The notes beneath the pieces are model-generated. The model had not been told where the DNA came from. It searched no databases and saw nothing but the letters and a program-made list of their open reading frames with translations. A DNA stretch of 64,000 bases from Escherichia phage iGC_PHA_EC001. Location: the sequence record OR437326.1; one strand, given 5' to 3'. A program made the position numbers and the translations under genes. Each line of letters starts with the position of its first letter. Within the stretch, counting starts at the first letter, position 1. This document shows positions 1-64,000 of the stretch, one piece after another.

Positions 1-37
1 AATGTGCAAGGTAGTAATCACGGATTTCTTCAGTCAT
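1..37 (-). CDS. partial CDS, 5' end only (gene continues beyond window start)
   Basis: ATG at 35-37 on minus strand preceded by AGGAGA RBS (plus 39-50); only about 12 codons inside window. Confidence 0.3.
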   Translation of the reverse strand, partial: MTEEIRDYYLAH

Positions 38-57
38 TTTATTCTCCTAATAAGAAA

Positions 58-71
58 GGGGCCGAAGCCCC
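58..71 (-). terminator. GC-rich hairpin GGGGCCGAAGCCCC flanked by A/T runs; putative intrinsic terminator downstream of Sir2-like gene
   Basis: perfect palindromic stem with 4-nt loop followed on minus strand by T-rich tract; same hairpin recurs at 12143 and 16428. Confidence 0.5.
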
Positions 72-80
72 TTGAGTGGT

Positions 81-881
81 TTATTTGTTTAAGTGGTCTT
101 CGACCATTTTAATAAAACCTTCATTGCTGAAGGCTGTTGCAGCTTTTTCTCGGTAAACAAAAACTCCACGATCTTCATAGAGAAGTGTTTCTTCGTAATT
201 AACTCCAGGGTTAACTACAACCATTTTTGTCCCGATGTTAAGAGCAGGAAAAAGCTCCCAGTTAAAATTGATAACTTGATTAGAGCAACCCACTACAATC
301 ACCATATCTTGAGCCGTCAAGCCGTCTAAGATGTGGTACATATCGTTATACAATGGGGCAGTTTCCCCAAAGAACACTACATTAGGCTTCACATACTTGT
401 AATCATCTACATCGATAGCAGCATAGCCAACATCTTTGATGATTCTATTGTCTACGATCACTTCAGGCAGGAAGCCGTGAACATGTAGAACATCTTCATG
501 AACAACACCCGCTTGTTCCAGAAGATCATCTACGTTTGTCGTGATGTTGATAACACGATCACAGCCGTACTCTTGAAACCATTCCGCGATCTGGTAATGC
601 GCAGCGTTAGGAGTTACACTATCCATCTCTACGCGACGTTTATTGTAGAAGTCATGAGTTTTACGGTAGAGGTTGTATCCCTCTGCATCTAATCCGCCAA
701 CAGCCCCAGGAACACACTGTTCTTGTTGGTATCCAGCACGGAAGTTGAAAATGTCACACACTTCAGAAAGGTCGTATTCATCCCACAAAGCTTTGCCACT
801 TTCTGTGTCAGTGCGGAAAGTACGAACACCGCTATCGGCGCTTAAGCCAGCGCCGCTGATCACTATTAATCGTCTTGGCAT
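81..881 (-). CDS. Sir2-family NAD-dependent deacetylase/ADP-ribosyltransferase-like protein
   Basis: N-terminal GAGLSADSGVRTFR resembles Sir2 NAD-binding motif (GAGIS..SGIP.FR); RBS GAGGAGG before ATG. Confidence 0.65.
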   Translation of the reverse strand: MPRRLIVISGAGLSADSGVRTFRTDTESGKALWDEYDLSEVCDIFNFRAGYQQEQCVPGAVGGLDAEGYNLYRKTHDFYNKRRVEMDSVTPNAAHYQIAEWFQEYGCDRVINITTNVDDLLEQAGVVHEDVLHVHGFLPEVIVDNRIIKDVGYAAIDVDDYKYVKPNVVFFGETAPLYNDMYHILDGLTAQDMVIVVGCSNQVINFNWELFPALNIGTKMVVVNPGVNYEETLLYEDRGVFVYREKAATAFSNEGFIKMVEDHLNK

Positions 882-1357
882 TCTTCCTCCTCATAATCTT
901 CATCATCCAAATCGTACACTTCGTCTTGAGAATAACTCACTTCAAAGTAAATATCAAACTCTGCAAACAAACGTAGAATGTTGGACATGCTGTAATAGTT
1001 ATCATAAGCTTCCTCTGCTTCATAGTAGAGGCGTAGCAAACGTTCAGCTTCTTCGTCTTCTACCCATTTATGATCAACATAAACAGAAGCGGCATAAATA
1101 TTGTAGGCTTGTTCTCGACTATCAGCAAGATTTCGGCTTAACAGTTCAGGGAAGTCTTTACCATTTACATTTAGTCTTCCGCATAACCACAAAGCAATAT
1201 CATGCCAATCTGCATCCTCTCCGCTGAAGCAGCTTGCGACTTCGCCAAACTTGGCATCGCCTAAGTCTCCGCTAATAGTGATCATGGTTGAACTATTGTA
1301 ACCACAAGTTTCGCAATTTGAACAACTGTTGTGCACATGAATTTCTACTTGAAACAT
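866..1357 (-). CDS. hypothetical acidic Cys-containing protein
   Basis: ORF track 866-1369; start moved to internal ATG (MFQVEIHV) because first ATG lies inside the GGGAGGAAAT RBS; very acidic C-terminus (DLDDEDYEEEECQDD), CxxC pair. Confidence 0.5.
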   Translation of the reverse strand: MFQVEIHVHNSCSNCETCGYNSSTMITISGDLGDAKFGEVASCFSGEDADWHDIALWLCGRLNVNGKDFPELLSRNLADSREQAYNIYAASVYVDHKWVEDEEAERLLRLYYEAEEAYDNYYSMSNILRLFAEFDIYFEVSYSQDEVYDLDDEDYEEEECQDD

Positions 1358-1377
1358 ATTTCCTCCCATAAAAGAAA

Positions 1378-1400
1378 AGCCCCCTGAAACAGGAGGCTTT
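1378..1400 (-). terminator. putative intrinsic terminator
   Basis: minus strand GCCTCCTGTTTCAGGGGGC hairpin followed by TTTTCTTTTAT, located between convergent-ordered genes 1416-2069 and 866-1357. Confidence 0.5.
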
Positions 1401-1415
1401 GTTCAGATTCTGGCA

Positions 1416-2069
1416 CTATACCAGACTTTGTAGGTATTTGTCAAGGGCTTCTTGATCACCTTGACAAACATAGCAACGGAAGTCTTGAGCCGAAGGTTGT
1501 TTATTTTCATCCCAGTCCCAATAAACATTACCCTTATAACGTGAACCAGGAAACTCAAAAGAGGCTATATGTGTAATGTATCCTGGGCCACCAGTGAAAT
1601 CACAGAATGAGAATTGGGGGTATGCCGCCTTTACTGCCTCAATAAACCAAGCTTTACGATCTAAGGCTTCATTGATGCTATACGCATGTCTCTCCATTTC
1701 TTCCCAAGTCTTCCAGACACTTCTCTCATCAGGAGAAAAGACAAGCCATTCTGGAAGGTAGAGAGTGTCATAGTAATCATCATATTCGATCTCGGAGGCG
1801 CACGAAGCTGACTCCTCCAGTTTTGAGTAATCAAAAGCAGAATATACCCACCAACCATCTTCCAGTAAGGCTTTGATAGGGACGAAGCCTTTATCAGCAT
1901 ATTGATCGAATTGTTTGACACGGTGGCTTGTGCAGTCTTCAAACTCACATTCTAAACGATATGCACCTTTTCGACGAGCCTCAAGACCGTGTGTACTGAA
2001 AATAACAACACTTCCTTCACCATCATTACGATCTACTTGATAAGCAACTACTGGTTTTGAATTTGACAT
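1416..2069 (-). CDS. hypothetical protein
   Basis: 217-aa ORF with AAGGAGAAATA RBS. Confidence 0.55.
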   Translation of the reverse strand: MSNSKPVVAYQVDRNDGEGSVVIFSTHGLEARRKGAYRLECEFEDCTSHRVKQFDQYADKGFVPIKALLEDGWWVYSAFDYSKLEESASCASEIEYDDYYDTLYLPEWLVFSPDERSVWKTWEEMERHAYSINEALDRKAWFIEAVKAAYPQFSFCDFTGGPGYITHIASFEFPGSRYKGNVYWDWDENKQPSAQDFRCYVCQGDQEALDKYLQSLV

Positions 2070-2752
2070 TATTTCTCCTTATCTAGAAGATTGTTAGACA
2101 AAAACACGGCACGAGCAAAACCACGTGCGGTTAGGGATCTAAGTTGTTTTGTTTTTGCACTAGCTCCACCTAAGCTTTTCCAACCCCAGAAGCAGCCTAT
2201 ATGATCTACTGGTTTCTTCACTGGTTGAACAAAACCATTGCCGTGCCAAATACAAGTTTTCTTTGTATACCCATCACGGGTAGGCATTTTAGGATGAAAG
2301 CTTCCTTCCTCTTCAAACAAATACCCACCATACTCATAAGGATCAAAGTAAAAATCGGGTTTACGCCATAAGGTTGAAAGTTTACCTACTGGGTTCTCAA
2401 TCATCCAAGGAACATTATATTTGTTACCCAAAGCTTCCACTACACGAATATTAGCTAAAGCTTCATCTAATTCCTCTGTGCTACGTTCGTGTTTGCTACC
2501 ACTACCCGCTAACATAGTGCAAGGTGGAAATCCAAAAATAATATCGGGTTTAGGTATCCCATGATCTTCAGGGTTGAATGTAGAATCTATCCAGGCATTC
2601 ACATAGGTTATGTTTGGGTGCTCCATCCTAACCTCGTATTTACCGTGATCCCCTTCATCAGCGTTTACACAAAAACACTTGTGACCTGCTTCGGCATAAC
2701 GTAACACCATGATCCCAGATCCGTCAAACATAGACAAAACTGTTTTACTCAT
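2069..2752 (-). CDS. C5-cytosine methyltransferase-like protein (short, no obvious target-recognition domain)
   Basis: motif I-like FDGSG, motif IV-like GFPPC (Pro-Cys catalytic dipeptide), motif VI-like ENPVGKL; start set at MSKTVLS after GGAGGGGTA RBS (track ORF starts earlier). Confidence 0.5.
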   Translation of the reverse strand: MSKTVLSMFDGSGIMVLRYAEAGHKCFCVNADEGDHGKYEVRMEHPNITYVNAWIDSTFNPEDHGIPKPDIIFGFPPCTMLAGSGSKHERSTEELDEALANIRVVEALGNKYNVPWMIENPVGKLSTLWRKPDFYFDPYEYGGYLFEEEGSFHPKMPTRDGYTKKTCIWHGNGFVQPVKKPVDHIGCFWGWKSLGGASAKTKQLRSLTARGFARAVFLSNNLLDKEK

Positions 2753-3140
2753 TACCCCTCCATTCAAGACAAGCCATAACTTTACGCCAATCACTTTCTG
2801 TAAGAAAAATCTCGTTTGCTTTCTTCCACAAATCTAAATCGTGAAGGGTTGGAATACGATATGTTAGTTCACAGAATCTATGCTCTTCTTCTGTAATATA
2901 ACCAAAATGCAGAGCCACATCGTGAAACCAACACCAACCATGCATCTCTCGAACAACATGGTCATGCTGAGACATTGTTTTATGCCGTAAACCTAACCAA
3001 CAAGGAACAGATACTTTAGTAGTCTTTAATCTGTGATCAACAGTATTAGAGTATTCAATAATAGCTGTCAGTTTCAATCGTGCTTTTTCTAAATCCTCAT
3101 GGGTCACTTTGAAATAACTTTCTGAAAGATATCCACACAT
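2745..3140 (-). CDS. hypothetical protein
   Basis: ORF with GAAGGAGG RBS before ATG (MCGYLSES); track ORF begins at upstream TTG. Confidence 0.5.
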   Translation of the reverse strand: MCGYLSESYFKVTHEDLEKARLKLTAIIEYSNTVDHRLKTTKVSVPCWLGLRHKTMSQHDHVVREMHGWCWFHDVALHFGYITEEEHRFCELTYRIPTLHDLDLWKKANEIFLTESDWRKVMACLEWRGNE

Positions 3141-3141
3141 A

Positions 3142-4083
3142 TTAATAACCTCCTTCAAAAGGCTTAACTACATGTTGATTAGCTTTAAAACGTTCAACAT
3201 AGTCGTTTTCGCCCATGTTTTCATATAGCTTAGTAACAACATAAAAGTTTTCCCAAGCATATTCCCTAAACCAACCACTAGTGATGGATGTGCAGACTTT
3301 AGATAAAGCCATTATAAAACTTTGCTTAGGGGTTGGACCTCCGATCTCTTCACCGAAAGGAATTTGTGAACGTTCCAAAGCCAAAACACACGCTTCTTCA
3401 TAAACACCTAACAGGCGCACATGTTTTGGTTGAGCAAAAAACTTTTCTTTGCTGGTCATAACTTCACTTCCATCTTTCATATAAGATTTATATGCTGGAG
3501 CATCCATTACCGCGATTGCTTCATGGATAGAATCATGATCATAAACATACGGAACCTCATCCCCTTTAAAGAAGTCTTTACTTTTTACGTTTAAGTTCGG
3601 ATGAGAGTAAGTGTATGTTTCTTTCTCACGCAACTCATAAATACTCTTAAGATTTTCTGGGATCTTTGCACCCAGTGACCGCATGAAATGAATATCTTTC
3701 ATAGTTTTAAAGAAGTGAGGACTATCCTTTTTAAAACGATGACTCATTTTAAGAAGGTAGAGCACATCTAAAGGAGCAACAACATGTCCAGCGTAAGTTC
3801 GACGAACATCATCAGAATCTTCACAATAGCTAATCAAAGCTTCTGTGCTATCTCCTTGAGAAGCAATATCGTATTCCAAATGTGCACCAGCTATCATTTT
3901 GACATGGCCTTTGTTTCCTTTACGTTCTACAAGTTCAACAAACTCCTCTTGAGAGAACATTTTTGATAATTCTTCCCACTCTTGTTCTGTACACAGGTAA
4001 TCTAAATCTACACAAGGGCGATACAAGTCTTTTCCCATGTCCATAGCATGAATTTGCAATGCACGGCTACCAATTAACACCAT
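3142..4083 (-). CDS. hypothetical protein with possible Pol-beta-type nucleotidyltransferase fold
   Basis: N-terminal LIGSRALQIH...CVDLDYL fits hG[GS]...DxD minimal nucleotidyltransferase signature; 313 aa; GAGGAG RBS. Confidence 0.45.
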   Translation of the reverse strand: MVLIGSRALQIHAMDMGKDLYRPCVDLDYLCTEQEWEELSKMFSQEEFVELVERKGNKGHVKMIAGAHLEYDIASQGDSTEALISYCEDSDDVRRTYAGHVVAPLDVLYLLKMSHRFKKDSPHFFKTMKDIHFMRSLGAKIPENLKSIYELREKETYTYSHPNLNVKSKDFFKGDEVPYVYDHDSIHEAIAVMDAPAYKSYMKDGSEVMTSKEKFFAQPKHVRLLGVYEEACVLALERSQIPFGEEIGGPTPKQSFIMALSKVCTSITSGWFREYAWENFYVVTKLYENMGENDYVERFKANQHVVKPFEGGY

Positions 4084-4107
4084 AATATTTCTCCTCTATT
4101 GGTTGAT

Positions 4108-4142
4108 AGGTTAAGTTTATCAAGCTTCCAGATTCCTGTCAA
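4108..4142 (-). promoter_or_regulatory. putative sigma70-like promoter for leftward transcription
   Basis: minus strand TTGACA - 17 nt - TAAACT upstream of RBS of gene 3142-4083. Confidence 0.4.
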
Positions 4143-4149
4143 TAAAAAA

Positions 4150-4163
4150 CCCGCCGAAGCGGG
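4150..4163 (-). terminator. GC hairpin CCCGCCGAAGCGGG with flanking A/T runs, putative (possibly bidirectional) terminator
   Basis: palindromic stem, T-run on minus strand, A-run on plus strand. Confidence 0.5.
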
Positions 4164-4173
4164 TTATTATTTA

Positions 4174-4446
4174 CTAACACATTGAGGAAGAAGAGATCCA
4201 AACACCTCTTGTGGTTAAACCATTTTCATCCAACTCTACACCATAATCTTCACAAATGAAATCAATATAGTGATCTGCGGCTGGCGTTCCTGTAGGGTAA
4301 TAAGTTTCTCCGTTACCGTAGTCACCTATCCAAGCTTGTTCCTGAAACTGTTCACAAAGTTCTTCAATTTCCTTACGAAACTTTCTTTGTGCTTGTTCCA
4401 TCTCTTTAACTTTCTTTTTTATCAGCAGTTCGCCTTCAGACTCCAC
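4174..4446 (-). CDS. small acidic protein, paralog family member A (C-terminal W-I-SSSS-M-C)
   Basis: GTG start with AAGGAGAG RBS; C-terminus GVWISSSSMC shared with two neighbouring ORFs. Confidence 0.5.
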   Translation of the reverse strand: MESEGELLIKKKVKEMEQAQRKFRKEIEELCEQFQEQAWIGDYGNGETYYPTGTPAADHYIDFICEDYGVELDENGLTTRGVWISSSSMC

Positions 4447-4455
4447 AATCTCTCC

Positions 4456-4674
4456 TTAACAGCTACTACTGTGCCAAACGCCTTGAGAATTAACGACGAA
4501 ACCATCATCACCTTCACCATAACAAGAAGAGGATTGCCAATCTTCAAAACAGATTGCGTCATCTTCTAAACTAAGACCAAAACCAGCATCTTCAGCTTCT
4601 TTTGTAAGTTCGTCCACTAAAGCCATAATAGCTTGGGCTTTTTCAGTTAATTCTTCAACATTACGATAACTCAT
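4456..4674 (-). CDS. small acidic protein, paralog family member B (two W-x-SSS-C motifs)
   Basis: start at MSYRNVEEL after GAGGAGAAATACTA RBS; internal WQSSSC and C-terminal WHSSSC. Confidence 0.5.
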   Translation of the reverse strand: MSYRNVEELTEKAQAIMALVDELTKEAEDAGFGLSLEDDAICFEDWQSSSCYGEGDDGFVVNSQGVWHSSSC

Positions 4675-4943
4675 TAGTATTTCTCCTCTGGTTGGAAAAC
4701 GGAACGACAGGCCCACATAGAAGCTTCTTTCAACTTAGTCTTTGCTATTGAAATTTGGTCAAGGCGGGTGGATATATTGGTAGACTCTTCCAAATCTTCA
4801 CAATCATCCAGTTCAGTCCACAATTCAGACATTAGAGCATCAAAGATTAAGCCTAATCGAACTTCAGCATCTTTAATAGCATTCACTTTACCAATTTTGT
4901 CATCGGTATGCGGTTTATAACCTTTGATATCTTCGATTCCCAC
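4674..4943 (-). CDS. hypothetical protein
   Basis: ORF track 4674-4982; preferred start GTG after AGGAGGTAAA RBS, which avoids overlap with upstream gene. Confidence 0.4.
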   Translation of the reverse strand: MGIEDIKGYKPHTDDKIGKVNAIKDAEVRLGLIFDALMSELWTELDDCEDLEESTNISTRLDQISIAKTKLKEASMWACRSVFQPEEKY

Positions 4944-4954
4944 TTTACCTCCTA

Positions 4955-5152
4955 TTAACAACTTAAAGAAGATGGATGCCAATTTGTTCCAGTATTCTCA
5001 TTTTCATCTTCTGGATCATAATAACCACCCATCCCATATTCAGGGGAGAAACTGAAACCTTCACCAGTCTCGTCTGCTAACTGCTCTGCTTCCGCTAAAG
5101 CCTCATAAGCTGCTTTTACGGCTTCTTCTACTGTTTTAAACTTGGTCGTCAT
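4955..5152 (-). CDS. small acidic protein, paralog family member C (C-terminal W-H-PSSLS-C)
   Basis: RBS GGAGAGGAGAAATTTT before ATG; C-terminus NWHPSSLSC. Confidence 0.5.
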   Translation of the reverse strand: MTTKFKTVEEAVKAAYEALAEAEQLADETGEGFSFSPEYGMGGYYDPEDENENTGTNWHPSSLSC

Positions 5153-5426
5153 AAAATTTCTCCTCTCCTAAAGACATGTTGACATGAAATGCGCGGTATG
5201 TAAATTCGTTGTCCGTTGTGTTAGAATAAAACTCAAATTGAACAACACCATCTTGAGAAGACAGATACATGCCAATTTGAACTGTTCCTTCTGGTACCAG
5301 GTAAGCATACTCTGGGCGTAGTGTTACATTGTAAAAATAAAGTTCCCCAACACCCATTTCATCCCAAGCTTCCCAAGCGGTAACGAAGTTACTTTCAAAA
5401 CTTGTTACTGATCCGAACTCTGCCAT
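5136..5426 (-). CDS. hypothetical protein
   Basis: RBS GAGGAGG; 96 aa. Confidence 0.5.
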   Translation of the reverse strand: MAEFGSVTSFESNFVTAWEAWDEMGVGELYFYNVTLRPEYAYLVPEGTVQIGMYLSSQDGVVQFEFYSNTTDNEFTYRAFHVNMSLGEEKFYDDQV

Positions 5427-5917
5427 AAAACCTCCTCAATCTTGTAGTTTGACTCCATCTCCAACACATTTCCACGAACGTCTCTCCGAAGAAAGGCATA
5501 AGCTTTATTAGGTATTGTAGACTCATATTTAACCATATCTGGCACAGCAAAAGATACTACTACTCCTGCTGGGCTTCTGTCAAGAGCCTTATTAATATTT
5601 CTAAGGATATCGTTAGCCAAGATTTCTGCCAATTCTCCAAGAACGGTTTCGGTTATATCTTTATATCCCATTAAGTATTTGTTGATATCTTTCATCTCTG
5701 TATTGTTCAGAGTATAATCCAAAGGATAGAAATTCAAAGCGGAGTCACTTTTATGTGTCCACATGAAATGCACCCGATCCGAGCAGAATCGTAACCCTCT
5801 TTGAAGAATATCTTCTACAACAGGCAGAATTTCTTTTGTCACATCATTAACCATGTTGTAATCTAAGATTTCTGCCAAGTTTGTTCTTTGTTCACCACGT
5901 TTACGTTTAGGAATCAC
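5405..5917 (-). CDS. hypothetical protein
   Basis: GTG start with GAGGG RBS; 170 aa. Confidence 0.45.
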   Translation of the reverse strand: MIPKRKRGEQRTNLAEILDYNMVNDVTKEILPVVEDILQRGLRFCSDRVHFMWTHKSDSALNFYPLDYTLNNTEMKDINKYLMGYKDITETVLGELAEILANDILRNINKALDRSPAGVVVSFAVPDMVKYESTIPNKAYAFLRRDVRGNVLEMESNYKIEEVLWQSSDQ

Positions 5918-6488
5918 TTGTTATTGCCCTCATTACCAAAGGTCGTAGAAAATCGTAAATCTCTTGTTTTGTTTTCCCACGAATGTTTAAACAAGGAACA
6001 TTATTGGCTTTAGCTATCTTCCAAGCCGTAGCTGTTCCACCTTTTGCATCTCCATGTTTATCAGTATTAGCACAAGCCAACAAGAAACATGATGGAGCAG
6101 GATTCTCCAAATCTCTACCTAACACTTGATGCACATTACGTTGGTGCAATTTTCTAGCACCCTGCTTAAGCTTTTCATAGGCTGGGTGAACATCTTTGAT
6201 CCATTGCACAGAGATAGCATAGTTCATTGTATCTGGTTTTGCAAGAACAATAACATCCCCTGGAATCTGATTACCTTTGAAATTTTCCCAAGGAACATAA
6301 ATCTCCTTGTTAGTAGGATTTTCAGACTCTTGGACACCTGTTTCAAAAGCAGAATCACTACCCTCTGCCTTCCCAGACCTTAATTTAAACCCAAGGTTTG
6401 AAAGCCATTTCCCTATGCCTACCATCAAAGCCCACTCTTCTTCGGATATGTCTCTACTTCCAACTCCCGTATAGAACAGTTCTGCCAT
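5907..6488 (-). CDS. DprA/SLOG-like Rossmann-fold protein (putative nucleotide-binding)
   Basis: TGVGSRD ... SGKAEGSDSA resembles DprA/Smf motif (GSR ... SGxAxGID); start at MAELFY after GAGGTG RBS. Confidence 0.4.
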   Translation of the reverse strand: MAELFYTGVGSRDISEEEWALMVGIGKWLSNLGFKLRSGKAEGSDSAFETGVQESENPTNKEIYVPWENFKGNQIPGDVIVLAKPDTMNYAISVQWIKDVHPAYEKLKQGARKLHQRNVHQVLGRDLENPAPSCFLLACANTDKHGDAKGGTATAWKIAKANNVPCLNIRGKTKQEIYDFLRPLVMRAITSDS

Positions 6489-6495
6489 AATCACC

Positions 6496-6804
6496 TCAAC
6501 AAGTAATTTCAAAAGGTGTATACGGTTCCGTATTTCTCATGATCCAAGGACTGCTAGGATTGCTCGGATCATAAGGACCAAAAGGTTTTATGGTCGGTTG
6601 TGTTTCTTTCTTCTGAATCTCTTCAAAAATACGACGAAGTTCAGAATATTCTTGATCCACCATAAGATTCGGTGCATCTGATTCTACAGCTTGCAGGTTA
6701 TCTTCCTTAAGAACAATCTCACGAACAAGATTAACATCTTCTGTTTCTAAGATAACTTCTTTACGGATATTACCTACACTTTGAATAATTGTAATCTTAT
6801 ACAT
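6496..6804 (-). CDS. hypothetical protein
   Basis: RBS GAGGAGG; 102 aa. Confidence 0.5.
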   Translation of the reverse strand: MYKITIIQSVGNIRKEVILETEDVNLVREIVLKEDNLQAVESDAPNLMVDQEYSELRRIFEEIQKKETQPTIKPFGPYDPSNPSSPWIMRNTEPYTPFEITC

Positions 6805-7547
6805 TAATCCTCCTCAAGAGTTGAATAAAATTGAAGACCACCGTCCATATCGAAATAAGCAAATGTTAAGTTATTGTTGAACACAGATCCAGTATCCATA
6901 TAAACACGATTCGCATTGATAATAGGTGTTTTTACATAAGAGTGTCCATGAAACACATAATCCACACCCATCACAACAGGAAGTTTCATTCCCTCTTTAG
7001 CACAGTCTACCATATCTCTGTCCCACATAAGTGCTTCAGCAAAACGGTTTTCCTGTGTTTTTGTCATCTTCGAAATGTATTCTGGAATATCTGTTACAGG
7101 GAGATATTCCAAAGAAGATGGATACCCACCATGAATAAACGCAAGTTTCATGCCTCTGTAGTTAACAATGAGAACAACAGGTAAATCTTCTGTCATCATT
7201 GCTAAGGCTGTAGCTCCTTCTTCACCACATTCTTCAAAGACCGTATATCCTCCATTTTGATACCAACACTCGTAGTAGCTACGATCTCCTTCCAGCATAC
7301 CTTTAATCATCATGTCTTCATGATTACCACGAATAGCGTAGCGATTGTGTTTACGAGTAAATTCTAAAACACAACGAAAGTTTTGCTTTCCACGGTCAGT
7401 AAGATCTCCTAGAGATACAACCACATCTGTATCTCGGATACCTAACTTTGCCTTTCCTTTTTCATACAAATTATAACAACCGTGTAGATCTCCAATTATA
7501 AAAAGATCTTGATCGCTTTTAACAGTAATTTCTCTGTGTATGATCAC
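6804..7547 (-). CDS. Ser/Thr protein phosphatase (calcineurin-like metallophosphoesterase, PP-lambda type)
   Basis: motifs GDLHG, GDLTDRG, GNHE in canonical order; GTG start after GAGGAGG RBS. Confidence 0.75.
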   Translation of the reverse strand: MIIHREITVKSDQDLFIIGDLHGCYNLYEKGKAKLGIRDTDVVVSLGDLTDRGKQNFRCVLEFTRKHNRYAIRGNHEDMMIKGMLEGDRSYYECWYQNGGYTVFEECGEEGATALAMMTEDLPVVLIVNYRGMKLAFIHGGYPSSLEYLPVTDIPEYISKMTKTQENRFAEALMWDRDMVDCAKEGMKLPVVMGVDYVFHGHSYVKTPIINANRVYMDTGSVFNNNLTFAYFDMDGGLQFYSTLEED

Positions 7548-7873
7548 TTATCCTCCTCAAAATCTAAGAAAATAAAAATATTCACCTTTCCTTCAATCTC
7601 TTGTTCTAAAACAAGATCGGCAAATTCTGCATAAGCTTTCTCTTCAACTTTTTCAATATGTTCTGCGGCATCTTTAAAAGGCGTATCCCCATCCACCTTT
7701 ACTAATAAGAAAAGAGATCGCATTTCGACGTTTTTACTGTTACGAGGAAGGAAATCTACAGCTTCAACAATTCTCCAACCCAAATAGCCAGGGGTTTTAT
7801 GAATCTCCCCTAAATACTTTTCTAAGATTTTACGACCCTCGTCGATAAGGGCTTGTTCTGTAGTAATTTCCAT
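7544..7873 (-). CDS. hypothetical protein
   Basis: RBS GAGGAGGAAGGA; 109 aa. Confidence 0.5.
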   Translation of the reverse strand: MEITTEQALIDEGRKILEKYLGEIHKTPGYLGWRIVEAVDFLPRNSKNVEMRSLFLLVKVDGDTPFKDAAEHIEKVEEKAYAEFADLVLEQEIEGKVNIFIFLDFEEDK

Positions 7874-7883
7874 TCCTTCCTCC

Positions 7884-8456
7884 TCAAATTATTAACGAAA
7901 CCGCATGACTAAATCTTGGTTCAGATATAACCTCTGCTACAGTCACATATGTATCGTGCAGCCAAAAAGATTCTACTCTACAAACACAAATACCGTTGAT
8001 AATGAAATCTACACAGGCTTTATTATTTTCGCACACTTGTTGACTATAAACAACCCCTAAAGAGTCATAAAGTGATCTCACTGTTGCTACCATTTCATCT
8101 GTTTCGTCTTCCTGTGAAACAAAGAAAACGAATACAGACAAGTTATTAGCGAAAGTATTGCTATTCTCTACTTCAACCGACTTACAAGGTAAAAAGGAGT
8201 AATATTTACCGTTAGGTATCAATTTCGCCTCAACCTGGTTAAGTATGCTTTGAGATGGTTTTGTTACATAAAAAAGATTTTCTGTTGGGTTTTCAACATT
8301 GCTCCTTACTATGCAACGAGTGGGGTTCGAAGGATCAAAAACATGATCGAAATCGACACACACAGGTAAGTTAACAACTTTAAACTTTTTGCTAAGAATG
8401 CTTACTGCTGTAAAAATCAAACCAGCATTTATTTTGCCAGTGAAAGTTGAACGCAT
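7884..8456 (-). CDS. hypothetical protein
   Basis: start set at MRSTFTGK after CGAGGAG RBS; track ORF 7884-8474. Confidence 0.5.
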   Translation of the reverse strand: MRSTFTGKINAGLIFTAVSILSKKFKVVNLPVCVDFDHVFDPSNPTRCIVRSNVENPTENLFYVTKPSQSILNQVEAKLIPNGKYYSFLPCKSVEVENSNTFANNLSVFVFFVSQEDETDEMVATVRSLYDSLGVVYSQQVCENNKACVDFIINGICVCRVESFWLHDTYVTVAEVISEPRFSHAVSLII

Positions 8457-8470
8457 AACTACTCCTCGGA

Positions 8471-8665
8471 TCATTCTACCAAAGAGAATTCCGCCTCTTC
8501 CAGGTAGATTACAGACCTTGTTGCATGATATTTAACGCTCCAGAAATTACCTTCGCGCCGTAAAAGTATCTCATTCACATCAAGATTGCTTAGAAAAACC
8601 ATATAACTTAAAGCTTGTTGACGCGTTGAGAATTGTTTCTCTAAAAGTTCTTCTCCGCTCTGCAT
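8471..8665 (-). CDS. hypothetical small protein
   Basis: RBS AAGGAGGG; 64 aa. Confidence 0.4.
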   Translation of the reverse strand: MQSGEELLEKQFSTRQQALSYMVFLSNLDVNEILLRREGNFWSVKYHATRSVIYLEEAEFSLVE

Positions 8666-8682
8666 AATCCCTCCTTAAAATA

Positions 8683-8704
8683 CTCCCTCCGAAAAGGGAG
8701 TATA
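8683..8704 (-). terminator. putative intrinsic terminator/stem-loop
   Basis: inverted repeat TACTCCC ... GGGAGTA with T-run on minus strand immediately before RBS of next gene. Confidence 0.45.
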
Positions 8705-8710
8705 AGTATA

Positions 8711-8890
8711 TCACGTAGTTGTTATGTTGTCTTCTTGGATACTAGAATCCACTTCTGCAAACATATCTTCTGCACTGTAATTATTTCCAGTCCAGCGTGA
8801 TAAAAGGATAGCACCAATCTCTTTTGCATGAGATTCGGACTCCGCATAAACGTTAGTCCCAGTGTCACCTTTTTTTCTTTTCATGTGCAT
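8711..8890 (-). CDS. hypothetical small protein (59 aa, below ORF-track cutoff)
   Basis: open frame MHMKRKKGDTGTNVYAESE... found by manual translation of minus strand; no clear RBS. Confidence 0.3.
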   Translation of the reverse strand: MHMKRKKGDTGTNVYAESESHAKEIGAILLSRWTGNNYSAEDMFAEVDSSIQEDNITTT

Positions 8891-8914
8891 AAATGCAGTA
8901 ATAATTGTAAGCCA

Positions 8915-9151
8915 TTAATCTTCCCAGTCATTGCCCTCGGTAGAGTGAACTAAAGCTCGCACGATACCACCGTAATCTACTGCCTGATTTGCAGCATGTT
9001 CGGCATAAACTTCAATGGCTTTTTTGAAGAAAAGAGCAGTAGCTGCTTCAATATTATCCATTTCGCCATCTACGTCAGTAGAAAGTGAAAGGTTGAGGCT
9101 TTCATCTACTTCATCAAAATCAATAGCCACCGTCATAATTAGTTTACCCAT
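8915..9151 (-). CDS. hypothetical protein
   Basis: RBS AAGGAG; 78 aa, acidic. Confidence 0.45.
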   Translation of the reverse strand: MGKLIMTVAIDFDEVDESLNLSLSTDVDGEMDNIEAATALFFKKAIEVYAEHAANQAVDYGGIVRALVHSTEGNDWED

Positions 9152-9163
9152 AGTTCACACTCC

Positions 9164-9673
9164 TTAAACAAAATAAAATGGTTGAGAGAGGCCCAAACGA
9201 TTCTTTGGGTCGTATACATACCAAGCGTATGCTGTCTTATCTGTTCCACCTGCAACAAACGAAGGCCGTTCTGAAAGGACTATAAGGTTTGTTGGTGGAC
9301 TCTTTTGATGGAACTCTCGTCGTTTCTTTGACTCCAAGAAGCCCAACCTAAGAAGATAAATACAAACATCCGCCTCTTTTAAGCTCTTTTCCAAGAACTC
9401 CATTGCCAACTTAAATGGAGGATTTGTGATTATAATGTCGGGACGATTTTCCCATTCATGACTAAAATAATCTTTACCTTCTTCAAGTTCGCAATATTCT
9501 GAACCTTCAGGAAAATGGCGATAAATCGCTTCAGCTTCACCTCTGCAAGGTTCTGCAAAAACCCAACCTTCTTCCTTTAAATTTTTGAAATCTATAACAC
9601 TAAACAAACTATTGATTGCTTTTTGCGGTGTCGGATAATAATCGCTCGTTGGGCGATCATAATCTAATGCCAT
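9164..9673 (-). CDS. small DNA N6-adenine methyltransferase-like protein
   Basis: DYYPTP motif plus IIITNPPF (motif IV NPPF); GAGGAG RBS. Confidence 0.5.
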   Translation of the reverse strand: MALDYDRPTSDYYPTPQKAINSLFSVIDFKNLKEEGWVFAEPCRGEAEAIYRHFPEGSEYCELEEGKDYFSHEWENRPDIIITNPPFKLAMEFLEKSLKEADVCIYLLRLGFLESKKRREFHQKSPPTNLIVLSERPSFVAGGTDKTAYAWYVYDPKNRLGLSQPFYFV

Positions 9674-10091
9674 CTAAAATCTCCTCTTTTGTAATATTAT
9701 CCAACTCTTTAAAGGATGAAATCTCGTTTAATAATCCTATTTGATCAGCTTCTAGAGGATAAGTGTTTTTATCTGTTTTTCTAGACAGAATATCTTCAAC
9801 AAACTTATCAATAGCCAAAGAAGAATCATAAAATTTTAAAAGTTGGTAATCCATAGGAGATATTTTGTCATCTCTTAGAAATATTTCTAACATGTTTTCA
9901 GGAGTATCGTGGTTTAGTTTATGTTCACCAAAAATATTAACTTCGTAAACATCTTTGCCAAACCAACGTTTCTTCTTTTCAACAGTATAGGTTTTTGCCA
10001 CCAGACCATCTAAACAGTTTCTTGCCCTCTTACATGTTTGACGGTAAGAGTGGATAGCGCCTTCAACAAACTTAGCAGGAACTTGTAACAT
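9657..10091 (-). CDS. hypothetical protein
   Basis: RBS TAGGAG; 144 aa. Confidence 0.5.
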   Translation of the reverse strand: MLQVPAKFVEGAIHSYRQTCKRARNCLDGLVAKTYTVEKKKRWFGKDVYEVNIFGEHKLNHDTPENMLEIFLRDDKISPMDYQLLKFYDSSLAIDKFVEDILSRKTDKNTYPLEADQIGLLNEISSFKELDNITKEEILDGIRL

Positions 10092-10136
10092 TATTAATCT
10101 CCTATGTTTAAGAAATGCCCCCGAAGGGGCAGTTTG

Positions 10137-10829
10137 TTAAATAGCGGTTCCTTCGAAATCCGCCACATTTACGAGATTAATATTTTCAGATTTAGAAGTC
10201 AAGTTGTTTTCTGCAACAGATTTTTCTTCAGTATCCGCCTCGTTACCTGCCACGTTACGAGGTTCTTCTTCACCGTAGGGATTACCGAATTTCAAAAGAT
10301 TGATCAATTCTTCTTTGGAGAAGTTTTCTAAATCATCATCTGTTAATTCAATAATCTCGTCTTGTTCTTCAATAAATGTTTCACCACCAGAAAAAGCATC
10401 TCGCTTTTTAGCTACTTCCATAGCTTGTTCTGGTGTTGCCCCTGCATCAAGAGCAGCTAAAGCAAAATCTGACCCACTCCCTACTGCATAATATTCTTCA
10501 TCAATCGGATATGCACGTGTTGGGTTGTTACCCTCGTGCAGGAAAATACGTCCGTCTGGATGAACAACAAGTGCAATAAACTCTTCATCTTCTTTGTCTG
10601 GATCAGAGTGAATCATCAAACCAGGGACAGCATCACGTGCTGCTTCGCACTGTAGATTTTGTTCAAACCATTGAAAGAAAGAAAGCACGGAGGTCAGACG
10701 ACCAGCACCACCTACAAGGTAATCTCCAATTTTTCGGACCTTTTTGAAATTAATAGAATCTACACGTCCACCAAAAGTTACCTTACCGTCACTCAAAATC
10801 TTATTTTTGGTTGCAATAATTGTCGTCAC
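10137..10829 (-). CDS. HslV-like Ntn-hydrolase peptidase with long acidic C-terminal extension
   Basis: GTG start giving N-terminal TTIIATKNK (catalytic Thr after Met removal); FKKVRKIGDYLVGGAGRLTSVLSFFQWFEQ aligns by eye with E. coli HslV [38 protein letters not shown] RBS. Confidence 0.6.
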   Translation of the reverse strand: MTTIIATKNKILSDGKVTFGGRVDSINFKKVRKIGDYLVGGAGRLTSVLSFFQWFEQNLQCEAARDAVPGLMIHSDPDKEDEEFIALVVHPDGRIFLHEGNNPTRAYPIDEEYYAVGSGSDFALAALDAGATPEQAMEVAKKRDAFSGGETFIEEQDEIIELTDDDLENFSKEELINLLKFGNPYGEEEPRNVAGNEADTEEKSVAENNLTSKSENINLVNVADFEGTAI

Positions 10830-11329
10830 TATTCTTCCTCCTCTGTTAATGTTTTAAGAACCGCTTTCCCGCCATTCACATATTTGCAGATGTATTCTAT
10901 CGCACGTAGTGTTTCTTTGTCAACAAAAATTTGATCAGACGTTGCGAGCGGGTTATTAAGAAGATCACTGCAATCACGAACAAGCAGTGCTTTCTTATTA
11001 AACAAATTACTTAAGAACAGTAACTTCGCCTCTTCTTCTGTTATGTGCAGAAGGCTAGGATCGGAGCCAGCTATTCCTATTATACAATCAAACAAGCTTT
11101 CTTTACTATCAGAAAGTTCTTGAAAATGGTTTAAAAGCCAATCTTCTCCTAGACACCAACATTTAAACATTTCCAGTTTATCTCGGAGGGTCATATTCTC
11201 TAAAGTAAGAGCAATCTCTTTTTCAATATGGTTTACACAAATTTGACGAAATTCGTTAGGTTTTACGAGTCCCGTTTGATAGCACTCATCTATACCGCTT
11301 CTTCCGATAGCTATTGTTGCTACACCCAT
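10829..11329 (-). CDS. hypothetical protein
   Basis: RBS AAGGAGG; 166 aa. Confidence 0.5.
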   Translation of the reverse strand: MGVATIAIGRSGIDECYQTGLVKPNEFRQICVNHIEKEIALTLENMTLRDKLEMFKCWCLGEDWLLNHFQELSDSKESLFDCIIGIAGSDPSLLHITEEEAKLLFLSNLFNKKALLVRDCSDLLNNPLATSDQIFVDKETLRAIEYICKYVNGGKAVLKTLTEEEE

Positions 11330-11364
11330 CAATCCTCCTTATAAATGGCTTCCCTGCCACATTA

Positions 11365-12123
11365 TTAAATAAACACTTCAGTAATCAGTTTAGACAAACG
11401 TCCACGTTTATTATCGTCCGTTGTCAGTTCAACATATCCAATAAAATCTACAATTGGCTCACGAACACCTTCTTCATTTTCTGGATATAAAAGTTCCAGA
11501 ATTTGATGCAGACCATTGCTACGTTTTTTAATTGCATATGTCTGGCGAACATCGCCTAATACAATAACATGCGTATTAATACCTGCACGTTCAATAAGAA
11601 GTTTAAGTGTTTCTGTTGACATAAGTTGTGCTTCGTCAATAATGACGATTGTATTATCCAGGGTAGCCCCCAACAAATAGTTAGGAATATTCAATTCGAT
11701 CTTACCTGATCCAATATCGTTTTCCAATTTGTTGGCTGTCATGAATTGCTGGAAAATACGTTTTGTAGATTCATAGTGTGCTGCTAGTTTATCTGTTTTA
11801 TCCCCAGACAAGAAACCAATCTGGTCATCTCCGACTTCAGTAGGGTTCTTGATAAAAAGTAGTTTACGGAAGTCTCCTGAACGAAGCATCTGCAAAGCTT
11901 TCCATAAAGCAACAGAGGTTTTACCAGTCCCTGCCGGAGCATTTACAACAGTTAGATCATTCCAGATCATGCTTTGAACAATCTTATTTTGGTCCCCTTC
12001 AGGCATAAATTCATCTAAACGGTAATCGTCATTACCTACCGCTTTTGCTGCATAACGGCTTTCAATCTTTGCTGAATTAGCCAGTTTCTGCCGTTGTGTT
12101 TTAGCTGCGGTTTTATTTCCCAT
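11365..12123 (-). CDS. phoH: PhoH-like ATPase
   Basis: Walker A APAGTGKTSVAL and PhoH-like downstream motifs; start at MGNKTAAKT after AAAAGGAG RBS, which follows the terminator hairpin (track ORF begins earlier). Confidence 0.8.
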   Translation of the reverse strand: MGNKTAAKTQRQKLANSAKIESRYAAKAVGNDDYRLDEFMPEGDQNKIVQSMIWNDLTVVNAPAGTGKTSVALWKALQMLRSGDFRKLLFIKNPTEVGDDQIGFLSGDKTDKLAAHYESTKRIFQQFMTANKLENDIGSGKIELNIPNYLLGATLDNTIVIIDEAQLMSTETLKLLIERAGINTHVIVLGDVRQTYAIKKRSNGLHQILELLYPENEEGVREPIVDFIGYVELTTDDNKRGRLSKLITEVFI

Positions 12124-12142
12124 AGTAGCACTCCTTTTAGAA

Positions 12143-12156
12143 GGGGCCGAAGCCCC
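12143..12156 (-). terminator. GGGGCCGAAGCCCC hairpin terminator (second copy)
   Basis: identical to hairpins at 58-71 and 16428-16442; flanked by A/T runs; sits between lysozyme stop and phoH RBS. Confidence 0.5.
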
Positions 12157-12160
12157 TTTA

Positions 12161-12661
12161 TTATTTGTAAGCATCTAAAGTTCCAGAAGTCAGAACTTTA
12201 ATTACTCGTTCAGCACGGTTTGGCGTCTGGCTATACCATCGGCTTTTACGCATGTTTTTACCTGCTTGAGTATAATATGCATTGCTGATTAAAGTCAAGC
12301 TATTTTGAAACCCTTCAGCACCTTTTAACCCCAACTGGAAAACCATGTTAATTATTCCCAATTTACGAGTATCACTAACCTTATCATAGATTGGTGATAA
12401 GATAGTACTGTTTTTTATGTCTCTCTTCACTTTTGCAACATCGTCAGCAAAGATTTGACGGGCTTCTTTTTCTGTGATAACTCCATTAGTCTTACGACCA
12501 AGAAGATTATCTAAGATTTGAATAGCCTTTGCTTTATCTTTTATTTTAGTCAGAAGGTGTCCTATGCCGACTGTCCAATAACCAAGATGGTCTTGATAAA
12601 CAGTAAGCTTCAGTCCTTCATCGACTCGTAGCATATCAAACTCATCTACTACTTTAGCCAT
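12161..12661 (-). CDS. T4-type lysozyme (endolysin, glycoside hydrolase family 24)
   Basis: near-colinear similarity to T4 lysozyme: MLRVDEGLKLTVYQDHLGYWTVGIGHLLTK and C-terminal KSRWYSQTPNRAERVIKVLTSGTLDAYK. Confidence 0.85.
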   Translation of the reverse strand: MAKVVDEFDMLRVDEGLKLTVYQDHLGYWTVGIGHLLTKIKDKAKAIQILDNLLGRKTNGVITEKEARQIFADDVAKVKRDIKNSTILSPIYDKVSDTRKLGIINMVFQLGLKGAEGFQNSLTLISNAYYTQAGKNMRKSRWYSQTPNRAERVIKVLTSGTLDAYK

Positions 12662-12668
12662 TTACTTC

Positions 12669-12818
12669 CTATTCGTCGTCTCCTACTCCGTGATCCAACT
12701 CGTTAAACAACAGATGTTCTGGAGAAGTTTCACGTTTTGGTTTCGTTTTCTTTATGTTGGACTTCAGCTCATTTGCCAAAGCACGAGAAAAGATCTTACG
12801 TTTCTGTTTACTTTTCAT
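12669..12818 (-). CDS. hypothetical small basic protein (49 aa, below ORF-track cutoff)
   Basis: manual translation MKSKQKRKIFSRALANELKS...; RBS GGAGTAACAATT. Confidence 0.35.
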   Translation of the reverse strand: MKSKQKRKIFSRALANELKSNIKKTKPKRETSPEHLLFNELDHGVGDDE

Positions 12819-12823
12819 AATTG

Positions 12824-13084
12824 TTACTCCGCAATTTGAGCCATGAGATCACGCAGTTCGGTAAAACCGCCTACGTATGTTACCTCCCCGTTCACTTCAG
12901 ACAGAATTTGTGGAAATGTGCGTGGAGGAACTCCGGTAAGATCAACAACTGTTTTAGTCATTGATTCTAAATCATAGTCTTGATCAAGACTTAAATATTC
13001 AAACTGTTTATTGCGCATGGTTAATAGTTGTTTTGACATTTCGCAAAATTGACAGTTAGGTTTACCAAAAATTACAAATTCCAT
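12824..13084 (-). CDS. glutaredoxin/NrdH-like thiol-disulfide oxidoreductase
   Basis: N-terminal FGKPNCQFC CxxC active-site motif in an 86-aa protein; RBS AAGGAGAGG; start overlaps rmlD stop. Confidence 0.6.
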   Translation of the reverse strand: MEFVIFGKPNCQFCEMSKQLLTMRNKQFEYLSLDQDYDLESMTKTVVDLTGVPPRTFPQILSEVNGEVTYVGGFTELRDLMAQIAE

Positions 13085-13926
13085 TACCTCTCCTTATTAA
13101 GTAATACTGCTAAAGACTGTTCAATACCTTTATTTAAATCTGATTTTGTAAGATAGTGACTGGTTACTAGTTGTGACTTCACCGGACGTGCTGCTGGAGC
13201 ATTATAGGTTGAAGCTGATACCGCCGATATCTTAACAGGTTCTGGCATCTGTGTCAAGATCTTTTCCGCAAACTCCGCCCAAGAAATAAGATGGCTTCCT
13301 GCAAAATGGTAAGTCTTAACAGACCTTGACCAACCTGTTTTTAATACTTCAAAAATAGCTTCTGCTAAATCTGGAGCATATGTTGGACAAGAGAACTGAT
13401 CAGCAACAATAATAAAATCACGTTGTCCATCATTATAGCGAGACAACATGGTTTTTAGAAAGTTATTTCCAAATTCGCTATATACCGAGGCTGTTCGAAT
13501 AATATATGTATTTGGGTTAACTCCTCGCACCATTTTTTCACCAAGTTCTTTCGTATACCCATAATTGTTTATTGGGTTAGGTGTAGTATCTTCAAAAATA
13601 GGATGAGAATAATTAAAAATATAATCTGTAGAAATATGCACAAAATCAATTTTAAGTTTGCTGCACACTGCCGCAATATTTGCAGGTCCATACGCATTAA
13701 CAGCCAAAGCAGTAGCAAAATCATGTTCTGCTTTATCTACAGCCGTATAAGCGGCGCAATTAATAACCCCATCTACATAATCTTCAAGAATAGCGTTTCG
13801 CACAGCTTCAAAATTTGTAATATCTACACGTTCTTTAGGATAAGTTAAAGATACATTTGAAGGAGCCACTTTACGTAAAGCTTGTCCCAGTTGTCCATTA
13901 CCGCCCAATACCAGATATGTTAGCAT
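13084..13926 (-). CDS. rmlD: dTDP-4-dehydrorhamnose reductase (RmlD-like)
   Basis: Rossmann LGGNGQLG; INCAAYTAVDKAE and HISTDYIF match RmlD signature blocks; 280 aa. Confidence 0.8.
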   Translation of the reverse strand: MLTYLVLGGNGQLGQALRKVAPSNVSLTYPKERVDITNFEAVRNAILEDYVDGVINCAAYTAVDKAEHDFATALAVNAYGPANIAAVCSKLKIDFVHISTDYIFNYSHPIFEDTTPNPINNYGYTKELGEKMVRGVNPNTYIIRTASVYSEFGNNFLKTMLSRYNDGQRDFIIVADQFSCPTYAPDLAEAIFEVLKTGWSRSVKTYHFAGSHLISWAEFAEKILTQMPEPVKISAVSASTYNAPAARPVKSQLVTSHYLTKSDLNKGIEQSLAVLLNKER

Positions 13927-14486
13927 ACACCCTCGCTACGTAACTGTTGAAAAGATTTAGCCATTGCATCTTTTGTTGATAAGATAGGTTTAAAACCTTC
14001 GTCAAAAATCATATCGAAGCCCCAATCGATCCCTATGTCAGGATCATCCCAACGTAAACTTTGTTCACTAGAAGGGTCGTATGGAGTTGTGCATTTGTAT
14101 TCAAAGATCGCATCCATACTCAAAACTATAAAACCATGTGCCAAACCAGGAGGAAGCCAAAACTGCGTATGGTGTCGTGCACGAAGAACAACACCGTCCC
14201 AAGCACCGTAAGTTGGACTATCTTTACGTAAATCTACAGCGAAATCCAATACTTCCCCACTTACACAACGAACAAGCTTACCTTGCGGATTATTTGTTTG
14301 AAAGTGCATTCCTCGCAAAACACCGAAGTTTGATTTAGACATATTATCTTGAACGAAAGTTTGTTTACCAATGATATCTTCGTATTTTTGTTCATTGTAT
14401 GTTTCTAAAAAGAAACCACGATCATCTTTATAAACGTCTGGTTTGATAATTACCGCACCTTCAATTTTTGTTTTTTCTACTTTCAT
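13920..14486 (-). CDS. rmlC: dTDP-4-dehydrorhamnose 3,5-epimerase (RmlC-like)
   Basis: DDRGFFLETYN, GVLRGMHFQ, KLVRCVSGEVLDFAVDLRKDSPTYG, PPGLAHGFIVLS align by eye with RmlC/RfbC along whole length. Confidence 0.85.
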   Translation of the reverse strand: MKVEKTKIEGAVIIKPDVYKDDRGFFLETYNEQKYEDIIGKQTFVQDNMSKSNFGVLRGMHFQTNNPQGKLVRCVSGEVLDFAVDLRKDSPTYGAWDGVVLRARHHTQFWLPPGLAHGFIVLSMDAIFEYKCTTPYDPSSEQSLRWDDPDIGIDWGFDMIFDEGFKPILSTKDAMAKSFQQLRSEGVC

Positions 14487-14495
14487 TTTCTCTCC

Positions 14496-14822
14496 TTACC
14501 AGACATGTTGAGAAATAATAGTTTCCGTTTTAATGTTATATTTTTCAAGTAGCTCTGCATAGGCTTCTTTTGCATTCTCATTTACTTGCTCAAGATCTAC
14601 AGCTACGCTTCCTTCTCCGCCTTCTAAATAAATACCATATATGCAATAAGACTCATCAGCATCGTAGAAAGGAGAGATGCGACTTAAGTCAAGACCTTCT
14701 TGTAAGAACCAGTTAAAATCTCCGTCAAATTCTTCTTCAATTCTAGGGTCTTCTCCTACAGCCTCTTCCCATTTATTAAAAGGTGCACCCTGTAACATAC
14801 GCCATTCGATATCAATACCCAT
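14496..14822 (-). CDS. hypothetical protein
   Basis: 108-aa ORF in operon-like arrangement. Confidence 0.5.
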   Translation of the reverse strand: MGIDIEWRMLQGAPFNKWEEAVGEDPRIEEEFDGDFNWFLQEGLDLSRISPFYDADESYCIYGIYLEGGEGSVAVDLEQVNENAKEAYAELLEKYNIKTETIISQHVW

Positions 14823-14976
14823 TTTTCATCTCCTCCTCTTCTTGAACAGCTTTAATAATTGCTTCATAAATATCGTAAGCAATGCCTCCACAGCATCTAG
14901 CTTCGAAAGCTATTGCTTCTGCAATGTGATCTGTTAATTCTCGTGGAATACGGACATACTCTTTTTCATTCTCCAT
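14812..14976 (-). CDS. hypothetical small protein
   Basis: start at ATG (MENEKEY) after GAGGTGG RBS; track ORF uses upstream TTG. Confidence 0.35.
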   Translation of the reverse strand: MENEKEYVRIPRELTDHIAEAIAFEARCCGGIAYDIYEAIIKAVQEEEEMKNGY

Positions 14977-15112
14977 CTTCCACCTCTTCTTTTTCAAAGA
15001 CTACTACTCGTCCCTCACCATGACAATTCAGGCAAGGAAATGTTACCATAATTTCCACTTCCATCTGTCCAGTCCCACCGCACACAGGACAAAAAATAAG
15101 TTTTTCAGCCAT
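14966..15112 (-). CDS. small zinc-ribbon protein (48 aa)
   Basis: manual translation MAEKLIFCPVCGGTGQ...CLNCHGEG with two CxxC pairs; RBS GGAGGAATAAT. Confidence 0.35.
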   Translation of the reverse strand: MAEKLIFCPVCGGTGQMEVEIMVTFPCLNCHGEGRVVVFEKEEVEDGE

Positions 15113-15321
15113 TATTCCTCCTTAATTATTTCAAACTTGGCAACACCATTTACAATAATATGACCACAAGACATAACTCCTAGCCAAGGATCGCCGTTTT
15201 TCTTCAGGCGTTTACCGAATACATCACAAAAACCATTCTTCATTTCGGAGGCTTCATAAGAAGCCCCTTTGTCAAAAACGTCTTTGAATGTGTCGATTAT
15301 ACCAACACATCTCAAAATCAT
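15112..15321 (-). CDS. hypothetical protein
   Basis: 69-aa ORF immediately downstream of nrdB. Confidence 0.4.
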   Translation of the reverse strand: MILRCVGIIDTFKDVFDKGASYEASEMKNGFCDVFGKRLKKNGDPWLGVMSCGHIIVNGVAKFEIIKEE

Positions 15322-16406
15322 TAGAAGTCAAGCTCCTCATCATCAGAGAGATCTTTGTTAGCTGAATTCAATTTGTAATTAGTTAACTGAATCTCTTGGG
15401 CTGCTGACTGAATCAAATCAGGATTCAACCATTTTTCCATCCAAGCTAAAGGACTATGTTTAGGTGCTTTAAACTTGGCTTTCATTTTCAATCGACGATA
15501 AATAGGAGCAGCATTGAAATAAACCCACTGTTTAGACAATTCGGCGTTAAGACCTACAATAAAACGACCTTCACTAAACAGGTAGTCACACCACTGTTCC
15601 TCTTGTTCAACAACAGTGTCGAGGATCAAAGTCAACTCTTCAATATTATCTTCGTAAATTTTACGCCAAATTGGGTCATGCATCAATGCATCAATTACAG
15701 CATAATCCATCTTAACATGCAAGATTTCATCTAGCATAATTTTCTGGATCAGTTTACAAGCCCCAACAAACAGTTGTTGTTCTGCCATAGCAAAAGTAGC
15801 AGAGAAGGAAGATATAAACTGAATACCTTCTAATCCAATCAGGGCTACCATCCCTTTAAGAATCAGCAATCGAAGTTCATCGTTAGCTTCAATCAATCCT
15901 AGAGCATACTTATGACCAGCTTCTTCCAACTGACCCATGATATCAGCAATGATACCCATACGATTGAAAATTTTATCATTAATCATAATCTGATTGATGA
16001 CTTCAATTGGATCTGGAGTACATTGACGGATTATTTCAGAATACGTTAACGCATGGAGAACTTCCATTTCACTCTGCTTCATCATCATAGCACAGGCTTC
16101 ATTGTTACTCAAGAATGGAGAGAACAAAGTGATGATTGATTTTGCAAGAGAATCATTTTCCCATTGGAACGATAAGTTTTTAATCATAACATCATAGTTG
16201 TTTTTAGAACAAGCTACGAAATCTTTACGTGTCTGATCCAGATTAACTTCGTTTTCATCCCAATCTTGTGCTTTTTGAAGTTTGTAGAGTTTGTGCATTT
16301 CTGGATAAGTTACGTTAACAGAATCAAAGATCCCTAATTGCTCCCCCAAAAATACTGGATATTTTCCTGTTTTGTAAACTTCATTGTGTAAATTAATTGC
16401 TGCCAT
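15321..16406 (-). CDS. nrdB: ribonucleotide reductase class Ia small (beta) subunit
   Basis: 361 aa with ferritin-like RNR small-subunit architecture; adjacent to nrdA; RBS GAGGAGAA. Confidence 0.8.
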   Translation of the reverse strand: MAAINLHNEVYKTGKYPVFLGEQLGIFDSVNVTYPEMHKLYKLQKAQDWDENEVNLDQTRKDFVACSKNNYDVMIKNLSFQWENDSLAKSIITLFSPFLSNNEACAMMMKQSEMEVLHALTYSEIIRQCTPDPIEVINQIMINDKIFNRMGIIADIMGQLEEAGHKYALGLIEANDELRLLILKGMVALIGLEGIQFISSFSATFAMAEQQLFVGACKLIQKIMLDEILHVKMDYAVIDALMHDPIWRKIYEDNIEELTLILDTVVEQEEQWCDYLFSEGRFIVGLNAELSKQWVYFNAAPIYRRLKMKAKFKAPKHSPLAWMEKWLNPDLIQSAAQEIQLTNYKLNSANKDLSDDEELDF

Positions 16407-16427
16407 TTAAAATTCTCCTCAATAAAA

Positions 16428-16442
16428 GGGGGCCGAAGCCCC
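16428..16442 (-). terminator. GGGGGCCGAAGCCCC hairpin terminator (third copy)
   Basis: same palindrome as at 58 and 12143, followed on minus strand by TTTTATT and the nrdB RBS. Confidence 0.5.
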
Positions 16443-16449
16443 TTTATAT

Positions 16450-17106
16450 TTAGCCTCGAAATACTGTTTTTGTTTCCGCCAGGTGCCAATAGAAATCAGC
16501 TTTGTTTACAAGAGTGTTGTACACCTCTGGATAAAAATGTTCTTCCTCTTTGTAACGATCTGCTGTTTCCCTGATTGACTTAGCTTTATCCTTTAGCCAA
16601 GCGAAGTGTGCCTCTTCCTCTGTAGAGAAGTAGCCTAAATGCTTTCCTTTACTCCCAGAAGCTTTGGCATAAATCTTACCATCTTTCCTAACATGTGCTC
16701 CTAGTAAGTATTTTCTTTCATACCTCTTAGCATAACTTAAGAGTGTATTTATATAAGGAGGAACAAACCTACAATATTCAGGACAATAAACAGTATTTCC
16801 TTCAAGAACAAGATCTTTATCTAAAACAAAGCCTTCCACATTGTGTTCTTGATACCAGTTATCAAAGTTTGAAAAGGTGAACCAAGCATCACACACAGTA
16901 ACATCTTTATAACCTGGTCTAATGTTTTCCATACGATATGCACGATTAAACATGCCTTTCCAAGCTGCATAGGAAGGGTCTATGAATGTATTAACCCTTT
17001 TCCCATTGATAACACCACCTTCCCACAATCTACGTTCAACATCCACAATCAAGGGGATTTCTCCCCTCTCTGTGAGAACGGTAACTTTACGTTTACCCTT
17101 CTTCAT
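16450..17106 (-). CDS. putative free-standing homing endonuclease (AP2-like DNA-binding domain)
   Basis: sits between nrdA and nrdB, a classic homing-endonuclease site in phages; C-terminal GKHLGYFSTEEEAHFAW resembles AP2 domains of phage HNH/AP2 endonucleases; catalytic motif not confidently seen. Confidence 0.45.
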   Translation of the reverse strand: MKKGKRKVTVLTERGEIPLIVDVERRLWEGGVINGKRVNTFIDPSYAAWKGMFNRAYRMENIRPGYKDVTVCDAWFTFSNFDNWYQEHNVEGFVLDKDLVLEGNTVYCPEYCRFVPPYINTLLSYAKRYERKYLLGAHVRKDGKIYAKASGSKGKHLGYFSTEEEAHFAWLKDKAKSIRETADRYKEEEHFYPEVYNTLVNKADFYWHLAETKTVFRG

Positions 17107-17117
17107 CTGTTCTCCTA

Positions 17118-19361
17118 CTACATTTTACAGGCACTACACCCTTCGTCTTCAGAATCTTCTTGTGCTAAAGAATCTGCTGATTTTGTTCTACTGTTAAGGT
17201 AATACAATGACTTACCACCCAGTCTAGCAAAGTTCAAAATAAATTTCATCTCTTCTTTAACTGATAAACGTCCCCCTACCAATTTAGAATAATCTAGCCA
17301 AGAATCACAAGAAATTCCTTGGTCCGTAAACTTGGTAAAGATACCATACATTTCTGCAAGATCTTTAGCCGGAGTATCCCAGGCAGACTGGTAAAACATT
17401 TTCAGTTTTTCGTAGTCTGGAACAATAAATAATACACTACCTTTCTGACTTTGTTTATACATAATAGTATCACGAACAGGATACAGAGAGTTAGTAGTAT
17501 TGCTTACCAAACTGCTGGACTCATTAGGTGCAATAGCAGCCAAGACACTGTTACGGATACCACCTTGTTCAATGATTTCAGCACGTAAGCCTTCCCAGTC
17601 CATTTTAAGATCAAAATTACCGATACTATCTACTGTTTTAGCATAAGTGTCAATTGGTAGCCAACCTTGAGGCCATTTGGTCTTATCGATCCATTCTGCA
17701 TTACCTTTTTCCTTAGCCAGACGCAGAGAGGCTTTTGCCAACCAAAAGTAATGACGTTCTGCAAGTTCATGCATTAATTTTTTAGCATAAGCATCTGAAT
17801 AATTTACAAAATTACTTGCCAAGTAATGCGCTAAGTTTGTAATGCCTACACCAATAGATCTACGTGCTTTAGCAGTTATTTCGTTATGTTTAAATGGATA
17901 ATCCATTGTTTCAATAACGTTGTCAATTGTCAATACAGTGTAATATGCAACATCCTCATATTCTTCAGGTAAGACACGACCAGCAACAATAGAAGATAAG
18001 AAGCATAAAGCCAATTCTTGATCTTCTGTATTCTCACCAGTAAAGAGATCCGGCATACTGTGGAAAGCTTTAGTTGGTAAGAAGATCTCTTGACACAGGT
18101 TTGATTGATACACCGTATCCAGGAAAGGTGTATGGTTGTTAACGTTGTCAGCAAAGAACATGTAAATACGTCCTGTTTCTGCACGTTGAACAATAATCTC
18201 TGTCAGAAGATCACGAGCCTTAACAAATTTTTTCTTAATGCGACGACGGCTTACTTTGTCATAAACTGCATCAAACTCTTCTTCACTTTTATACAAAGCT
18301 TCATAAAGTTCAGGAGCATCATCACAACTAACTAACATCCAATCTTCGTTTTTTGCTGCTCGACGCAAGAACGAACGGTTAACAACAATAGAATAATCTA
18401 GTTTGTCTACTCGTTTATCTATAGGTGTTGTTGGATTCTTCAGTCGAATTAGATCGTCGAAGTCTGGTTCAAGTATGGTAAAGGTAACTGTAGCACTACC
18501 TCCACGACTTGCTTGCTTCGAAGCTCCAACACTATCTTCCATCCATTTCAGATACGGAAGAAGACCACCATGAATAATACGATTATTCTTAACACCTTGA
18601 CCTGTGGCACGAGTTTGAAGATTAACACCAATACCTGCGTTATTCAACGTATACTCATGAGCTAAGTAATTAGCAATGGCTAAAGATTCTGCCGTATCGT
18701 CTGCACGGAATAAGCAACAAGACGCACTTCCTTTGATTGGAGTTCGTAGAGTTGTCAGATACGGCGATGGCAGATTAATCTTAAGATCGCTAACATAAGT
18801 ATAAAGTTTTTTAATATCTTCTATACGGCGTTCTTTTGGTTGGATCTCCATAACCTTCATTGCGATACCAATGAAAAGAAACTGTGGAGACTCATGCACC
18901 ACATCGTTTACTGCATCTCGAATAAGATATTTATCTACCATCTGACGTAAAACAGAATAACCATAAGTTAGATTTTTATTATGCTTTACAATCTTACCGA
19001 TTTCTTTGATCTCTTCATCAGTATAATCCATTTTATCCCAATGTCCACGTTCTACCATATCATGATAAAAGGTATTCAGTGAAGGGATACTGTGGTATCC
19101 CCCATGAGCCTGTTTGTAAATCATACCCAGAAGAAGTCTTCCTGCCATATCACTGTAAGCTTGTGTTTTCTTGTCAATACACGCTGCAATCATTGCTTTA
19201 TGCAGATCACGTGTAGACACACCGTCATAACACCGCTTCACAGCTTCTAATTCAATTTCAGACCAGTTTAGTTTACCTGCTGCAAATTCAGACCACTTGC
19301 GAAGTTTTTCTGGATTAAACTCCTCTGTCTTACCGTTAGATTTAGTTACAAAACGAATCAA
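17118..19361 (-). CDS. nrdA: ribonucleotide reductase class Ia large (alpha) subunit
   Basis: 747 aa; N-terminal ATP-cone-like region, conserved Cys-containing blocks and C-terminal Cys pair (CSACKM); TTG start after GGGAGGAG RBS. Confidence 0.9.
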   Translation of the reverse strand: MIRFVTKSNGKTEEFNPEKLRKWSEFAAGKLNWSEIELEAVKRCYDGVSTRDLHKAMIAACIDKKTQAYSDMAGRLLLGMIYKQAHGGYHSIPSLNTFYHDMVERGHWDKMDYTDEEIKEIGKIVKHNKNLTYGYSVLRQMVDKYLIRDAVNDVVHESPQFLFIGIAMKVMEIQPKERRIEDIKKLYTYVSDLKINLPSPYLTTLRTPIKGSASCCLFRADDTAESLAIANYLAHEYTLNNAGIGVNLQTRATGQGVKNNRIIHGGLLPYLKWMEDSVGASKQASRGGSATVTFTILEPDFDDLIRLKNPTTPIDKRVDKLDYSIVVNRSFLRRAAKNEDWMLVSCDDAPELYEALYKSEEEFDAVYDKVSRRRIKKKFVKARDLLTEIIVQRAETGRIYMFFADNVNNHTPFLDTVYQSNLCQEIFLPTKAFHSMPDLFTGENTEDQELALCFLSSIVAGRVLPEEYEDVAYYTVLTIDNVIETMDYPFKHNEITAKARRSIGVGITNLAHYLASNFVNYSDAYAKKLMHELAERHYFWLAKASLRLAKEKGNAEWIDKTKWPQGWLPIDTYAKTVDSIGNFDLKMDWEGLRAEIIEQGGIRNSVLAAIAPNESSSLVSNTTNSLYPVRDTIMYKQSQKGSVLFIVPDYEKLKMFYQSAWDTPAKDLAEMYGIFTKFTDQGISCDSWLDYSKLVGGRLSVKEEMKFILNFARLGGKSLYYLNSRTKSADSLAQEDSEDEGCSACKM

Positions 19362-19377
19362 CTTCTCCTCCCTATTA

Positions 19378-19632
19378 TTAATGCATATTCAAAACATCTA
19401 CATCATAACCGAACTTCATTTCATTAAAAAGTCCATTAGCATATAGAAAACCTTCAAAATGAGTTATGTCATCAAACCCTTTTGCTTTTGCTCGACGGTC
19501 TGCTTCTTGTCTTTTAGGAGATAAACGTTTTGAAGTGTCTAGAATTACAGTTACATTACAACCAACAGTTTCATCAAAATAGACTTCGATTTCACAGCCT
19601 TCATATTTATTATCAGTCATTGTCCCTCTCAT
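19378..19632 (-). CDS. hypothetical protein
   Basis: 84-aa ORF. Confidence 0.45.
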   Translation of the reverse strand: MRGTMTDNKYEGCEIEVYFDETVGCNVTVILDTSKRLSPKRQEADRRAKAKGFDDITHFEGFLYANGLFNEMKFGYDVDVLNMH

Positions 19633-20040
19633 TGATTAGTATCATCTGCTTTCGCAGGATCATAAGAGTTACCGAAATCATCCATCTTAATATGTGACGC
19701 ACCCCAACCTGTAAATTCTTCATCACCAAAATGAAAAATATCATTTTCTTGATAGATTCGTTTAAAACCACAATTAGGTGAAACAGGGAAAGTGAAAAGC
19801 GTTGTATTTGCAAACACTACCCGCTTATCGTTATTGCTTCGGATATTCACATTACGCTCAACAGAATAATGTGAATCTTCAGCCATACCCAGCATTACAA
19901 GCGACGCTCTAATAACAGCATTTTGTTTCTCGTGTGGGATATTGCCATTGTGTTTATTTGATTCTAGTTTCCAGATAGGGGTAGACATTACAGTAGACAT
20001 GCTTACGGTAGCCCAAGTTGTAGTATTTACTAATGACATA
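19629..20040 (-). CDS. hypothetical protein
   Basis: start set at MSLVN after GAAGGAGAAAAT RBS; the track's upstream ATG would translate through a GC hairpin. Confidence 0.45.
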
Positions 20041-20056
20041 TTTTCTCCTTCGTTTT

Positions 20057-20080
20057 GAATGGGAGGACTCACCTCCTCCC
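20057..20080 (-). other. perfect inverted repeat GGGAGGA(GG/..)TCCTCCC, stem-loop between ThyX-like gene and next gene
   Basis: plus 20057-20080 gggaggactcacctcctccc; no strong T-run, so regulatory or processing hairpin rather than canonical terminator. Confidence 0.4.
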
Positions 20081-20137
20081 AGTATTGTGCTATATTATAC
20101 TAAAACTAATACTAAAGTCAATAACTATTTAAACAGA

Positions 20138-21136
20138 TCACCATTTAGTATGATTTGTTAAAAGTTGACGATGTTGAATCCAGCCTTTGAAATTGCCAGA
20201 CCAAAACTTACCATTACGATCTACATGGGTAATACCTGGTTCCCAAGAGTTAAAATCCCAAGGAGCATTGATAAACAAATCTTCAAAACAGTTCTCTCCA
20301 TATTGTTCGCATGTTTCTTGCATTGGAGTGGCTTGATGTTCAAACGGAGAAGCATGAACCTTGCGCCCAGTCAGCAAGCGACCATAGATATCTAAAGCTT
20401 TATCTTTAGTTGCATTTAAACGACGATAGCTAACCTGTGCACAACACGAAGCTGAAATAGCTTTGGCTTCTTCCAAAGTAAGCACAACGACTTCTCCAGA
20501 TTCATCTTGAACGTAGTATCCACCAAAAACAAAATGATCGTCACCTTCTGTGCCAATAGTATCATAGAAATGGTCTACATAAGGTGTGTGCCATTGCCCT
20601 GGTTTCAGCACTTCTGGTGTAGATCCTTCATACTCTTTGTGCATCTCTTTAGCCAAAGCTTCGATAGTAGGATCGGCTTCTTTGTCATCACGTAGCCACC
20701 AGAAATTTTCATATTCTGTTGCTGTCAGAACTGTTTTAATTCGTTGGAAAGGTTCCAGAAGACGGTTTGCAACTTGTTTATGGTACCCTGCCAAAGAGAA
20801 TTCTTCTGCAAAACGTGCTGCACTAAGCGCGGCAAGATCCCACCACTCTTGAGCAGTATAACCTGCATCAATAAGAGCGTCATGATCAACACCTTTATCC
20901 TGCATACCAGGCTGGTTAGCCCCAAAACGATAAGGACGAGCAGGTTGATTTCGCACCATTTCAATCAGTGTTTTAACAGGTATAGCACGGCTAGAAGCAG
21001 CATTACGACTGAACAGGCGGTGAGTCATCAATTCTGAATGAATAATACGTGGATATTCTAGTTCAAAAGTTACAATCTCTTTTCCGTCTTCAGTGATGGA
21101 ATGCGCAATAATACTAGCCGAAATCTGTTTTGTCAT
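20138..21136 (-). CDS. thyX: flavin-dependent thymidylate synthase-like protein (ThyX family, variant motif)
   Basis: THRLFSRNAASSR resembles ThyX RHR-x7-S-x-R motif (first Arg replaced by Thr); HASPFEHQ resembles HAQWE block; 332 aa, longer than typical ThyX. Confidence 0.6.
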   Translation of the reverse strand: MTKQISASIIAHSITEDGKEIVTFELEYPRIIHSELMTHRLFSRNAASSRAIPVKTLIEMVRNQPARPYRFGANQPGMQDKGVDHDALIDAGYTAQEWWDLAALSAARFAEEFSLAGYHKQVANRLLEPFQRIKTVLTATEYENFWWLRDDKEADPTIEALAKEMHKEYEGSTPEVLKPGQWHTPYVDHFYDTIGTEGDDHFVFGGYYVQDESGEVVVLTLEEAKAISASCCAQVSYRRLNATKDKALDIYGRLLTGRKVHASPFEHQATPMQETCEQYGENCFEDLFINAPWDFNSWEPGITHVDRNGKFWSGNFKGWIQHRQLLTNHTKW

Positions 21137-21145
21137 TTTTTATCC

Positions 21146-21754
21146 TTAGTTTTTAAAATTGTTCAAAGTGTTAAAAACATCCAAACATGTTAGCCACTGA
21201 TCTTCTAAACCTGTGATCACAACATTTGGTTTTTTCTTTAGTTCTTCTAGATGGTTATCTTTATAAGGCGTATTAAAATATATTTTAACCACTTCATCTG
21301 GAAAATATAGTAGGTTATCAGCCCTGTCATCTATTGCTATATCACAAGGCAATAAGTATTTTTCTTTCGTAGCAAAAAAGCCGTTACCAGATCCTTTGCT
21401 AAAATCAATCGTATCTAATGTTCTTAAAACATGCTTATGTTTAGAACTTAAGTGACCACCTTTTGTCACACTTGCGATCAAAAGATTGCTACCTTTCCTT
21501 GAAACATACTTTAAGAAATCTGGCATACCTGGAACAAAACCCATTGTATCATAGAGATGAGGATTATCCAGAAATCCGTAAGGATCTATATTGAACTCCT
21601 CCCTGAAACCAGGAAAGTAGTTGGTAAGATCATAGTCTGCATTTTTTGTGAATGTGTCTATCTTAACACCAAGTCCACTAATCTTATTCAACCATTCTAA
21701 CCAAGCAACATCTAATGGAGCCACAACTAAATCCCAATCACATACTATCTGCAT
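21146..21754 (-). CDS. HAD-superfamily 5'(3')-deoxyribonucleotidase-like protein
   Basis: N-terminal MQIVCDWDLVV fits HAD motif I DxDxV; size and context with nucleotide metabolism genes. Confidence 0.55.
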   Translation of the reverse strand: MQIVCDWDLVVAPLDVAWLEWLNKISGLGVKIDTFTKNADYDLTNYFPGFREEFNIDPYGFLDNPHLYDTMGFVPGMPDFLKYVSRKGSNLLIASVTKGGHLSSKHKHVLRTLDTIDFSKGSGNGFFATKEKYLLPCDIAIDDRADNLLYFPDEVVKIYFNTPYKDNHLEELKKKPNVVITGLEDQWLTCLDVFNTLNNFKN

Positions 21755-21790
21755 AAAACCTCCTCTCTCTTTTAGTATAGTTATCTTATA

Positions 21791-22366
21791 CTAACTTTCA
21801 ATTTCCTGCAATAGGATTTTGACTATTTGTTTACGGCGTTTTGCTACTGTGCTTTCAGGTTCTATTTTACGCTTCTTCAGCCACGCTTTATCTTTCTTAG
21901 CTCTACACAAAGCTATCGCTTCTTTTTCAGCTTTTGCTTCTTCAAAAGATATGCCTTGCTTGTCTGCATAAGCAAGAATAGAGTTGCACAATTTACAAAC
22001 CATTCGCAAATCTTCTTCTTTCACATAGATCAAACGGAAAACAAAAAGGGGAATATCCTCAAAACATTGAAGTTGTTTTGCTGCGTGAATATGATCCACT
22101 TGGAAGTCTTTCATTCCTCCTCTGTGTCCACATATTTCGCACTCACAATTCCAAACTTGTTTTGGTTTTCCAGTTTTCTTGTCTATCATCACATTGCCGT
22201 CTTTATCTACACGATCAACTTTAAAACGCCTTGCATTGATAACCTTAATTTTATTAGGGTGTCTCATCCATGCTTTTCTAAAACATCCCCTAAGATAAGT
22301 ATAAAATTCAGCTTGTGTTTTCCAGGGTGTTCCTTCACCCCACATTATTTTTGGTTCACCTGCCAA
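21791..22366 (-). CDS. HNH homing endonuclease
   Basis: CECEICGHRG ... FQVDHIH ... CKLCNS HNH/zinc motif; probable TTG start after GGTGAG RBS. Confidence 0.7.
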   Translation of the reverse strand: MAGEPKIMWGEGTPWKTQAEFYTYLRGCFRKAWMRHPNKIKVINARRFKVDRVDKDGNVMIDKKTGKPKQVWNCECEICGHRGGMKDFQVDHIHAAKQLQCFEDIPLFVFRLIYVKEEDLRMVCKLCNSILAYADKQGISFEEAKAEKEAIALCRAKKDKAWLKKRKIEPESTVAKRRKQIVKILLQEIES

Positions 22367-22410
22367 TATTGCTCACCTTTTTAGCTGTATATTCCCCTGG
22401 TGGGATATTG

Positions 22411-22443
22411 TGTTTAAAAAACAAAAGGCGGTCTAACCCCGCC
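22411..22443 (-). terminator. intrinsic terminator
   Basis: minus strand GGCGGGGTTAGACCGCC hairpin followed by TTTTGTTTTTT. Confidence 0.6.
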
Positions 22444-22533
22444 TTGCACATTGTTTCTGGAATAGTCAAAGTTAGTAAAAGTTTATCACCTTTTCGGTTG
22501 AATATTTTATAAACTTCTCCTGCTCCATATTGT

Positions 22534-22935
22534 TTAGTATTGCTCGCCACTAATACGTTCCTTAAGTTGTTTAATAGCTTCGATTGCATCTACATAAGAA
22601 GAGTTATACATGTGTTTCAGTGCTACTCGTATTAAAGGATCTTTTGTGAAGAAATCAATAAGAAGCATAGCTTGATCATGTTTAGCTGCATTTGTCATAG
22701 ATGGATAATTTTCACGAACCATATACGTGTTATTTTGCATAAGGGTTCTTTCTAGTTCAATACAATGAATAGCTTTATCTAGGTTAATCTGACGTTCACC
22801 TTTAATACGTGTTGCATATTTTGCCAATTTGCAAAAACAAGGTGTGCCACCAACCAAATAAGCTAGTTCAATAGGTTGCATTGCCATTTTTGTGTAGTGA
22901 TCACCGTCAACCTGATTATCAAAAGCATTAGACAT
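22534..22935 (-). CDS. hypothetical protein
   Basis: 133-aa ORF containing GDHYTKMAMQPIELAYL; family assignment not attempted. Confidence 0.45.
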   Translation of the reverse strand: MSNAFDNQVDGDHYTKMAMQPIELAYLVGGTPCFCKLAKYATRIKGERQINLDKAIHCIELERTLMQNNTYMVRENYPSMTNAAKHDQAMLLIDFFTKDPLIRVALKHMYNSSYVDAIEAIKQLKERISGEQY

Positions 22936-23191
22936 AATTTTCCTCCTGAATTCCTACTGCGCCTTCTTCTGGGTAGTCTGTATAATAAGCTACCCTACCT
23001 TGATAGATAACATCACCATCATCATTGTAGATTGCTGTATCTTCTTGAATTGTTATTTCAACATCAAGTAAATCTGGGTCTTTCTCGATGGTATAGTTCA
23101 AACCTAACATTTCAAACAGTTCGAAAATTTCGTTACCTGTTAATGTAATGCTCATATTTCCTCCTTTTATTGTGGTTAGCAGAGTATACAC
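22928..23191 (-). CDS. hypothetical protein
   Basis: 87-aa ORF, acidic. Confidence 0.45.
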   Translation of the reverse strand: MYTLLTTIKGGNMSITLTGNEIFELFEMLGLNYTIEKDPDLLDVEITIQEDTAIYNDDGDVIYQGRVAYYTDYPEEGAVGIQEENYV

Positions 23192-23241
23192 TAATATAAA
23201 ATTTTTGTCAATAAAAAAGGGAGCAATAAGCTCCCTGATTA

Positions 23242-24201
23242 TTAGATTCCAATAATAGTTGCTGCTCGTTTATCTTTGGATCTGGTGTTTGCTCTACTAC
23301 GTGACAAACCTCCACAAGATTCACAACGAATGATATCGAAAGAACTTACCGCAGTGTGGTATTGCTTACCAGTAACAACGTGAACATGATCACTGCCGCA
23401 ACGAGAACAACGGACTTTCTCATCTGGGTAATAAGCGGATAAGTTAGGATGCTGTGGAATCCACGGAAGGATTTTCATATACAAATCACGGAGTGAAACA
23501 ACATCGCCATCATTGTAAATCTGCATACGTTCAAAAGCATCACGATCACCTTCACAACATGCTTTCCATAAAGGGAACCCCTCGTTATCCAGTTTTTCAC
23601 TTTCTGTTTCGAAATATGCTCCCATTTCTTTAAGGGAGTTGGAAGGAAGTGCAAATTGTTTCTTAGCTGCCTTCAATGTATCAACAACTACATAATTAGA
23701 AGGAGGAGCCATATCGTGATATGCAAATCGTTGGTTAATGTATGCACGGTCAAACTTATACCCGTTGTGTGCCACAACTACATCTGCCTCGTTCAGAAGG
23801 TTCCAAAGATCTTGGCAAAGCTCCCAATCATCTGTATGATCAATATCAAAAAGAGGATAAGAAGACAAGTTCTTACCTTCTACTTCACCTGTATACAAAT
23901 CAGCAGAAGAGTAAGATAACAAATAACCCCTACGAATTACCTGGTCTGGAGAAATGAAGGCTTTGAATCGACGGAAAGTATATGCAATCTCTGGTGCAGT
24001 TTCAACATCAATAATTTTAATAACTGGTTGTTTCTTTTTAACTGGCTCTTGTTTACTTGCACCGAAACGTGCAAGGAAATCATTTACTGTGCTTTTTCTT
24101 GTTGGACTACCTAAAACAATTGCTGCAATATTACGAGAAGACATACCCTCTGCACTCATACTAAGGATATCTGCTTTCTGCTCTTCTGTTAATCTGCTCA
24201 C
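23242..24201 (-). CDS. DnaQ-like (DEDD) 3'-5' exonuclease with N-terminal HTH and C-terminal Cys-rich zinc-binding region
   Basis: Exo I IIDVETAP, Exo II HNGYKFD, Exo III YNDGD; C-terminal CSRCGS...CESCGG; GTG start after AGGAGG RBS. Confidence 0.55.
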   Translation of the reverse strand: MSRLTEEQKADILSMSAEGMSSRNIAAIVLGSPTRKSTVNDFLARFGASKQEPVKKKQPVIKIIDVETAPEIAYTFRRFKAFISPDQVIRRGYLLSYSSADLYTGEVEGKNLSSYPLFDIDHTDDWELCQDLWNLLNEADVVVAHNGYKFDRAYINQRFAYHDMAPPSNYVVVDTLKAAKKQFALPSNSLKEMGAYFETESEKLDNEGFPLWKACCEGDRDAFERMQIYNDGDVVSLRDLYMKILPWIPQHPNLSAYYPDEKVRCSRCGSDHVHVVTGKQYHTAVSSFDIIRCESCGGLSRSRANTRSKDKRAATIIGI

Positions 24202-25316
24202 TCTGCCTCCTGTTGTGAGATGTATGACTGAAGCATACTCTCAAATGTTGTATCGTCATTATCCCAGCGTTTCATGTATACCAACTGGAAAATTGTTTCT
24301 ATCCATTCATCTGTTGTCATATGGACTTCTTCTCCATCCCAAGAAGTAAAATTAACACCATCTGGGAACCATGAGTAGTAAGTATCTTTAACTGTTTGGA
24401 AAAGTTCTGCTTGAGTTTTACAAGCTGAAAGAAGATTAAAACAAGTAATATCTCCGAACTTAATATCAAAATCTTGATAAGGTCGGATACTATCTGTTTT
24501 ATCCCCCATTAGCATCTGATATGCTAACCAGTAACTGCCCCAACCTTTAACTTCTTTCTTTTTACCTTTATCTACGATCCATATATCGCCAATAGACTCG
24601 TCAATAAGAATTATATCTGGATTTTTAAATACTCCATCCTCTTTGTAGAAATTAAAAAGGATACTAGGAGTATGTAAACTATCTTTATCTATAGACACTA
24701 CGATATAAGAAAATTTACCCGTCCTTTTATAATCTTTATAACCTTGGAAACCATACTTCTCTAACTCATCATCAGCTTCTATTACAGTAACAACATCACC
24801 ATTGTGGAACTCCACAAGATAATCTTTGGTTTCTGAAAGCTGAAGTGGTTTGATATCTAATCGTTCAGATTTATATTCTACAGGCATTTTGAAGGCGTGT
24901 CTGAAAGTTTTTCCTACGCCAATAACTCCGCAATATTTTTCTAAACGTAGATGTTTTAGAATACCTAAGACTTTTGTTTTAGCTGCTTGGAAGGTGTGTC
25001 CGATATCTTCTGGCGGGTATTGCTTATCAATGATTTCGAACTCTTCCTTTGTGAAGGGACGTTTGTTTTTGGAGGCTCTTTCTGCATTTGTATCTCCTAG
25101 CCAACCTCCAATTTTAGTCTTGCTTTTACCCCAAAACTCTGTCTTATTTTTAAATTCCTTTTGAGCACCTGAAGGGATGTGCTTCGCAATGATTGTTCTT
25201 TTCTCTAACGCAGATGCTGCTTGGAAAGCGATCTGATCATAATCAATTGCAGCTATTGTTTCTTCGTTGACATATAAATGAAGATCTTCAGGTTTAATTA
25301 AAATATAACCGCTAAT
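24198..25316 (-). CDS. FEN-family 5'-3' exonuclease / flap endonuclease (T4 RNase H, T5 D15-like); start codon unresolved
   Basis: EADD, DESIGD and LMGDKTDSIRPY blocks match FEN signature; reading frame is open for 147 codons upstream of first ATG (24887) with no ATG/GTG/TTG; candidate ATT start at 25314-25316 after GGGGGA. Confidence 0.5.
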   Translation of the reverse strand: MSGYILIKPEDLHLYVNEETIAAIDYDQIAFQAASALEKRTIIAKHIPSGAQKEFKNKTEFWGKSKTKIGGWLGDTNAERASKNKRPFTKEEFEIIDKQYPPEDIGHTFQAAKTKVLGILKHLRLEKYCGVIGVGKTFRHAFKMPVEYKSERLDIKPLQLSETKDYLVEFHNGDVVTVIEADDELEKYGFQGYKDYKRTGKFSYIVVSIDKDSLHTPSILFNFYKEDGVFKNPDIILIDESIGDIWIVDKGKKKEVKGWGSYWLAYQMLMGDKTDSIRPYQDFDIKFGDITCFNLLSACKTQAELFQTVKDTYYSWFPDGVNFTSWDGEEVHMTTDEWIETIFQLVYMKRWDNDDTTFESMLQSYISQQEAE

Positions 25317-25328
25317 ATTTCCCCCTAA

Positions 25329-25538
25329 TTATTCATCGTCATCCTCTGTTGAGAATGTTTTAGTATACGGACATTGACGACTTTTCGGGATTGCTATAAC
25401 TTCATCTTGGTTAGCGTTAGAATAGTAGCAATATTTTGTGTTGCCATTAACTTCAGAATCAGACAAGATTAAAGTAATTTGACCTGCTGCTACTGTGAAA
25501 CTAAAAGCTAAAAGAACGACTGTCAGAATCTTTTTCAT
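25329..25538 (-). CDS. small secreted/periplasmic protein with N-terminal signal peptide
   Basis: MKKILTVVLLAFSFTVAAGQ signal-like N-terminus, acidic C-terminus; RBS AGGAGGCG. Confidence 0.5.
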   Translation of the reverse strand: MKKILTVVLLAFSFTVAAGQITLILSDSEVNGNTKYCYYSNANQDEVIAIPKSRQCPYTKTFSTEDDDE

Positions 25539-25548
25539 AACGCCTCCT

Positions 25549-25577
25549 AAAAAGCCTACCTCATTAAGTAGGTAGGC
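25549..25577 (-). terminator. intrinsic terminator
   Basis: inverted repeat GCCTACC ... GGTAGGC followed on minus strand by TTTTT directly before RBS of 25329-25538. Confidence 0.55.
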
Positions 25578-25610
25578 ATAATATCATAACTAATCCCGCA
25601 AGTCAAGAAC

Positions 25611-26489
25611 TTATTTAAGGATTGTTGCTTTGGTTAAATCTTCCATCAGACCTCGAATCTCATTGAAGCACAGAAGGACCGAAGCTTCAATACTACCTTC
25701 TTCGTCTGCAAAATATTTCGGAAAACGTAGTTTAGAAAGTTTAAACTCTTTATCCACTACAAAATCTACAACACCGTCATATTCAAGACCGATTGCAACA
25801 ACATCTTTACCATCTTCTTTTAGTTCGACAGCTTTAGACTCGTATAGGGATTCTTTACTCCAAACAACAACGCCCTCGCTATCCTCCATTTTGATATAAT
25901 TTCCGAGAGTAATACGATCTGCTTCGTGATTCTCCAGCAATTCACCAAAACCTTTTACAATAGCTTCTTCATGCACACTAAAACCTACCGAAGGGAAAGT
26001 CCCCAGAACGGAACGGAGGAAAGAAGTAATCTCTTCTGCAACCTTTTTACTTCCATTAAGAACATAAAGAAGATTCGTAGTTTTATCCAAGACAACATAG
26101 TTAAAGAAATCTTCAGGTTCTGTTTCAGGCAATAGTGCAAATTCAATATCTTCCTTCATTGCTTTGACTACTTCTTTATCGACATAAAACTCTTTACCTT
26201 CGCTCTCCATGTCCTGACGCATTTCTTCTAGCCGTTCATTCAGAATACGTTTAACTTTCTTTTTATCTACCTTCTTCACAGATTGACCTACATTAAGCAG
26301 TTCAAGATCTGAGAACTCTTTTACAAATTTAGAGTCATCTTCGAAACGAACAAGACCGATAGTGTGTGACTGGGAGCCTTCTGCTGTTACAAATTCCAGA
26401 GGAATATCTGTAATGCTGTTAAGGGATGCTACAGAAGCATTGTCACCAACAACCATAGGCAGAGCGGATTTAAAAGATTTTACAAACAT
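25611..26489 (-). CDS. RdgC-like recombination-associated protein
   Basis: YVLNGSKKVAEEITSFLRSVLGTFPSVGFSV resembles RdgC block [37 protein letters not shown]; about 290 aa as RdgC. Confidence 0.5.
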   Translation of the reverse strand: MFVKSFKSALPMVVGDNASVASLNSITDIPLEFVTAEGSQSHTIGLVRFEDDSKFVKEFSDLELLNVGQSVKKVDKKKVKRILNERLEEMRQDMESEGKEFYVDKEVVKAMKEDIEFALLPETEPEDFFNYVVLDKTTNLLYVLNGSKKVAEEITSFLRSVLGTFPSVGFSVHEEAIVKGFGELLENHEADRITLGNYIKMEDSEGVVVWSKESLYESKAVELKEDGKDVVAIGLEYDGVVDFVVDKEFKLSKLRFPKYFADEEGSIEASVLLCFNEIRGLMEDLTKATILK

Positions 26490-26545
26490 GTTTCCTCCTA
26501 TTTAATACATCTCACATTACCGCCCGTAAAGGGCGGCTTACAACA

Positions 26546-27271
26546 TTACTTGTTAATAATACCTGCAATATTAGGTTTGACAAAGGTCGATGGTTTCATG
26601 ATCTTACCTTTATCATCAAAGAACACATACACTTTCTGTTTTTCATTATAAACAGCATGAACACCAGTGTATGCCCCTTCTGGACGATTGGCATTTCGTT
26701 CTTCAATTGCAGCGCATTCTTGTGCAATGGCTGAATCGATATCAGAAGTTTTCCAAGTTTTCAGCAACTGTTGTTTAGTTGGATACTTAGAATCATTACT
26801 TTTCAATACCTCTTTAATAACTTTCTTTTCTGGATATTTTGAACGGATTAGAGTGTCACGAGACATACGCATAATACCAGCAGCCATTAGTGCCATTTGA
26901 ACTGGCTCTGTAAATGTTTGTTCCAAAGCATCAAAATCAGTATACACAGTTGGAGTAAAAACATCGCCTACAGCATAGTCCAAGAAATTCATCGTATGTT
27001 CTTCACCAAAGAACATGTAAGTCAGATAACTGGATACTACAAAAATATCCGCCGCTGCATCCAAGAGTTCTACATGATCGTTTACTTTCGCGGCTGTTTC
27101 ATACTCTTTAAGCTCTTCACGAACGAACCCGATTTGGGACATAAATAACTCTTGAGTGAATTCAGGTTGTTCACCACCTCGTGCTTTGGCATTCCAATCA
27201 ATTACGTGCTTTGCTGCATTTTTGAAAAATTCAGTATCGAATTTAATATCTTTAAAAAAATTCTCGATCAT
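26546..27271 (-). CDS. hypothetical protein, possible MazG-like all-alpha NTP pyrophosphohydrolase domain
   Basis: REELKEYETAAKVNDHVELLDAAADIFVV has MazG-like E..E...E/D spacing; weak. Confidence 0.4.
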   Translation of the reverse strand: MIENFFKDIKFDTEFFKNAAKHVIDWNAKARGGEQPEFTQELFMSQIGFVREELKEYETAAKVNDHVELLDAAADIFVVSSYLTYMFFGEEHTMNFLDYAVGDVFTPTVYTDFDALEQTFTEPVQMALMAAGIMRMSRDTLIRSKYPEKKVIKEVLKSNDSKYPTKQQLLKTWKTSDIDSAIAQECAAIEERNANRPEGAYTGVHAVYNEKQKVYVFFDDKGKIMKPSTFVKPNIAGIINK

Positions 27272-27280
27272 TATAACTCC

Positions 27281-27463
27281 TTATTTAAAATAGCTTTCTA
27301 GAAAGTTGCTAATATTTACTACAGTCTCACCCATGTAAATTCCTGCGAAACCGAAAACAAGCATACGTGGAATATTGAAATACCATTTATCTGCCGGAAA
27401 AGATGCCAGAATTACAATAGCAATTGCTATCAACATCATAAGAATTGTTGCTAAAATTATCAT
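27281..27463 (-). CDS. small membrane protein
   Basis: start at MIILATILMMLIAIAIVILASF (hydrophobic helix) after CTGGAGG RBS. Confidence 0.4.
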   Translation of the reverse strand: MIILATILMMLIAIAIVILASFPADKWYFNIPRMLVFGFAGIYMGETVVNISNFLESYFK

Positions 27464-27516
27464 AAAAATGCCTCCAGGTATTTTGCACAATGATAAGCTA
27501 AGAACATTTTTCCTCC

Positions 27517-28632
27517 TTATTCTGCTGGTTCCCAAGTGTCTGGGATCATTTCTCGAATACGAACACCAACAGGTTTTGTTGGAATACCTTCATCTGAAAA
27601 TTCTTCATACTCTATTTCAACGAACTGATTAATCAAGGTAGAAGCATTCTCTGCTTTACGATAATTGATAGTCTCATGAGCATCTTTACGCATTAAGAAT
27701 TCGACTACTTTACCATTTTCCATCTCACCTGTCAACACTCCATCGCCATTTTTATCACTTTTTGAATTTGTTACTTTAACTTCAAGGGTGTGGCGAGGCT
27801 TACGTTTAATAACGTCATAAGAACGTTTATCAAATTCGTAAACTCCGTGAGCATTACGATATACTACACCTTCAGCTTTCTCAAGTAAAGCTTTTTCATA
27901 GAAAGCATCAAACTGTTCTTGGTTTTCAATATACTCTGTATGAACTACGCAAATAAGCTCGTCAAGACCATAATCTTCAACTACTGCCTTAAGAGCAGCA
28001 AGAACATCAACACGTTTTTCAAACGGTAGATCTGGAACTGGAATATCATATACGTAATAATTCAGCAAAGGTGTATTTGCATTATGCTTCTTCCAGGCAC
28101 TGTTAATTTGTTGCAGACTAAGGACACCTAACCCAGCAAACACTTCACCATCAAGAGGATGACCAACAACTTCACTAATAAAGTTTGGAATACCTTTCCA
28201 ATGAGGTGGCAGGTTATACACTTCCCCAGCTTTTGATAAACACTCCCCTTTCATATTAATCATAGAACGTAACCCGTTCAGTTTGTATTGTGCATAACCA
28301 GGGAACACAACCCTTTCAGGATAATCTTTATAATCCTGGCATTTCATTGGTGTAGAAGGAACATGGTTTTCAGCTTCTTCTTTTGTTTTATAATAGCCAT
28401 TCTTTAACTGTTTTGTCCATTTTGCAAAAGCTTCAAGTTCAGCTTGCTCTTCCGGTGTTGTTTCATTGGAACGACCAATGTTTTTTGCTTCTGCTGTATA
28501 AGATTTTTCTGTGATTTTTCCACCTACCCTTCCATGAGCTACAGTAACAACTGCACCATCTGTATACACTGTCCACTGTTTAAGTTTTCCTTTTGAATCT
28601 TTACCATACAGCGTTTGATTTGTTTGTTGCAT
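27517..28632 (-). CDS. ATP-dependent polynucleotide ligase (DNA ligase-like, nucleotidyltransferase superfamily)
   Basis: motif I variant YKLNGLR (KxDG with Asn), motif V-like EGVVYRN and KRKP; start at MQQTNQ after GGGAGGA RBS. Confidence 0.6.
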   Translation of the reverse strand: MQQTNQTLYGKDSKGKLKQWTVYTDGAVVTVAHGRVGGKITEKSYTAEAKNIGRSNETTPEEQAELEAFAKWTKQLKNGYYKTKEEAENHVPSTPMKCQDYKDYPERVVFPGYAQYKLNGLRSMINMKGECLSKAGEVYNLPPHWKGIPNFISEVVGHPLDGEVFAGLGVLSLQQINSAWKKHNANTPLLNYYVYDIPVPDLPFEKRVDVLAALKAVVEDYGLDELICVVHTEYIENQEQFDAFYEKALLEKAEGVVYRNAHGVYEFDKRSYDVIKRKPRHTLEVKVTNSKSDKNGDGVLTGEMENGKVVEFLMRKDAHETINYRKAENASTLINQFVEIEYEEFSDEGIPTKPVGVRIREMIPDTWEPAE

Positions 28633-28853
28633 TAGTCCTCCCATTTAAAAACTGAAATTTTCAATCTGTTACACACTTCATCCAAATCTGCGTCGAGTAA
28701 CGTTGTAGATGTTGCCAACATATAATCAATGCTTGTGAAACCTTGCCCTTTGGCATAGTCAAGCATATCTTCATACATATCTTCAAGATCACCGTCATCA
28801 AAAGTAGCTAGAAAATCCTCGTCCCCGCTACGAACATAAAATGCAGTACTCAT
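28632..28853 (-). CDS. hypothetical protein
   Basis: 73-aa acidic ORF; stop overlaps ligase start (TAATG). Confidence 0.4.
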   Translation of the reverse strand: MSTAFYVRSGDEDFLATFDDGDLEDMYEDMLDYAKGQGFTSIDYMLATSTTLLDADLDEVCNRLKISVFKWED

Positions 28854-29041
28854 TCATCTTCATCCCAAGATTCAAAAGCACAACAATCATCGGTTTCTAT
28901 AATACCGACACGTCCACAGGTATTGCAAGTGATTTTATCCCCGTAGAATAAATAATTTTTATCACCCTCTGTGTTTACAGTTATGTCATTACTACCACAA
29001 GGGCAAGTCAGCCAACCAACAACAACGATATCTTTTTTCAT
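28850..29041 (-). CDS. small Cys-rich zinc-ribbon-like protein
   Basis: CPCGS...CNTCGR...CC; RBS AAGGAGGG. Confidence 0.4.
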   Translation of the reverse strand: MKKDIVVVGWLTCPCGSNDITVNTEGDKNYLFYGDKITCNTCGRVGIIETDDCCAFESWDEDE

Positions 29042-29050
29042 AATCCCTCC

Positions 29051-29377
29051 TTAAGCATTCAGTTCGTTGTTGAGTTCGTAAATCTCTTCTTGAAGAGAAT
29101 CGATCTCTTCCTCCAAACGGGAGATCTCTTCTTTTAGATATACCATTTCAGATTCTTTCTCTTCTAACTCATTTTCAAATTTTACTTTATTCGCCTCATT
29201 TTCATAATGGAGTTCAGCATAATCATCGCGCATTTGTTCAATAAGATGAATCAGAGACAAGATGTAATTATCTCCCGTTTCATCACGCCACTCTTCACCG
29301 TGGCGGAGAATGGTAATTCGTCCAGTATCTTCATCTAAAATTGTCTCATATTTACGATCATCTGTATAAATCTGCAT
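29051..29377 (-). CDS. hypothetical coiled-coil protein
   Basis: heptad-like EISRLEEEIDSLQEEIYELNNEL; RBS AAGGAGAAATA. Confidence 0.45.
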   Translation of the reverse strand: MQIYTDDRKYETILDEDTGRITILRHGEEWRDETGDNYILSLIHLIEQMRDDYAELHYENEANKVKFENELEEKESEMVYLKEEISRLEEEIDSLQEEIYELNNELNA

Positions 29378-29386
29378 TATTTCTCC

Positions 29387-29791
29387 TTATTGAAGTTTAA
29401 GTGAACCACGAAGACGCTTCTCTTGCTGATCACGAATATATTGTGGAACCTCGTGAATTGAATCATTACAGTGCCTATTTTCAACAACTAAAGAGATAAC
29501 TTGATAACCAAACTCTTCAGCAAGAGCTAGATAAGGTTTAAGTTCTTTCTCTGTGGTTGAAGTGTTAGAAACAATAATCTTGTTAAGATTAGATGCCATA
29601 GCATCACGAACAATACTCTGACACCATGCGTGTGCTTTACCTACATTTTCTGGCTTCCAATCGTAAACACCACTTTCTGTGTAATGATATTGATCTGCCT
29701 CACAGATAGGCCAATAACCTTCAGAAATAATTTCTGCTACCGTAGATTTACCAGCACCTGAAACGCCACGTAAAATGATAAGTTGTTTCAT
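29387..29791 (-). CDS. P-loop polynucleotide 5'-kinase-like protein (T4 Pnk kinase-domain-like)
   Basis: Walker A LRGVSGAGKST; overall resemblance to N-terminal kinase domain of T4 Pnk; directly downstream of RNA ligase gene. Confidence 0.55.
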   Translation of the reverse strand: MKQLIILRGVSGAGKSTVAEIISEGYWPICEADQYHYTESGVYDWKPENVGKAHAWCQSIVRDAMASNLNKIIVSNTSTTEKELKPYLALAEEFGYQVISLVVENRHCNDSIHEVPQYIRDQQEKRLRGSLKLQ

Positions 29792-30724
29792 TTATCCTCC
29801 AAAGAAGTTTTCGATTTTTTCACGTCGCTCTTGCTGATTTAAAGCAGCCCATTGAGTCTTCGTAAAATTATTTCGAATCCATTCTAACAAAGCGTAATAT
29901 TCTTCGTCAACAATTTGTTTGGCATTTTTTGGATTATCCCAAATCAGATCCCACTTTTTATCTCCACCGCGCATAAGAAACTTCTTAGTAAGATAGTATG
30001 GTGACTTAATCTTTAAGAGTAAGTTAAACGGATAGTTTGTTTCACGAACTACAAACCCTTCGTGTTTACAATGTTTAGACATTTCAACAACATCTGAAAA
30101 CTTAACCATTGGATGAACTTCAGGACGCTTAAATTTGGTGACAGAAGCAATTCCATCAAGAGCACCTTCAGGTAACATAAAACTTGTCCCATCAGGGTTT
30201 TGAATTCTGGCACCAATTAAGTATGCACCTGGTTCTTCTTCGACAATATGCGGATCAGAAGGATCACAGATTTCAAAAAGGAAAGTTGCTTTTGCACTCT
30301 CTGTCCATTTGATGAAGTGTTCTATGTCATCACACTCTGAAACAATACGATTCTTTGCAATACTTGCAAAATCTGATTCAAGGCTTCCTGTTGTCGATAC
30401 AATAAGTTGACCTTTATATACACCTACAGAGGCCATAAAACCATTTACTTTACGAACCACATCTACAAATTCATCCGCTGGTAGATCTGTGCCATTCTCA
30501 AAACGATTAAAAATCTTAGTGAAAGGCCAAATAACAACATTGTCATCAGCATCAACAACGATTCCGCGACATTCTAGAAGACGAGAATCAATGTTCCATA
30601 GGTTATCCCAGAAAACTTTGTTCTTATACTTAAGAACAGATAGACCAGAATATTCTCCTTCTTTATATGTTTTCTTATGAACTAAACCTTTTTCAACCAA
30701 ATCGTCGCAATTAAATTTAGTCAC
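29792..30724 (-). CDS. RNA ligase (T4 Rnl1/RnlA-like)
   Basis: LLECRGIVVD (T4 Rnl1 LPDALECRGIMFE), nucleotidyl-lysine motif RKVNGFM (T4 KEDGSL), STTGS (T4 SKGS); GTG start after AAAGGAGAG RBS. Confidence 0.65.
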   Translation of the reverse strand: MTKFNCDDLVEKGLVHKKTYKEGEYSGLSVLKYKNKVFWDNLWNIDSRLLECRGIVVDADDNVVIWPFTKIFNRFENGTDLPADEFVDVVRKVNGFMASVGVYKGQLIVSTTGSLESDFASIAKNRIVSECDDIEHFIKWTESAKATFLFEICDPSDPHIVEEEPGAYLIGARIQNPDGTSFMLPEGALDGIASVTKFKRPEVHPMVKFSDVVEMSKHCKHEGFVVRETNYPFNLLLKIKSPYYLTKKFLMRGGDKKWDLIWDNPKNAKQIVDEEYYALLEWIRNNFTKTQWAALNQQERREKIENFFGG

Positions 30725-30725
30725 A

Positions 30726-31277
30726 TTACTCTCCTTTGATTATTTTGTGATGGTCTACAGTTACGATATCTCGTTTACTCATCATAGAAATTATCTCATC
30801 AAAATGTAAGATTTTTCCGTGTGCATCCCAACCCACATCTAACATTTTACCATAAGCTTCATCAGGGAAAGATCCGTGGGAATGCCCGTGTAGCATGATT
30901 GATCCACGACCTTGTTTATTCCAGGAGGCTATAGGGTAATGGCTTAAGACGAAGAACAGCTTCTGATATTTCACTTCGTCATAATACACCACTTCTCCAT
31001 ACTCTGCAAGCACTTCTCGGTGTTTGCTGTAATCATGGTTCCCAACACAATAAGTGATATCCCCTTGGAGGCGGGAAGCAATCTTACGGGTATCTTCTTC
31101 AGTCCCGAAACAGAAGTCACCCAAATGCCACATCTTGACACCTGGACTCGTAGCGCATTTATTCCATGCTTCGATCAGTGCTTCTGTCATGTGGTCCATA
31201 TCTTCCCACGGTCGATATTCAGGAGCAAACTCTCGTATACGTTTGTGCATAAAATGCAAATCACTTGTAATAAACAT
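30726..31277 (-). CDS. calcineurin-like metallophosphoesterase (putative RNA-end phosphatase/phosphodiesterase)
   Basis: motifs SDLHF, GDF, GNHD, HGHSH in order; operon-like with RNA ligase and kinase. Confidence 0.65.
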   Translation of the reverse strand: MFITSDLHFMHKRIREFAPEYRPWEDMDHMTEALIEAWNKCATSPGVKMWHLGDFCFGTEEDTRKIASRLQGDITYCVGNHDYSKHREVLAEYGEVVYYDEVKYQKLFFVLSHYPIASWNKQGRGSIMLHGHSHGSFPDEAYGKMLDVGWDAHGKILHFDEIISMMSKRDIVTVDHHKIIKGE

Positions 31278-31633
31278 TAGTATAATCCCTCGCTAAATAG
31301 GTCACGATCATGACCATTACGTTCGTAGTCAATCTGGTCTGCGTGTTTTGCAATAATGTATGCATCTTCACGACTCCACCAATTGTAGTATTGATCAATA
31401 AAACCTTGATTGTTTGGAAGACAATGCACTTTATCAAGCACACCTGCTTCTTTCAATACATTCAATTGTGCAGATAATACAGGATTTGCATGTCGAACAC
31501 AAGGAATAATTAACTCTTCACCATTATTCAAAATATACTTATTTGCAGCACAGACGATAACACGTTGCGCATAATGACCCTCACCCATCCAGGTAAGAGG
31601 TTGGTAACAAATGTTGTTTTCAATACCACTCAT
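31277..31633 (-). CDS. hypothetical protein
   Basis: 118-aa ORF, RBS GAGAGGAGG. Confidence 0.5.
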   Translation of the reverse strand: MSGIENNICYQPLTWMGEGHYAQRVIVCAANKYILNNGEELIIPCVRHANPVLSAQLNVLKEAGVLDKVHCLPNNQGFIDQYYNWWSREDAYIIAKHADQIDYERNGHDRDLFSEGLY

Positions 31634-31639
31634 TGTTTC

Positions 31640-31783
31640 CTAATCCTCCTCTCTTAAGTTATCCTCGAAAAAACTAGTATCTGGAAGTAAAAGATCATTA
31701 CTTGTGTCGGGCCAATCCTCTTCTTCTCGGTAGATAAAGTAACCTTCGTCCTCTTCTTGTTCCGACCAAACCGAATGATGCAT
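31640..31783 (-). CDS. hypothetical small acidic protein (47 aa, below ORF-track cutoff)
   Basis: manual translation MHHSVWSEQEEDEGYFIYREEEDWPD...; RBS TAAGGAGAGAAC. Confidence 0.35.
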   Translation of the reverse strand: MHHSVWSEQEEDEGYFIYREEEDWPDTSNDLLLPDTSFFEDNLREED

Positions 31784-31792
31784 GTTCTCTCC

Positions 31793-32149
31793 TTAATAGT
31801 GCACACGAATCATTTTAATACCATAACGCAGCATGGATTCTTTTGCAAGCATGAATTTATCCCCAGCAGCGGGATTAGAAGTATGCACGAAAATGGTAGG
31901 TGAACCAAAGCAAGGTTTACCAAACGCCAGAAGTTCTTCCAGGCACAGGAAAACATCATACCCATCTTGGTCAGAATCTTCACCCAAATCGTTGTCAAAA
32001 TGCCACTCGTCTACAAAACGATAACCCTTCTGCACATCATTCATGTAGCGAGAGGCAAGAAGTTCCTGTGATGTTTTAAACCAGATTGCATCTGGACAAC
32101 CATAATCTTTTGGATCACGTAAATCATCAAGCCAAATAATAGTACCCAT
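31793..32149 (-). CDS. hypothetical protein
   Basis: 118-aa ORF. Confidence 0.5.
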   Translation of the reverse strand: MGTIIWLDDLRDPKDYGCPDAIWFKTSQELLASRYMNDVQKGYRFVDEWHFDNDLGEDSDQDGYDVFLCLEELLAFGKPCFGSPTIFVHTSNPAAGDKFMLAKESMLRYGIKMIRVHY

Positions 32150-32159
32150 ATAACCTCCT

Positions 32160-32630
32160 CTAAGCTGGCATGATTAAAAAAGAACTCTCCACTTCAAAAT
32201 GCCAATCATCTACAAGCCCTGATTCCCAATCCTTCTCTTCATGGAAAGAGCAAATCCAACGGTACATACCTGGCGGTGTATTCTCAACATCTTCTGGCAA
32301 CCCGTAATCTAAAGCTGTCAAACCGTTCTCTGTAAAACTAGGATGGAGATTAGGAGCTTTCAATACAGAAACCCTGCCTCCAACATCTACAGCCACAATC
32401 CACTCTGTCATGTATGGGCTGTCATATTGAGGTTCATCAGAACCTACCTCAACAGCCTCTGTGCGTAAGATGATAATAGCCTGCTCTGTGATTGGGGCTT
32501 TGACAATATACCCGTGATCCTCAAAAAGATCGATAACCTCGAACTCATCGCCGTTTTCGACACCATAACTCTTATTCAAAGAGATAAACTTCGGGTTATC
32601 ATCGTAAGCTTTAGTTACTTTAATTCTCAT
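32160..32630 (-). CDS. hypothetical protein
   Basis: 156-aa ORF. Confidence 0.5.
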   Translation of the reverse strand: MRIKVTKAYDDNPKFISLNKSYGVENGDEFEVIDLFEDHGYIVKAPITEQAIIILRTEAVEVGSDEPQYDSPYMTEWIVAVDVGGRVSVLKAPNLHPSFTENGLTALDYGLPEDVENTPPGMYRWICSFHEEKDWESGLVDDWHFEVESSFLIMPA

Positions 32631-32851
32631 TTTTCCTCCTTCACTTTAACCTCAAATTCTACAGGCTTACCCTCAATGTAAAAACACTGATACTCTGCCT
32701 TATCATCCTCATCACGAGGCCAAGTTACCAAGGAGTTATAGCAATCTTCTGGTGCTTTGAAGATGGTTTTAGTCTCCACAGTAACATTCCCATTAAGTGT
32801 TGCCAATACCACCCACCCAGCTACAGGGATCATAGTGCCTCCACTTTCCAC
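32627..32851 (-). CDS. hypothetical protein
   Basis: 74-aa ORF with overlapping start/stop. Confidence 0.4.
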   Translation of the reverse strand: MESGGTMIPVAGWVVLATLNGNVTVETKTIFKAPEDCYNSLVTWPRDEDDKAEYQCFYIEGKPVEFEVKVKEEK

Positions 32852-33012
32852 GTTTTACCCTTATCAACCAAGGTCTTTGCTACAGCATACTCCTTCCCAT
32901 TAACAAGGAAATAATAAACGATAAAAGATTTCCCGATTGTTACTGTCTTAGTAACCTCTACACGTTTAACACCTTGCATGTATTTTGCCTTACCGGAATA
33001 GAGTAAAATCAT
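32830..33012 (-). CDS. hypothetical protein
   Basis: 60-aa ORF. Confidence 0.35.
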   Translation of the reverse strand: MILLYSGKAKYMQGVKRVEVTKTVTIGKSFIVYYFLVNGKEYAVAKTLVDKGKTWKVEAL

Positions 33013-33290
33013 TTTGCATTCCTCTTGTTGTTGATAACATCCATAGCAGTATATGGTTTATTAGTGCCATGATACTCCAGAATCATTGGAGAGCCTTCTT
33101 GCACTACTTCAAAGATACCATAAACAGAACTTTCAGCAAATACCATTTGCTTCGTGCCTTCATCGTTTACAACGAGAGAAAACTTCTTGCCTGTCCCGTT
33201 GAGGATCTCGTATTTCTTGCCAGCAGTGAATAATCCAGAGTACCACTCATTATCTGTTGCTTTTACACACTTCAGGAAAGTCTTGATCAT
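33009..33290 (-). CDS. hypothetical protein
   Basis: 93-aa ORF. Confidence 0.45.
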   Translation of the reverse strand: MIKTFLKCVKATDNEWYSGLFTAGKKYEILNGTGKKFSLVVNDEGTKQMVFAESSVYGIFEVVQEGSPMILEYHGTNKPYTAMDVINNKRNAK

Positions 33291-33640
33291 TTCTTTTTGC
33301 TCCTCTTTTTAGATTTCTCATACAAACCTAACACAGCCGCTTCTTTTGCACAAGTAGGAACTGAAGTCATCCCTCTTCTTTTTGCTTCTGGTAGTTGCAA
33401 AGTCCATATTCCCCACCAATAAATTTGGTCTGCCGTGAGTGGTTCAGCCATTGGATCTGCCTCCTGCTCCTCAAGACGTTGCAACGCTTCTTCAATCTTC
33501 TCGATTGGTGTGTCAAAGACGAATGCCTCCGTATCAAATTTATCTTTCTTAGGAACTGATTTGGCTACTTTGAGAACCTCGTTTTTCGGTTTCTTAGTAA
33601 CGTTCTTTGGCTTTGATAACTTCTTCGGTGTTTTCGCCAC
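33287..33640 (-). CDS. lysine-rich basic protein (possible nucleic-acid-binding)
   Basis: N-terminal AKTPKKLSKPKNVTKKPKNEVLKVAKSVPKK and C-terminal KSKKRSKKK. Confidence 0.45.
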   Translation of the reverse strand: MAKTPKKLSKPKNVTKKPKNEVLKVAKSVPKKDKFDTEAFVFDTPIEKIEEALQRLEEQEADPMAEPLTADQIYWWGIWTLQLPEAKRRGMTSVPTCAKEAAVLGLYEKSKKRSKKK

Positions 33641-33833
33641 TTACTACCTCCATACGATCTAAAAAGTCATTCACAAATCTCCAGTAACGTTGACCTGTTC
33701 TAAGATCTTCATAGATAACCACAGGATCAAACACTTTAGATATTCCGGCAGGTTTTGGAAATTCCACTACCGTATATAAACCACCTTTTGCTACACAAGA
33801 ATAGGTTACGCCTGTAATTGGATAGTTGCTCAT
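33594..33833 (-). CDS. hypothetical protein
   Basis: 79-aa ORF. Confidence 0.4.
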   Translation of the reverse strand: MSNYPITGVTYSCVAKGGLYTVVEFPKPAGISKVFDPVVIYEDLRTGQRYWRFVNDFLDRMEVVSGENTEEVIKAKERY

Positions 33834-34024
33834 TTCTTTACGTACTCCATGATTGGGGTATGGTCGCCAGTAAGCGTAACACGGCTGTAGGACACATCTT
33901 GTGTCCTCAGTGTATCAATCCACTCTAAGAAGTGTTCTTTCGCTTCTGTGTAGTTCTGTGTGCCTTTAACAACGTGTATACCATCTAGAGTTACACGGAA
34001 TACCATTTGAATAACGTCTTTCAT
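33830..34024 (-). CDS. hypothetical protein
   Basis: 64-aa ORF. Confidence 0.4.
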   Translation of the reverse strand: MKDVIQMVFRVTLDGIHVVKGTQNYTEAKEHFLEWIDTLRTQDVSYSRVTLTGDHTPIMEYVKK

Positions 34025-34137
34025 TTCTTACCTCCTTTGTTGTCAAAATAACTTACCAGAACATCGTGAACCACACACATGGCAAAAATCAGAACAATTG
34101 TTGTCAGGACCGGATTCTCACTAATTAGTGCTATCAT
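34021..34137 (-). CDS. small hydrophobic (membrane) protein
   Basis: start at MIALISENPVLTTIVLIFAMCVV after GGAGGTGG RBS; track ORF begins earlier. Confidence 0.35.
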   Translation of the reverse strand: MIALISENPVLTTIVLIFAMCVVHDVLVSYFDNKGGKK

Positions 34138-34444
34138 CTTTAACCACCTCCAATTGCCTTTCGAGTTTGACTTTGTTTGAGAACTGATAATGACACAACT
34201 TACATTGCATGTCAACAATCTGATCGTGATTTAACCCTACAATTTTAACTTCCTTTGCACCATCCCATTCCAAATACTCAAAGCCATCCAAATGAGTACT
34301 CTTGTCCAACAAAAATGCTATCTGCTGCCATTCGATCTGAATGTCATTTAAATGATATGCTGCACAGAAGATATCCTCGTAGTAAAAGACGATCATTGTC
34401 ATTGCTTCGTCCAGCACAACTACCTCTTGTCTTGTAAATCTCAT
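34121..34444 (-). CDS. hypothetical protein (first gene of leftward block)
   Basis: RBS TAGGAGG; 107 aa. Confidence 0.5.
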   Translation of the reverse strand: MRFTRQEVVVLDEAMTMIVFYYEDIFCAAYHLNDIQIEWQQIAFLLDKSTHLDGFEYLEWDGAKEVKIVGLNHDQIVDMQCKLCHYQFSNKVKLERQLEVVKDDSTN

Positions 34445-34687
34445 TCTAGCCTCCTAAACGCGTCTCTGACGCACTTTTTATATATAAGATGATAAATCAC
34501 CTTACCTAGTAAGTGAACTTGCTCTACGAGCCTCTTATGAAGCTTATGTTATAGGCTATACTATTGCTACCTGTTTAAGCAAGGTTTTTGCACACAGAAA
34601 ATAATTTTAATAAAACTCTTGACTTTTGTGTTCGAAGTATGCTACCCTAGAAATCTATTAACGAGCGCAGCGAGTTAAGGTTTTAGG

Positions 34688-34905
34688 TTGTTGATGTAGT
34701 ACTCTGTACTCAAGTACTGTACTCCGTACTAGATTAATAATTATTAAATATTAATAATAAATAATTATTAGATCTAACAAACAGGTACAGTGTATCAGAA
34801 CTGGTACGTACAGATCAACTTCTATCAATTAAAAATAAAATAATAAATTATTATAAATAATACTTGATCTATAGATCAGTATGAAGTACAGTACGGAACA
34901 TCTTA
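34688..34905. repeat. strand-switch region with clustered GTAC(T) repeats, AT-rich palindromes (TAATAATTATTA x2) and GATCTATAGATC palindrome
   Basis: five GTACT within 34697-34730 (gtagtactctgtactcaagtactgtactccgtact), further GTAC copies at about 34784-34815 and 34884-34895; no ORFs; lies between divergent gene blocks. Confidence 0.6.
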
Positions 34906-34923
34906 ACAAGATGGAGGTGTGCA

Positions 34924-35109
34924 ATGATTAGCGAGAATCCGTGCAAATGGCATCATGTACCTATTAAAGATTGTATGTCTTGTAATCCACGTTCTATTTA
35001 TAACATTGCATCTTATGACGATGACATTGTGTTAGACGATGATGAAGGCTGGGAGGATTTAGATTGGACTGGTTATGAAACCAAAAAGGATAAAATTATT
35101 CCTAGTTGA
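34924..35109 (+). CDS. hypothetical small Cys-containing protein
   Basis: RBS GGAGGTGTGCA; 61 aa. Confidence 0.4.
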   Translation: MISENPCKWHHVPIKDCMSCNPRSIYNIASYDDDIVLDDDEGWEDLDWTGYETKKDKIIPS

Positions 35110-35146
35110 CTTAAGATATCCTTCGTGCTAAACTAGAAGTGAGGAG

Positions 35147-35398
35147 ATGCCGATCACTCCCCATTTGGGGTTCGAAGGATATATGCAAAATAGTTTTTAT
35201 TTTAGGTGCCGTGCTTGTAATAGGCATTTGACAAACCACTCCAGACGTGATAAAAATGGAGTCATCAAGGAATCAGACCTCTGTTCTATTTGCACAGGTT
35301 TGGCTTTTGATGATAGTCTCGAAAGGGTTTATCAGCATCAATGTATAACAGACGTTCTCGTGTCAAACTTGGTAGAGGACGAACAACTAACAGATTAG
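35147..35398 (+). CDS. hypothetical small zinc-finger-like protein
   Basis: CRACNRH ... CSICTG Cys pairs; RBS GAGGAG. Confidence 0.4.
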   Translation: MPITPHLGFEGYMQNSFYFRCRACNRHLTNHSRRDKNGVIKESDLCSICTGLAFDDSLERVYQHQCITDVLVSNLVEDEQLTD

Positions 35399-35406
35399 GA
35401 GGAACA

Positions 35407-35655
35407 ATGTCTCTATTAGAAAAACACGTGTTTGAAGATGGTAACGGCAATGCAGTTTTTCTTTTCCATCCAGAAAAATACACATCTGAAAACAATGGTA
35501 CAACTTCTATTGTAATCACTAAAGATGTTAAAGTTATTGATTTCTTGGCTCTGATGCGAGAGATGGATCTTGAAATTAACACTTTTAACGCAGAAGCTTT
35601 GGTTGTTGCTCTTCTGGAAAAGAAAGATAGTGAAGAAGTAGCAGAATATGCTTAA
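35407..35655 (+). CDS. hypothetical protein
   Basis: start at MSLLEKHVF after AGGAGGAACA RBS (track ORF 35341-35655). Confidence 0.4.
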   Translation: MSLLEKHVFEDGNGNAVFLFHPEKYTSENNGTTSIVITKDVKVIDFLALMREMDLEINTFNAEALVVALLEKKDSEEVAEYA

Positions 35656-35662
35656 ATAACTA

Positions 35663-35693
35663 TTGACAAACGTATCCTTCATATGTTAGGATA
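35663..35693 (+). promoter_or_regulatory. sigma70-like promoter (AACTATTGACAA family, copy 1)
   Basis: TTGACA at 35663-35668, TAGGAT 18 nt downstream; same -35 context repeated at 36250 and 37212. Confidence 0.45.
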
Positions 35694-35901
35694 CGTTCAT
35701 CAAGTGTGGTAACAGGGTCGTTGACTTTTGTTAAGAGGGGCTTGCACTGCGGTAGTGTTAGAGACTACTTCTTCAGAGGTTAGCTACCAAAGAGGAAAAG
35801 GAATAGTCTCGGCTCAAGAACTTTTACGCTGAAAGTTGGGCTTGGTCTTAGAGAATGTAGCGGTTCTCTACAATCGTCAGCGTCTCTGTTACCACATTTA
35901 T

Positions 35902-35976
35902 GGCCCTGTAGCTCAATGGGAGAGCTGTCGGCTCATAACCGATAGGTAGCTGGATCGAAACCAGCCAGGGCCACCA
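35902..35976 (+). tRNA. tRNA-Met (anticodon CAT; could alternatively be Ile2/lysidine)
   Basis: acceptor GGCCCTG/CAGGGCC, D-arm TAGCTCAATGGGAGAGC, anticodon loop CTCATAA, T-arm GCTGGATCGAAACCAGC, encoded CCA. Confidence 0.7.
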
Positions 35977-35978
35977 AA

Positions 35979-36053
35979 GTCTTTATGGTGTAATGGATAG
36001 CACAGGAGTCTTCTAAACTCTTAGTCAAGGTTCGATTCCTTGTAAAGACACCA
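35979..36053 (+). tRNA. tRNA-Arg (anticodon TCT)
   Basis: acceptor GTCTTTA/TAAAGAC, anticodon loop CTTCTAA, T-arm CAAGGTTCGATTCCTTG, CCA encoded. Confidence 0.7.
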
Positions 36054-36249
36054 GAACATTTTAACATGAATTAGCTCAAGTGATTTGAACCCACTACTGA
36101 TCATGGTGGCAGAGAATGAGGCAAGTATGTCAGACATTATAAACAAAGGCCACGGTTATATTAGAAGACATAAATGCTCGAAGAGCACCGTTCGTGGAGA
36201 ACGGGGGTTGGTGGAGTCACCATTCATGGTAAAATGTTTTAAAAAACTA

Positions 36250-36280
36250 TTGACAACAAACATTATTTTATGTTAGATTA
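36250..36280 (+). promoter_or_regulatory. sigma70-like promoter (AACTATTGACAA family, copy 2)
   Basis: TTGACA at 36250-36255, TAGATT 18 nt downstream, immediately upstream of tRNA-Ser. Confidence 0.45.
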
Positions 36281-36287
36281 TAAGTAT

Positions 36288-36378
36288 GGAAGGGCAAATC
36301 GATGTGGCGACGAAAACGGTCTTGAAAACCGCCGAGCTTGAAAGAGCCTTGGGAGTTCGACTCTCCCTCCTTCCGCCA
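36288..36378 (+). tRNA. tRNA-Ser (anticodon TGA), type II with long variable arm
   Basis: acceptor GGAAGGG/TCCTTCC, anticodon arm CGGTCTTGAAAACCG, T-arm GGGAGTTCGACTCTCCC, CCA. Confidence 0.65.
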
Positions 36379-36383
36379 GATTA

Positions 36384-36469
36384 GGTAGATTGGTGAAATG
36401 GTAGCCACGACAGTTTGCTAAACTGTAGTCGGAAACGGCGTGTAGGTTCGAGTCCTACATCTACCGCCA
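36384..36469 (+). tRNA. tRNA-Ser (anticodon GCT), type II
   Basis: acceptor GGTAGAT/ATCTACC, anticodon arm ACAGTTTGCTAAACTGT, T-arm GTAGGTTCGAGTCCTAC, CCA. Confidence 0.65.
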
Positions 36470-36599
36470 AGTTCTTTTTAATGTAGCTTACTTTAGCAGA
36501 GTAAATCTTCGGCAAGTGGCGGTAACCACTTTACCGATACCTCATAGTTAGTGGTCTGAACACTGGCTATTTTAAAAAGAATTTAAATATTAGTATTTA

Positions 36600-36687
36600 G
36601 GTGAGTTAATTCCGTAGGGGTAGCGGGGCAGACTGTAAATCTGTTATCATTGCGATTCGGGTGGTTCGACTCCATCACTCACCACCA
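36600..36687 (+). tRNA. tRNA-Tyr (anticodon GTA), type II
   Basis: acceptor GGTGAGT/ACTCACC, anticodon arm GCAGACTGTAAATCTGT (near identical to E. coli tRNA-Tyr), T-arm GGTGGTTCGACTCCATC, CCA. Confidence 0.65.
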
Positions 36688-36693
36688 AATTAA

Positions 36694-36779
36694 GATGAGT
36701 TGGCTGAATGGTTTAAGCGGCGGACTGTTAATCCGTGTTCGAAAGAACAATATAGGTTCGAATCCTATACTCATCGCCA
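36694..36779 (+). tRNA. tRNA with anticodon GTT (Asn by anticodon) but atypical long variable arm
   Basis: acceptor GATGAGT/ACTCATC, anticodon stem-loop GCGGA-CTGTTAA-TCCGT at positions 27-43, extra hairpin GTTCGAAAGAAC, T-arm ATAGGTTCGAATCCTAT, CCA. Confidence 0.45.
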
Positions 36780-36786
36780 GAATTAT

Positions 36787-36862
36787 GGACTTGTAGAGTT
36801 AAGGTAAACCCCAGTAGCCAAGAGGCTTCTGGAATTGCAGGTATCGAATCCTGCCGAGTCCC
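36787..36862 (+). ncRNA. tRNA-like element without canonical anticodon arm (possible pseudo-tRNA or small RNA)
   Basis: acceptor pairing GGACTTG/CGAGTCC and T-arm-like GCAGGTATCGAATCCTGC, but central region folds as CCAG-T-AGCC-AAGA-GGCT-T-CTGG hairpin. Confidence 0.3.
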
Positions 36863-36868
36863 AGCTTT

Positions 36869-36943
36869 GCTCCTATAGTATAATGGCTATTACAACGGTT
36901 TTGTAATCCGTGGATCTCTGTTCGATTCAGAGTGGGAGCACCA
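36869..36943 (+). tRNA. tRNA-Thr (anticodon TGT)
   Basis: acceptor GCTCCTA/TGGGAGC, anticodon loop TTTGTAA, T-arm CTCTGTTCGATTCAGAG, CCA. Confidence 0.7.
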
Positions 36944-37211
36944 ACACAACATTAAGGGCACTGTGATTGATCGTCGTATCCTGTGCACAAGGTCTGTTCG
37001 AAAGACAGTGTTCTTAGTATTGTGTTGATCACAAAAAGAGTCACCTGAAACTTGACCGGAGTAGGGTTGGATGGGGTAAAGAAGAAGCGGATTCTCCCAT
37101 CGACGTGATAGTTTTCCAGTGTTGCAAGCGACACCCAGGAGGTTAATCACAACCGAACGTAGGGCTAGTCACCCAAAGGGATACTCGTCACTGTCCCACT
37201 CAATAAAACTA

Positions 37212-37242
37212 TTGACAACCAATAGTAAAATGTAGTATAGTA
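37212..37242 (+). promoter_or_regulatory. sigma70-like promoter (AACTATTGACAA family, copy 3)
   Basis: TTGACA at 37212-37217, TATAGT 18 nt downstream, upstream of tRNA-Gly. Confidence 0.45.
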
Positions 37243-37252
37243 AATATGTAGG

Positions 37253-37326
37253 GCGTTCTTGGTGTAGCGGTAGCATTCCGTCCTTCCAAGTCGGCGGCAC
37301 GAGTTCGATCCTCGTAGAACGCTCCA
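37253..37326 (+). tRNA. tRNA-Gly (anticodon TCC)
   Basis: acceptor GCGTTCT/AGAACGC, anticodon loop CTTCCAA, T-arm ACGAGTTCGATCCTCGT, CCA. Confidence 0.65.
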
Positions 37327-37424
37327 AATTATTTAATAAAGGGTTGCCAGAAAACTTTCTCTTTTACTCATGGTTTTCTCCTTCTCTCACACTTCTTCTG
37401 GTTGCCCTTCATTAAATGATTTAT

Positions 37425-37500
37425 TGGTTTGTAGTGTAGTCAGGTAGCACACGACACTTTGACTGTCGTAGGTTTGGTTCAAATCCAGACAGACCAGCCA
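37425..37500 (+). tRNA. tRNA-Gln (anticodon TTG)
   Basis: acceptor TGGTTTG/CAGACCA, anticodon arm CGACACTTTGACTGTCG, T-arm TTTGGTTCAAATCCAGA, CCA. Confidence 0.7.
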
Positions 37501-37505
37501 TATAA

Positions 37506-37582
37506 CGGAATTTAGCTCAGTTTGGTAGAGCATACGCTTTGGGAGCGTAGGGTCGCAGGTTCGAATCCTGCAATTCCGACCA
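37506..37582 (+). tRNA. tRNA-Pro (anticodon TGG)
   Basis: acceptor CGGAATT/AATTCCG, D-arm GCTCAGTTTGGTAGAGC, anticodon arm TACGCTTTGGGAGCGTA, T-arm GCAGGTTCGAATCCTGC, CCA. Confidence 0.75.
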
Positions 37583-37588
37583 ATTTAA

Positions 37589-37662
37589 TGTTTCGTAGTT
37601 CAATGGTAGAACCCACGACTGATAATCGTGAGATACAAGTTCGATTCTTGTCGAAACAACCA
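37589..37662 (+). tRNA. tRNA-Ile (anticodon GAT)
   Basis: acceptor TGTTTCG/CGAAACA, anticodon arm CACGACTGATAATCGTG, T-arm ACAAGTTCGATTCTTGT, CCA. Confidence 0.75.
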
Positions 37663-37664
37663 GT

Positions 37665-37734
37665 TTCCCGTTAGACTTACAGGATAAGAGTTCCACAACT
37701 TATTGTGATGCTGGTTCGAATCCAGCACGGGATA
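37665..37734 (+). ncRNA. tRNA-like element, anticodon not assignable
   Basis: acceptor TTCCCGT/ACGGGAT (1:72 mismatch) and canonical T-arm GCTGGTTCGAATCCAGC, but no 5-bp/7-nt anticodon stem-loop could be folded (CACAA-CTTA-TTGTG tetraloop hairpin instead); no encoded CCA. Confidence 0.3.
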
Positions 37735-37740
37735 CCTAAT

Positions 37741-37819
37741 AGCGGGATAGAGGAGTCTGGTCGTCCTCGCCAGTTTCATATGCTGGAGATCATCGGTTCA
37801 AATCCGATTCCCGCCTCCA
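37741..37819 (+). tRNA. tRNA-Met-like (anticodon CAT) with unpaired 1:72 and TTCAAAT T-loop (possible initiator-type)
   Basis: acceptor AGCGGGA/TCCCGCC (A1 x C72), anticodon arm CCAGT-TTCATAT-GCTGG, T-arm ATCGGTTCAAATCCGAT, CCA. Confidence 0.5.
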
Positions 37820-37934
37820 AATATCGCTTGCCAGCGGTATCTTTGAAGACCTTGCCTGGTTCCTTCTAAGATGGAGGGGTGCGACTCCTTAACGCACAAT
37901 TATAATAAAGCATTTCAAATTAACAGTGTTTATT

Positions 37935-37957
37935 AGCCTCCTTATTGGAGGCTTTTT
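37935..37957 (+). terminator. rho-independent terminator at end of tRNA cluster
   Basis: AGCCTCC TTATT GGAGGCT hairpin followed by TTTTT. Confidence 0.7.
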
Positions 37958-37976
37958 GCTATCTATTGAATAAAAC

Positions 37977-38005
37977 TTGACTTATTATTTTTTATATGTT
38001 AAGAT
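37977..38005 (+). promoter_or_regulatory. sigma70-like promoter
   Basis: TTGACT - 17 nt - TAAGAT, upstream of RBS AGGAGG of gene 38027. Confidence 0.45.
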
Positions 38006-38026
38006 AAAGTTTAGGAGGATTTTATT

Positions 38027-38323
38027 ATGCCTAAACTAAAACGTGGTCGTGGAAGACCAACAGCCGAAATGCAACAGATTTACGCAATGGATGCGGCGCA
38101 AGCAAGTGTAAAAGAATTATTTGCAGAGCATTATTTAGAAGCTATGCGGTATATTGTTGAACTTGTTAATGATAAGGATGCAGCAAAACCTCTCCGCTTC
38201 CAAGCAGCTAAAGCTATTAAAGAGCAAGTAGAAGAATGGTTAGAAGAACATTATGAAGCTATGGAAGAAGAAACCCCTGCCGTGCAGAATACAGATGACG
38301 TTCCTAAAAAGATCGTAATCTAA
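38027..38323 (+). CDS. hypothetical protein (possible DNA-binding protein / small terminase subunit candidate)
   Basis: 98 aa, basic N-terminus MPKLKRGRGRPT, acidic C-terminus; first gene of rightward module; function is inference. Confidence 0.45.
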   Translation: MPKLKRGRGRPTAEMQQIYAMDAAQASVKELFAEHYLEAMRYIVELVNDKDAAKPLRFQAAKAIKEQVEEWLEEHYEAMEEETPAVQNTDDVPKKIVI

Positions 38324-38338
38324 TCCCTCTCCTCTCTT

Positions 38339-38405
38339 GGGGCTTTGCCCCTCCTCCTTGTTATTTTTAACACCCCTCTCCGAAAGGTTAGGGGCTTTTT
38401 TATTT
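38339..38405 (+). terminator. tandem GC hairpins with T-runs (terminator region)
   Basis: GGGGCTTTGCCCC at 38339-38351 and CCCCTCTCCGAAAGGTTAGGGG followed by CTTTTTTATTTTT. Confidence 0.6.
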
Positions 38406-38412
38406 TTAATGC

Positions 38413-38442
38413 TTGCAATTATATATCATTTTGTGATAAGAT
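38413..38442 (+). promoter_or_regulatory. sigma70-like promoter
   Basis: TTGCAA - 18 nt - TAAGAT. Confidence 0.4.
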
Positions 38443-38463
38443 CAGATATGAGGAGGATAAAAT

Positions 38464-38619
38464 ATGCGCAATTTTGTAGTTAAAAATGATTTTAACCGTT
38501 CTTCTTATCATAAAGATAAAAAGAATGATTACACACGGGCTTGGAACTTGGAGGAAGAACTTTATGATGACAGAGAAGACTTGGGAAGAGATCCTAGCGG
38601 AGGCTCAACCAATGGAAGT
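38464..38619 (+). CDS. hypothetical small protein (51 aa)
   Basis: strong RBS GAGGAGGATAAAAT before ATG; overlapping alternative small ORFs (38486-38701 in track; 38564-38701 with RBS GGAGGAAG) make this region ambiguous. Confidence 0.35.
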
Positions 38620-38684
38620 GAAGAAGATAGTTAACAACACCCCTTCTCTTCCTAAAATAAAATTTTATGAGGAAGTAGAAGATA

Positions 38685-39077
38685 ATGAATCTAAAGACTA
38701 AAACTGTATTGAGTTTTGTTTTAATTGTTGTTCTTATTCTTGCCGGAATGTTTGCTTATAACAAGATACGTGAGTCTGGCTACAAAGATGGTGTTGCCTA
38801 TCAAACGCAAGTATATCAAACAGCCCAAGCAAAAGCAAAACAAGATTTTGATGTTCTTCAAAAAAGAGCAGATGAAGAAAGAGCATTATTAAATACTCAA
38901 ATAAACAACTTGTCTAAAAACAATGCACAATTAAAAGCAGATTTAGAGAAGAAGAAACAAACGATCAATGAGGATACAACGAATTATGCAAAAACTAATT
39001 CTGGCAGTATGTCTTGCTTTGCCCCTAATGATGACGGGTTGTTCATCATCAACAAAAGTTTCCCCAGTTCTTATTGA
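38685..39077 (+). CDS. i-spanin (Rz-like inner-membrane spanin)
   Basis: N-terminal TM helix VLSFVLIVVLILAGMFAY, then coiled-coil-rich periplasmic domain; o-spanin gene is embedded in its 3' end in another frame. Confidence 0.55.
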   Translation: MNLKTKTVLSFVLIVVLILAGMFAYNKIRESGYKDGVAYQTQVYQTAQAKAKQDFDVLQKRADEERALLNTQINNLSKNNAQLKADLEKKKQTINEDTTNYAKTNSGSMSCFAPNDDGLFIINKSFPSSY

Positions 39078-39312
39078 TGAGTGTAAGGCTGTAGCCATAG
39101 AAAAGGTTAAAGGTCCAGATTCGGACTTGATGGATAAAGTATCGACACCTGTGCCATACACTAAAAATCAAATTGCAAAAGGGGTTAGTAGATCTGAAGT
39201 TGTTAACAACCAAACTCAAAACAATGCTCTTTGGGAGCAAGATAGACGAAAGGTTCTAGGTTTACAAACATATATTAAAACACTGCAAGAAAAAGGTATT
39301 ATTGCTGAATAA
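38986..39312 (+). CDS. o-spanin (Rz1-like outer-membrane lipoprotein), overlapping i-spanin
   Basis: start set at MQKLILAVCLALPLMMTGCSSS (signal peptide plus lipobox-like MTGC); track ORF 38968-39312; classic overlapping spanin architecture. Confidence 0.55.
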   Translation: MQKLILAVCLALPLMMTGCSSSTKVSPVLIDECKAVAIEKVKGPDSDLMDKVSTPVPYTKNQIAKGVSRSEVVNNQTQNNALWEQDRRKVLGLQTYIKTLQEKGIIAE

Positions 39313-39321
39313 GGAGGGAAT

Positions 39322-41397
39322 GTGGCAAAGAAAAAGGCAGCAGGTAGTTTAGCTGGAGTAGATATTGAAGTAAAGGCTCAACCAGGTAAACAGACTCTTG
39401 CAATGGATTTAATGCCAGAAGTTATGATTTATGGTGGTGCCGCTGGATGTGTTTCTGCTGAAACGGAATATCTTACAAAAGATGGTTGGAGGCAGATTAG
39501 TGAATATTCGGGAGAGGATATTTACCAATACAATCCTAAGAATAAGCGTTTAGAATTGGTAACACCTTATTTTGTAGAATACGATTTAAATGGAGATAAC
39601 CTATACAGAATAACAAATGGTGTAGGATTATTCCAAGAACTTAGTATGGAACACCGTTTTGTATTCTATAAGAAAAAGAAATCAAAGAAACATTTCGAGA
39701 TTCTTGTAGGAGATCTTATTGCATTACAGCAAATAGGAAAACCCCTGCAAGGTTATGTAGAAAATCCATTCGGTAAACGTGTTCCTTTTAACATACCTGG
39801 TAAAAAGAGCACTTACTTAAAAATACACGAGGTTATTTCAACAGATGATAAGAAATATTGTTTTGAGACTCCAAGCAGCTATATTGTCTTTAGACGTGGC
39901 GATCACTGCTTCGTTACTGGGAATAGCGGCAAGTCTCGTCTGCTATTGCTGAAAGCTTTAAAATACGCCTACAAAGACCCTTTGTTTGGTGGAATACTTT
40001 TCCGTAAGAACACCACTGCTCACCGTAAACCAGGTGGTCTGTTTACAGAAGCAAAACGTTTGTATCTTCCTTTACAACCACACGTAAAAGAAAGTACAAT
40101 GGATATCATTTTTGAAGCCACTGGTGGTGGAACCCTCAAATTTGACCATTTGGAAAATGATAACGTAACAGCAGAAACAAACCATCAGGGTACACAGTAT
40201 TCAATGGTAGGTTTTGACGAGTTAACCCACTTCACACAATATGAAATGCTCTATCTTCTGGGACGTATGCGTTCAGAGTCAGAAACAAGTTTCATGTTGT
40301 GCACATGTAACCCTGACGCAGATAGTTGGGTTTTGAATTGGGTGTTACCTTATCTTGATGAGGGTGGTTATCCTAGAGAAGATATGTGTGGTAAACAAAA
40401 ATATTTCATCATTGTTAACGATGAACCTGTTTTTGCTGACACACCTGAAGAACTGAAAGAAAAATATCCAGAAAACTGTTTCATGGAAAACCCTAATACA
40501 GGGGAGACAGTTGTTATTGAACCACAAACTTTCGTATTTATTGGTGGGACAATATTTGATAACCCAGAACTCATTAGGCTTAACCCTAATTACTTAGCAC
40601 AGCTTAAATCACAAACAGCTATCAAAAGAGCACAGCTTCTGGACGGTTGTTGGTTTGCACGTATCCAGAAAGAATCTTTCTTTCAACGTGAATGGTTACA
40701 TAAAATATCTTATAAAGATGTTCCTAACAATCTTAAACTAATGCGAGCATGGGATAAAGCTGTTTCAGTTCCTACAGAAACTTACCGTTATCCAGACTAT
40801 ACAACATCTGTCAAAATGGGTAAAGATCAAGATGGTAATATCTACATCTTTGGCGACTATGATTATGATGCTGTGGATGAGAAAAGTAAAATTTTCGGAA
40901 GGTTTCGAAGACTACCTGGGGAAAGGGATAACCTGATTCTAAATCAATGTAAGATTGATGGACCAGAAGTTACAGTAGTGCTTCCTAAAGACCCATCTGG
41001 TGCTGGGACAATAGAATACACAGAGTCTGCAAAGAAACTTATTCTAGAAGGTTTTGTTGTTAAACCAGATGCTATGCCAGGTAACAAGAAAAAGCTTCAG
41101 CGTTTTATGCCTTTTAGTAGTGCGTGTCAAAACGGTTTTGTTTATATTGTTGAAGATTCTTTCCCTAATGTGGAAACTTTAACCCACTTTTATAAAGAAT
41201 TGGAATCTTTCAATGGTGAAAGATCTACAGCCACTATTAAAGATGACATTCCCGATGCTGCTGCCTCTTGTTTTAATACTCTGTCAAAAGAGAATACTTT
41301 CAAAGCAGTAGCTATCCCTACAACAACAAATGCTCCTACAGGATACAGTAGAATGAACAGCGGATTTCACCAACCGTATAGTGTCCGTAAAAGATAA
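39322..41397 (+). CDS. terL: terminase large subunit, interrupted by a mini-intein in the Walker A motif
   Basis: Walker A GGAAG/SGKS split by the insertion; Walker B MVGFDELTHF; C-terminal nuclease-type acidic motifs LPKDPSGAG and IKDDIPDAAA; 691 aa. Confidence 0.8.
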   Translation: MAKKKAAGSLAGVDIEVKAQPGKQTLAMDLMPEVMIYGGAAGCVSAETEYLTKDGWRQISEYSGEDIYQYNPKNKRLELVTPYFVEYDLNGDNLYRITNGVGLFQELSMEHRFVFYKKKKSKKHFEILVGDLIALQQIGKPLQGYVENPFGKRVPFNIPGKKSTYLKIHEVISTDDKKYCFETPSSYIVFRRGDHCFVTGNSGKSRLLLLKALKYAYKDPLFGGILFRKNTTAHRKPGGLFTEAKRLYLPLQPHVKESTMDIIFEATGGGTLKFDHLENDNVTAETNHQGTQYSMVGFDELTHFTQYEMLYLLGRMRSESETSFMLCTCNPDADSWVLNWVLPYLDEGGYPREDMCGKQKYFIIVNDEPVFADTPEELKEKYPENCFMENPNTGETVVIEPQTFVFIGGTIFDNPELIRLNPNYLAQLKSQTAIKRAQLLDGCWFARIQKESFFQREWLHKISYKDVPNNLKLMRAWDKAVSVPTETYRYPDYTTSVKMGKDQDGNIYIFGDYDYDAVDEKSKIFGRFRRLPGERDNLILNQCKIDGPEVTVVLPKDPSGAGTIEYTESAKKLILEGFVVKPDAMPGNKKKLQRFMPFSSACQNGFVYIVEDSFPNVETLTHFYKELESFNGERSTATIKDDIPDAAASCFNTLSKENTFKAVAIPTTTNAPTGYSRMNSGFHQPYSVRKR
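39448..39924 (+). mobile_element. mini-intein (about 159 aa, Hint domain only) inserted in terL P-loop
   Basis: begins with Cys (CVSAETEY) right after GGAAG; ends ...HCFVTGN followed by +1 Ser (SGKS); excision reconstitutes GGAAGSGKS; TxxH-like block SMEHRF; no endonuclease-sized insert. Confidence 0.65.
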
Positions 41398-41400
41398 TTG

Positions 41401-41429
41401 TTGACAAAAGTCACTTTAAAGTGTATTAT
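41401..41429 (+). promoter_or_regulatory. sigma70-like promoter
   Basis: TTGACA - 17 nt - TATTAT upstream of portal gene. Confidence 0.5.
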
Positions 41430-41498
41430 AACTAGATAGGTGAGGTTGTATATAATACAGCCTTGCCTTAACGATTTTATACCTGACTGGAGGAACAA

Positions 41499-43064
41499 GT
41501 GTCAACAGGAAAAAGAACGTACACTAAAAAGTCAGAATACTGGGACAAAGGTGCTGCAAATAAAGCTGCTCTCTCTCCAACAAAAGAGGCAGAGAAAGAG
41601 AAAACGTTACTCCTGTCACCTGAAATAGGAACGATCGGATTAAACTCAATCAAAGCATTTACGAATTTCATGCAACCTTATGAGACTCGTTTCCCAGAAT
41701 GTATTCGCACTTTTAAAGAGATGGGTGAAGACCCTGATGTAGCTACTGCTCTTGACGCTACATATATCTTTGTAGATAGAGCATTCTTTGATTTCAAGAT
41801 AAAATACAATGTAAACTCGGCAAAGTCAAGAAAAGCTGCTAAGTTTATTGATTACATGTTACGCAATATGCAAGCCCCTCTACGTCAATATGTTAGATCA
41901 CTTTTGACATATAAGCAATATGGTTTTGCATTTGCAGAGAAAGTTTATGAGTTGGATGAAGATCCTAAAAGTCCTTACTTTGGGTATTGGCGATTAACCA
42001 AACTGGCTTTTAGACCACAAGACACTCTTCACATGGCTCAACCTTTTACATATTCGGCAGACGGACGTTCTATTCTATCTGTTAACCAGAATATCACCAA
42101 TACGATGTTAGCTCCAGGCAATACAACTTTAGAAACTGGTATTAAAGAAATTCCTTTCAGTAAAGTTTTATTTGTTGGTAGCAACATTACAGAGAATAAC
42201 CCACTAGGAGTTAGTCCGCTTTTAGCTGTATATCGTAGCTGGCGTGAAAAATCTCTTATTCAGGAATTTGAGGTTATTGGGGTATCTAAAGATTTAGGTG
42301 GTATGCCAGTTCTTAAGGTTCCAAGTGACATTCTAAACAGGGCATCTTTAGATCCTGCTGGGGATGAAGCACAATCTCTTCGAGTTCTCCAAGCCAACAT
42401 CGCTAACCTGCACTCTGGTGAGCAAGCCTACATGGTATTGCCTTCAGACGTTTATGAAGGCACAGTGATGCGTCAATACGATCTTGTATTCCAAGGTGTT
42501 GATGGCACGGGTAAACAGTTTGACACTCAAGCACTAATCAAACAACGCAAGCTAGATATTTATAACCGCTTTGGTGCGGGTGTGTTGATTATGGGTGATG
42601 GTGATGCAGGAAGTTTTGCGCTTTCTGACAACAAACAAACACTATTGTCTCATTTTATTGAGCGAGATGTAGATATTGTTGTAGAAGCTATAAACTCTCA
42701 ACTGATCCCTCAAACACTACGACTAAACAATATCTTCCTTTCTGATGAAGATATGCCTAAGTTTGTCAGTGGTGAAATGGGTGATCCTGATATTGAAGTA
42801 AATGCTAAAGCTATTCAGCAGTTGGTAGCCTCTGGTGCAATACCTTTAACCCCAGAAGTTATTAACGAGTTCCTTGAAAAAATTGGTTTTGAATATCGCA
42901 TCCCTGACGATATTGTTGCCAATAAAGAGAAATTCTTTGAATTCATGGATAACTATATGCCTGACAAAACTTCACGATCAGGAGATGGTTTAGCTACAGC
43001 GGGAACTGGAACATCTGATACTGTTTCTGCTTTAGATCCTTCAGCACAAAACCTGTCGAATTAA
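41499..43064 (+). CDS. portal protein
   Basis: 521 aa directly downstream of terL; GTG start after GGAGGAACAA RBS; size and position typical of portal. Confidence 0.7.
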   Translation: MSTGKRTYTKKSEYWDKGAANKAALSPTKEAEKEKTLLLSPEIGTIGLNSIKAFTNFMQPYETRFPECIRTFKEMGEDPDVATALDATYIFVDRAFFDFKIKYNVNSAKSRKAAKFIDYMLRNMQAPLRQYVRSLLTYKQYGFAFAEKVYELDEDPKSPYFGYWRLTKLAFRPQDTLHMAQPFTYSADGRSILSVNQNITNTMLAPGNTTLETGIKEIPFSKVLFVGSNITENNPLGVSPLLAVYRSWREKSLIQEFEVIGVSKDLGGMPVLKVPSDILNRASLDPAGDEAQSLRVLQANIANLHSGEQAYMVLPSDVYEGTVMRQYDLVFQGVDGTGKQFDTQALIKQRKLDIYNRFGAGVLIMGDGDAGSFALSDNKQTLLSHFIERDVDIVVEAINSQLIPQTLRLNNIFLSDEDMPKFVSGEMGDPDIEVNAKAIQQLVASGAIPLTPEVINEFLEKIGFEYRIPDDIVANKEKFFEFMDNYMPDKTSRSGDGLATAGTGTSDTVSALDPSAQNLSN

Positions 43065-43091
43065 AAATATTTAATATTTTTTAATTTTTCT

Positions 43092-43120
43092 ATTGACAAA
43101 ACAACAAATATCCTGTAGAC
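43092..43120 (+). promoter_or_regulatory. sigma70-like promoter
   Basis: TTGACA - 17 nt - TAGACT. Confidence 0.5.
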
Positions 43121-43157
43121 TAAGATTTATGGGATATCTGTTTTTAAGAGGTTTCAA

Positions 43158-43637
43158 ATGGAACTCAATAAAGATACACTGTGGGAACTCTTCAAAACCT
43201 TCGCTGGTTTTAAAGAGAATTCTGAATCCCAACAAGATTCTATACCATCTCAAAAACCTGAAACTCTAGTCAAACAAAATAAATTTGATGAAGAAAAGAT
43301 GCAGGTTATTGAGGTCTTGTATTGTCCACCTGAAGAAGACGATCTCCACGGAGAGCGCATGTCTGATTTGGAAATCAGGAAGATGGTTGACAACTTCAAT
43401 GAGAATATTACCAACATTAGTGGTAATCTTGGTCACATGAAGAACACCGATAAGTTTTCTCCAATTAAAGCTTGGGTAAATGAAGTCGATTGTTACATTG
43501 GTGACGAACTCGTTGTGGAAGGAACTCCCCTCGTTAAAATCCAATTCAACGACCCTGAATTATATCAAGCTCGTAAAGACGGCGTTCTTAAAGGTTTGAG
43601 TATAGGCGCAATGGGCGTTAAAGTCAAGAAGGACTAA
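43158..43637 (+). CDS. head morphogenesis protein (function uncertain; possible prohead protease/processing factor)
   Basis: 159 aa between portal and scaffold genes; RBS AAGAGG. Confidence 0.4.
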   Translation: MELNKDTLWELFKTFAGFKENSESQQDSIPSQKPETLVKQNKFDEEKMQVIEVLYCPPEEDDLHGERMSDLEIRKMVDNFNENITNISGNLGHMKNTDKFSPIKAWVNEVDCYIGDELVVEGTPLVKIQFNDPELYQARKDGVLKGLSIGAMGVKVKKD

Positions 43638-43639
43638 TC

Positions 43640-44755
43640 GTGGCAAATACATATTTAACTAATGTAGACTTTTCTGGAAAAGCTACGGAAGAGTCACTAG
43701 GTGCTCATATTGCTTACACTTTTGATTTTCAAGGTGGAGCGGCATCTGGTTATAATACCCCCCTTTTATTTAAGTCAGACGGATCTCCAGACATAACTTT
43801 TGAAAAGTTAGAAGCTCTCACTAAAATGGGAGAAGATGTTACAGAGTTACGTAAAAGCTATATTCAACAAGTGATGGATCGCATTTCTGAAAAAGTGCGT
43901 GAAAAATTTGAAGCTGGTTGGGATTGGGTTTACGTTATTGATGCTGACTTCGATGCGAACGTTGCAATTTTCTGTTCAGATAACGGTATGTTCTCTGTTG
44001 GCTTTAAAGTTGACGGACTGAATGTTGAAGTTGAAGAGGTTGCTAAACCTGTTGTTCGTGTTACTGATTATCAAGTTGTTGATGGTGATGTAATGATCTC
44101 CATTGATTTCTTTGAGGACGTTTTAGACGATGCTTTGAGTAATCTCGTTAAGAGTTCCTTGAAACAAAGTCAAGTTAAAGATTATTTAGTGAAAGCTCAC
44201 GCTAAAGCTAATACAAACTCTGTGGATGCAGAGGCTAACCCCGCAGGTGATAAATCTGCAAACACAACTGGAATCAATAAAGGAGAAACCCCTTTGGAAA
44301 ATATCAACAAAGAAGAATTCCTGAAATCTGCTGAATTCCAAGAACTGATGAAAGCACAGATCGCTGAAGCTGTAGAAAAAGCAGCCGCAGATGCACGTGC
44401 AGCCGCAGAACTTGAAGCACAGGAAAAAATCGCTAAGGCAGAACAGGAAGCAGAAGAACTTCGTAAAGCTGAACAAGCTCGTATCGAAGAAGAATATACA
44501 ACTGTTGTTAAATCCTATTCTTTCGTAGAAGAAGACAAAGTTGAAGCTCTCGTTAAATATCTGGTAGACAATAAAGATATCGCTGAAACTATCGTCAAAG
44601 CATTCGAAAAAGCACGTGCAGAAGTGGACGCAGTTAAGAAAGAATTTGGAACAGAACGTGGTGTTGACGTGATCAATACTCAACCTGTAGCTAAATCTTC
44701 TTCTGAACTGATTAGTCAGAAAGCTGCTGAACTTAAAAAAGCCCAGAAACAATAA
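43640..44755 (+). CDS. scaffolding protein
   Basis: position before decoration and capsid genes; C-terminal Ala/Glu/Lys-rich coiled coil (AAELEAQEKIAKAEQEAEELRKAEQ); GTG start. Confidence 0.55.
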   Translation: MANTYLTNVDFSGKATEESLGAHIAYTFDFQGGAASGYNTPLLFKSDGSPDITFEKLEALTKMGEDVTELRKSYIQQVMDRISEKVREKFEAGWDWVYVIDADFDANVAIFCSDNGMFSVGFKVDGLNVEVEEVAKPVVRVTDYQVVDGDVMISIDFFEDVLDDALSNLVKSSLKQSQVKDYLVKAHAKANTNSVDAEANPAGDKSANTTGINKGETPLENINKEEFLKSAEFQELMKAQIAEAVEKAAADARAAAELEAQEKIAKAEQEAEELRKAEQARIEEEYTTVVKSYSFVEEDKVEALVKYLVDNKDIAETIVKAFEKARAEVDAVKKEFGTERGVDVINTQPVAKSSSELISQKAAELKKAQKQ

Positions 44756-44774
44756 TCTTAGGAGATTAAATTAA

Positions 44775-45173
44775 ATGGCTAAAGGAATTACTTTATCTAA
44801 CTCTCGCCAGGAATTCGGACACCTGGTTCTGGGTGGAGTGTTTAGCTCTGACCTTGGACACTGTGTACGTGAAGTTAACCTGGTTAAAACAGCAACCATG
44901 AAAATTGGTTCTATCCTGAAAGCTGACAACACTGAAGCTGCTAAAGCTGAAGCTGCCGATGCTGCTAAAGTTCTGATTTGGACTGATGCTCTGTTCGGTA
45001 TTGACGATGTAGCAGTAGGTGATACTTTCACCGCAGTTGTTGGCGTACGTGATCTTACTCTGAACCGCTTTGCAGTATACTACAAAGATGGCTCCCTGGT
45101 AGATGACGCTGGCGTAGCAGCACTGGAAACACATGATCTGAAACTGACCGAAAAAGTCGTTTTCACTTCTTAA
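44775..45173 (+). CDS. head decoration protein (lambda gpD-like position)
   Basis: 132 aa immediately upstream of major capsid gene; strong RBS TAGGAGATTAAA. Confidence 0.5.
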   Translation: MAKGITLSNSRQEFGHLVLGGVFSSDLGHCVREVNLVKTATMKIGSILKADNTEAAKAEAADAAKVLIWTDALFGIDDVAVGDTFTAVVGVRDLTLNRFAVYYKDGSLVDDAGVAALETHDLKLTEKVVFTS

Positions 45174-45194
45174 TTTTAATAGGAGATTAATATA

Positions 45195-46196
45195 ATGCCA
45201 GCAGTAATTTTAGATCAGGTTGTAGATTTCAGCCCTATGATCGAACTTCAGGATTCCCCTGATACACTGATTGCCAGCCTGAATCTGTTCAGTGTTGACT
45301 ATCATTCAACTACCGCTATTGAAATCGGTAAAGAAAAAGCTGAAGATGCTCTGATCTCCGCTCGTGAGCGTGGTGGTGAGCGTAACTTCCTGACCATGAA
45401 AAATACAGAACTGAAAGCGTTCCGCATTCCGTTCTTCCCTCTGGATAAAAACATCAAAGCTCAAGATATTCAATCTTTCCGTAGCTTTGCAATGGCAGGA
45501 ATCAATGACTCTCTGCGCACAGACGCTGAAGTTGTTAACCGCTATATGTCCCAGATTCTGCGTGACGTAGCAAAAACCAAAGAGAAAATCTTTGCAGAAG
45601 CAGTTATGGGTCGTGCCTATAACGGCGTAGGTGGTGCAGCTAACTCTGCATACAACTGGTATACCGAATGGGGTGCTACCCAGAAATCTGTTGCTGTAGA
45701 CTTTGCTTCTACCACTGTTTCTCCAGCAGCCACTATCGAACAAGAAGCTCGTGCTTACATCATCGATACTAAACAAGATGGCTCTACCGCTACCCGTATC
45801 GTAGCTCTGTGTTCTCGTGAGTTTTTCGCATCTCTGGTTAACTCTCCATTTGTTCGCCAGGCATATCAGTATTTCCAGGGAACTCCTAACCTTCTGCGTG
45901 ACCGCCTTAGCGGTAACATGGATGTTCAGGTGTTCGAATGGAACGGTGTAACTTACATTGAAGATATCCACGGTAACATCCCTGCTGGTGAAGCATATGT
46001 TCTGCCTATGGGTATCGAAGGTATGTTCCAGGCGCACTACGCTCCTGCGGATACTCCAGAACTGGCTAACACCCAGGCTCGTGAACTGTATACCTTCATG
46101 ATCAGCCAGCACCGCACTATTCAGCTTCAGTCTGAATTCTCGCTGCTCGCAGTTAACACCCGTCCAGAACTGGTAGTTAAACTGACTACGGCTTAA
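45195..46196 (+). CDS. major capsid protein (lambda gpE-like family)
   Basis: 333 aa; LANTQARELYTFMISQH resembles lambda E LGNTQARGLRTYGCIQD; strong RBS; followed by terminator. Confidence 0.75.
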   Translation: MPAVILDQVVDFSPMIELQDSPDTLIASLNLFSVDYHSTTAIEIGKEKAEDALISARERGGERNFLTMKNTELKAFRIPFFPLDKNIKAQDIQSFRSFAMAGINDSLRTDAEVVNRYMSQILRDVAKTKEKIFAEAVMGRAYNGVGGAANSAYNWYTEWGATQKSVAVDFASTTVSPAATIEQEARAYIIDTKQDGSTATRIVALCSREFFASLVNSPFVRQAYQYFQGTPNLLRDRLSGNMDVQVFEWNGVTYIEDIHGNIPAGEAYVLPMGIEGMFQAHYAPADTPELANTQARELYTFMISQHRTIQLQSEFSLLAVNTRPELVVKLTTA

Positions 46197-46216
46197 TAGA
46201 ACTCTGTTAATATTAG

Positions 46217-46248
46217 AGGCTCGTCCGTGATGGGCGAGCCTTTTCTGT
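46217..46248 (+). terminator. rho-independent terminator after capsid gene
   Basis: AGGCTCGTCC GTGATG GGCGAGCC hairpin followed by TTTTCTGTTT. Confidence 0.65.
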
Positions 46249-46280
46249 TTACAATAAGAGTTTACAACGAGGAGATTGAT

Positions 46281-46625
46281 ATGTCAAACCCAGAATTGAA
46301 ACGTTACTTTAGTTATCACGAAATGATTCGTGATTTCGAATCGCTTTCACCACTGATCGATGCTGATAAAACATTAGTATCTGCGCCACCAATGTCTTTC
46401 TATCTGAAAGATGGTCGTATTGCATTAGGTGGAAACTTCATTCACTTCCTCACGCGTTTGAGAGAAGAAACAGGTATTCTTGTGCATCCTTTTGCAAGTG
46501 AAGAACACATGGGTTACTATCTTGTAAGTTACGAAGACTATTCACCTGTAAAAATCAAAGAAGAAGTTTTAAAAGTAGAAGCGGTAGACACTCCAGCTAA
46601 AAAACGTTCCCTTCGTAAAAAATAA
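46281..46625 (+). CDS. hypothetical protein
   Basis: start at MSNPELKRYF after GAGGAG RBS (track ORF starts inside terminator). Confidence 0.45.
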   Translation: MSNPELKRYFSYHEMIRDFESLSPLIDADKTLVSAPPMSFYLKDGRIALGGNFIHFLTRLREETGILVHPFASEEHMGYYLVSYEDYSPVKIKEEVLKVEAVDTPAKKRSLRKK

Positions 46626-46634
46626 GGTGGGCTT

Positions 46635-47183
46635 ATGCTGAATGCGGTAGAGTTGGCACCACTGATCCGAATTCTTGTTTATAACCCTTCTCAAGAAGTA
46701 TTGCCAGATGCAATGCTGATTCAGATCATCCAAACTTGGATTGATATTATAGGGAATGAAGATAAGGATAAGTGTGCAGTATTGTGGAACAGCTTGATTT
46801 CTGTTTTAGAGTATCTATGGAACAACGATGTTCTTAACAACAGTACTCAAACAGGAGGAGCTATGTCCCGCAGAGAAAAGATGGGTGAAGTCGAAGTTGA
46901 AGTTAAATTTAACAACGGTCAAGTAACTTATAAGTCTCCGTGGGAAGATATTTATCATAACTATTTAAATGGTCTTATGGTCATTCCTGGGTGCACGGCA
47001 GGACGAGGAGCAACCAGTAAAGTTCTTATTGGCGGTGTGGATGCTCGTGAGATTGATCGAGTAAACAGCGATCCTAACTCTGTGAATGGTCTTGGTAATG
47101 TTGCAAGTGTTGATCGTAATACACGCAACGTTAATTATTTGCGAAATTACGGACCTGTTTCTTTTTATCGTAGGGACAAATAA
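46635..47183 (+). CDS. putative head-tail joining/completion protein
   Basis: position between capsid and tail genes; 182 aa; function by synteny only. Confidence 0.4.
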   Translation: MLNAVELAPLIRILVYNPSQEVLPDAMLIQIIQTWIDIIGNEDKDKCAVLWNSLISVLEYLWNNDVLNNSTQTGGAMSRREKMGEVEVEVKFNNGQVTYKSPWEDIYHNYLNGLMVIPGCTAGRGATSKVLIGGVDAREIDRVNSDPNSVNGLGNVASVDRNTRNVNYLRNYGPVSFYRRDK

Positions 47184-47671
47184 TGGAAAGTGAGATCTTA
47201 CCAGGTGATGATACAGATTGGGAAACCATTATCAAAAAGATGATGGACCTTGAACAAGTTCAAATCGAAGCTGGTTTTTTAACAAACAAAAGGCATCCTG
47301 AATCAGATCTCACTATTCCTGCAATAGCAGCTATTCAACAATATGGTAATGAAACAAATAACATACCTGCTCGCCCTTTTATAACAGATGGTGCTGTTAT
47401 CTCACAGAACAATATCGCTAAAAAGATGAAGCAGGTGTTTGCAAATTACTTACTGAATAATGTCGGGTTAGCTGTTTTTGAGCCTATAGCGAGAGCCTCT
47501 AGAGAAGGAATAGCTCAAGCGATTGCAATGCAACGTTATCGTCCTTTATCTCCTGTGACAATTAAGATACGACAAGATAAAGGCAACTATTCTAATCATA
47601 TCTTAATAGATACGGCACACATGATAAATGCAATCGAAACAAAAATCACAAAAAGCAAGTCTAAAAAATAA
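47183..47671 (+). CDS. putative head-tail joining/tail completion protein
   Basis: 162 aa; synteny only. Confidence 0.4.
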   Translation: MESEILPGDDTDWETIIKKMMDLEQVQIEAGFLTNKRHPESDLTIPAIAAIQQYGNETNNIPARPFITDGAVISQNNIAKKMKQVFANYLLNNVGLAVFEPIARASREGIAQAIAMQRYRPLSPVTIKIRQDKGNYSNHILIDTAHMINAIETKITKSKSKK

Positions 47672-47672
47672 C

Positions 47673-47701
47673 TTGCATAAACTTTGTTTTTGATGTATAC
47701 T
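47673..47701 (+). promoter_or_regulatory. sigma70-like promoter
   Basis: TTGCAT - 17 nt - TATACT followed by AAGGAG RBS. Confidence 0.45.
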
Positions 47702-47726
47702 AAAAAGGAGATACAAGTGTTACTAG

Positions 47727-48133
47727 ATCAATTTACTCTCCTTGATCTAACTGAATACCAAGGTCGTAGACGAGTCTACAAAGAGGCCGTTGGTTCAGTT
47801 ATTGCTAACTTAGAAAGTAGTGTAGAATATGAACCATTTACTATTGAAGCGGCAAGCTTACAACCGATATCTGGTAAAACACTGAATGCACTACCCGAAG
47901 GTTACAGATCTAAGGCTCAATATAGTTTCTGGACTAAAACAGAAATGAAGGGGTTACAACAAGGAACAGAACAGTTATCAGATCAAATATTGATAGATGG
48001 TAAATGGTATTCTGTTTATTCCCTTAAAGATTGGACCAGAACATCTTTCTTAGTCCATCATCACTGTGTTGCAATATTAGACGATCAAAACAACTCCTGG
48101 TCTTATGGAACAGAAGGAGGAAACTTTGGCTAA
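47727..48133 (+). CDS. hypothetical structural protein
   Basis: GTG start after AAAAGGAGATACAA; track ORF 47684-48133 would begin inside the promoter -10. Confidence 0.45.
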
Positions 48134-48764
48134 TATTTACCAACAAATAGAAGCATACGAAAATGCCATCTACTTAAATATAGGTGGCTTCCTTCAAGAA
48201 TTAGTGGGGTTGCCAGTCTATGTTATGGATAAGCCATTCATTAAACCGGATACTCCTTACCTAGCACTACGTATTATCACTTCCAGCGATTCTGGAGGTT
48301 GGTCTTACCGAAGCTCTATTCAAAATGATATGTATTCCTACGAGATGGATAATACCTACGAGATTGAACTTGTAGCCTATCGTGGAAGACCTACCACTTT
48401 GATGAGCTATGTTCTGGCTGCTCTCCGTGGTGCAGAGGAATTAAAATACAAACATCTCTATTCTAAAGGTCTTGGTTTTTTAGGAGCCTCCAATATAGCT
48501 CAAGCCAATACAATTGTAGACGGAGATAAGACTGAATTAAGAGCGCGTATGGTTATGACGTTCAACACTCGTATGAGTATTGAAGATATTGCTACTACAC
48601 CAATAGAAGCAATCAACATGCACATCCGTTCATTCAGAGATAGTTACAATGATCCTATCCCTTTAGATTTAATTCTAAACAGGGTTTATGCAATTACTTT
48701 GGTTCCAGGCGAATACTCGTCAGTCAATCAAAATGGATCATTATTTAACAACCCTACCGAATAA
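48105..48764 (+). CDS. hypothetical structural protein (start ambiguous: ATG 48105 or TTG 48126 after AAGGAGG)
   Basis: 219-aa ORF overlapping upstream gene. Confidence 0.45.
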   Translation: MEQKEETLANIYQQIEAYENAIYLNIGGFLQELVGLPVYVMDKPFIKPDTPYLALRIITSSDSGGWSYRSSIQNDMYSYEMDNTYEIELVAYRGRPTTLMSYVLAALRGAEELKYKHLYSKGLGFLGASNIAQANTIVDGDKTELRARMVMTFNTRMSIEDIATTPIEAINMHIRSFRDSYNDPIPLDLILNRVYAITLVPGEYSSVNQNGSLFNNPTE

Positions 48765-48798
48765 ACTCATTGGAATTAAGTTTCTAACAGGAGCATAA

Positions 48799-50172
48799 AT
48801 GGCAACTTTTCGTGAAAAGGTAGCAACCGTAACTTTACTGTATGGTGCTACATCAATTCGTGAAACCCAGTTCGATATTCCCCTGATCCTTACAGGTCAG
48901 AACGTAACTGGCGAAGCGATTCAATATTACTCTTCTTCCGATGCACTTTTGGAAGCAGGTTATGGATTAAATGATCCAGCGTATATTATGGCAGTCAAAC
49001 TGTTTAACGGTTTGTTCCCACCAGATCAAGTCATGGTTGGTAAGCGTGAAGTTACAAACTTTACTCTAACTCCAATCGTAGAAGATAGTGCAACTTACAC
49101 AATTACCATCAAAAATGGTACCAAGAAAAAAGAATTTAAATTCATTGCTGATGACACTGCAACTGCACAAGAGATTGTAGTTGGTCTGACTGAAATGATC
49201 AATGCAGATCTTGTTTATGGCCCACTGTTTACAGTAGCTAACAACGGCGCTGCAATGACTTTCACTCCAGTAGAAGGTAAGTTTGGTTCTATTGACAGCA
49301 CAGGTTTCACTCAAGAAACTGTCTATGCTAATGCTATTACGGAAGATATCGCTGCTCTGCATGATATTGATAGTAGCTGGTTCTGGACCCTTTCAGATTC
49401 CCATGAAACAGAAGATGTTCTAGCTTTGGCTGCATGGGTAGAAGAGAATGATAAAGTTTACTTCTTCTCTAGCTCTGAACCTGGAATTAAAACGAAAGCA
49501 GAAGATAACGTTCTGGAACGACTGAATGACCTCGGTTATAATAACACTTGCTTTGCTTTGTGGATGACCGATGCAGATTCTGTATTCCCAGAAGCGGCAG
49601 TTGTTGGTGCAATCTGTTCTCGTCAACCTGGTTTAACTACTCTTCACGGTAAAACACTGGTAGGTGTAGAGATCGAGAAACTGGATCAGACTTCGGAAAA
49701 CAATATTGTTCAACAGAACGGTAACATCTATCGTAAAGAGCATGGAACTCTGTTCTATCGTGATGGATTGATGGTTAGCGGTTTCTTTGTTGACTATGTT
49801 GTTCATGCTTTGTGGTTTAAAGCTCGCACAGAAGAATCACTGTTTACACTGTTTAAACAACAGTCTATGCTGGGTGGCGGTGTTCGTGCTACTTCAAACG
49901 GTCTGGCTTTGATTCGACAAGCTGTTCTGGCTAACCCGATCCAAGTAGGTATCCTCAACGGTTCCATCGCTAATGAAGTTGTTACTTCTGAAGAGACTGG
50001 TTTGCGTGTCGATCTGAAACCTATTGTTTATATTCCTTCTCGTGCCGATATGACTGATGCGCAAATCAATGCTCGTCTGGTAGATGGGATGAAGATTGAA
50101 TATGTTTACGCTGGCTTCTTCCATTACGTTAAAGTTCAGGTCAACGTCCTGACTAACCGTACTGCAAACTAA
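48799..50172 (+). CDS. tail sheath protein
   Basis: 457 aa immediately followed by a 159-aa tube-like gene, each with its own terminator; typical sheath size and order for contractile tails. Confidence 0.7.
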   Translation: MATFREKVATVTLLYGATSIRETQFDIPLILTGQNVTGEAIQYYSSSDALLEAGYGLNDPAYIMAVKLFNGLFPPDQVMVGKREVTNFTLTPIVEDSATYTITIKNGTKKKEFKFIADDTATAQEIVVGLTEMINADLVYGPLFTVANNGAAMTFTPVEGKFGSIDSTGFTQETVYANAITEDIAALHDIDSSWFWTLSDSHETEDVLALAAWVEENDKVYFFSSSEPGIKTKAEDNVLERLNDLGYNNTCFALWMTDADSVFPEAAVVGAICSRQPGLTTLHGKTLVGVEIEKLDQTSENNIVQQNGNIYRKEHGTLFYRDGLMVSGFFVDYVVHALWFKARTEESLFTLFKQQSMLGGGVRATSNGLALIRQAVLANPIQVGILNGSIANEVVTSEETGLRVDLKPIVYIPSRADMTDAQINARLVDGMKIEYVYAGFFHYVKVQVNVLTNRTAN

Positions 50173-50173
50173 T

Positions 50174-50195
50174 ACGGCGGGGGTTAAGCCCCCGT
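50174..50195 (+). terminator. stem-loop/terminator after sheath gene
   Basis: CGGCGGGGG TTAAG CCCCCG hairpin; weak T tract. Confidence 0.45.
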
Positions 50196-50218
50196 TATCA
50201 AAATAAAGAGGATCTATA

Positions 50219-50698
50219 ATGGATAAAATGCTTACTGGCGTAATGGCCTACGACCCATCTCAAGTTATCCTTTCATTAGGTGGTTGGGAACCGTGGGGTT
50301 TTGCGGCTGATACTAAAATCGTTATTGCTAAATCTAACGATATTATCAACCCTTATGCAGGGACTGATGGCGACGTTTCACTAGCTTTGAGTCGTAACCG
50401 TTTGGGAACACTCACAATGTCTTTGCAACGCACATCTCCAGCTAACGAAGTACTTGCAACATATGCACAAACAATGTATTCTACTCGTCAAGTAGCATTC
50501 AGCGTTTACTTGGAAGACCCACGTGGCTATTACATTAGCACGATTGGATGGATTCAAAGTCAGCCTGAAGATACTATTGGCGAAATGATTACAGAGAACC
50601 AATGGGTTATTGGTCTTAAAGATGCAAGCCTTCTGCGTAATGAAGTTGGTGTAGGTTTGAGCACCCTTAACTCAATCTCTGCTCTGACAATTCAATAA
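50219..50698 (+). CDS. tail tube protein
   Basis: 159 aa, follows sheath gene; strong terminator downstream. Confidence 0.65.
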   Translation: MDKMLTGVMAYDPSQVILSLGGWEPWGFAADTKIVIAKSNDIINPYAGTDGDVSLALSRNRLGTLTMSLQRTSPANEVLATYAQTMYSTRQVAFSVYLEDPRGYYISTIGWIQSQPEDTIGEMITENQWVIGLKDASLLRNEVGVGLSTLNSISALTIQ

Positions 50699-50705
50699 TA
50701 AATAA

Positions 50706-50725
50706 AGGGCAGAAATGCCCTTTTT
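50706..50725 (+). terminator. rho-independent terminator after tube gene
   Basis: GGGCA GAAA TGCCC hairpin followed by TTTTT. Confidence 0.7.
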
Positions 50726-50743
50726 ATCATTAGAGAGGAAAAT

Positions 50744-51226
50744 ATGTCACAAGAACAAGATAACACAATTCAAAAATATGCTCGACCAGAAGAAGTAGTT
50801 GAGATTCCGTTAGATGGAAACAGATCTGTTACTTTCCGTATTATGAAGTGGAGTCCATCTAAAGTGTTTGACAGGATTCCAGAATTAGGTAGTGTTCTGG
50901 TTGTTCCTATGACTATGTATAGCACAGCAACAATGTCCGCAGACGAAGACCTTGAGTCGCGTATTGCTATGGCACTGATCCAACTTTTTGCAGGTTTGGA
51001 AGAAAAGAATTTAACTGTCTTTTTGCGTAAAATTTTAGATGAGGTTTATACTCAAGACGGTTATAACGTTGCAGAAAATTTTGATGAATTATTTATGGCT
51101 CACCCAGAACTAGTGTTAGATCTTACTGCTAAAGTTCTGGAGGTAAACTACGGCCCTTTTTTCAAACGAGGTTTCGGAAAACTGTTCACACAGCTTCAGG
51201 CGATGACGAGTTTAGCAGCAAATTAA
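50744..51226 (+). CDS. tail assembly chaperone (gpG-like, unshifted product)
   Basis: 160 aa between tube and tape-measure genes; contains slippery site near 3' end. Confidence 0.55.
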   Translation: MSQEQDNTIQKYARPEEVVEIPLDGNRSVTFRIMKWSPSKVFDRIPELGSVLVVPMTMYSTATMSADEDLESRIAMALIQLFAGLEEKNLTVFLRKILDEVYTQDGYNVAENFDELFMAHPELVLDLTAKVLEVNYGPFFKRGFGKLFTQLQAMTSLAAN

Positions 51227-51492
51227 CACCTGCGATTGAACATGCTATCGACATAGCAACGAAAACCCTTACTTTGAAGTGGTATGAGGTTATTCTTTGC
51301 AAAGTCGTTAAAGATACCTCGGAAACACTGAAAACATTGGATAACTACGGTGTAGATTATCTTTTAAAACTATATGAGTATTTAACATACGAAGAGTATG
51401 TTGAAGCCATGTATGTTAAAGACACTTCAATAAAGAGAAAACATCAAAACCAGACAAATAAAATGTCAGATTTGTTTAAGAAACTTGTTTAA
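50744..51492 (+). CDS. tail assembly chaperone frameshift fusion product (gpGT-like), via -1 shift at 51157-51163
   Basis: inference from frame continuity and conserved G/GT architecture upstream of tape-measure genes. Confidence 0.45.
51157..51163 (+). promoter_or_regulatory. candidate -1 programmed ribosomal frameshift slippery heptamer T TTT TTC
   Basis: heptamer in zero frame of 50744-51226 (cct ttt ttc); -1 frame is open from 51133 to 51492 and contains the track ORF 51274-51492. Confidence 0.5.
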
Positions 51493-51512
51493 TCCAACAC
51501 GAGGAACATACT

Positions 51513-53501
51513 TTGTTAGAAATTAACGCCTCCAGAATTAGTAACGTGGTTACGTTTAAGGTGGACAAGAACAGTCTCAAGGAAGCAAAAGATGCCGTGT
51601 TGAGTGTTCAGAAGTTTGCAAATAAAATGCAACCCACTATGAACATGACCAAGTTTAGACAACAAATGAAAGAGATTGAGCGTGAACTTAAGAAAGCTCA
51701 AACTCAAAGTCAAAAACCTATGCGAGCACCTACTCCCGCTGGAGCGGGTGCTCCTGTAGGCGGATCTGGTAGACCTAGAACTCCTAAAACCCCGCAAGGA
51801 AGAGAAGAAGAAAAAGCTCGTAAAGCTGCTGAACGCGAAGCTAAAGCAGCAGCACGTAGGGAAGATTTAGGTAATCTTCGTTTGCAGAACTTTAACTATC
51901 GAGCAAGAGCATTTAGTAAAGCTAGTCCTGGCGCTATGCAAGAAGCTAGAGACGTTATGGGTAAAGCTGTAGAGCAATACAAAAAGGGTGAAATAACTCT
52001 TCAACGTATGAACCAAGCTCTTGCTCACCAGTTGGATGCTTTACGCAGATCTCATCGTGAAAAGAATGCTGAAATAGAAGACGAGGTTCGCGGTCGTCGC
52101 CGTATTCGTAGAGAGCTAGAAGCAGAAGCTAAAATGCGTATACGTATGCGAAATCGTGAACTTAGAGATATAGAACGCAACCGTAAGCGTGAATTAGCTC
52201 AACAAAAACGTGATCGTGATCGTCGATATGGACAATTAAAAGAAGGTGCAGCAGGTCTTAATCCACGCATGATTGCATCCTCTTTGATCGGTGCTGGACT
52301 GTTTGCAGGTGGTTCTGTAGTTGGTAACACTTTGATGAATACTAACGAAAGAATTAAACTTGTAAGCCGTGGCGCTGAAAACGTTCAGACAAACGCCAAC
52401 TCTATTTTAACGATGACAGCTTGGGGTGAACAGAACGGTGTAGACTCTGCAAATATTATTAAGTCAATAGATAATATTAAAGACGTTCGTGAACGTCTTG
52501 GTAATACAGTTTTAGCCTCAAAATGGAATGAGAAAGAAGGGAAGTGGAAAGGCGGTGATAATGGCATAAATGACATTATGAACTTGTTTGGATGGAATCC
52601 AGAACAGCTTAAACCTTTACAGAACGATCCTTTAGCTTTTATTCAGGCTACTGTTAATGAGGGTGAGCGTCGAGGTATGAACTCTGCTCAAATCGGGCGA
52701 CTTCTTGAAAACCTTGGTGACGACCTTATGCACTACCAACGAATGTTTAGTAAAAACGGCGAAGGATACAATGAAACATTGAAAATGCTTCAAAGAACAG
52801 GTGCAACATTAACTCAAGAACAAATAGACGCTTCTAAAGAGTTTACTCGTTTTGCTGCAACAGTTCAACTTGTAGGTCAAGGTATGCAGAACCATTTCTT
52901 AGAAGGTTTTGTAAAAGCTTTACCTAAAGATGATTCTTGGTTGGATAACGTTAAAGTGCTAGATCAGTTTGCCAAAGATTTAGGTGAAGAACTCGGTAAG
53001 ACAACAGTTCAATTAGGAGGTTTTGCTAAAGAATTGGGAGATGGTTTCGGATCTTTTACCAATTGGCTTAAAGAAACATTCCCAGATACATTCGGAGACA
53101 ACACAGATCCTAATAAATCCCTGGCCCAAAAAGCATACGAGGCAACGCAAAGTGGAGACAGCAATCCTGTAGCAGATTGGTTGTACAATTTAACAGGTAT
53201 TGATACACAAGATATTGGTCGTATGTGGAGAGGAGAACAAACAAGGACACGTGCTTTTGGATTTGGTAATCCTCTTGAAGATTTACGTGAATCAGCCTAT
53301 ACACCTAACGTAAGTTTGGCTCGTAATCAACCTGTTGTTGAGAATACGGTAGCAATACCAAGTGATCTTATCAAAGTTACGATCAGCCCTTCTTCAGAGT
53401 TTGGAAATATTCTTGATGCAAGAATTCAAAATAGCGGAAATAGCATTTTCCAACGTTTATCTCTTTCAACTCTAAGTGGACAATCTAACACTGGTGGTTA
53501 A
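51513..53501 (+). CDS. tail tape measure protein
   Basis: 662 aa; long Arg/Glu/Lys-rich coiled-coil segment, Gly-rich hydrophobic segment (LIGAGLFAGGSVVG); position after chaperones; probable TTG start. Confidence 0.7.
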   Translation: MLEINASRISNVVTFKVDKNSLKEAKDAVLSVQKFANKMQPTMNMTKFRQQMKEIERELKKAQTQSQKPMRAPTPAGAGAPVGGSGRPRTPKTPQGREEEKARKAAEREAKAAARREDLGNLRLQNFNYRARAFSKASPGAMQEARDVMGKAVEQYKKGEITLQRMNQALAHQLDALRRSHREKNAEIEDEVRGRRRIRRELEAEAKMRIRMRNRELRDIERNRKRELAQQKRDRDRRYGQLKEGAAGLNPRMIASSLIGAGLFAGGSVVGNTLMNTNERIKLVSRGAENVQTNANSILTMTAWGEQNGVDSANIIKSIDNIKDVRERLGNTVLASKWNEKEGKWKGGDNGINDIMNLFGWNPEQLKPLQNDPLAFIQATVNEGERRGMNSAQIGRLLENLGDDLMHYQRMFSKNGEGYNETLKMLQRTGATLTQEQIDASKEFTRFAATVQLVGQGMQNHFLEGFVKALPKDDSWLDNVKVLDQFAKDLGEELGKTTVQLGGFAKELGDGFGSFTNWLKETFPDTFGDNTDPNKSLAQKAYEATQSGDSNPVADWLYNLTGIDTQDIGRMWRGEQTRTRAFGFGNPLEDLRESAYTPNVSLARNQPVVENTVAIPSDLIKVTISPSSEFGNILDARIQNSGNSIFQRLSLSTLSGQSNTGG

Positions 53502-53509
53502 TAAAATAC

Positions 53510-53530
53510 CTCGCTTCGGCGGGGTTTTTT
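53510..53530 (+). terminator. rho-independent terminator after tape-measure gene
   Basis: CTCGC TTCG GCGGG hairpin followed by GTTTTTT. Confidence 0.6.
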
Positions 53531-53558
53531 CGTTTCCCTTGACACGAAGTTTCTATAT
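53529..53558 (+). promoter_or_regulatory. sigma70-like promoter for baseplate operon
   Basis: TTGACA - 18 nt - TACAAT. Confidence 0.5.
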
Positions 53559-53568
53559 GTGTTACAAT

Positions 53569-53593
53569 AATCAATATGGGAAGATCTTGCATC
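53569..53593 (+). other. leader stem-loop between promoter and first baseplate gene
   Basis: GGAAGAT CTTGC ATCTTCC inverted repeat followed by TTTT, located in 5' UTR. Confidence 0.4.
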
Positions 53594-53627
53594 TTCCTTT
53601 TGGCATTATCATTACTACGAGGTTATC

Positions 53628-54329
53628 ATGGCAGCAATGACTCCACAACAGTCGGTGAGAGCCGTCTATAAGGCAGAACAGGAAATCAACTCTACCGAGA
53701 ATAAAAATACCTCGGCATCTACTGTAAAGGGTGATAATGGTTTCTGCATTTTAGCAAGTGTTTATAATAGTTCAAGTGATCAATACATTCAAAACTTTAA
53801 AGCAATTACTTTCGATTCAGTCCCTGAAATAGGTGTAACTCGTGAGGCAGATGTTACAAGTTTTCCAGTAGAATCAGGATCGGATGTAAGTGACCACGTT
53901 CAAATAAAAAACAACAGATTTAAACTTTCAGGTATAATTACCGAAACACCAATTCGGCTTATGCGAGATCAATTATACAGTGCAGGTGTAAATGGTGCAA
54001 GGATTTCTCAAGCAATAGAATATCTAGATCAAATATTTGAGTCAAGACAACCAATAGTTCTTTTGACAGAACACAGAACTTTTGAAAATGTTATCCTCAA
54101 AGGTTATTCGTATGATTATAAATCTGAATTTGCTATGCAATTTGATTTAGAGTTTGAACAAATCCGCCTCGTTTCTAAGGCCACTACTAACGCTATTGCT
54201 GTAAAAACAGCACCAAATAAGTCAACTGGTGGTGATGTGAAAGGTCAAGTTTCTTCGGATGGTCCTAAGTCAGATATTACAGTAAGAACTGGCAAAGCTA
54301 CTAATACCCCAACAAACAACGGAGGTTAA
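53628..54329 (+). CDS. putative baseplate/tail protein
   Basis: 233 aa, first gene after tape measure; synteny only. Confidence 0.45.
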   Translation: MAAMTPQQSVRAVYKAEQEINSTENKNTSASTVKGDNGFCILASVYNSSSDQYIQNFKAITFDSVPEIGVTREADVTSFPVESGSDVSDHVQIKNNRFKLSGIITETPIRLMRDQLYSAGVNGARISQAIEYLDQIFESRQPIVLLTEHRTFENVILKGYSYDYKSEFAMQFDLEFEQIRLVSKATTNAIAVKTAPNKSTGGDVKGQVSSDGPKSDITVRTGKATNTPTNNGG

Positions 54330-54331
54330 TA

Positions 54332-54745
54332 GTGACAACTTATTCTAAAACAACAAGGTCTACAAGTAACACTGGCTACAGTGCAGTTTATCTGGAGGAC
54401 CATTCTACTTATTTTGCATGGTACCTGAAAACTGAAGAGTATCCTGATCAAACATATACAGTTACATTGGATGGAGTTGATTATGACATTCGTTTAAGGT
54501 GGAACACTAGGGACGAGTCTTGGCAATGTCAGATTGGATTATCTGGAGATGATCCAAGTATAAGTTTCAAAGTTACAAATGGTTTAGATCTTCTTAAACC
54601 TTATAAATATCTTGAAAGTGTGCCAGATGGTCAATTGTATATAGTAGATACAGTCAAGATTAATGGTCGTCCTGGGTATACAACTACAGGTCGAGATAAA
54701 CGTTTTGTATTGGTTTATATTGATAACAAACCTAATCAGGCGTAA
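54332..54745 (+). CDS. putative baseplate/tail protein
   Basis: GTG start after GGAGGTTAATA; 137 aa. Confidence 0.45.
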   Translation: MTTYSKTTRSTSNTGYSAVYLEDHSTYFAWYLKTEEYPDQTYTVTLDGVDYDIRLRWNTRDESWQCQIGLSGDDPSISFKVTNGLDLLKPYKYLESVPDGQLYIVDTVKINGRPGYTTTGRDKRFVLVYIDNKPNQA

Positions 54746-54754
54746 GGAGATAAT

Positions 54755-55765
54755 ATGGCAGAAAGAGAGTATACAAAAGCTCCTGCCCCTAATTTAAACA
54801 GGGCATACAAATTATTAATTGGTTCTGCCACAAACACAATACAGAAGAGAACTAAGAACTCGGCATTTAAATCTACAGTAGATTTGGATACCAAGTTAGG
54901 GACAACAGAAAAATCCTCTTCTAATTTGTATTTGTTGCAAGACCATCAAATAACCTTCAGTATTAAGAAAGATAATAACAAAGATCCTAACCAAGCAGAG
55001 ATTGTAGTTTATAACCTTTCGGATGATACTGTTAACTATATAAACCGTGGTATCCGAAATAACTTGGCTGTTGCTTTAGCGGTAGGATACGAAGGTGAAG
55101 AGTTGGTTATGATCTTCAAAGGAACTATCCAGTGGGTTAGTGATACTTTTGACTCGGTAGACAGGAAAACCACTTTACACTGTTTGGATGGCGGTATTAA
55201 CATTGCAGAAGCAAGAACAAGCCGCAGTTATCCAAAAGGAACTAAAATCAAACGTGTTGTGACAGATTTGGTAAAGGATTTAGGAACTACAGAAGGTAAT
55301 ATACACGTAGATAATGATCAAACCTTATCTTCAGCAACAGCTATGTGTGGAAACACTTCACATTACCTAGAACATATTTGTAAAAGTATTGATCACAATG
55401 TGTCAATACAAGATGGGTCTGTTTATGTCACTCCTCGTTCACAAATGTCTAGTGCACGTAGCGCCTATATTAGCCCTGAAACTGGTCTGATAGGAAGTCC
55501 AGAACCATTCCACAACGATATAAAACCTACTAAAAAAGTTACCAAATCCTCTAAGAAGGCAAAGAAACCTACAGATGGTGTTAAATTCAAATGCCAAATG
55601 AATGGTGCAATATTACCAGAAAAAACAATCTGGTTAAAAAGCCGAGATTATGATGGTCCATTTAAAGTAGTTTCTGTTTCTCACAACGGAGATAAAGAAG
55701 GTAAAGAGTGGGTTACTGAAGTGGAATGTGTATCCGTGTCTGAAATAATGACTAAGGAGAAATAA
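54755..55765 (+). CDS. putative baseplate hub protein
   Basis: 336 aa upstream of spike-like gene; synteny only. Confidence 0.45.
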   Translation: MAEREYTKAPAPNLNRAYKLLIGSATNTIQKRTKNSAFKSTVDLDTKLGTTEKSSSNLYLLQDHQITFSIKKDNNKDPNQAEIVVYNLSDDTVNYINRGIRNNLAVALAVGYEGEELVMIFKGTIQWVSDTFDSVDRKTTLHCLDGGINIAEARTSRSYPKGTKIKRVVTDLVKDLGTTEGNIHVDNDQTLSSATAMCGNTSHYLEHICKSIDHNVSIQDGSVYVTPRSQMSSARSAYISPETGLIGSPEPFHNDIKPTKKVTKSSKKAKKPTDGVKFKCQMNGAILPEKTIWLKSRDYDGPFKVVSVSHNGDKEGKEWVTEVECVSVSEIMTKEK

Positions 55766-56499
55766 TGGATGCATTGAATTTTGTCACAGCAATGCGTGGC
55801 TTAATGACAGAACAATTAGCAGAAGTCCATACAGCCTTGCCAGTCCGTGTGACTGGCGTTAATTATGGTGCTAAAACTGTCACCTTAGAATCTATTGTTA
55901 AAAACACACGATCTAGTGAAGATGAAATAGATTATCCTACTTTTGAAGATGTTCCTTTTATGGTTAATGGTGGTGGGACAGGAAGAATCTCATTCCCTAT
56001 TAAAGCTGGCGATTTAGGAACTGTTATATTTTCTGAAAGAGATCCTTCTAATGCACTGCAAACTAGTGGAGAAACCTCTTCATCATCCACTTTTATGCAG
56101 CCTTGTGGATTATACCCTATTTGTTTTATTCCCAAAATAGCTACAGGAACAGATTCAACAGAAGCTGTAGATTCTGAAAAGGTAGTTATTTCTAATAACA
56201 AAAACACGTACGCTTCTTTCGACCCTACAGGTAATATTTCAATATGGAATAGTCAAGGGATGAAAATAGATATTACTACCTCTGGTATTACTATTACAGA
56301 TGGCACAGGGACTTTGGATCTAAAAGGTGGTAATTTAACTTTCAAAGGCGGCGTGGCAGATATCAATGGTCTTAAAATAGATCAGAACGGTTTGATGACA
56401 GATGGTAATGGCATCGGATTCCATACTCACACGCACACGGTTCGTAACATTCAGAGCGGTAGCTCAAGTGCCGAGTCCTTAAAACCAACAGGAGCCTAA
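55765..56499 (+). CDS. putative baseplate spike (gpV/gp5-like) with C-terminal HTHTHT motif
   Basis: C-terminal GIGFHTHTHTV resembles metal-binding HxH repeats at spike tips; precedes gpW/gp25-like gene. Confidence 0.5.
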   Translation: MDALNFVTAMRGLMTEQLAEVHTALPVRVTGVNYGAKTVTLESIVKNTRSSEDEIDYPTFEDVPFMVNGGGTGRISFPIKAGDLGTVIFSERDPSNALQTSGETSSSSTFMQPCGLYPICFIPKIATGTDSTEAVDSEKVVISNNKNTYASFDPTGNISIWNSQGMKIDITTSGITITDGTGTLDLKGGNLTFKGGVADINGLKIDQNGLMTDGNGIGFHTHTHTVRNIQSGSSSAESLKPTGA

Positions 56500-56500
56500 C

Positions 56501-57127
56501 ATGGGAATCCCTTTTGACTTAAAACTTGGACCAAACAACGACCTCATCATGGATGATGGGGATTTGGTCCTCACTACAACCAGAACAGAAATTGCAGCAC
56601 AAACTCTTGGGATAACTCTGAACACGTATCGTGGGGAGTGGTTTTTAAATACTAACTTCGGTGTTCCTTACTTACAAGAGATTATTGGTGTTGCCAGAAA
56701 GAAAGATATTGTAGACAGAATATTTTTAGCAGAGATTGCCAAAAACGTTTACATAGATACAATAAACAGTTATAAATCTGCTTATGACATGGACCAACGT
56801 TATTATTCAATGACAGTTATGGTCACAGTTGGAGCAGATACAGTAACATCTATATTCAATACTCAACCTTCTGAAGAGTTTATTTACCCTGAAGCTGGTG
56901 AAGACAATGCAGCGATCATTTGTGAAGCTTACAGTATTGTTGAGAATTCGAATAGACTTTATCGCTTTATCAACTTTGTTGGTTTGCCACGTGATACCTA
57001 CTCTACTTGGTGGAATGAATGGTCTACAGAGTCAGCAGTGGAAAGAATCATGGTTAACGAAAAAGGTGATGCATTAGCTACAAACAATGACTTCGGTATA
57101 ACAGCTATGACAGGAGTAGAAGAGTAA
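56501..57127 (+). CDS. baseplate wedge protein (GPW/gp25-like)
   Basis: N-terminal MGIPFDLKLGPNNDLIMDDGDLVLTTTRTEIAAQTLGITLNTYRGEWFLNTNFGVPY matches GPW/gp25 pattern. Confidence 0.55.
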   Translation: MGIPFDLKLGPNNDLIMDDGDLVLTTTRTEIAAQTLGITLNTYRGEWFLNTNFGVPYLQEIIGVARKKDIVDRIFLAEIAKNVYIDTINSYKSAYDMDQRYYSMTVMVTVGADTVTSIFNTQPSEEFIYPEAGEDNAAIICEAYSIVENSNRLYRFINFVGLPRDTYSTWWNEWSTESAVERIMVNEKGDALATNNDFGITAMTGVEE

Positions 57128-57600
57128 TGGCAGATTTAACTACGATCAAAATTTCTGATCTTACACAAACAACCTCTGTGTCTGATACAGATTTCTTTGT
57201 AACAGATCAGGCTGGAATAACAAAGAAAACTTCTTTGAAAGTGCTGTTGAGTGGTGCAGGGGTAACTAGAAACCGTCTGAATGCACGGGGAACAGTAACT
57301 AGCACCTTGGCATTAGATATTAGTTCAGCAGAATATTTTTCTGCAACTTTATCTTCTGCAACGTGCACAATTAGTTTTACTAATATTCCAGTAGCAACAA
57401 ATGCAGTTTTAAACTTTACTTTAGCTTTGCGTCAAGGAAGTGGTGCAAATAAAGTCGTATGGCCTTCTTCTGTAAAATGGAGTTTTGGTCGTTCCCCAGT
57501 TTTGAGTTATCGTCAAGGTGCAACAGACACTTTTGAGTTTATCAGTTATGATAATGGAGCAACTTGGACAGGTAGCTTAGTTTTAGCAGGAGTTATTTAA
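57127..57600 (+). CDS. putative baseplate/tail protein
   Basis: 157 aa, ATGA start/stop overlaps with neighbours. Confidence 0.45.
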   Translation: MADLTTIKISDLTQTTSVSDTDFFVTDQAGITKKTSLKVLLSGAGVTRNRLNARGTVTSTLALDISSAEYFSATLSSATCTISFTNIPVATNAVLNFTLALRQGSGANKVVWPSSVKWSFGRSPVLSYRQGATDTFEFISYDNGATWTGSLVLAGVI

Positions 57601-60476
57601 TGTCAAGAGTTAAGCACAATATTGACAACACGTTTCAGTTGATTGAAGGGTTGGTTCAGTTTTTGGAAAGAAATACTGGGCTTACCATAGATCCTACGGT
57701 TCAGCATTACATTATCAACCCACAAAACGTATTGGCGAACAACAGACACTTTATTAACTGGACAGCGCAGGAAGGGCAACCAAACGGTGACGCTACTACC
57801 GAAGGTCAATCTGTGCTTATCACTGGTTTTGCTTATGCATATTTGGCTACAGGGGATAAAAAATATCTTGAATCTGCCGAGAAGTATTGGCAAGCCTATA
57901 TAGATCACTTCTTCGGGGGCCAACCTATTCCTGATCCTCCAGCTAAATATCGTCCCAACTGGATCATCAATGGTAAAGAACCACGTTTAGCACATTACCC
58001 TCTCACAGATGATGGGTATCCTACGCACGGCGGGTTCAAAGGTAGCATGATGACTTGGATTAACGGAAGGACTGTTATTCCTAAAGGTGCGCCACATTGG
58101 GGAGAATACTTAGATAAAGCTTGGTTTGCTTTCAATGGTAATCTTGGTTGGAACTCTGTTAACGCAACAGTGTATGCAACTAACCCAGATGGTTCAACCA
58201 ACTGGAAAGAATATGGAGATCAGTGGGACGTTGAATGGATTATAGATCGTCTAGGACGTAAAGTTGATTGGGATGGTAATATTTTATCCACTGGGCATAG
58301 CTTTGCAGAATATGGAACAGTGCAACTTAAAAACGCTTCTGTGAACGGTGACTATAAATTCAACTACGCTACATGCAACCCTGTAGAACACGGTGGATAT
58401 CTGCTTAAGCGTAATGAGATGTGGCATAACCGTCCTGTAAACGTTCCGGTAGAGTTAGGTTATCAAGACAATGCTTCCGATGCTGAAACGTGGTGGTGTG
58501 ATGCAAACTACTTGATGTATCAGATCACAGGAGAGAGAAAATACTGGCTTTGCTGGCAATCTTCTTTATTGTTGTGTCAAGACTACTCAAACATCGATAT
58601 GTTTGATAAATTCTTCCGTAGATCTACGACAGCAATAATTCCTTTTACAGATGGTATCTCGTATGATTACTCATACCCATCTACAGCAATACCTAAATAT
58701 TCTCGTGACGAATTAGGATACACAGTAATTCGCCAAGATGTTTCAGCACAAACAACTCTAGAACAACAGGCAGTTTGGTTCAGAGTAGATCAGAATTCAA
58801 AACTGCGTATTGAGTTTCAAGGTGTAGATGATGCAGGGGAAGGTGTTCTTTTCCGTCCAGAGCTAGAATTAAGCAAAACTAAGAGTGAAACAGACACAGT
58901 GACATATCGTTGTGGCTTACCTCTTGGTGCAGCTAATATGACTAAGATGGATATACCTTTATCTAGTTTTATGCGCACCGAACCTCCTGGAGGTGGTGTA
59001 TATATTATTGCTGAACCCAGAATTATTGTTGACTGGGGAAGCAATACTGTGATACAATATAAATATGCAACTGGTATTGCTGGGACAAATAGTGATCAGA
59101 TAGTTTCTGCTAATATGGATTCAGATGGTGGTTTTACTGTTGGGTTTTGGTTAACACCAACTAAAACAGCCAATTTAAAATCTATTACGTATCGTTCATA
59201 CGCAGATGATTTTAACATCACTATTACGGATTCCGCAGGTTGGAGATGGTGGGCCATGTTAGAAAAAACAAATTCTGCATGGGTTACTAAAGCTTTAAGT
59301 CCTGCCGATTTCAAATTAAGTACTTGGCAACCTAATCACGAAGACACAGAGGCAAAACCTTCGTCAATAAACCTGACTGCTGTTGATCAGATCAATATTG
59401 CATTGGATTCTGAACCTGCAAATGGCTTGACAGGGGCAATCGACTTTTATTGCGTTAACGATATCCCATCTTTGTATTCTTCAGCCGCTGGCGATGATTA
59501 CACAATGTATTTCAGGGTTACAGTTTCATCTGAAAATCCTTATACAGCAAAACTTGGAGATTGTACAATACTGGACTACAAACTTGACAGTTTGAATTAT
59601 ACTCCAGGAATCATTCCATTTTCCAATATTAGTGATCCTAACACAGCATTATATGACGGTTGGCGTGGTATTCCTTACCCAGGTTATCAATACCCATCCT
59701 TATATTGTTTTAAAGGGAGAGATATTGACTGGGTTCGTATGAACAACAGTATAGACTTTTTATATGATTCACAAATGTGGTTTTATAATAAGTTTGCCCC
59801 TGTAATGCCTGGGCCAATGGCACAAGCTTATGTTTGGGATCGTTGGGATGCTCATAAATATGGAAACAAAAATGAGTTCACAATGTATCATTGGAACGAT
59901 AAAGCTTGGGATGGTTATGAAGCACGAGCATTCTTCTGTGCGTGTCATACGGTATACGAACTAAAGCGACGAGGAGCCGAAGTTCCTGAAAAACTTTTAA
60001 CAGTTTGTAAAAACTGGATCAACTACCTGAAGTGGTTCCAAGATAACAACGAAGGAAGAACACCAACAATATTTTATCCCAACGGAGAAGTGGCTGCGCC
60101 TGTAGATGACTTTACAAGTCACATGTCTGCGCTCTTTATGGCGGGATGTGCTATAATGGGGATGGCTGGATATGATTCAGAAATTCCTAACATTAAAATA
60201 GTAGCAGACCGCTGTTTTGAACTTATTCAGGAAAACTATATTGTTCTTGGTCCTAATCACGTTATGAATGGTTGTTGGAGTGCTGCTCCTAGACCAGACA
60301 GTGATAACGGAGTCTTCTTTGGCTTCCACGCTGGAGAGTTGTTACGTGGTTTTGGGTTGTATGCTTTATACAAAAAACTTAATCCCCAAAATGCATTACC
60401 TGTTTTGGATTCGAGCAATATTCCTGCACTTACTGTTTTGACAATGGCAAACATTAGTGTGGACGTTACCGAGTAA
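57600..60476 (+). CDS. large tail/baseplate structural protein (958 aa)
   Basis: long ORF in baseplate-fibre region; Trp/Tyr-rich, no motif assigned. Confidence 0.5.
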   Translation: MSRVKHNIDNTFQLIEGLVQFLERNTGLTIDPTVQHYIINPQNVLANNRHFINWTAQEGQPNGDATTEGQSVLITGFAYAYLATGDKKYLESAEKYWQAYIDHFFGGQPIPDPPAKYRPNWIINGKEPRLAHYPLTDDGYPTHGGFKGSMMTWINGRTVIPKGAPHWGEYLDKAWFAFNGNLGWNSVNATVYATNPDGSTNWKEYGDQWDVEWIIDRLGRKVDWDGNILSTGHSFAEYGTVQLKNASVNGDYKFNYATCNPVEHGGYLLKRNEMWHNRPVNVPVELGYQDNASDAETWWCDANYLMYQITGERKYWLCWQSSLLLCQDYSNIDMFDKFFRRSTTAIIPFTDGISYDYSYPSTAIPKYSRDELGYTVIRQDVSAQTTLEQQAVWFRVDQNSKLRIEFQGVDDAGEGVLFRPELELSKTKSETDTVTYRCGLPLGAANMTKMDIPLSSFMRTEPPGGGVYIIAEPRIIVDWGSNTVIQYKYATGIAGTNSDQIVSANMDSDGGFTVGFWLTPTKTANLKSITYRSYADDFNITITDSAGWRWWAMLEKTNSAWVTKALSPADFKLSTWQPNHEDTEAKPSSINLTAVDQINIALDSEPANGLTGAIDFYCVNDIPSLYSSAAGDDYTMYFRVTVSSENPYTAKLGDCTILDYKLDSLNYTPGIIPFSNISDPNTALYDGWRGIPYPGYQYPSLYCFKGRDIDWVRMNNSIDFLYDSQMWFYNKFAPVMPGPMAQAYVWDRWDAHKYGNKNEFTMYHWNDKAWDGYEARAFFCACHTVYELKRRGAEVPEKLLTVCKNWINYLKWFQDNNEGRTPTIFYPNGEVAAPVDDFTSHMSALFMAGCAIMGMAGYDSEIPNIKIVADRCFELIQENYIVLGPNHVMNGCWSAAPRPDSDNGVFFGFHAGELLRGFGLYALYKKLNPQNALPVLDSSNIPALTVLTMANISVDVTE

Positions 60477-60484
60477 GGGGTAAA

Positions 60485-62638
60485 ATGAAACAAGCTATAT
60501 TTACTGTCACGCGAGACAAGAGAGTAAATGCGAGTTCATTTAACTACACGACTGTTGACGGAACAGCAGTCGCTGGTAGAGATTATATTGCAAAATCGGG
60601 AACACTTGTGTTCCCTGATGATGCTGATTCTGCTACTATTGTGGTTGAAGTATTTGAACGACCAAAGAACTCAATAGATCTTAACTTCTCCCTCCAAGTT
60701 TCAGGGATTAGTCAAAATAACATGATGGTTGAAACAACCATCAATTGTATTATAACTACTATCCAAGAAAATACTACTCCAATAACTTGGACTACAAAAG
60801 ACGTTAAAATGTTCTCTCCTATGTATTGGACAATAGATTCTCAAGCAACGGAAAGTTGTTCTATTGTATCTCATGGAGGCTCTTTTACTGCAAGATTTGT
60901 AAACAGAACAACAGCAGGTTTGGCAGGGGTTATCTGGAGCACAGTTGACAAATATGACCATAAAGGTGTTGGGTATTTACCCCACACAGATTTAAGTTCA
61001 GAGAAACTTTGGTTTAAAATGGAAATTAGTCAAAACATGCCAGGTTTTAAAGAAGAACCTTTGGTGCCGACTTTGACTGTAACTCTCCTGGATAAAAGTG
61101 TTCATTATGTCAGTTTAGGATTCTATGCTTCAGATATTTCAGAAGATGGTAAAACAGCCACAATCAAGCTAGATTTTGGTAATATCTTTTCTGGCCCTAA
61201 TAATGATATTCCTTTGGATATGAGTGCCGTAGACAATATTTTCTTCTCTTTGATTACAGCAAGGTATGAAGAAATAGAGGAGATTGTACCTATTGATAGT
61301 CAAGAGGCTTGGTTTACTTTCACTCTTCTTGAACCTACTTCTGGTTACAGTATGATGAAAGTCAGCAACCTTGTCCAGCCTGAACATGATATTCGCATGT
61401 GCACATCTTATGATGATATGTATAACCTGACTCCAGAGAGAGTTATTTATAATACATATGCACTAGGTTATCGTGGGATGATTAACCATTATAACGGAAT
61501 GTCTCACTATTATGAGTTCTCATGGAATGGAACATCTTGGGCTTTAAATAAATCTGTTTTCCTGAATCCGGCTACAGAAGCTTGGCTTAACAGCTTCCAT
61601 TCTATAGCAAACGAGAAGGGCTACACAATAATGAACTCTTTAAGTTTTGAATTGATGAGCACAGTTTGTCCTGTAGAATGGGTCCAGCATGATTGGAACG
61701 ATGCTCTTGCAGCAACAGGGTATAAACCTCCTAGTTATGTGTTGTCTCCAACTATTGACGAAGGTATGGAATATTTGCAAAATGTTATTAATAAAATAGC
61801 ATCTATTTCGCAAGCTAATAATATTCCAGTTGTCATTCAAATTGGTGAGCCTTGGTGGTGGTATAATACAGCAAGTAAAATGCCTTGCATATATGATTAC
61901 ACTACCAAACTGGCATTCAACACAGAAACAGGTTTATTTGCACAAGATGCAGGAACAATAGATAATTATAAAACAGGAACGCCGTTTGACGAATACTATG
62001 CATTTTTGTCTCGTAAACTAGGATTAAGAGTTACAAAGTTTGCAACAGACACTAGAGCAACCTATCCAGGAGCTAAAGTAACATTGCTTCCGTTCTTACC
62101 GTCAATTATTGGCAACGGTTTGATGGAGAAAGTTAACTTTCCGTCTGATTACTACATTCCTGAAACTTTTGATTTTTACTGTTCAGAGTGTTACGACTGG
62201 CTTCTGGAAGGTAAAATGATGAAAGCATTCGATGCAATTACCATACCACATGAAAAATTAGGTTTTGAATATTCTGATATTCACTATCTTTCGGGTTTTG
62301 TTCCAGATGCTACTCTTGCACCTTTGTATGGCTTCGATCCTGAATCAAACTACCGCACGTATCTTTGGAAAATGATTATAGGTAATATAGTGTTGAACGC
62401 CAATAAGTTCAATGGGCTTACACAATATATATGGGCCTATCCTCAAATAATGCATGATTCCATCACGGTAGTTAATTCTCAATCCCAAGTTTTCTATATG
62501 GGTAATGTGCCTTTGAATTGTTATTTGCAAGATATCACTCTTAAACAAGCAAATGTTGAGATTGCTACCATAAGTGGAATTACATTAGCTACTAAATCTG
62601 GAGAAGATTTAGTAACAACACAAAAATTTTATATATAG
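60485..62638 (+). CDS. tail protein with N-terminal Calx-beta-like domain
   Basis: FNYTTVDGTAVAGRDYIAKSGTLVFPDDADSATIVVEVFE resembles Calx-beta consensus. Confidence 0.5.
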   Translation: MKQAIFTVTRDKRVNASSFNYTTVDGTAVAGRDYIAKSGTLVFPDDADSATIVVEVFERPKNSIDLNFSLQVSGISQNNMMVETTINCIITTIQENTTPITWTTKDVKMFSPMYWTIDSQATESCSIVSHGGSFTARFVNRTTAGLAGVIWSTVDKYDHKGVGYLPHTDLSSEKLWFKMEISQNMPGFKEEPLVPTLTVTLLDKSVHYVSLGFYASDISEDGKTATIKLDFGNIFSGPNNDIPLDMSAVDNIFFSLITARYEEIEEIVPIDSQEAWFTFTLLEPTSGYSMMKVSNLVQPEHDIRMCTSYDDMYNLTPERVIYNTYALGYRGMINHYNGMSHYYEFSWNGTSWALNKSVFLNPATEAWLNSFHSIANEKGYTIMNSLSFELMSTVCPVEWVQHDWNDALAATGYKPPSYVLSPTIDEGMEYLQNVINKIASISQANNIPVVIQIGEPWWWYNTASKMPCIYDYTTKLAFNTETGLFAQDAGTIDNYKTGTPFDEYYAFLSRKLGLRVTKFATDTRATYPGAKVTLLPFLPSIIGNGLMEKVNFPSDYYIPETFDFYCSECYDWLLEGKMMKAFDAITIPHEKLGFEYSDIHYLSGFVPDATLAPLYGFDPESNYRTYLWKMIIGNIVLNANKFNGLTQYIWAYPQIMHDSITVVNSQSQVFYMGNVPLNCYLQDITLKQANVEIATISGITLATKSGEDLVTTQKFYI

Positions 62639-62646
62639 GAGTAAAA

Positions 62647-64000
62647 ATGTCAACTACAATTACTAATTTACCCGAAACATCAAAAGTTAATGATTCTGAT
62701 TACCTGGTTTTAGACCAACCTGATAAGACTGTTAAAAGCACAGTTTCCAACTTTCTTACTGACACTGGGGTGGTTTTAGCCACCCAGTTGAAAGATACAG
62801 ATGGAGCAGATTTAATACAATCCTCAAATGGTAATACTGTTCAGGAAGAGTTGAATAACAATCTTCTTAATGATCGTGAACAGTGGCGTCGTAGTCTTGC
62901 CGAGGCTGGGTTAACTCTTGTTGATGGTAGTTTTGAAGAAGGGGCTACAGTGGGCAGTGTAACTGATGCTGTCTGGTACATAGCGGGTGCTCAGTGCTAC
63001 ACATGGGGGTCTGGTTTCCCTAAAGATGTACCACCTAAATCAACCCCGACATCAACCGGTGGAGTAGGTGTAGGGGCGTGGATATCAGTTGGGGATGCAT
63101 CGCTGCGCAGCCAGCTACACAGCCCATCGCTACCAGGAACATCGCTAATCAAACACTCTGACGGCAAGACTGTTCAGCAGGAACTCAACAGCATTCTTTC
63201 CGTCCATTCGCGCGTTTTCAGCGTTGATGACCCGCAGTTTGCTGGCGGTGCAAAAGGTGACAGCAACGGCACGGCAGGTAATGGTACAGACGATACGGCA
63301 GCTATTTATGCTTGCTTCCAGGCTGCAATTGCTGCTGGTGGTGGGAAGATTGTCTTCTCCCCTGGTAAGATATATCGGACGACATACACCGTCTTATACG
63401 GCAGCAACATGGTTATCGATATGCAGGGAGCGTCAATTTTCTTTGATGTCAAGCCGAATGACGGCTCTGTGTTCATGCCAGACTCCTTCCAGTCTTACAC
63501 CAAATTCACGACCGATGTGATTTTTATGAACGGCCAGATTAACGGCAGAACCGGTGCCGGTAACGGTATCGGTGCTAACCGTGCTCGCCGCCTCACATTG
63601 TTTAACATTGGTAGTAAATATCTACATTGGCACCTGTTTGACGGTGCTGGCGCACAGCAGGTTAAAATCATTAATTGCTGGTGTGAGGGGACTAACTCTA
63701 CTCCTTTCCAGGTTGATAACGCCACTTATGATAAGGCATCGTGGGGTATAGACGCATCGGGAAATGTACTTCCCATATCATTCGACGCAACAGGGGTCGG
63801 AGGATGGTCTAACTGTCGTGACGTGCTGATTATGGGATGCACTGTAAGGAATGCCCTTTATTCATGTGTGCATATTCATAATACCAATAACCAAAATATT
63901 CAGGTTATTAACTGTCATTTTGAAAATTCTAAGGCAGGTGTCTTTGCAGATAACAACGCAACATTTATAACCACTAATACATTAATTCAGGGGTGTACCT
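62647..64000 (+). CDS. tailspike/tail fibre protein with pectate-lyase-like beta-helix (partial, runs off window end)
   Basis: RBS ATAGGAGTAAAA; frame open from 62647 to window end; NGTAGNGTDDTAAIYACFQAAIAAGGGKIVF resembles pectin-lyase-fold tailspike motif. Confidence 0.6.
   Translation, partial: MSTTITNLPETSKVNDSDYLVLDQPDKTVKSTVSNFLTDTGVVLATQLKDTDGADLIQSSNGNTVQEELNNNLLNDREQWRRSLAEAGLTLVDGSFEEGATVGSVTDAVWYIAGAQCYTWGSGFPKDVPPKSTPTSTGGVGVGAWISVGDASLRSQLHSPSLPGTSLIKHSDGKTVQQELNSILSVHSRVFSVDDPQFAGGAKGDSNGTAGNGTDDTAAIYACFQAAIAAGGGKIVFSPGKIYRTTYTVLYGSNMVIDMQGASIFFDVKPNDGSVFMPDSFQSYTKFTTDVIFMNGQINGRTGAGNGIGANRARRLTLFNIGSKYLHWHLFDGAGAQQVKIINCWCEGTNSTPFQVDNATYDKASWGIDASGNVLPISFDATGVGGWSNCRDVLIMGCTVRNALYSCVHIHNTNNQNIQVINCHFENSKAGVFADNNATFITTNTLIQGCT

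Follow-up and report, generated by a model that had tools for sequence, protein, structure and literature searches.

A dense cluster of the most avoided tetranucleotide in a predicted central promoter hub of a Phapecoctavirus genome

Background

Why does a phage genome that avoids the word GTAC more than any other tetranucleotide crowd it into one gap without genes, and what might this gap be doing? The gap separates a leftward from a rightward gene block in a Phapecoctavirus phage that shares 99.8% identity with E. coli phage ESCO13. We analyzed it within a window of 64,000 nucleotides, by which we mean the whole stretch of DNA under study. An initial annotation had described the gap as packed with GTAC(T) repeats and AT-rich palindromes, and had proposed that it is an iteron-like replication origin or a binding array for a phage regulator.

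Several known systems are relevant to this proposal. In oriF(uvsY) and oriG(34) of phage T4, as well as in the primary origin of T7 (phi1.1A/B), a promoter is followed by an AT-rich unwinding region. The oriR of phage P1 has five 7-bp GATC repeats. The metboxes bound by MetJ consist of 2-5 tandem 8-bp palindromic boxes and are operators of a ribbon-helix-helix protein. For the Stephanstirmvirinae, we searched the literature for studies of promoters or origins and found none.

Results

From its sequence, the gap looks like the main, central hub of early promoters. The two proteins encoded at its borders (Table 1) have no Pfam matches, and their PHROG matches are families of unknown function only. 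No lineage-specific regulator gene lies beside the hub within about 10 kb leftward or 5 kb rightward; all genes there are common to phiWec190 or phi92. The gap had been described as free of ORFs, and this was borne out: between 34500 and 34900 there is no ATG-started ORF of at least 20 aa, which rules out a hidden small ORF or leader peptide of that kind. A terminus, pac or cos site was rejected as well, because the physical ends lie about 54 kb from the hub (PMC6563267). Observed read ends reportedly served to linearise the Schickermooser genome, for which a terminal repeat of 328 bp was found (PMC6563267); the hub lies at 54.6-55.0 kb of its record. The nieznany record is cut within the hub; since its ends overlap each other, with a 67-nt deletion as the difference between them, we take this cut for an assembly bubble.

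Table 1. Features of the gap and its flanking genes, in window positions; all promoters are predictions
Feature	Position	Strand	Description
First gene of leftward block	34121..34444	-	107 aa, PHROG 14390, function unknown; "hypothetical protein" in ESCO13 and nepoznato
Leader hairpin of leftward gene	34460..34472	-	GCGTC-aga-GACGC; upstream of AGGAGG RBS (34450-34455); DNA fold -4.7 kcal/mol, z -2.25
PL1, proximal leftward promoter	34489..34517	-	-35 TTCACT (34517-34512), 17-nt spacer, -10 TATCAT (34494-34489)
P1, distal rightward promoter	34619..34648	+	TTGACT, 18 nt, TGcTACCCT (extended -10); predicted start ~34654-34657
P1 leader mini-hairpin	34658..34678	+	TTAAC-GA-GC-GCA-GC-GA-GTTAA; GNA triloop, tandem G.A pairs, covarying outer stem; unique in window
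GTACT x5 array	34696..34730	+	GTACTCT / GTACTCAA / GTACT / GTACTCC / GTACT; lineage-specific
A+T near-palindrome	34733..34770	.	38 nt, 100% A+T; arms 34735-34752 and 34753-34770; DNA fold z -3.27
Motif (A)GATCTAACA(A/G)AC	34770..34783	+	Recognisable in 4/5 genomes: window, phi92, Tr1 and, more loosely, phiWec190
PL2, distal leftward promoter	34784..34818	-	-35 TTGATC (34818-34813), 18-nt spacer, TGaTACACT, -10 at 34794-34789
AT-rich block 2	34819..34863	.	91% A+T; between back-to-back -35 hexamers of PL2 and P2
P2, proximal rightward promoter	34864..34892	+	-35 TTGATC (34864-34869), 17-nt spacer, -10 TACAGT (34887-34892)
P2 mRNA 5' hairpin	34899..34913	+	CATCTT-AAC-AAGATG; z -3.07; followed by GGAGG RBS (34913-34917)
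Protein after P2 hairpin	ATG at 34924	+	61 aa, PHROG 26411, function unknown

The gap contains a skeleton that is conserved in distant relatives, and we infer that it represents four sigma-70-type promoters. Each of the four consists of -35 and -10 hexamers with a spacer of 17 or 18 nt, within the 16-18 bp expected of this type. A strict consensus scan flagged PL1 alone, because the -10 elements of P1, PL2 and P2 match TATAAT at only 3/6 positions. The hexamers of these three keep their position in five genomes whose spacers are unalignable, which amounts to a phylogenetic footprint. For P1, the element TGnTACCCTAA is invariant in the window, phiWec190, Tr1, phi92 and FKP3. The hexamer positions of PL2 are conserved in phiWec190 (TTGATC-18-TACTAT), Tr1, phi92 and FKP3, while P2 has homologues of the form TTGAC(T/C), 17 nt, TA(G/C)A(G/C)T in phiWec190, phi92 and FKP3. 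In PL1, the spacer GGTAAGGTGATT and the -10 hexamer are conserved in phiWec190 and phi92. Together with its hairpin, P1 forms a module that is found again, at another locus, in Justusliebigvirus genomes, in front of an ordinary gene.

Several motifs listed in the initial annotation, mostly placed correctly there, fall into the predicted promoters. tggtacgtacag (34802) and ggtacagtg (34784) would represent the spacer, -10 and start of PL2, a promoter that faces P1, presumably starts at about 34782 and contains GTAC at 34785 (start) as well as at 34804 and 34808 (spacer). gaagtacagtacgg (34883) would cover the -10 and start of P2, where GTACs at 34886 and 34891 overlap the -10. The -35 and spacer of P2 coincide with the GATC palindrome. 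It is indeed perfect, but instead of the 12 bp ascribed to it (GATCTATAGATC at 34866) it spans 14 bp (TGATCTATAGATCA, 34865-34878).

Three of the four predicted transcripts (PL1, P1 and P2) would start with a small leader hairpin. In the case of P1, covariation in 8 sequences was observed: 87.5% of cells are paired, 2 pairs are compensatory and 0/500 shuffles reach the score. An equivalent of the leftward-gene hairpin was recognized by eye in phi92 and Tr1, at the same place and with another stem, GCTC..GAGC. When read on the plus strand, the leftward-gene hairpin is terminator-like. The motif (A)GATCTAACA(A/G)AC is situated in the relatives about 25-35 nt past the leader hairpin.

The first AT block lies between P1 and PL2, outside every predicted promoter, and its 38-nt near-palindrome might act as an unwinding element or form a cruciform. 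Its arms are the AT palindromes that were said to occur twice. Precisely, TAATAATTATTA is single, at 34735, and the second occurrence is a near-copy, AATAATTATTA at 34760, with an 11/12 match. The output of Tandem Repeats Finder in the gap is limited to the AT block. Alignment of the near-palindrome with relatives is ungapped but poor, with near-zero identity and non-AT sequence opposite to it. AT-rich block 2 contains none of the motifs noted earlier; an AT-rich block is present at the same place in all relatives, and it is probably shared upstream (UP-element-like) DNA. The GenBank records of nepoznato and tuntematon annotate the area of block 2 as 'repeat_region'.

All five GTACT units reported at first are present, within a 35-nt string (gtagtactctgtactcaagtactgtactccgtact, from 34696) and with starts at 34699, 34706, 34714, 34719 and 34726. 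Their start-to-start spacing is 7, 8, 5 and 7 bp; these units of 5-8 bp lie, without helical phasing, between the face-to-face promoters P1 and PL2. When the array was sought in relatives, it was found in the near ones, whereas phiWec190, Tr1, phi92 and FKP3 show a gap in the alignment. It is intact in 7/8 aligned related phage genomes and in 2 metagenome contigs. One GTAC is lost in phAPEC8. The anhysbys genome has lost one GTAC and carries a 10-nt duplication, and in the DW-EC phage two GTACT units are gone through a 13-nt deletion, with eight hub GTACs remaining. The length of poly-A in the hub also differs among the aligned related genomes. All matches in the phage collection (64/64) represent one locus, and a mobile element or second array copy was therefore rejected. 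A metagenome scan gave the same locus only; in IMG/VR, the array had no match and a protein search with the flanking gene was also empty.

The density of GTAC turned out to be stronger than originally stated, with ten copies within 34699-34894. GTAC is the most under-represented 4-mer of the window (49 observed vs 185 expected from a second-order Markov model of the window, ratio 0.26), and 10/49 copies fall into this 196-bp stretch (Poisson P = 9e-12). When 49 sites were placed randomly in 64 kb, no more than 5 per 200 bp were reached in 20,000 trials. If tandem copies are collapsed to single events, there are still 4 independent loci per 200 bp, where 0.1-0.7 are expected (P < 0.01). The whole 150-kb near-identical genome has a GTAC ratio of 0.36, a depletion of the kind seen in restriction-site avoidance, and contains no other cluster of such density. 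The next-densest one comprises 6 GTACs in a 1.87-kb rmlA/rmlB segment absent from the window. No second operator-like cluster was found; the other close GTAC pairs that we checked are all within ORFs.

Sister lineages carry no cluster and their depletion is weaker (GTAC ratio 0.62 in phiWec190, 0.69 in phi92). The hub is thus dense in GTAC in the very lineage whose remaining genome shows the strongest depletion, and it is an exception to GTAC avoidance, not an example of it. Other palindromes are depleted in these sisters, namely CTAG in phiWec190 (0 vs 80 expected) and CATG in phi92 (ratio 0.46). GATC, with 4 copies in the gap vs 2.1 expected, is not significantly enriched. A mild enrichment is seen there for TAGATC/GATCTA (4 vs 0.34), as it is in the hubs of phiWec190 and phi92.

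Discussion

Our observations suggest that the GTAC cluster is an uncharacterised control element. We tentatively propose, with rather less than even confidence, that the ten GTACs constitute a single-copy protein-binding array which sets the timing or balance of early transcription. According to this proposal, PL1 and PL2 would fire leftward, P1 and P2 rightward into the 61-aa gene and the tRNA cluster. Transcripts from P1 and PL2 would overlap over approximately 34655-34782 (~127 nt). In the ESCO13/phAPEC8 lineage, the GTACT repeats that are missing from distant relatives stand in this overlap zone, and more GTACs are located on the predicted core elements of PL2 and P2. A phage or host factor that reads GTAC could then bind the array. 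Firstly, the bound factor would occlude the -10 of P2 together with the spacer and start of PL2. Secondly, it would obstruct the path between P1 and PL2 like a roadblock. Leftward and rightward early transcription would thereby be timed or balanced against each other. The sequence features, their conservation, the rarity of GTAC elsewhere and the uniqueness of the cluster are direct observations, from which we infer promoter activity, binding and regulation.

Several traits of the hub recur in early regions of large lytic coliphages such as T4 and T5, whose promoters are divergent or face each other, and in convergent-promoter switches like pR/pL of phage 186: sigma-70-type promoters packed in an AT-rich strand-switch gap, extended -10 elements (TGn), leader hairpins before the RBS and overlapping opposed transcripts. 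Unlike them, its promoters are predicted ones with conserved unusual -10 hexamers (TACCCT, TACACT, TACAGT), and its zone between opposed promoters repeats a word that the genome avoids. Similarly to metboxes of MetJ, tandem short palindromes overlap or flank promoters and would suit cooperative binding; in contrast to metboxes, their period is not constant and no ribbon-helix-helix candidate was identified.

There are several points against the array. A site of four bases falls short of the length of a normal operator, and with the irregular spacing the copies face different sides of the helix. Near the hub no gene for a lineage-specific binder was found, the nearby genes being common to phiWec190, which has no cluster. 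Hexamers at -10 that start with TAC, or end with GT before AC, may yield GTAC as a by-product, which may explain some of the copies; FKP3 shows the same. Further, the promoter-like sites at 35106, 35663 and 36250 in the downstream tRNA region have no GTAC within 100 nt, so the array is not a general early-gene repressor.

It is conceivable, though unlikely, that the cluster as such is without function. The GTACT array would then be a 7-mer minisatellite (GTACTCN x5) produced by slippage, GTACGTAC and GTACAGTAC would be small tandem duplications and the other GTACs by-products of -10 elements, all of them persisting because the clade is young and counter-selection weak. The hub is certainly prone to indels, as illustrated by the deletion in DW-EC, the duplication in anhysbys, the variation of poly-A and the 67-nt deletion variant of nieznany. 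Within the clade, GTAC positions are conserved no better than neighbouring positions, and over the 116 nt of the core (34685-34800) all 64 of 64 carriers are 88.8-100% identical (63/64 at least 90%). However, at least 4 independent GTAC loci per 200 bp in the very lineage that is most depleted of GTAC, significant even after collapsing of tandem copies, speak against this reading. The core is also somewhat better conserved than flanking intergenic DNA: identity of at least 99% is found in 57/64 records for the core and in 22/64 for a wider 324-nt stretch.

Of the original interpretation, a control region and a possible regulator-binding array survive; an iteron-like origin is neither supported nor refuted. 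Iterons come as three or more direct repeats, each roughly 17-22 bp long and in phase with the helix, and the units in the hub measure 5-8 bp. An origin of another type can be imagined, activated by transcription, and we hold it to be of low probability. P1, or the P1/PL2 pair, would open the 38-bp A+T palindrome, and the GTACT repeats would be where an initiator, a helicase loader or a nickase lands. Arrangement of the elements agrees with this idea. The cluster is single-copy per genome, the array directly abuts the 100% A+T near-palindrome with its significant hairpin potential, and array and palindrome follow the predicted start of the strong conserved P1 at a distance of about 45-115 nt (the palindrome at about 80-115 nt). 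The hub shares with T4 oriF/oriG and the T7 origin a promoter and an easily unwound A+T segment within ~100 bp, in single copy. It differs from them in that its array is lineage-specific, whereas the replication machinery is common to array-less relatives. These sister lineages must replicate too, and they share the skeleton yet manage without the array; moreover, the module of P1 and its hairpin would also drive an ordinary gene at another locus.

As in iteron origins (lambda ori, phage P1 oriR, plasmids), five direct repeats stand beside AT-rich DNA, and the 7-mers of phage P1 oriR, short repeats around a 4-bp palindrome, are a close formal analogue. Unlike in iteron origins, the units are short and irregular, they contain GTAC and not GATC, and DnaA boxes and an initiator gene are missing. 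A single box with 1 mismatch lies in the gap, there is no DnaA-box cluster and the count over the window equals chance; among the flanking proteins, Pfam and PHROG revealed no recognisable initiator. Cumulative GC skew, which the initial annotation had named as a check, does have a local minimum at about 34-35 kb, at the strand switch. Because skew tracks gene orientation genome-wide, it is uninformative here, and we rejected the minimum as evidence for an origin.

A role at the level of RNA appears still less probable. Within the P1 leader, the five GUACU would form pairs with downstream AGUAC/GUACAG segments (34868-34895) or with the PL2 antisense transcript, which is complementary throughout. 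The duplex would be a target of RNase III processing, or it would determine whether read-through reaches the 61-aa gene and the tRNA cluster. The plus strand of 34655-34930 folds with z = -3.7 and forms a long-range helix (34713-34735 / 34868-34895), the promoter map implies an overlap of P1 and PL2 transcripts of ~127 nt, and covariation shows that leader hairpins in the hub are real. Against this, the minus strand also folds with z = -2.9, and the array by itself folds non-significantly (z -1.1). Since GTAC is self-complementary, GTAC-rich segments pair automatically, and the fold scores are not independent evidence. The carriers of the array are nearly identical, which leaves covariation no scope. 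A known structured RNA family in the hub was rejected: at gathering score Rfam gave only tRNAs in the window, and a search of 34400-35000 up to E 5 returned noise (E >= 3.3).

We also considered that the cluster and the genome-wide loss of GTAC might be a single innovation of the lineage. For a sequence-specific factor reading GTAC, be it an initiator, a nickase or a master regulator, the hub would be the sole legitimate target, and off-target GTACs would be selected away. We regard this scheme as improbable.

Finally, a restriction-modification system of the host could act on GTAC, with the cluster as a methylation-sensitive switch or a preferred site of breakage or entry. Depletion of a 4-bp palindrome in one lineage (GTAC, 0.26) is what restriction-site avoidance in phages looks like. 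In the nanopore-only assembly of BI-EHEC, 19/31 GTACs (11/11 GTACT) are miscalled or changed, about three quarters of them to ATAC; in DW-EC, processed with an identical sequencing pipeline and grown on a different host, the eight remaining hub GTACs are kept. This contrast points to host-dependent modification of GTAC and fits avoidance as an anti-restriction trait, but the BI-EHEC pattern is indirect evidence and could be due to real mutations or a BI-EHEC-specific gene. A methyltransferase of the phage itself (169 aa, PHROG 799, window 9167-9673, minus strand) was rejected as the cause, because the enzyme is 85-90% conserved in the cluster-less phiWec190 and phi92 and hence not lineage-specific. 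Our literature search for GTAC-specific restriction-modification in E. coli gave only Helicobacter and archaeal systems. Site avoidance predicts missing sites, not a dense cluster at one locus, extra sites can only increase sensitivity to a GTAC endonuclease, and no mechanism is known to us that would let clustered sites protect a genome. Restriction is a very improbable explanation of the cluster.

Conclusions

The outcome of this analysis is a predicted promoter map of the central hub and, within it, a single-copy lineage-specific array of the word that the genome avoids most. Several Stephanstirmvirinae (phAPEC8- and phi92-like phages) are in development for food-safety biocontrol and are reportedly also considered for phage therapy. 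If the array binds a protein, a whole phage subfamily could be approached through it, at its early regulatory switch or at its origin. If it is inert, it would illustrate clearly how slippage can prevail over a weak selection that acts against restriction sites. And if a GTAC factor with a single target proved true, a dense cluster of an avoided word might serve as a general marker for cis-elements of phages and the proteins that bind them.

Putative promoter skeleton of the gap

The window comes from a Phapecoctavirus of the subfamily Stephanstirmvirinae, a myophage of E. coli with a genome of 150 kb. Over positions 34300-35100 it shares 99.8% identity with phage ESCO13, and about 64 GenBank genomes match at 92-99.8%. 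Within the gap between the leftward and rightward gene blocks (34445-34923), the only GenBank annotation is "repeat_region", assigned automatically in the Danish genomes nepoznato, anhysbys and tuntematon.

We consider it likely that this gap is the central early promoter hub of the phage. It was compared with distant subfamily members (phiWec190, phiWec179, Citrobacter phage Tr1, phi92 and Klebsiella phage FKP3), whose flanking proteins share 33-92% identity with those of the window. Their intergenic DNA is nearly unalignable; nonetheless, a fixed skeleton is visible. It comprises four sigma-70-type promoters that we infer from consensus and conservation, P1 and P2 rightward, PL1 and PL2 leftward. 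A strict consensus scan listed PL1 and none of the other three. P1 faces PL2, and the transcripts of the two would overlap over about 127 nt.

Features of the hub and associated genes (promoters are putative)
Feature	Position	Strand	Description
DNA methyltransferase	9167-9673	-	169 aa, PHROG 799, E 3e-59, TNPPF motif
First gene of long leftward block	34121-34444	-	107 aa
PL1 promoter		-	adjoins leftward gene; own leader hairpin
P1 promoter	34619-34648	+	TTGAC(T/A), 18 nt, TGnTACCCTAA; invariant across subfamily
Mini-hairpin immediately 3' of P1	34658-34678		GNA triloop, tandem G.A pairs, covarying outer stem (UA to CG, AU to CG)
AT near-palindrome	34733-34770		38 nt, 100% A+T
PL2 promoter	34818-34789	-	TTGATC, 18 nt, TGaTACACT; hexamers at homologous positions in all relatives
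AT-rich block	34819-34863		separates back-to-back -35 boxes of PL2 and P2; free of the initially annotated motifs
P2 promoter	34864-34892	+	TTGATC, 17 nt, TACAGT
GATC palindrome	34865-34878		14 bp, TGATCTATAGATCA
Leader hairpin and ribosome-binding site	3' of P2		6-bp hairpin, then GGAGG
First rightward gene	34924-35109	+	61 aa, PHROG 26411 (function-unknown family)
Ten tRNA genes	35902-37819		downstream of 61-aa gene

The initial annotation had seen in the gap a candidate replication origin or iteron-like control region, or else a binding array for a phage regulator. Its strings are found where it placed them, apart from two small corrections: the GATC palindrome is longer than the 12 bp given, and the AT palindrome TAATAATTATTA, described as occurring twice, is present in a single copy, its partner matching at 11/12 positions. 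The two form the arms of the AT near-palindrome. Given the fixed skeleton, several of these motifs fall on putative promoter parts. The GATC palindrome would supply the -35 box and spacer of P2, and "gaagtacagtacgg" its -10 box and start; "tggtacgtacag" and "ggtacagtg" would correspond to the spacer, -10 box and start of PL2.

In the mini-hairpin behind P1, 87.5% of cells are paired, and 0/500 shuffles attain its observed score. The P1-plus-hairpin module (TTGACT, 18 nt, TGCTACCCTAA, about 13 nt, CGAGCGAAGCGAG) is present twice in Justusliebigvirus genomes, the second time preceding a small ORF, and hence represents a putative early promoter of general type with its leader hairpin, not a structure specific to origins. 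The ORF product looks, by eye, like a membrane protein. These second copies lie in Justusliebigvirus contigs L021 (4726-4759), L023 (10340-10373) and L024 (860-893); in the lineage of the window, the module is found once.

Other observations at the locus

The motif (A)GATCTAACA(A/G)AC at 34770-34783 is seen again in the hubs of Tr1, phi92 and, in looser form, phiWec190; behind it, Tr1 and phi92 carry an AGAC-N9-GTCT inverted repeat that is missing in the window. TAGATC/GATCTA occurs in 3-4 copies in the hubs of the window and phi92 and in 2 in phiWec190, against about 0.15-0.3 expected. The GenBank record of nieznany (MN850598) is cut within the hub. Of its overlapping ends (L028 and L029), one is complete and the other has a 67-nt deletion (window 34791-34857) that takes out PL2 and most of the AT-rich block (AT block 2). 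The difference is either a bubble of the assembly or a true mixture in the phage population.

The 61-aa protein combines a Cys/His cluster (C-x2-HH...C-x2-C) with a C-terminal half that is very acidic. It could conceivably bind zinc and act in host takeover or on nucleic acids. An eleventh tRNA-like element at 36600-36684 (+) scores 39 bits in Rfam (gathering score 29) and is absent from the ARAGORN output.

The host labels of the GenBank records MG065650, OP562383 and OR584014 may be wrong. Two of them name Campylobacter and Acinetobacter as host, yet the locus shares 98-99.8% identity with Phapecoctavirus genomes of E. coli. In OR584014, labelled Pseudomonas phage, the 61-aa gene has a counterpart with 80% identity, and the DNA of the locus matches just in part.

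The GTAC cluster

The GTAC cluster of the hub is real, statistically extreme and lineage-specific. GTAC is the most under-represented tetranucleotide of the window (49 observed vs 185 expected, ratio 0.26), and 10/49 sites fall in 34699-34894 (Poisson probability 9e-12); when sites were placed at random 20,000 times, no 200-bp stretch contained more than five GTACs. In the complete MG065650 genome, from a near-identical phage (162 GTACs observed vs 455 expected), the sole other notable cluster, of six sites, lies within a 1.87-kb rmlA/rmlB segment missing from the window, and the remaining close pairs checked are all within ORFs. This leaves the hub cluster as the only one of its kind in the genome. 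The segment itself, which encodes RmlA and RmlB (dTDP-sugar synthesis) and has a normal GTAC density, is present in B15 and BI-EHEC and missing from the window at 14495; conversely, window 16443-17149 (about 700 bp) has no aligned counterpart in B15.

The GTACT array is present in near-identical phages, whereas four distant relatives (phiWec190, Tr1, phi92 and FKP3) all have an alignment gap opposite the five units. The abutting AT near-palindrome is ungapped in relatives and aligned there to non-AT sequence with almost no identity; both elements lie in the zone between P1 and PL2. The other five hub GTACs occupy homologous promoter positions, at which relatives carry different bases. The GTAC ratio is 0.26-0.36 in this lineage, 0.62 in phiWec190 and 0.69 in phi92, so the lineage with a GTAC-dense hub is also the one with the strongest depletion elsewhere in its genome.

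Possible functions of the cluster

Tentatively, we favor reading the cluster as an array that binds a protein and would thereby control P2, PL2 and the P1/PL2 overlap. In the literature on this phage group, we found no paper mentioning the cluster.

A transcription-activated replication origin seems unlikely to us. In its favor, the cluster is single-copy and directly adjoins a palindrome made of A and T only, whose hairpin potential is significant; a strong conserved promoter (putative P1) lies about 45-115 nt upstream. This layout resembles the transcription-activated origins of T4 and T7, where AT-rich unwindable DNA follows shortly downstream of a promoter. However, the repeats differ from iterons in the length of their units and in helical phasing, and no recognisable initiator gene adjoins them. 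DnaA boxes are not enriched, and the GC-skew minimum at the hub is explained by gene orientation. Moreover, the physical genome ends are about 54 kb away (PMC6563267).

The 116-nt core (34685-34800) is at least 99% identical in 57/64 database genomes, so nearly all keep the cluster, and it is conserved somewhat better than the surrounding gap. Both matching metagenome contigs retain all ten GTACs. Among the most divergent carriers, phAPEC8 and anhysbys have each lost a single GTAC, and DW-EC has lost two units through a 13-nt deletion; judging from these losses, constraint on individual GTAC sites does not appear visibly stronger than on their neighbours. That the cluster is a slippage product without function is just as unlikely as the origin.

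More doubtful still is an RNA-level element. Compared with shuffled controls, the leader has the better fold (z -3.7), but this is weak evidence, since the opposite strand also folds well (z -2.9) and GTAC is self-complementary; an Rfam search of the hub gave no match. The array carriers are nearly identical to each other. Finally, that the cluster itself is tied to restriction-modification is very improbable.

GTAC avoidance and possible modification

In BI-EHEC, 9/10 hub GTACs are apparently destroyed. When OL505078 20300-70299 (the BI-EHEC stretch L017) is compared with window 1324-49727 (47.6 kb aligned), 19/31 GTACs are altered, including 11/11 GTACT; in about three quarters of these changes, ATAC stands instead. 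Overall, the two sequences differ by only 1.4%. The BI-EHEC assembly is nanopore-only (Guppy 4.0.11, Flye, Medaka; PMC8686590). DW-EC, from the same laboratory and pipeline and a different host (PMC8752677), has its eight remaining hub GTACs intact. In the simplest reading, base calling in BI-EHEC probably went wrong systematically at GTACs that carry a modification, one that the host of BI-EHEC, not the phage, would impose. The phage methyltransferase, minimal in size and without a match in Pfam, is common to lineages lacking both the cluster and strong GTAC avoidance (85-90% conserved in phiWec190 and phi92).

The signature of palindrome avoidance differs for each lineage of the subfamily. 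Among eight 4-bp palindromes compared, GTAC is most depleted in the window (0.26) and GGCC (0.44), then CATG (0.46), in phi92; CATG is much more depleted in phi92 than in phiWec190 and the window. phiWec190 (L008, LC739539 1-50000) has 0 CTAG vs 80 expected in 50 kb.

Taken together, the BI-EHEC data suggest, indirectly, that some E. coli hosts carry GTAC-specific modification and hence probably GTAC restriction, which would explain the avoidance of GTAC. If this is true, a dense GTAC cluster becomes harder to dismiss.

Follow-up and report, generated by a model that had tools for sequence, protein, structure and literature searches.

In the tRNA cluster of a Phapecoctavirus-like coliphage, the source of the 64,000-nt stretch of DNA analysed here as a whole (the window), three unusual elements probably belong to a polycistronic operon of phage tRNA genes, one of them a real tRNA and the other two tRNA-shaped RNAs that would not decode. 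The real tRNA is a tRNA-Asn(GUU) with an extra arm in its variable region; the other two, elements A and B, are most likely cut out by RNase P within the polycistronic tRNA transcripts. Position, motifs and covariance model identify A as the counterpart of RNA3 of phage T5, and B, judged by a family model of its own, is a member of a second tRNA-like family, separate from that of A and T5 RNA3.

Table 1. Features of the tRNA cluster discussed in the text (positions in the window)
Feature	Position	Strand	Basis
Predicted sigma-70-like promoter, TTGACA-18-TAGATT, TG-extended	36250..36279	+	Consensus scan, 10/12 matches; pattern match only
tRNA-Asn(GUU), 86 nt, encoded G73-CCA, anticodon 36727-36729, 3-bp D stem, 15-nt variable region	36694..36779	+	ARAGORN; Rfam; MFE fold
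Extra (variable-arm) hairpin of tRNA-Asn, GUUC-GAAA-GAAC, 12 nt	36737..36748	+	MFE fold
Element A, putative non-decoding tRNA-like RNA, T5 RNA3 counterpart	36787..36862	+	Rfam below cut-off; z-score; covariance model R2; covariation
Predicted sigma-70-like promoter, TTGACA-18-TATAGT	37212..37241	+	Consensus scan, 11/12 matches; pattern match only
Element B, putative non-decoding tRNA-like RNA	37665..37734	+	Rfam below cut-off; z-score; family model R1; covariation
Intrinsic-terminator-like hairpin followed by T run, end of tRNA cluster	37935..37953	+	Scan

The cluster and its long-armed tRNA-Asn

Fourteen tRNA-shaped elements make up the cluster: 12 true tRNAs, all of which encode a 3' CCA as read from the sequence, plus A and B, the only two without it. 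The earlier note, which had counted 11 canonical tRNAs and three unusual elements, was right in this total, and ARAGORN, Rfam and the MFE folds find the three elements where it had placed them, with the features it described. Spacers of 2-7 nt lie between A or B and the adjoining genes. The predicted promoter at 36250 is the probable start of a transcript carrying Ser(UGA), Ser(GCU), Tyr, Asn, element A and Thr, and that at 37212 probably begins one with Gly, Gln, Pro, Ile, element B and Met; in the homologous ASO2A record, the terminator at the cluster end is annotated as rho-independent. Phapecoctavirus genomes are 94-99% identical across the tRNA-cluster region. A weak YrlA-like Rfam match spanning Pro to Ile was rejected as chance, its 24 bits falling well short of the threshold, 69, and comparison of the window's conserved spacers with the T5 stable RNAs gave no match.

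The tRNA-Asn gene is called tRNA-Asn(gtt) by ARAGORN, scores 62.1 bits against RF00005, above the gathering threshold of 29, and folds by MFE into a cloverleaf plus one additional hairpin, with the standard 5-bp stem and 7-nt loop in its anticodon arm. The earlier note had described just this, a well-formed GTT anticodon arm together with an extra hairpin in the variable region. All 20 nt of the anticodon stem-loop are the same as in E. coli asnT, the variable loop of which has 5 nt. Like the class II tRNAs (bacterial Ser, Leu, Tyr and Sec), the phage tRNA has a 3-bp D stem and a base-paired extra arm that separates its anticodon arm from its T arm, and its variable region is of the size and form of that class (more than 10 nt, with a stem-loop); it differs from those isotypes in its Asn anticodon, GUU, since cellular tRNA-Asn belongs to class I. 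To our knowledge, GNRA caps are not typical of class II arms, unlike most of the phage tRNA-Asn arms described next.

Long-arm tRNA-Asn genes were collected as a set of 102 distinct sequences, drawn from mobile tRNA arrays and a wide range of phage groups, to which they are nearly confined; none was found in E. coli genomes. Their arms differ in length, so that no column-wise covariation score was taken and the arms of the 102 sequences were folded singly. Folded in this way, the variable region forms a hairpin in 98 of the 102, with a mean MFE for the extra arm of -3.3 kcal/mol as against -0.6 in shuffles. The arms use 45 distinct, covarying stems, and 68 of the 98 are closed by GNRA loops. 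The modal length is 15 nt, with stems of 3-5 bp (only 3-4 bp in 76/102). G73 is kept in 98 of the 102 sequences, and position 1 is U in 66 and G in 35. The tRNA-Asn of the T5 reference strain, which precedes rna3, is of the short-arm kind and measures 78 nt.

AsnRS identity resides in the anticodon (G34 U35 U36) and G73, and is transplantable (PMC9976931). The window gene has both, GUU in the anticodon and G73 before CCA, and because these two known identity elements are retained it is presumably charged by the host AsnRS. By these marks it is a genuine, working tRNA-Asn(GUU), and the recurrence and covariation of the extra arm make that arm a maintained trait common in phages rather than a defect. 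To group this gene with the aberrant elements of the cluster, as the earlier note had done, was therefore misleading.

Element A and its relation to T5 RNA3

A has an acceptor stem of 7 bp (36787-93 with 36855-61), a D region at 36794-36809 (UAGAGUUAAGGUAAAC) and, at 36811-36832, a central arm CCAG-U-AGCC-AAGA-GGCU-U-CUGG, that is, a 9-bp stem with one U.U capped by an AAGA tetraloop. Its T arm (36837-36854) joins a 5-bp stem to an 8-nt loop, UAUCGAAU, where a canonical tRNA has 7 nt. At the 5' end there is U at -1 and G at +1, and the 3' end reads ..GAGUCC-C-AGC, with C at 36862 followed by AGC and without CCA. In A as in B, MFE folds show a tetraloop hairpin in place of a 5-bp, 7-nt anticodon arm, as the earlier note had seen, and its hand folds were not overturned by tRNA finders: ARAGORN is silent on both elements, the Rfam tRNA model gives A 17.2 bits and B 25.2 against the gathering threshold of 29, and three annotated GenBank records, one of them stating the use of tRNAscan-SE, report nothing in the A and B gaps. 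Whether run with gathering or with permissive thresholds, Rfam returned for A and B sub-threshold tRNA matches only. The folding z-score of A is -3.9, with one of 200 shuffles folding as well.

A was found in ~480 genomes of T5-like phages, Phapecoctavirus and Justusliebigvirus, and in the ~126 that are phAPEC8-like and phi92-like it is unannotated. Our own covariance model for the family, R2, the seed of which included the window sequence of A itself, gives 83.2 bits to that sequence, 89.7 to T5 rna3 and 73.0 to the VEcB copy; members fall between 70 and 91 bits and all others at or below 31 (best non-member 30.6). T5 rna3 (gene T5s07, NC_005859 33877-33949) is annotated 'putative tRNA-like RNA', and T5 RNA1 and RNA2 as 'tRNA-like stable RNA with unknown functions'. 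RNA3 and the window A have in common the slot 3' of tRNA-Asn, the D-region motif GUAGAGUUAA, an 8-nt T loop YAUCGAAU, a hairpin replacing the anticodon arm and a match to R2 over the full length. They differ at the 3' end, which is U-A-CCA in RNA3, without CCA in the window A and ..AAGCA-AAUAU in the VEcB copy; in the central hairpin, of 6 bp with a 6-nt loop in RNA3 as against 9 bp with a tetraloop; and in what follows, an ORF in T5 and tRNA-Thr in the window.

In all examined loci except one, L007, where an ORF stands in place of Asn, A lies directly 3' of tRNA-Asn, the spacer being 7 nt in the window, 2-3 nt in T5-like phages and 5 nt in VEcB. A strict coupling of A to the long-arm tRNA-Asn was considered and rejected on account of this ORF and of the short-arm Asn before rna3 in the T5 reference. 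Another hit, L018, has only the 8-nt T loop in common with the family and was rejected by R2. Covariance-model searches of ~140 viral and genomic loci with long-arm tRNA-Asn found no A beyond T5-like phages, Phapecoctavirus and Justusliebigvirus, and none of B beyond nine known loci in five phage groups. Exact-pattern scans of IMG/VR gave five contigs for A and two for B, the annotated phage collection being far richer.

Covariation shows that the fold of the A family is under selection. In eight of the 12 acceptor and T pairs both partners change; pairing is kept in 94% of the cells of the alignment as against 25-44% with the partner slid; and the covariation score was reached by none of 500 shuffles. 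The central arm differs in length between clades, so it was folded clade by clade and its covariation was not scored column-wise. Between genera A is 68% identical, compared with 60-74% for true tRNAs and 49% for unalignable spacer. From T5-like phages to Stephanstirmvirinae, the sequences of the D region and the 8-nt T loop are nearly invariant. Within the genus, copies of A differ from one another in the central arm alone (p=0.01), a value that, like those for B below, is only indicative, coming from Fisher tests on 10 genomes with related sequences.

Element B and its family

The acceptor stem of B has 6 bp (37666-71 with 37727-32) plus a U.U at 37665/37733, corresponding to 1:72. The D region occupies 37672-37691; the central hairpin at 37694-37707, CACAA-CUUA-UUGUG, has 5 bp and is capped by a CUUA tetraloop; and the T arm at 37710-37726, GCUGG-UUCGAAU-CCAGC, is perfect and canonical. 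The 3' end is ..CGGGA-U-A-CCU, with A at 37734 followed by CCU (CAU in most relatives) and without CCA. B has a folding z-score of -3.05, and none of 200 shuffles folds as well. It scores 89.6 bits against family model R1, with non-members at or below 43, and across the five phage groups 10 of the 20 pairs of the family are compensatory. Comparison with T5 RNA1, RNA2 and the other T5 stable RNAs gave no match. Some relatives of B have loops of 7-9 nt and CCA ends, and the family includes a phiEB49 gene, anticodon-bearing, that is annotated and called as tRNA-Val(AAC).

In the B of the Phapecoctavirus genus, three nucleotides are gone from the anticodon loop, together with the CCA and the 1:72 pair. 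Over 10 genomes of the genus, all seven polymorphic columns lie in 37672-37709 (7 of the 38 lower-half columns) and none among the 32 of the acceptor/T minihelix (p=0.013); the same 0/32 stands against 11% variable columns in the spacers (p=0.04), and the lower half varies at the spacer rate. Among the changes are a break in the D stem and, in one genome, a D-loop GG that has become AG. The latter, together with the anticodon-loop deletion, the passage of CCA to CCU or CAU and the 1:72 mismatch, looks like decay.

Proposed roles of the two RNAs

Because their loops have only 4 nt, the window A and B would be unable to present an anticodon; with no CCA and with acceptor and T helices that are maintained, they fit the non-decoding options that the earlier note had listed, and this part of its overall interpretation stands, whereas its proposal of noncanonical decoding finds no support in these two copies. 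We suggest that A and B are co-transcribed with the adjoining tRNAs and that, to judge by their shape, the acceptor/T minihelix of each would be recognised by host RNase P. A cut at the 5' end of A or B would free the upstream tRNA with a trailer of 2-7 nt, and a cut at the next tRNA would release A and B as RNAs of ~75-80 nt. It speaks for this mechanism that E. coli RNase P by itself separates closely spaced polycistronic tRNAs (PMC2190699, PMC4176162, PMC7049720). In so crowded a tRNA transcript, A and B would in this way be processing punctuation at the least, and A may additionally act in trans as a mimic of the tRNA top half, a role suggested by its D-region and T-loop sequences, invariant across unrelated phages.

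Punctuation alone would fail to account for that near-invariance, or for the retention of A and B instead of their deletion. Against this role there also stands the missing 3' CCA of the window copies, an aid to bacterial RNase P substrate binding, and in B the U.U at 1:72 as well. Since in T5-like phages A precedes an ORF and not a tRNA, its role towards the downstream gene would differ between phages.

There are precedents of two kinds. 'Species 1 and 2' of phage T4 (RNA C and D) are small, stable, tRNA-like RNAs lying among phage tRNA genes, co-transcribed and co-processed with them; they are longer, at ~120-140 nt, and the likeness to A and B drawn here is one of general description. The t-elements of plant mitochondria, the mascRNA of MALAT1 and the tRNA-like/miRNA units of murine gammaherpesvirus 68 are non-decoding, tRNA-shaped modules that recruit RNase P and RNase Z, by which neighbouring RNAs are cut out, the same mechanism as is proposed here for A and B. 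These are, however, eukaryotic or organellar and without homology to A or B, the neighbours of which are themselves tRNAs, so that an extra signal is less obviously needed.

That A, B or both are functionless dead tRNA pseudogenes, conserved through recent ancestry and horizontal transfer, is unlikely, and the earlier note's suggestion of a pseudo-tRNA fares differently for the two. Neither window copy encodes CCA, and genomes as similar as those of Phapecoctavirus are here give little time depth. A is nevertheless still present in three clades whose DNA otherwise aligns only with difficulty, among them the one with T5 RNA3, and is retained where the Asn gene has been replaced by an ORF or by a different Asn allele; with its compensated stem pairs, its paired cells and a degree of conservation like that of true tRNAs, it is unlike a pseudogene, and the suggestion is too weak for it. 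B resembles one in its lost anticodon loop, CCA and 1:72 pair and in the drift of its D, central and variable regions, so that for its lower half the suggestion is plausible, but its acceptor/T arm is invariant and its family covaries across five phage groups. The spacer-rate, uncompensated spread of a neutral pseudogene is thus seen in the lower half of B alone, and neither in A nor in B as a whole. Functional noncanonical decoding, with A and B reading codons by an unusual loop, or with the long-arm tRNA-Asn serylated by SerRS and recoding Asn codons, we regard as highly improbable. SerRS ignores the anticodon and reads mainly the long variable arm and G73 (PMC9976931); the phage tRNA-Asn has G73 and an extra arm, and the larger loops and CCA ends of some B relatives, including the tRNA-Val call in phiEB49, would suit decoding. 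The 4-nt loops of the window copies would not. Bacterial tRNA-Ser also conserves G1-C72 and G2-C71 (PMC9976931), and the window tRNA-Asn, with G1-C72, has A2-U71 instead of G2-C71 and a short arm; in the set as a whole most arm stems reach only 3-4 bp, and with G1 as rare as it is at most about a third can form the G1-C72 of tRNA-Ser. The exact host Asn anticodon stem-loop and G73 favour charging by AsnRS.

A reading that we consider possible though doubtful makes A and B trans-acting mimics of the tRNA top half, decoys or sponges for a host or phage protein that reads the acceptor and T elbow, such as a tRNA-directed defence nuclease or toxin, a modification enzyme or the CCA-adding enzyme, with the extra arm of the tRNA-Asn serving the same arms race by altering nuclease recognition. 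The near-invariance of the A loop and D region across unrelated phages exceeds what recognition by RNase P needs, A in T5-like phages ends in A-CCA as a mature tRNA does, and the long-arm tRNA-Asn has its near-confinement to phages and mobile tRNA arrays, with none in E. coli genomes. Phage tRNA clusters are, moreover, documented counter-defence tools: T5 tRNA-Tyr counters retron-Eco7, and the tRNA-Lys of a T5-like phage (SP15), acting in trans, counters PrrC (PMC11555353), and the title of PMC11464382 indicates a similar phage-tRNA effect for PARIS. On the other side, no tRNA-Asn-specific defence system was found in the literature searched, and the SP15 tRNA-Asn gave no rescue from PrrC170 (PMC11555353); the window copies end without CCA, the lower half of B is drifting, and the short-arm tRNA-Asn of the T5 reference strain implies that one successful phage, at least, can do without the arm. 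It is with the same doubt that we raise the possibility of A, B and the GNRA-capped Asn arm together forming a counter-defence module at the Asn slot, common to T5-like siphoviruses and phi92/phAPEC8-like myoviruses, in which the arm might be a structural badge by which the viral tRNA escapes, or is distinguished from, a host factor targeting tRNA-Asn.

T5 RNA3 was already known as an annotated tRNA-like RNA, and the literature searched contained no description of the long-arm phage tRNA-Asn or of elements A and B, the older T5 papers in subscription journals, where an earlier description is possible, lying outside its scope. A and B go unmarked in all inspected records except for the T5 reference entry for RNA3, a gap in annotation. 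What is new is the tie between T5 RNA3 and the A of the phAPEC8-like and phi92-like genomes; the definition of the B family, of which, in the Phapecoctavirus genus, only the half that RNase P would read is conserved; and the recurrence, in phages and in mobile tRNA arrays, of a GNRA-capped extra arm on tRNA-Asn. Small tRNA-like RNAs in phage tRNA clusters were first observed in T4 and T5; we know of no function assigned to them in the time since, and A and B would be new members of that unexplained kind. With phage tRNA clusters now viewed as tools of counter-defence, these observations bear on two old questions, namely the purpose of phage tRNA-like RNAs and the reason for the difference in shape between phage and host tRNAs.

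The tRNA cluster and its long-arm tRNA-Asn

Around the elements described in the earlier note, 2.2 kb of sequence matches the tRNA cluster of phAPEC8/ESCO13-group Phapecoctavirus phages at 96-98% identity; these phages, about 150 kb in size, are myoviruses and belong to the subfamily Stephanstirmvirinae. Hand folding in the earlier note had given 14 tRNA-shaped units, and these prove to be 12 true tRNAs plus element A, between the tRNA-Asn and tRNA-Thr genes, and element B, between tRNA-Ile and tRNA-Met. ARAGORN calls ten of the tRNAs and Rfam adds tRNA-Tyr; the sole signal for tRNA-Ser(UGA) in the window is a sub-threshold match to the tRNA-Sec model (35.7 bits, threshold 47), while tRNAscan-SE calls Ser-TGA in the related phage ASO2A. 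Read directly from the sequence, all 12 carry an encoded CCA, with gaps of 2-7 nt where genes abut.

Features of the tRNA cluster, in window positions
Feature	Position	Strand	Basis or remark
tRNA cluster	35902-37819	+	
Sigma-70-like promoters ahead of cluster units	35663, 36250, 37212		sequence scan
Terminator-like hairpin at cluster end	37935-37953		sequence scan
tRNA-Met(CAU) or tRNA-Ile(CAT)	35902-35976		Met by ARAGORN; Ile by tRNAscan-SE in phage ASO2A
tRNA-Ser(UGA)-like gene	36288-36377		no ARAGORN call, no Rfam tRNA report
Ser-Tyr spacer	36470-36599		130 nt
tRNA-Tyr(GUA)	36600-36687		no ARAGORN call; Rfam match 36600-36684, 39 bits
Long-arm tRNA-Asn	36694-36779		ARAGORN tRNA-Asn(gtt); Rfam tRNA 62.1 bits
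Variable-region hairpin of tRNA-Asn	36737-36748		GUUC-GAAA-GAAC, beside the cloverleaf in the MFE fold
Element A	36787-36862		no ARAGORN call; Rfam tRNA 17.2 bits, threshold 29
Gly-Gln spacer	37327-37424		98 nt, non-tRNA
Element B	37665-37734		no ARAGORN call; Rfam tRNA 25.2 bits, threshold 29
D, central and variable region of B	37672-37709		holds 7/7 columns variable within the genus
tRNA-Met(CAU)	37741-37819		79 nt, D stem 5 bp, anticodon at position 37; 'tRNA-Pseudo-CAT' in one relative

The tRNA-Ser(UGA)-like gene has a long arm and CCA, and its D region appears irregular. The tRNA-Tyr, marked 'tRNA-Pseudo-GTA' in the Mt1B1_P17 record, is 84% identical to the tRNA-Tyr of phage T5, which is reported to counter retron-Eco7 (PMC11555353). 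The odd form of the last gene, tRNA-Met(CAU), is seen again in Justusliebigvirus-type clusters (L017, L020), and the first gene, read as Met or Ile according to the program, is possibly a lysidine-dependent Ile2. Gene content is fluid among relatives (loci L003, 2013-2179, and L010, 2439-2798): some Phapecoctavirus genomes have a second tRNA-Pro copy between Gln and Pro, and Justusliebigvirus VEcB has an HNH endonuclease gene there. The Gly-Gln spacer, with one variable column among 10 Phapecoctavirus genomes and 68% identity to VEcB, is conserved to the same degree as the tRNAs and folds as a long hairpin (-24 kcal/mol); it may be a further structured RNA. The Ser-Tyr spacer forms a multi-hairpin fold (-34 kcal/mol) and is 72% identical to the VEcB spacer upstream of tRNA-Lys(UUU), a gene that VEcB carries between that spacer and tRNA-Tyr and that the window lacks.

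Both the Asn anticodon and the extra variable-region hairpin that the earlier note had described hold up. A long tRNA-Asn (83-87 nt by ARAGORN) is present in all eight other phages compared, namely the T4-like Serratia CHI14 and Enterobacter VIPECLUMC02, the T5-like T5_ev212 and Salmonella SB9, Klebsiella Seu621 (Vequintavirinae), VEcB, jumbo phage Muenster and Pseudomonas 2PS; the extra arm is paired in each, with differing sequences (GUC/GAC, GAAC/GUUC, GAGC/GCUC, AUCC/GGAU, GUCA/UGAC, GGC/GCC). A search pattern that a long variable region alone can satisfy matched 115 viral contigs and just 25 contigs among 185,579 bacterial and archaeal species (one genome each), and no close copy was found in 5,426 E. 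coli genomes. The cellular matches confirmed by ARAGORN as long tRNA-Asn lie mostly within tRNA clusters, the extreme cases being actinobacterial chromosomal arrays, in Micromonospora and Verrucosispora, of 32-36 tRNAs within 8 kb (L146, L147, L150), which include a 90-nt long-arm tRNA-Asn.

A set of 102 unique long-arm sequences has variable regions of 11-20 nt (mode 15), of which 98 fold as a hairpin, with a GNRA loop in 68 of these (GAAA in 51) and 45 distinct stem sequences. The mean MFE of the region is -3.3 kcal/mol vs. -0.6 in shuffles, and G73 is present in 98 of the 102. Lengths in the loci extracted here are bimodal (71-79 vs. 81-91 nt), and a tRNA-cluster setting is commoner for the long form (95/110 vs. 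81/134 for the short). The long arm is not universal, the T5 reference strain having a 78-nt short-arm tRNA-Asn. Over all its 20 nt the anticodon stem-loop of the window gene matches that of E. coli asnT, a tRNA with a variable loop of 5 nt. Since the identity elements for AsnRS are the anticodon and G73, which can be moved to a different tRNA body (PMC9976931), we conclude from sequence that this is in all likelihood a working Asn tRNA; many matching records annotate it plainly as tRNA-Asn. A class II-like arm on this class I isotype appears to be undescribed in the literature searched, older T5 papers being outside its scope.

Element A and the T5 RNA3 family

Good acceptor and T stems without a canonical anticodon arm were confirmed for both elements, and in three annotated GenBank relatives inspected neither gap carries an annotation. 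In A the place of the anticodon arm is taken by CCAG-U-AGCC-AAGA-GGCU-U-CUGG; the fold is much more stable than shuffles (z = -3.9), the T loop is 8 nt, and the 3' end is C-AGC, without CCA. By BLAST, A is found in 87 Phapecoctavirus records at 94% identity or more. A diverged copy (68%) occupies the Asn-Thr gap of VEcB, a version present in 39 records; between the two genera true tRNAs are 60-74% identical, except for a near-identical Ser(GCU) at 97%, and unalignable spacer is at 49%. A D-region motif scan of the extracted loci located the same element 2-3 nt after tRNA-Asn in T5-like phages (354 Demerecviridae records), where it ends in U-A-CCA, with an ORF start 28 nt downstream; the VEcB version, like that of the window, lacks CCA.

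When 13 sequences from the three clades are aligned, 8/12 acceptor and T-stem pairs have changed on both sides, 94% of cells are paired vs. 25-44% with the partner slid, and the covariation score is reached by 0/500 shuffles. The D region (UAGAGUUAA..AAACC) and the T loop (YAUCRAAU) are nearly invariant. In every clade the central arm is a hairpin that lacks a 7-nt loop, and its form is clade-specific: T5-like phages have a 6-nt loop on a 6-bp stem, VEcB an AUUU loop on a 6-bp stem, and the window a tetraloop on 9 bp. Among 10 Phapecoctavirus genomes variation is confined to this arm and the adjacent C-run (4/26 columns vs. 0/52 elsewhere, p = 0.01). A also persists in L007, where a 42-codon ORF stands in the slot of the Asn gene, and in T5, where that slot holds another Asn allele. 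On these grounds we regard A as a structured RNA under selection that does not decode, and not as a decaying pseudogene.

The swap in L007 (IMGVR_UViG_3300014004_000001, 6030-6186), a Phapecoctavirus-like locus, is precise: the ORF (MLFDNWFDLEKVCIGITFTGGAPEYKYAMLQTNGLSVRLQSI) has a GGAGG ribosome-binding site, and the 7-nt spacer and A are kept. In T5 (NC_005859, 33952-34029; L288, 3953-4030) the short-arm tRNA-Asn lies upstream of rna3, in a slot that holds an 83-nt long-arm gene in T5_ev212 and all other extracted element-carrying T5-like loci, which means that one Asn gene was exchanged for another and RNA3 was kept.

In the T5 reference annotation three tRNA-like RNAs of unknown function are entered, RNA1, RNA2 and RNA3; in T4, too, the tRNA cluster specifies two stable RNAs that have no known function. 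T5 rna3 (misc_RNA, 'RNA3, putative tRNA-like RNA') is exactly the interval of the T5-like A. Our covariance model R2, built for the A family, matches it over its full length at 89.7 bits, family members scoring 70-91 and all else at most 31 across some 1.26 Mb of DNA from phage tRNA clusters. By model and position the window's A, though lacking the CCA end, belongs to the T5 RNA3 family, to which it adds a new member. An unrelated viral contig (L018, IMGVR_UViG_3300027994_000006, 620-880) contains two or more tRNA-like elements that are long and irregular. One of these shares A's 8-nt T loop (GCAGG-UAUCGAAU-CCUGU); R2 rejects that element as a member, and ARAGORN finds no tRNA in this 4.4-kb locus.

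Element B, half-conserved within the genus

B represents a second family of such tRNA-like RNAs, distinct from that of A. Its central arm is CACAA-CUUA-UUGUG, and it too folds much better than shuffles (z = -3.05), with U.U at 1:72 and a 3' end of A-CCU, without CCA. Besides 77 Phapecoctavirus records, relatives of 73-84% identity occur in some Vequintavirinae (A7_1, UPEC06, LTH01), drexlervirus phiEB49, N4-like Klebsiella phages (KP8, BaqKoxi) and the large phage SonariX; in phiEB49 both the annotation and the tRNA call give tRNA-Val(AAC). The acceptor, central and T helices are all supported by RNAalifold (10/20 pairs compensated), and model R1, built for this family, scores members at 79-96 bits vs. 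at most 43 for ordinary tRNAs. The central stem is conserved and its loop varies in length: 4 nt in the window, 7 in Vequintavirinae and phiEB49, 8 in KP8 and 9 in SonariX. The Vequintavirinae loop reads CGUAUCG or CGUCUCG, position 33 being G; the A7_1 and UPEC06 copies (L004 and L005, both 2502-2577) have CCA ends, differ in the loop only at the middle 'anticodon' base and receive no ARAGORN call. All relatives outside Phapecoctavirus end in N-CCA, those within it in CCU or CAU.

Within the genus the lower half of B (its D, central and variable region) varies at the rate of spacer, far above true tRNAs, and includes changes that would damage a real tRNA (D-loop GG to AG, one D-stem pair broken), while no variation is seen at the 32 positions of the acceptor stem, T arm and discriminator (p = 0.013). 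Identity between B and its Vequintavirinae copy is 81%, in a comparison in which true tRNAs reach 60-75%, none as high.

Possible roles

Neither element has a means of presenting an anticodon. Both lie 2-7 nt from true tRNAs, in units bounded by promoter-like and terminator-like sites, and selection holds constant their acceptor and T helices and, in A, the D region and T loop as well. Polycistronic tRNAs that lie close together are separated in E. coli by RNase P without other enzymes (PMC2190699, PMC4176162, PMC7049720). Because of this, and because the acceptor/T minihelix would be the feature that RNase P recognizes, both elements are probably cleaved at the 5' end, as tRNAs are, which would leave the upstream Asn or Ile with a short trailer and free the elements as small RNAs. 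An otherwise dead tRNA kept as processing punctuation fits the split constraint of B well. For A such punctuation is the minimum; the invariance of its loops in phages that are unrelated, together with the CCA end of the T5-like version, suggests that it may also act in trans, as a mimic of the tRNA top half.

The observation in the earlier note is confirmed, and its interpretation, which ranged over pseudo-tRNAs, regulatory RNAs, processing-signal mimics and noncanonical decoding, is borne out only in part. We favor, with some reserve, a real tRNA-Asn accompanied by two non-decoding, selected elements that would be processed by RNase P; within this reading, punctuation as their main function is a more tentative proposal, somewhat short of an even chance. 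Decoy or counter-defense RNAs seem rather improbable, and plain pseudogenes, a reading that concerns chiefly B, slightly more so. Noncanonical decoding or serylation is very improbable. Charging of the tRNA-Asn with serine through its extra arm is unlikely on sequence grounds, given A2-U71 in the window instead of the conserved G2-C71, a U1 start in most long-arm sequences, and stems of just 3-4 bp.

The elements are real and under selection, and their class is known though not yet explained. Useful leads that can be tested are the link of T5 RNA3 across phage families, the half-conserved B and the tRNA-Asn with its phage-specific long arm.
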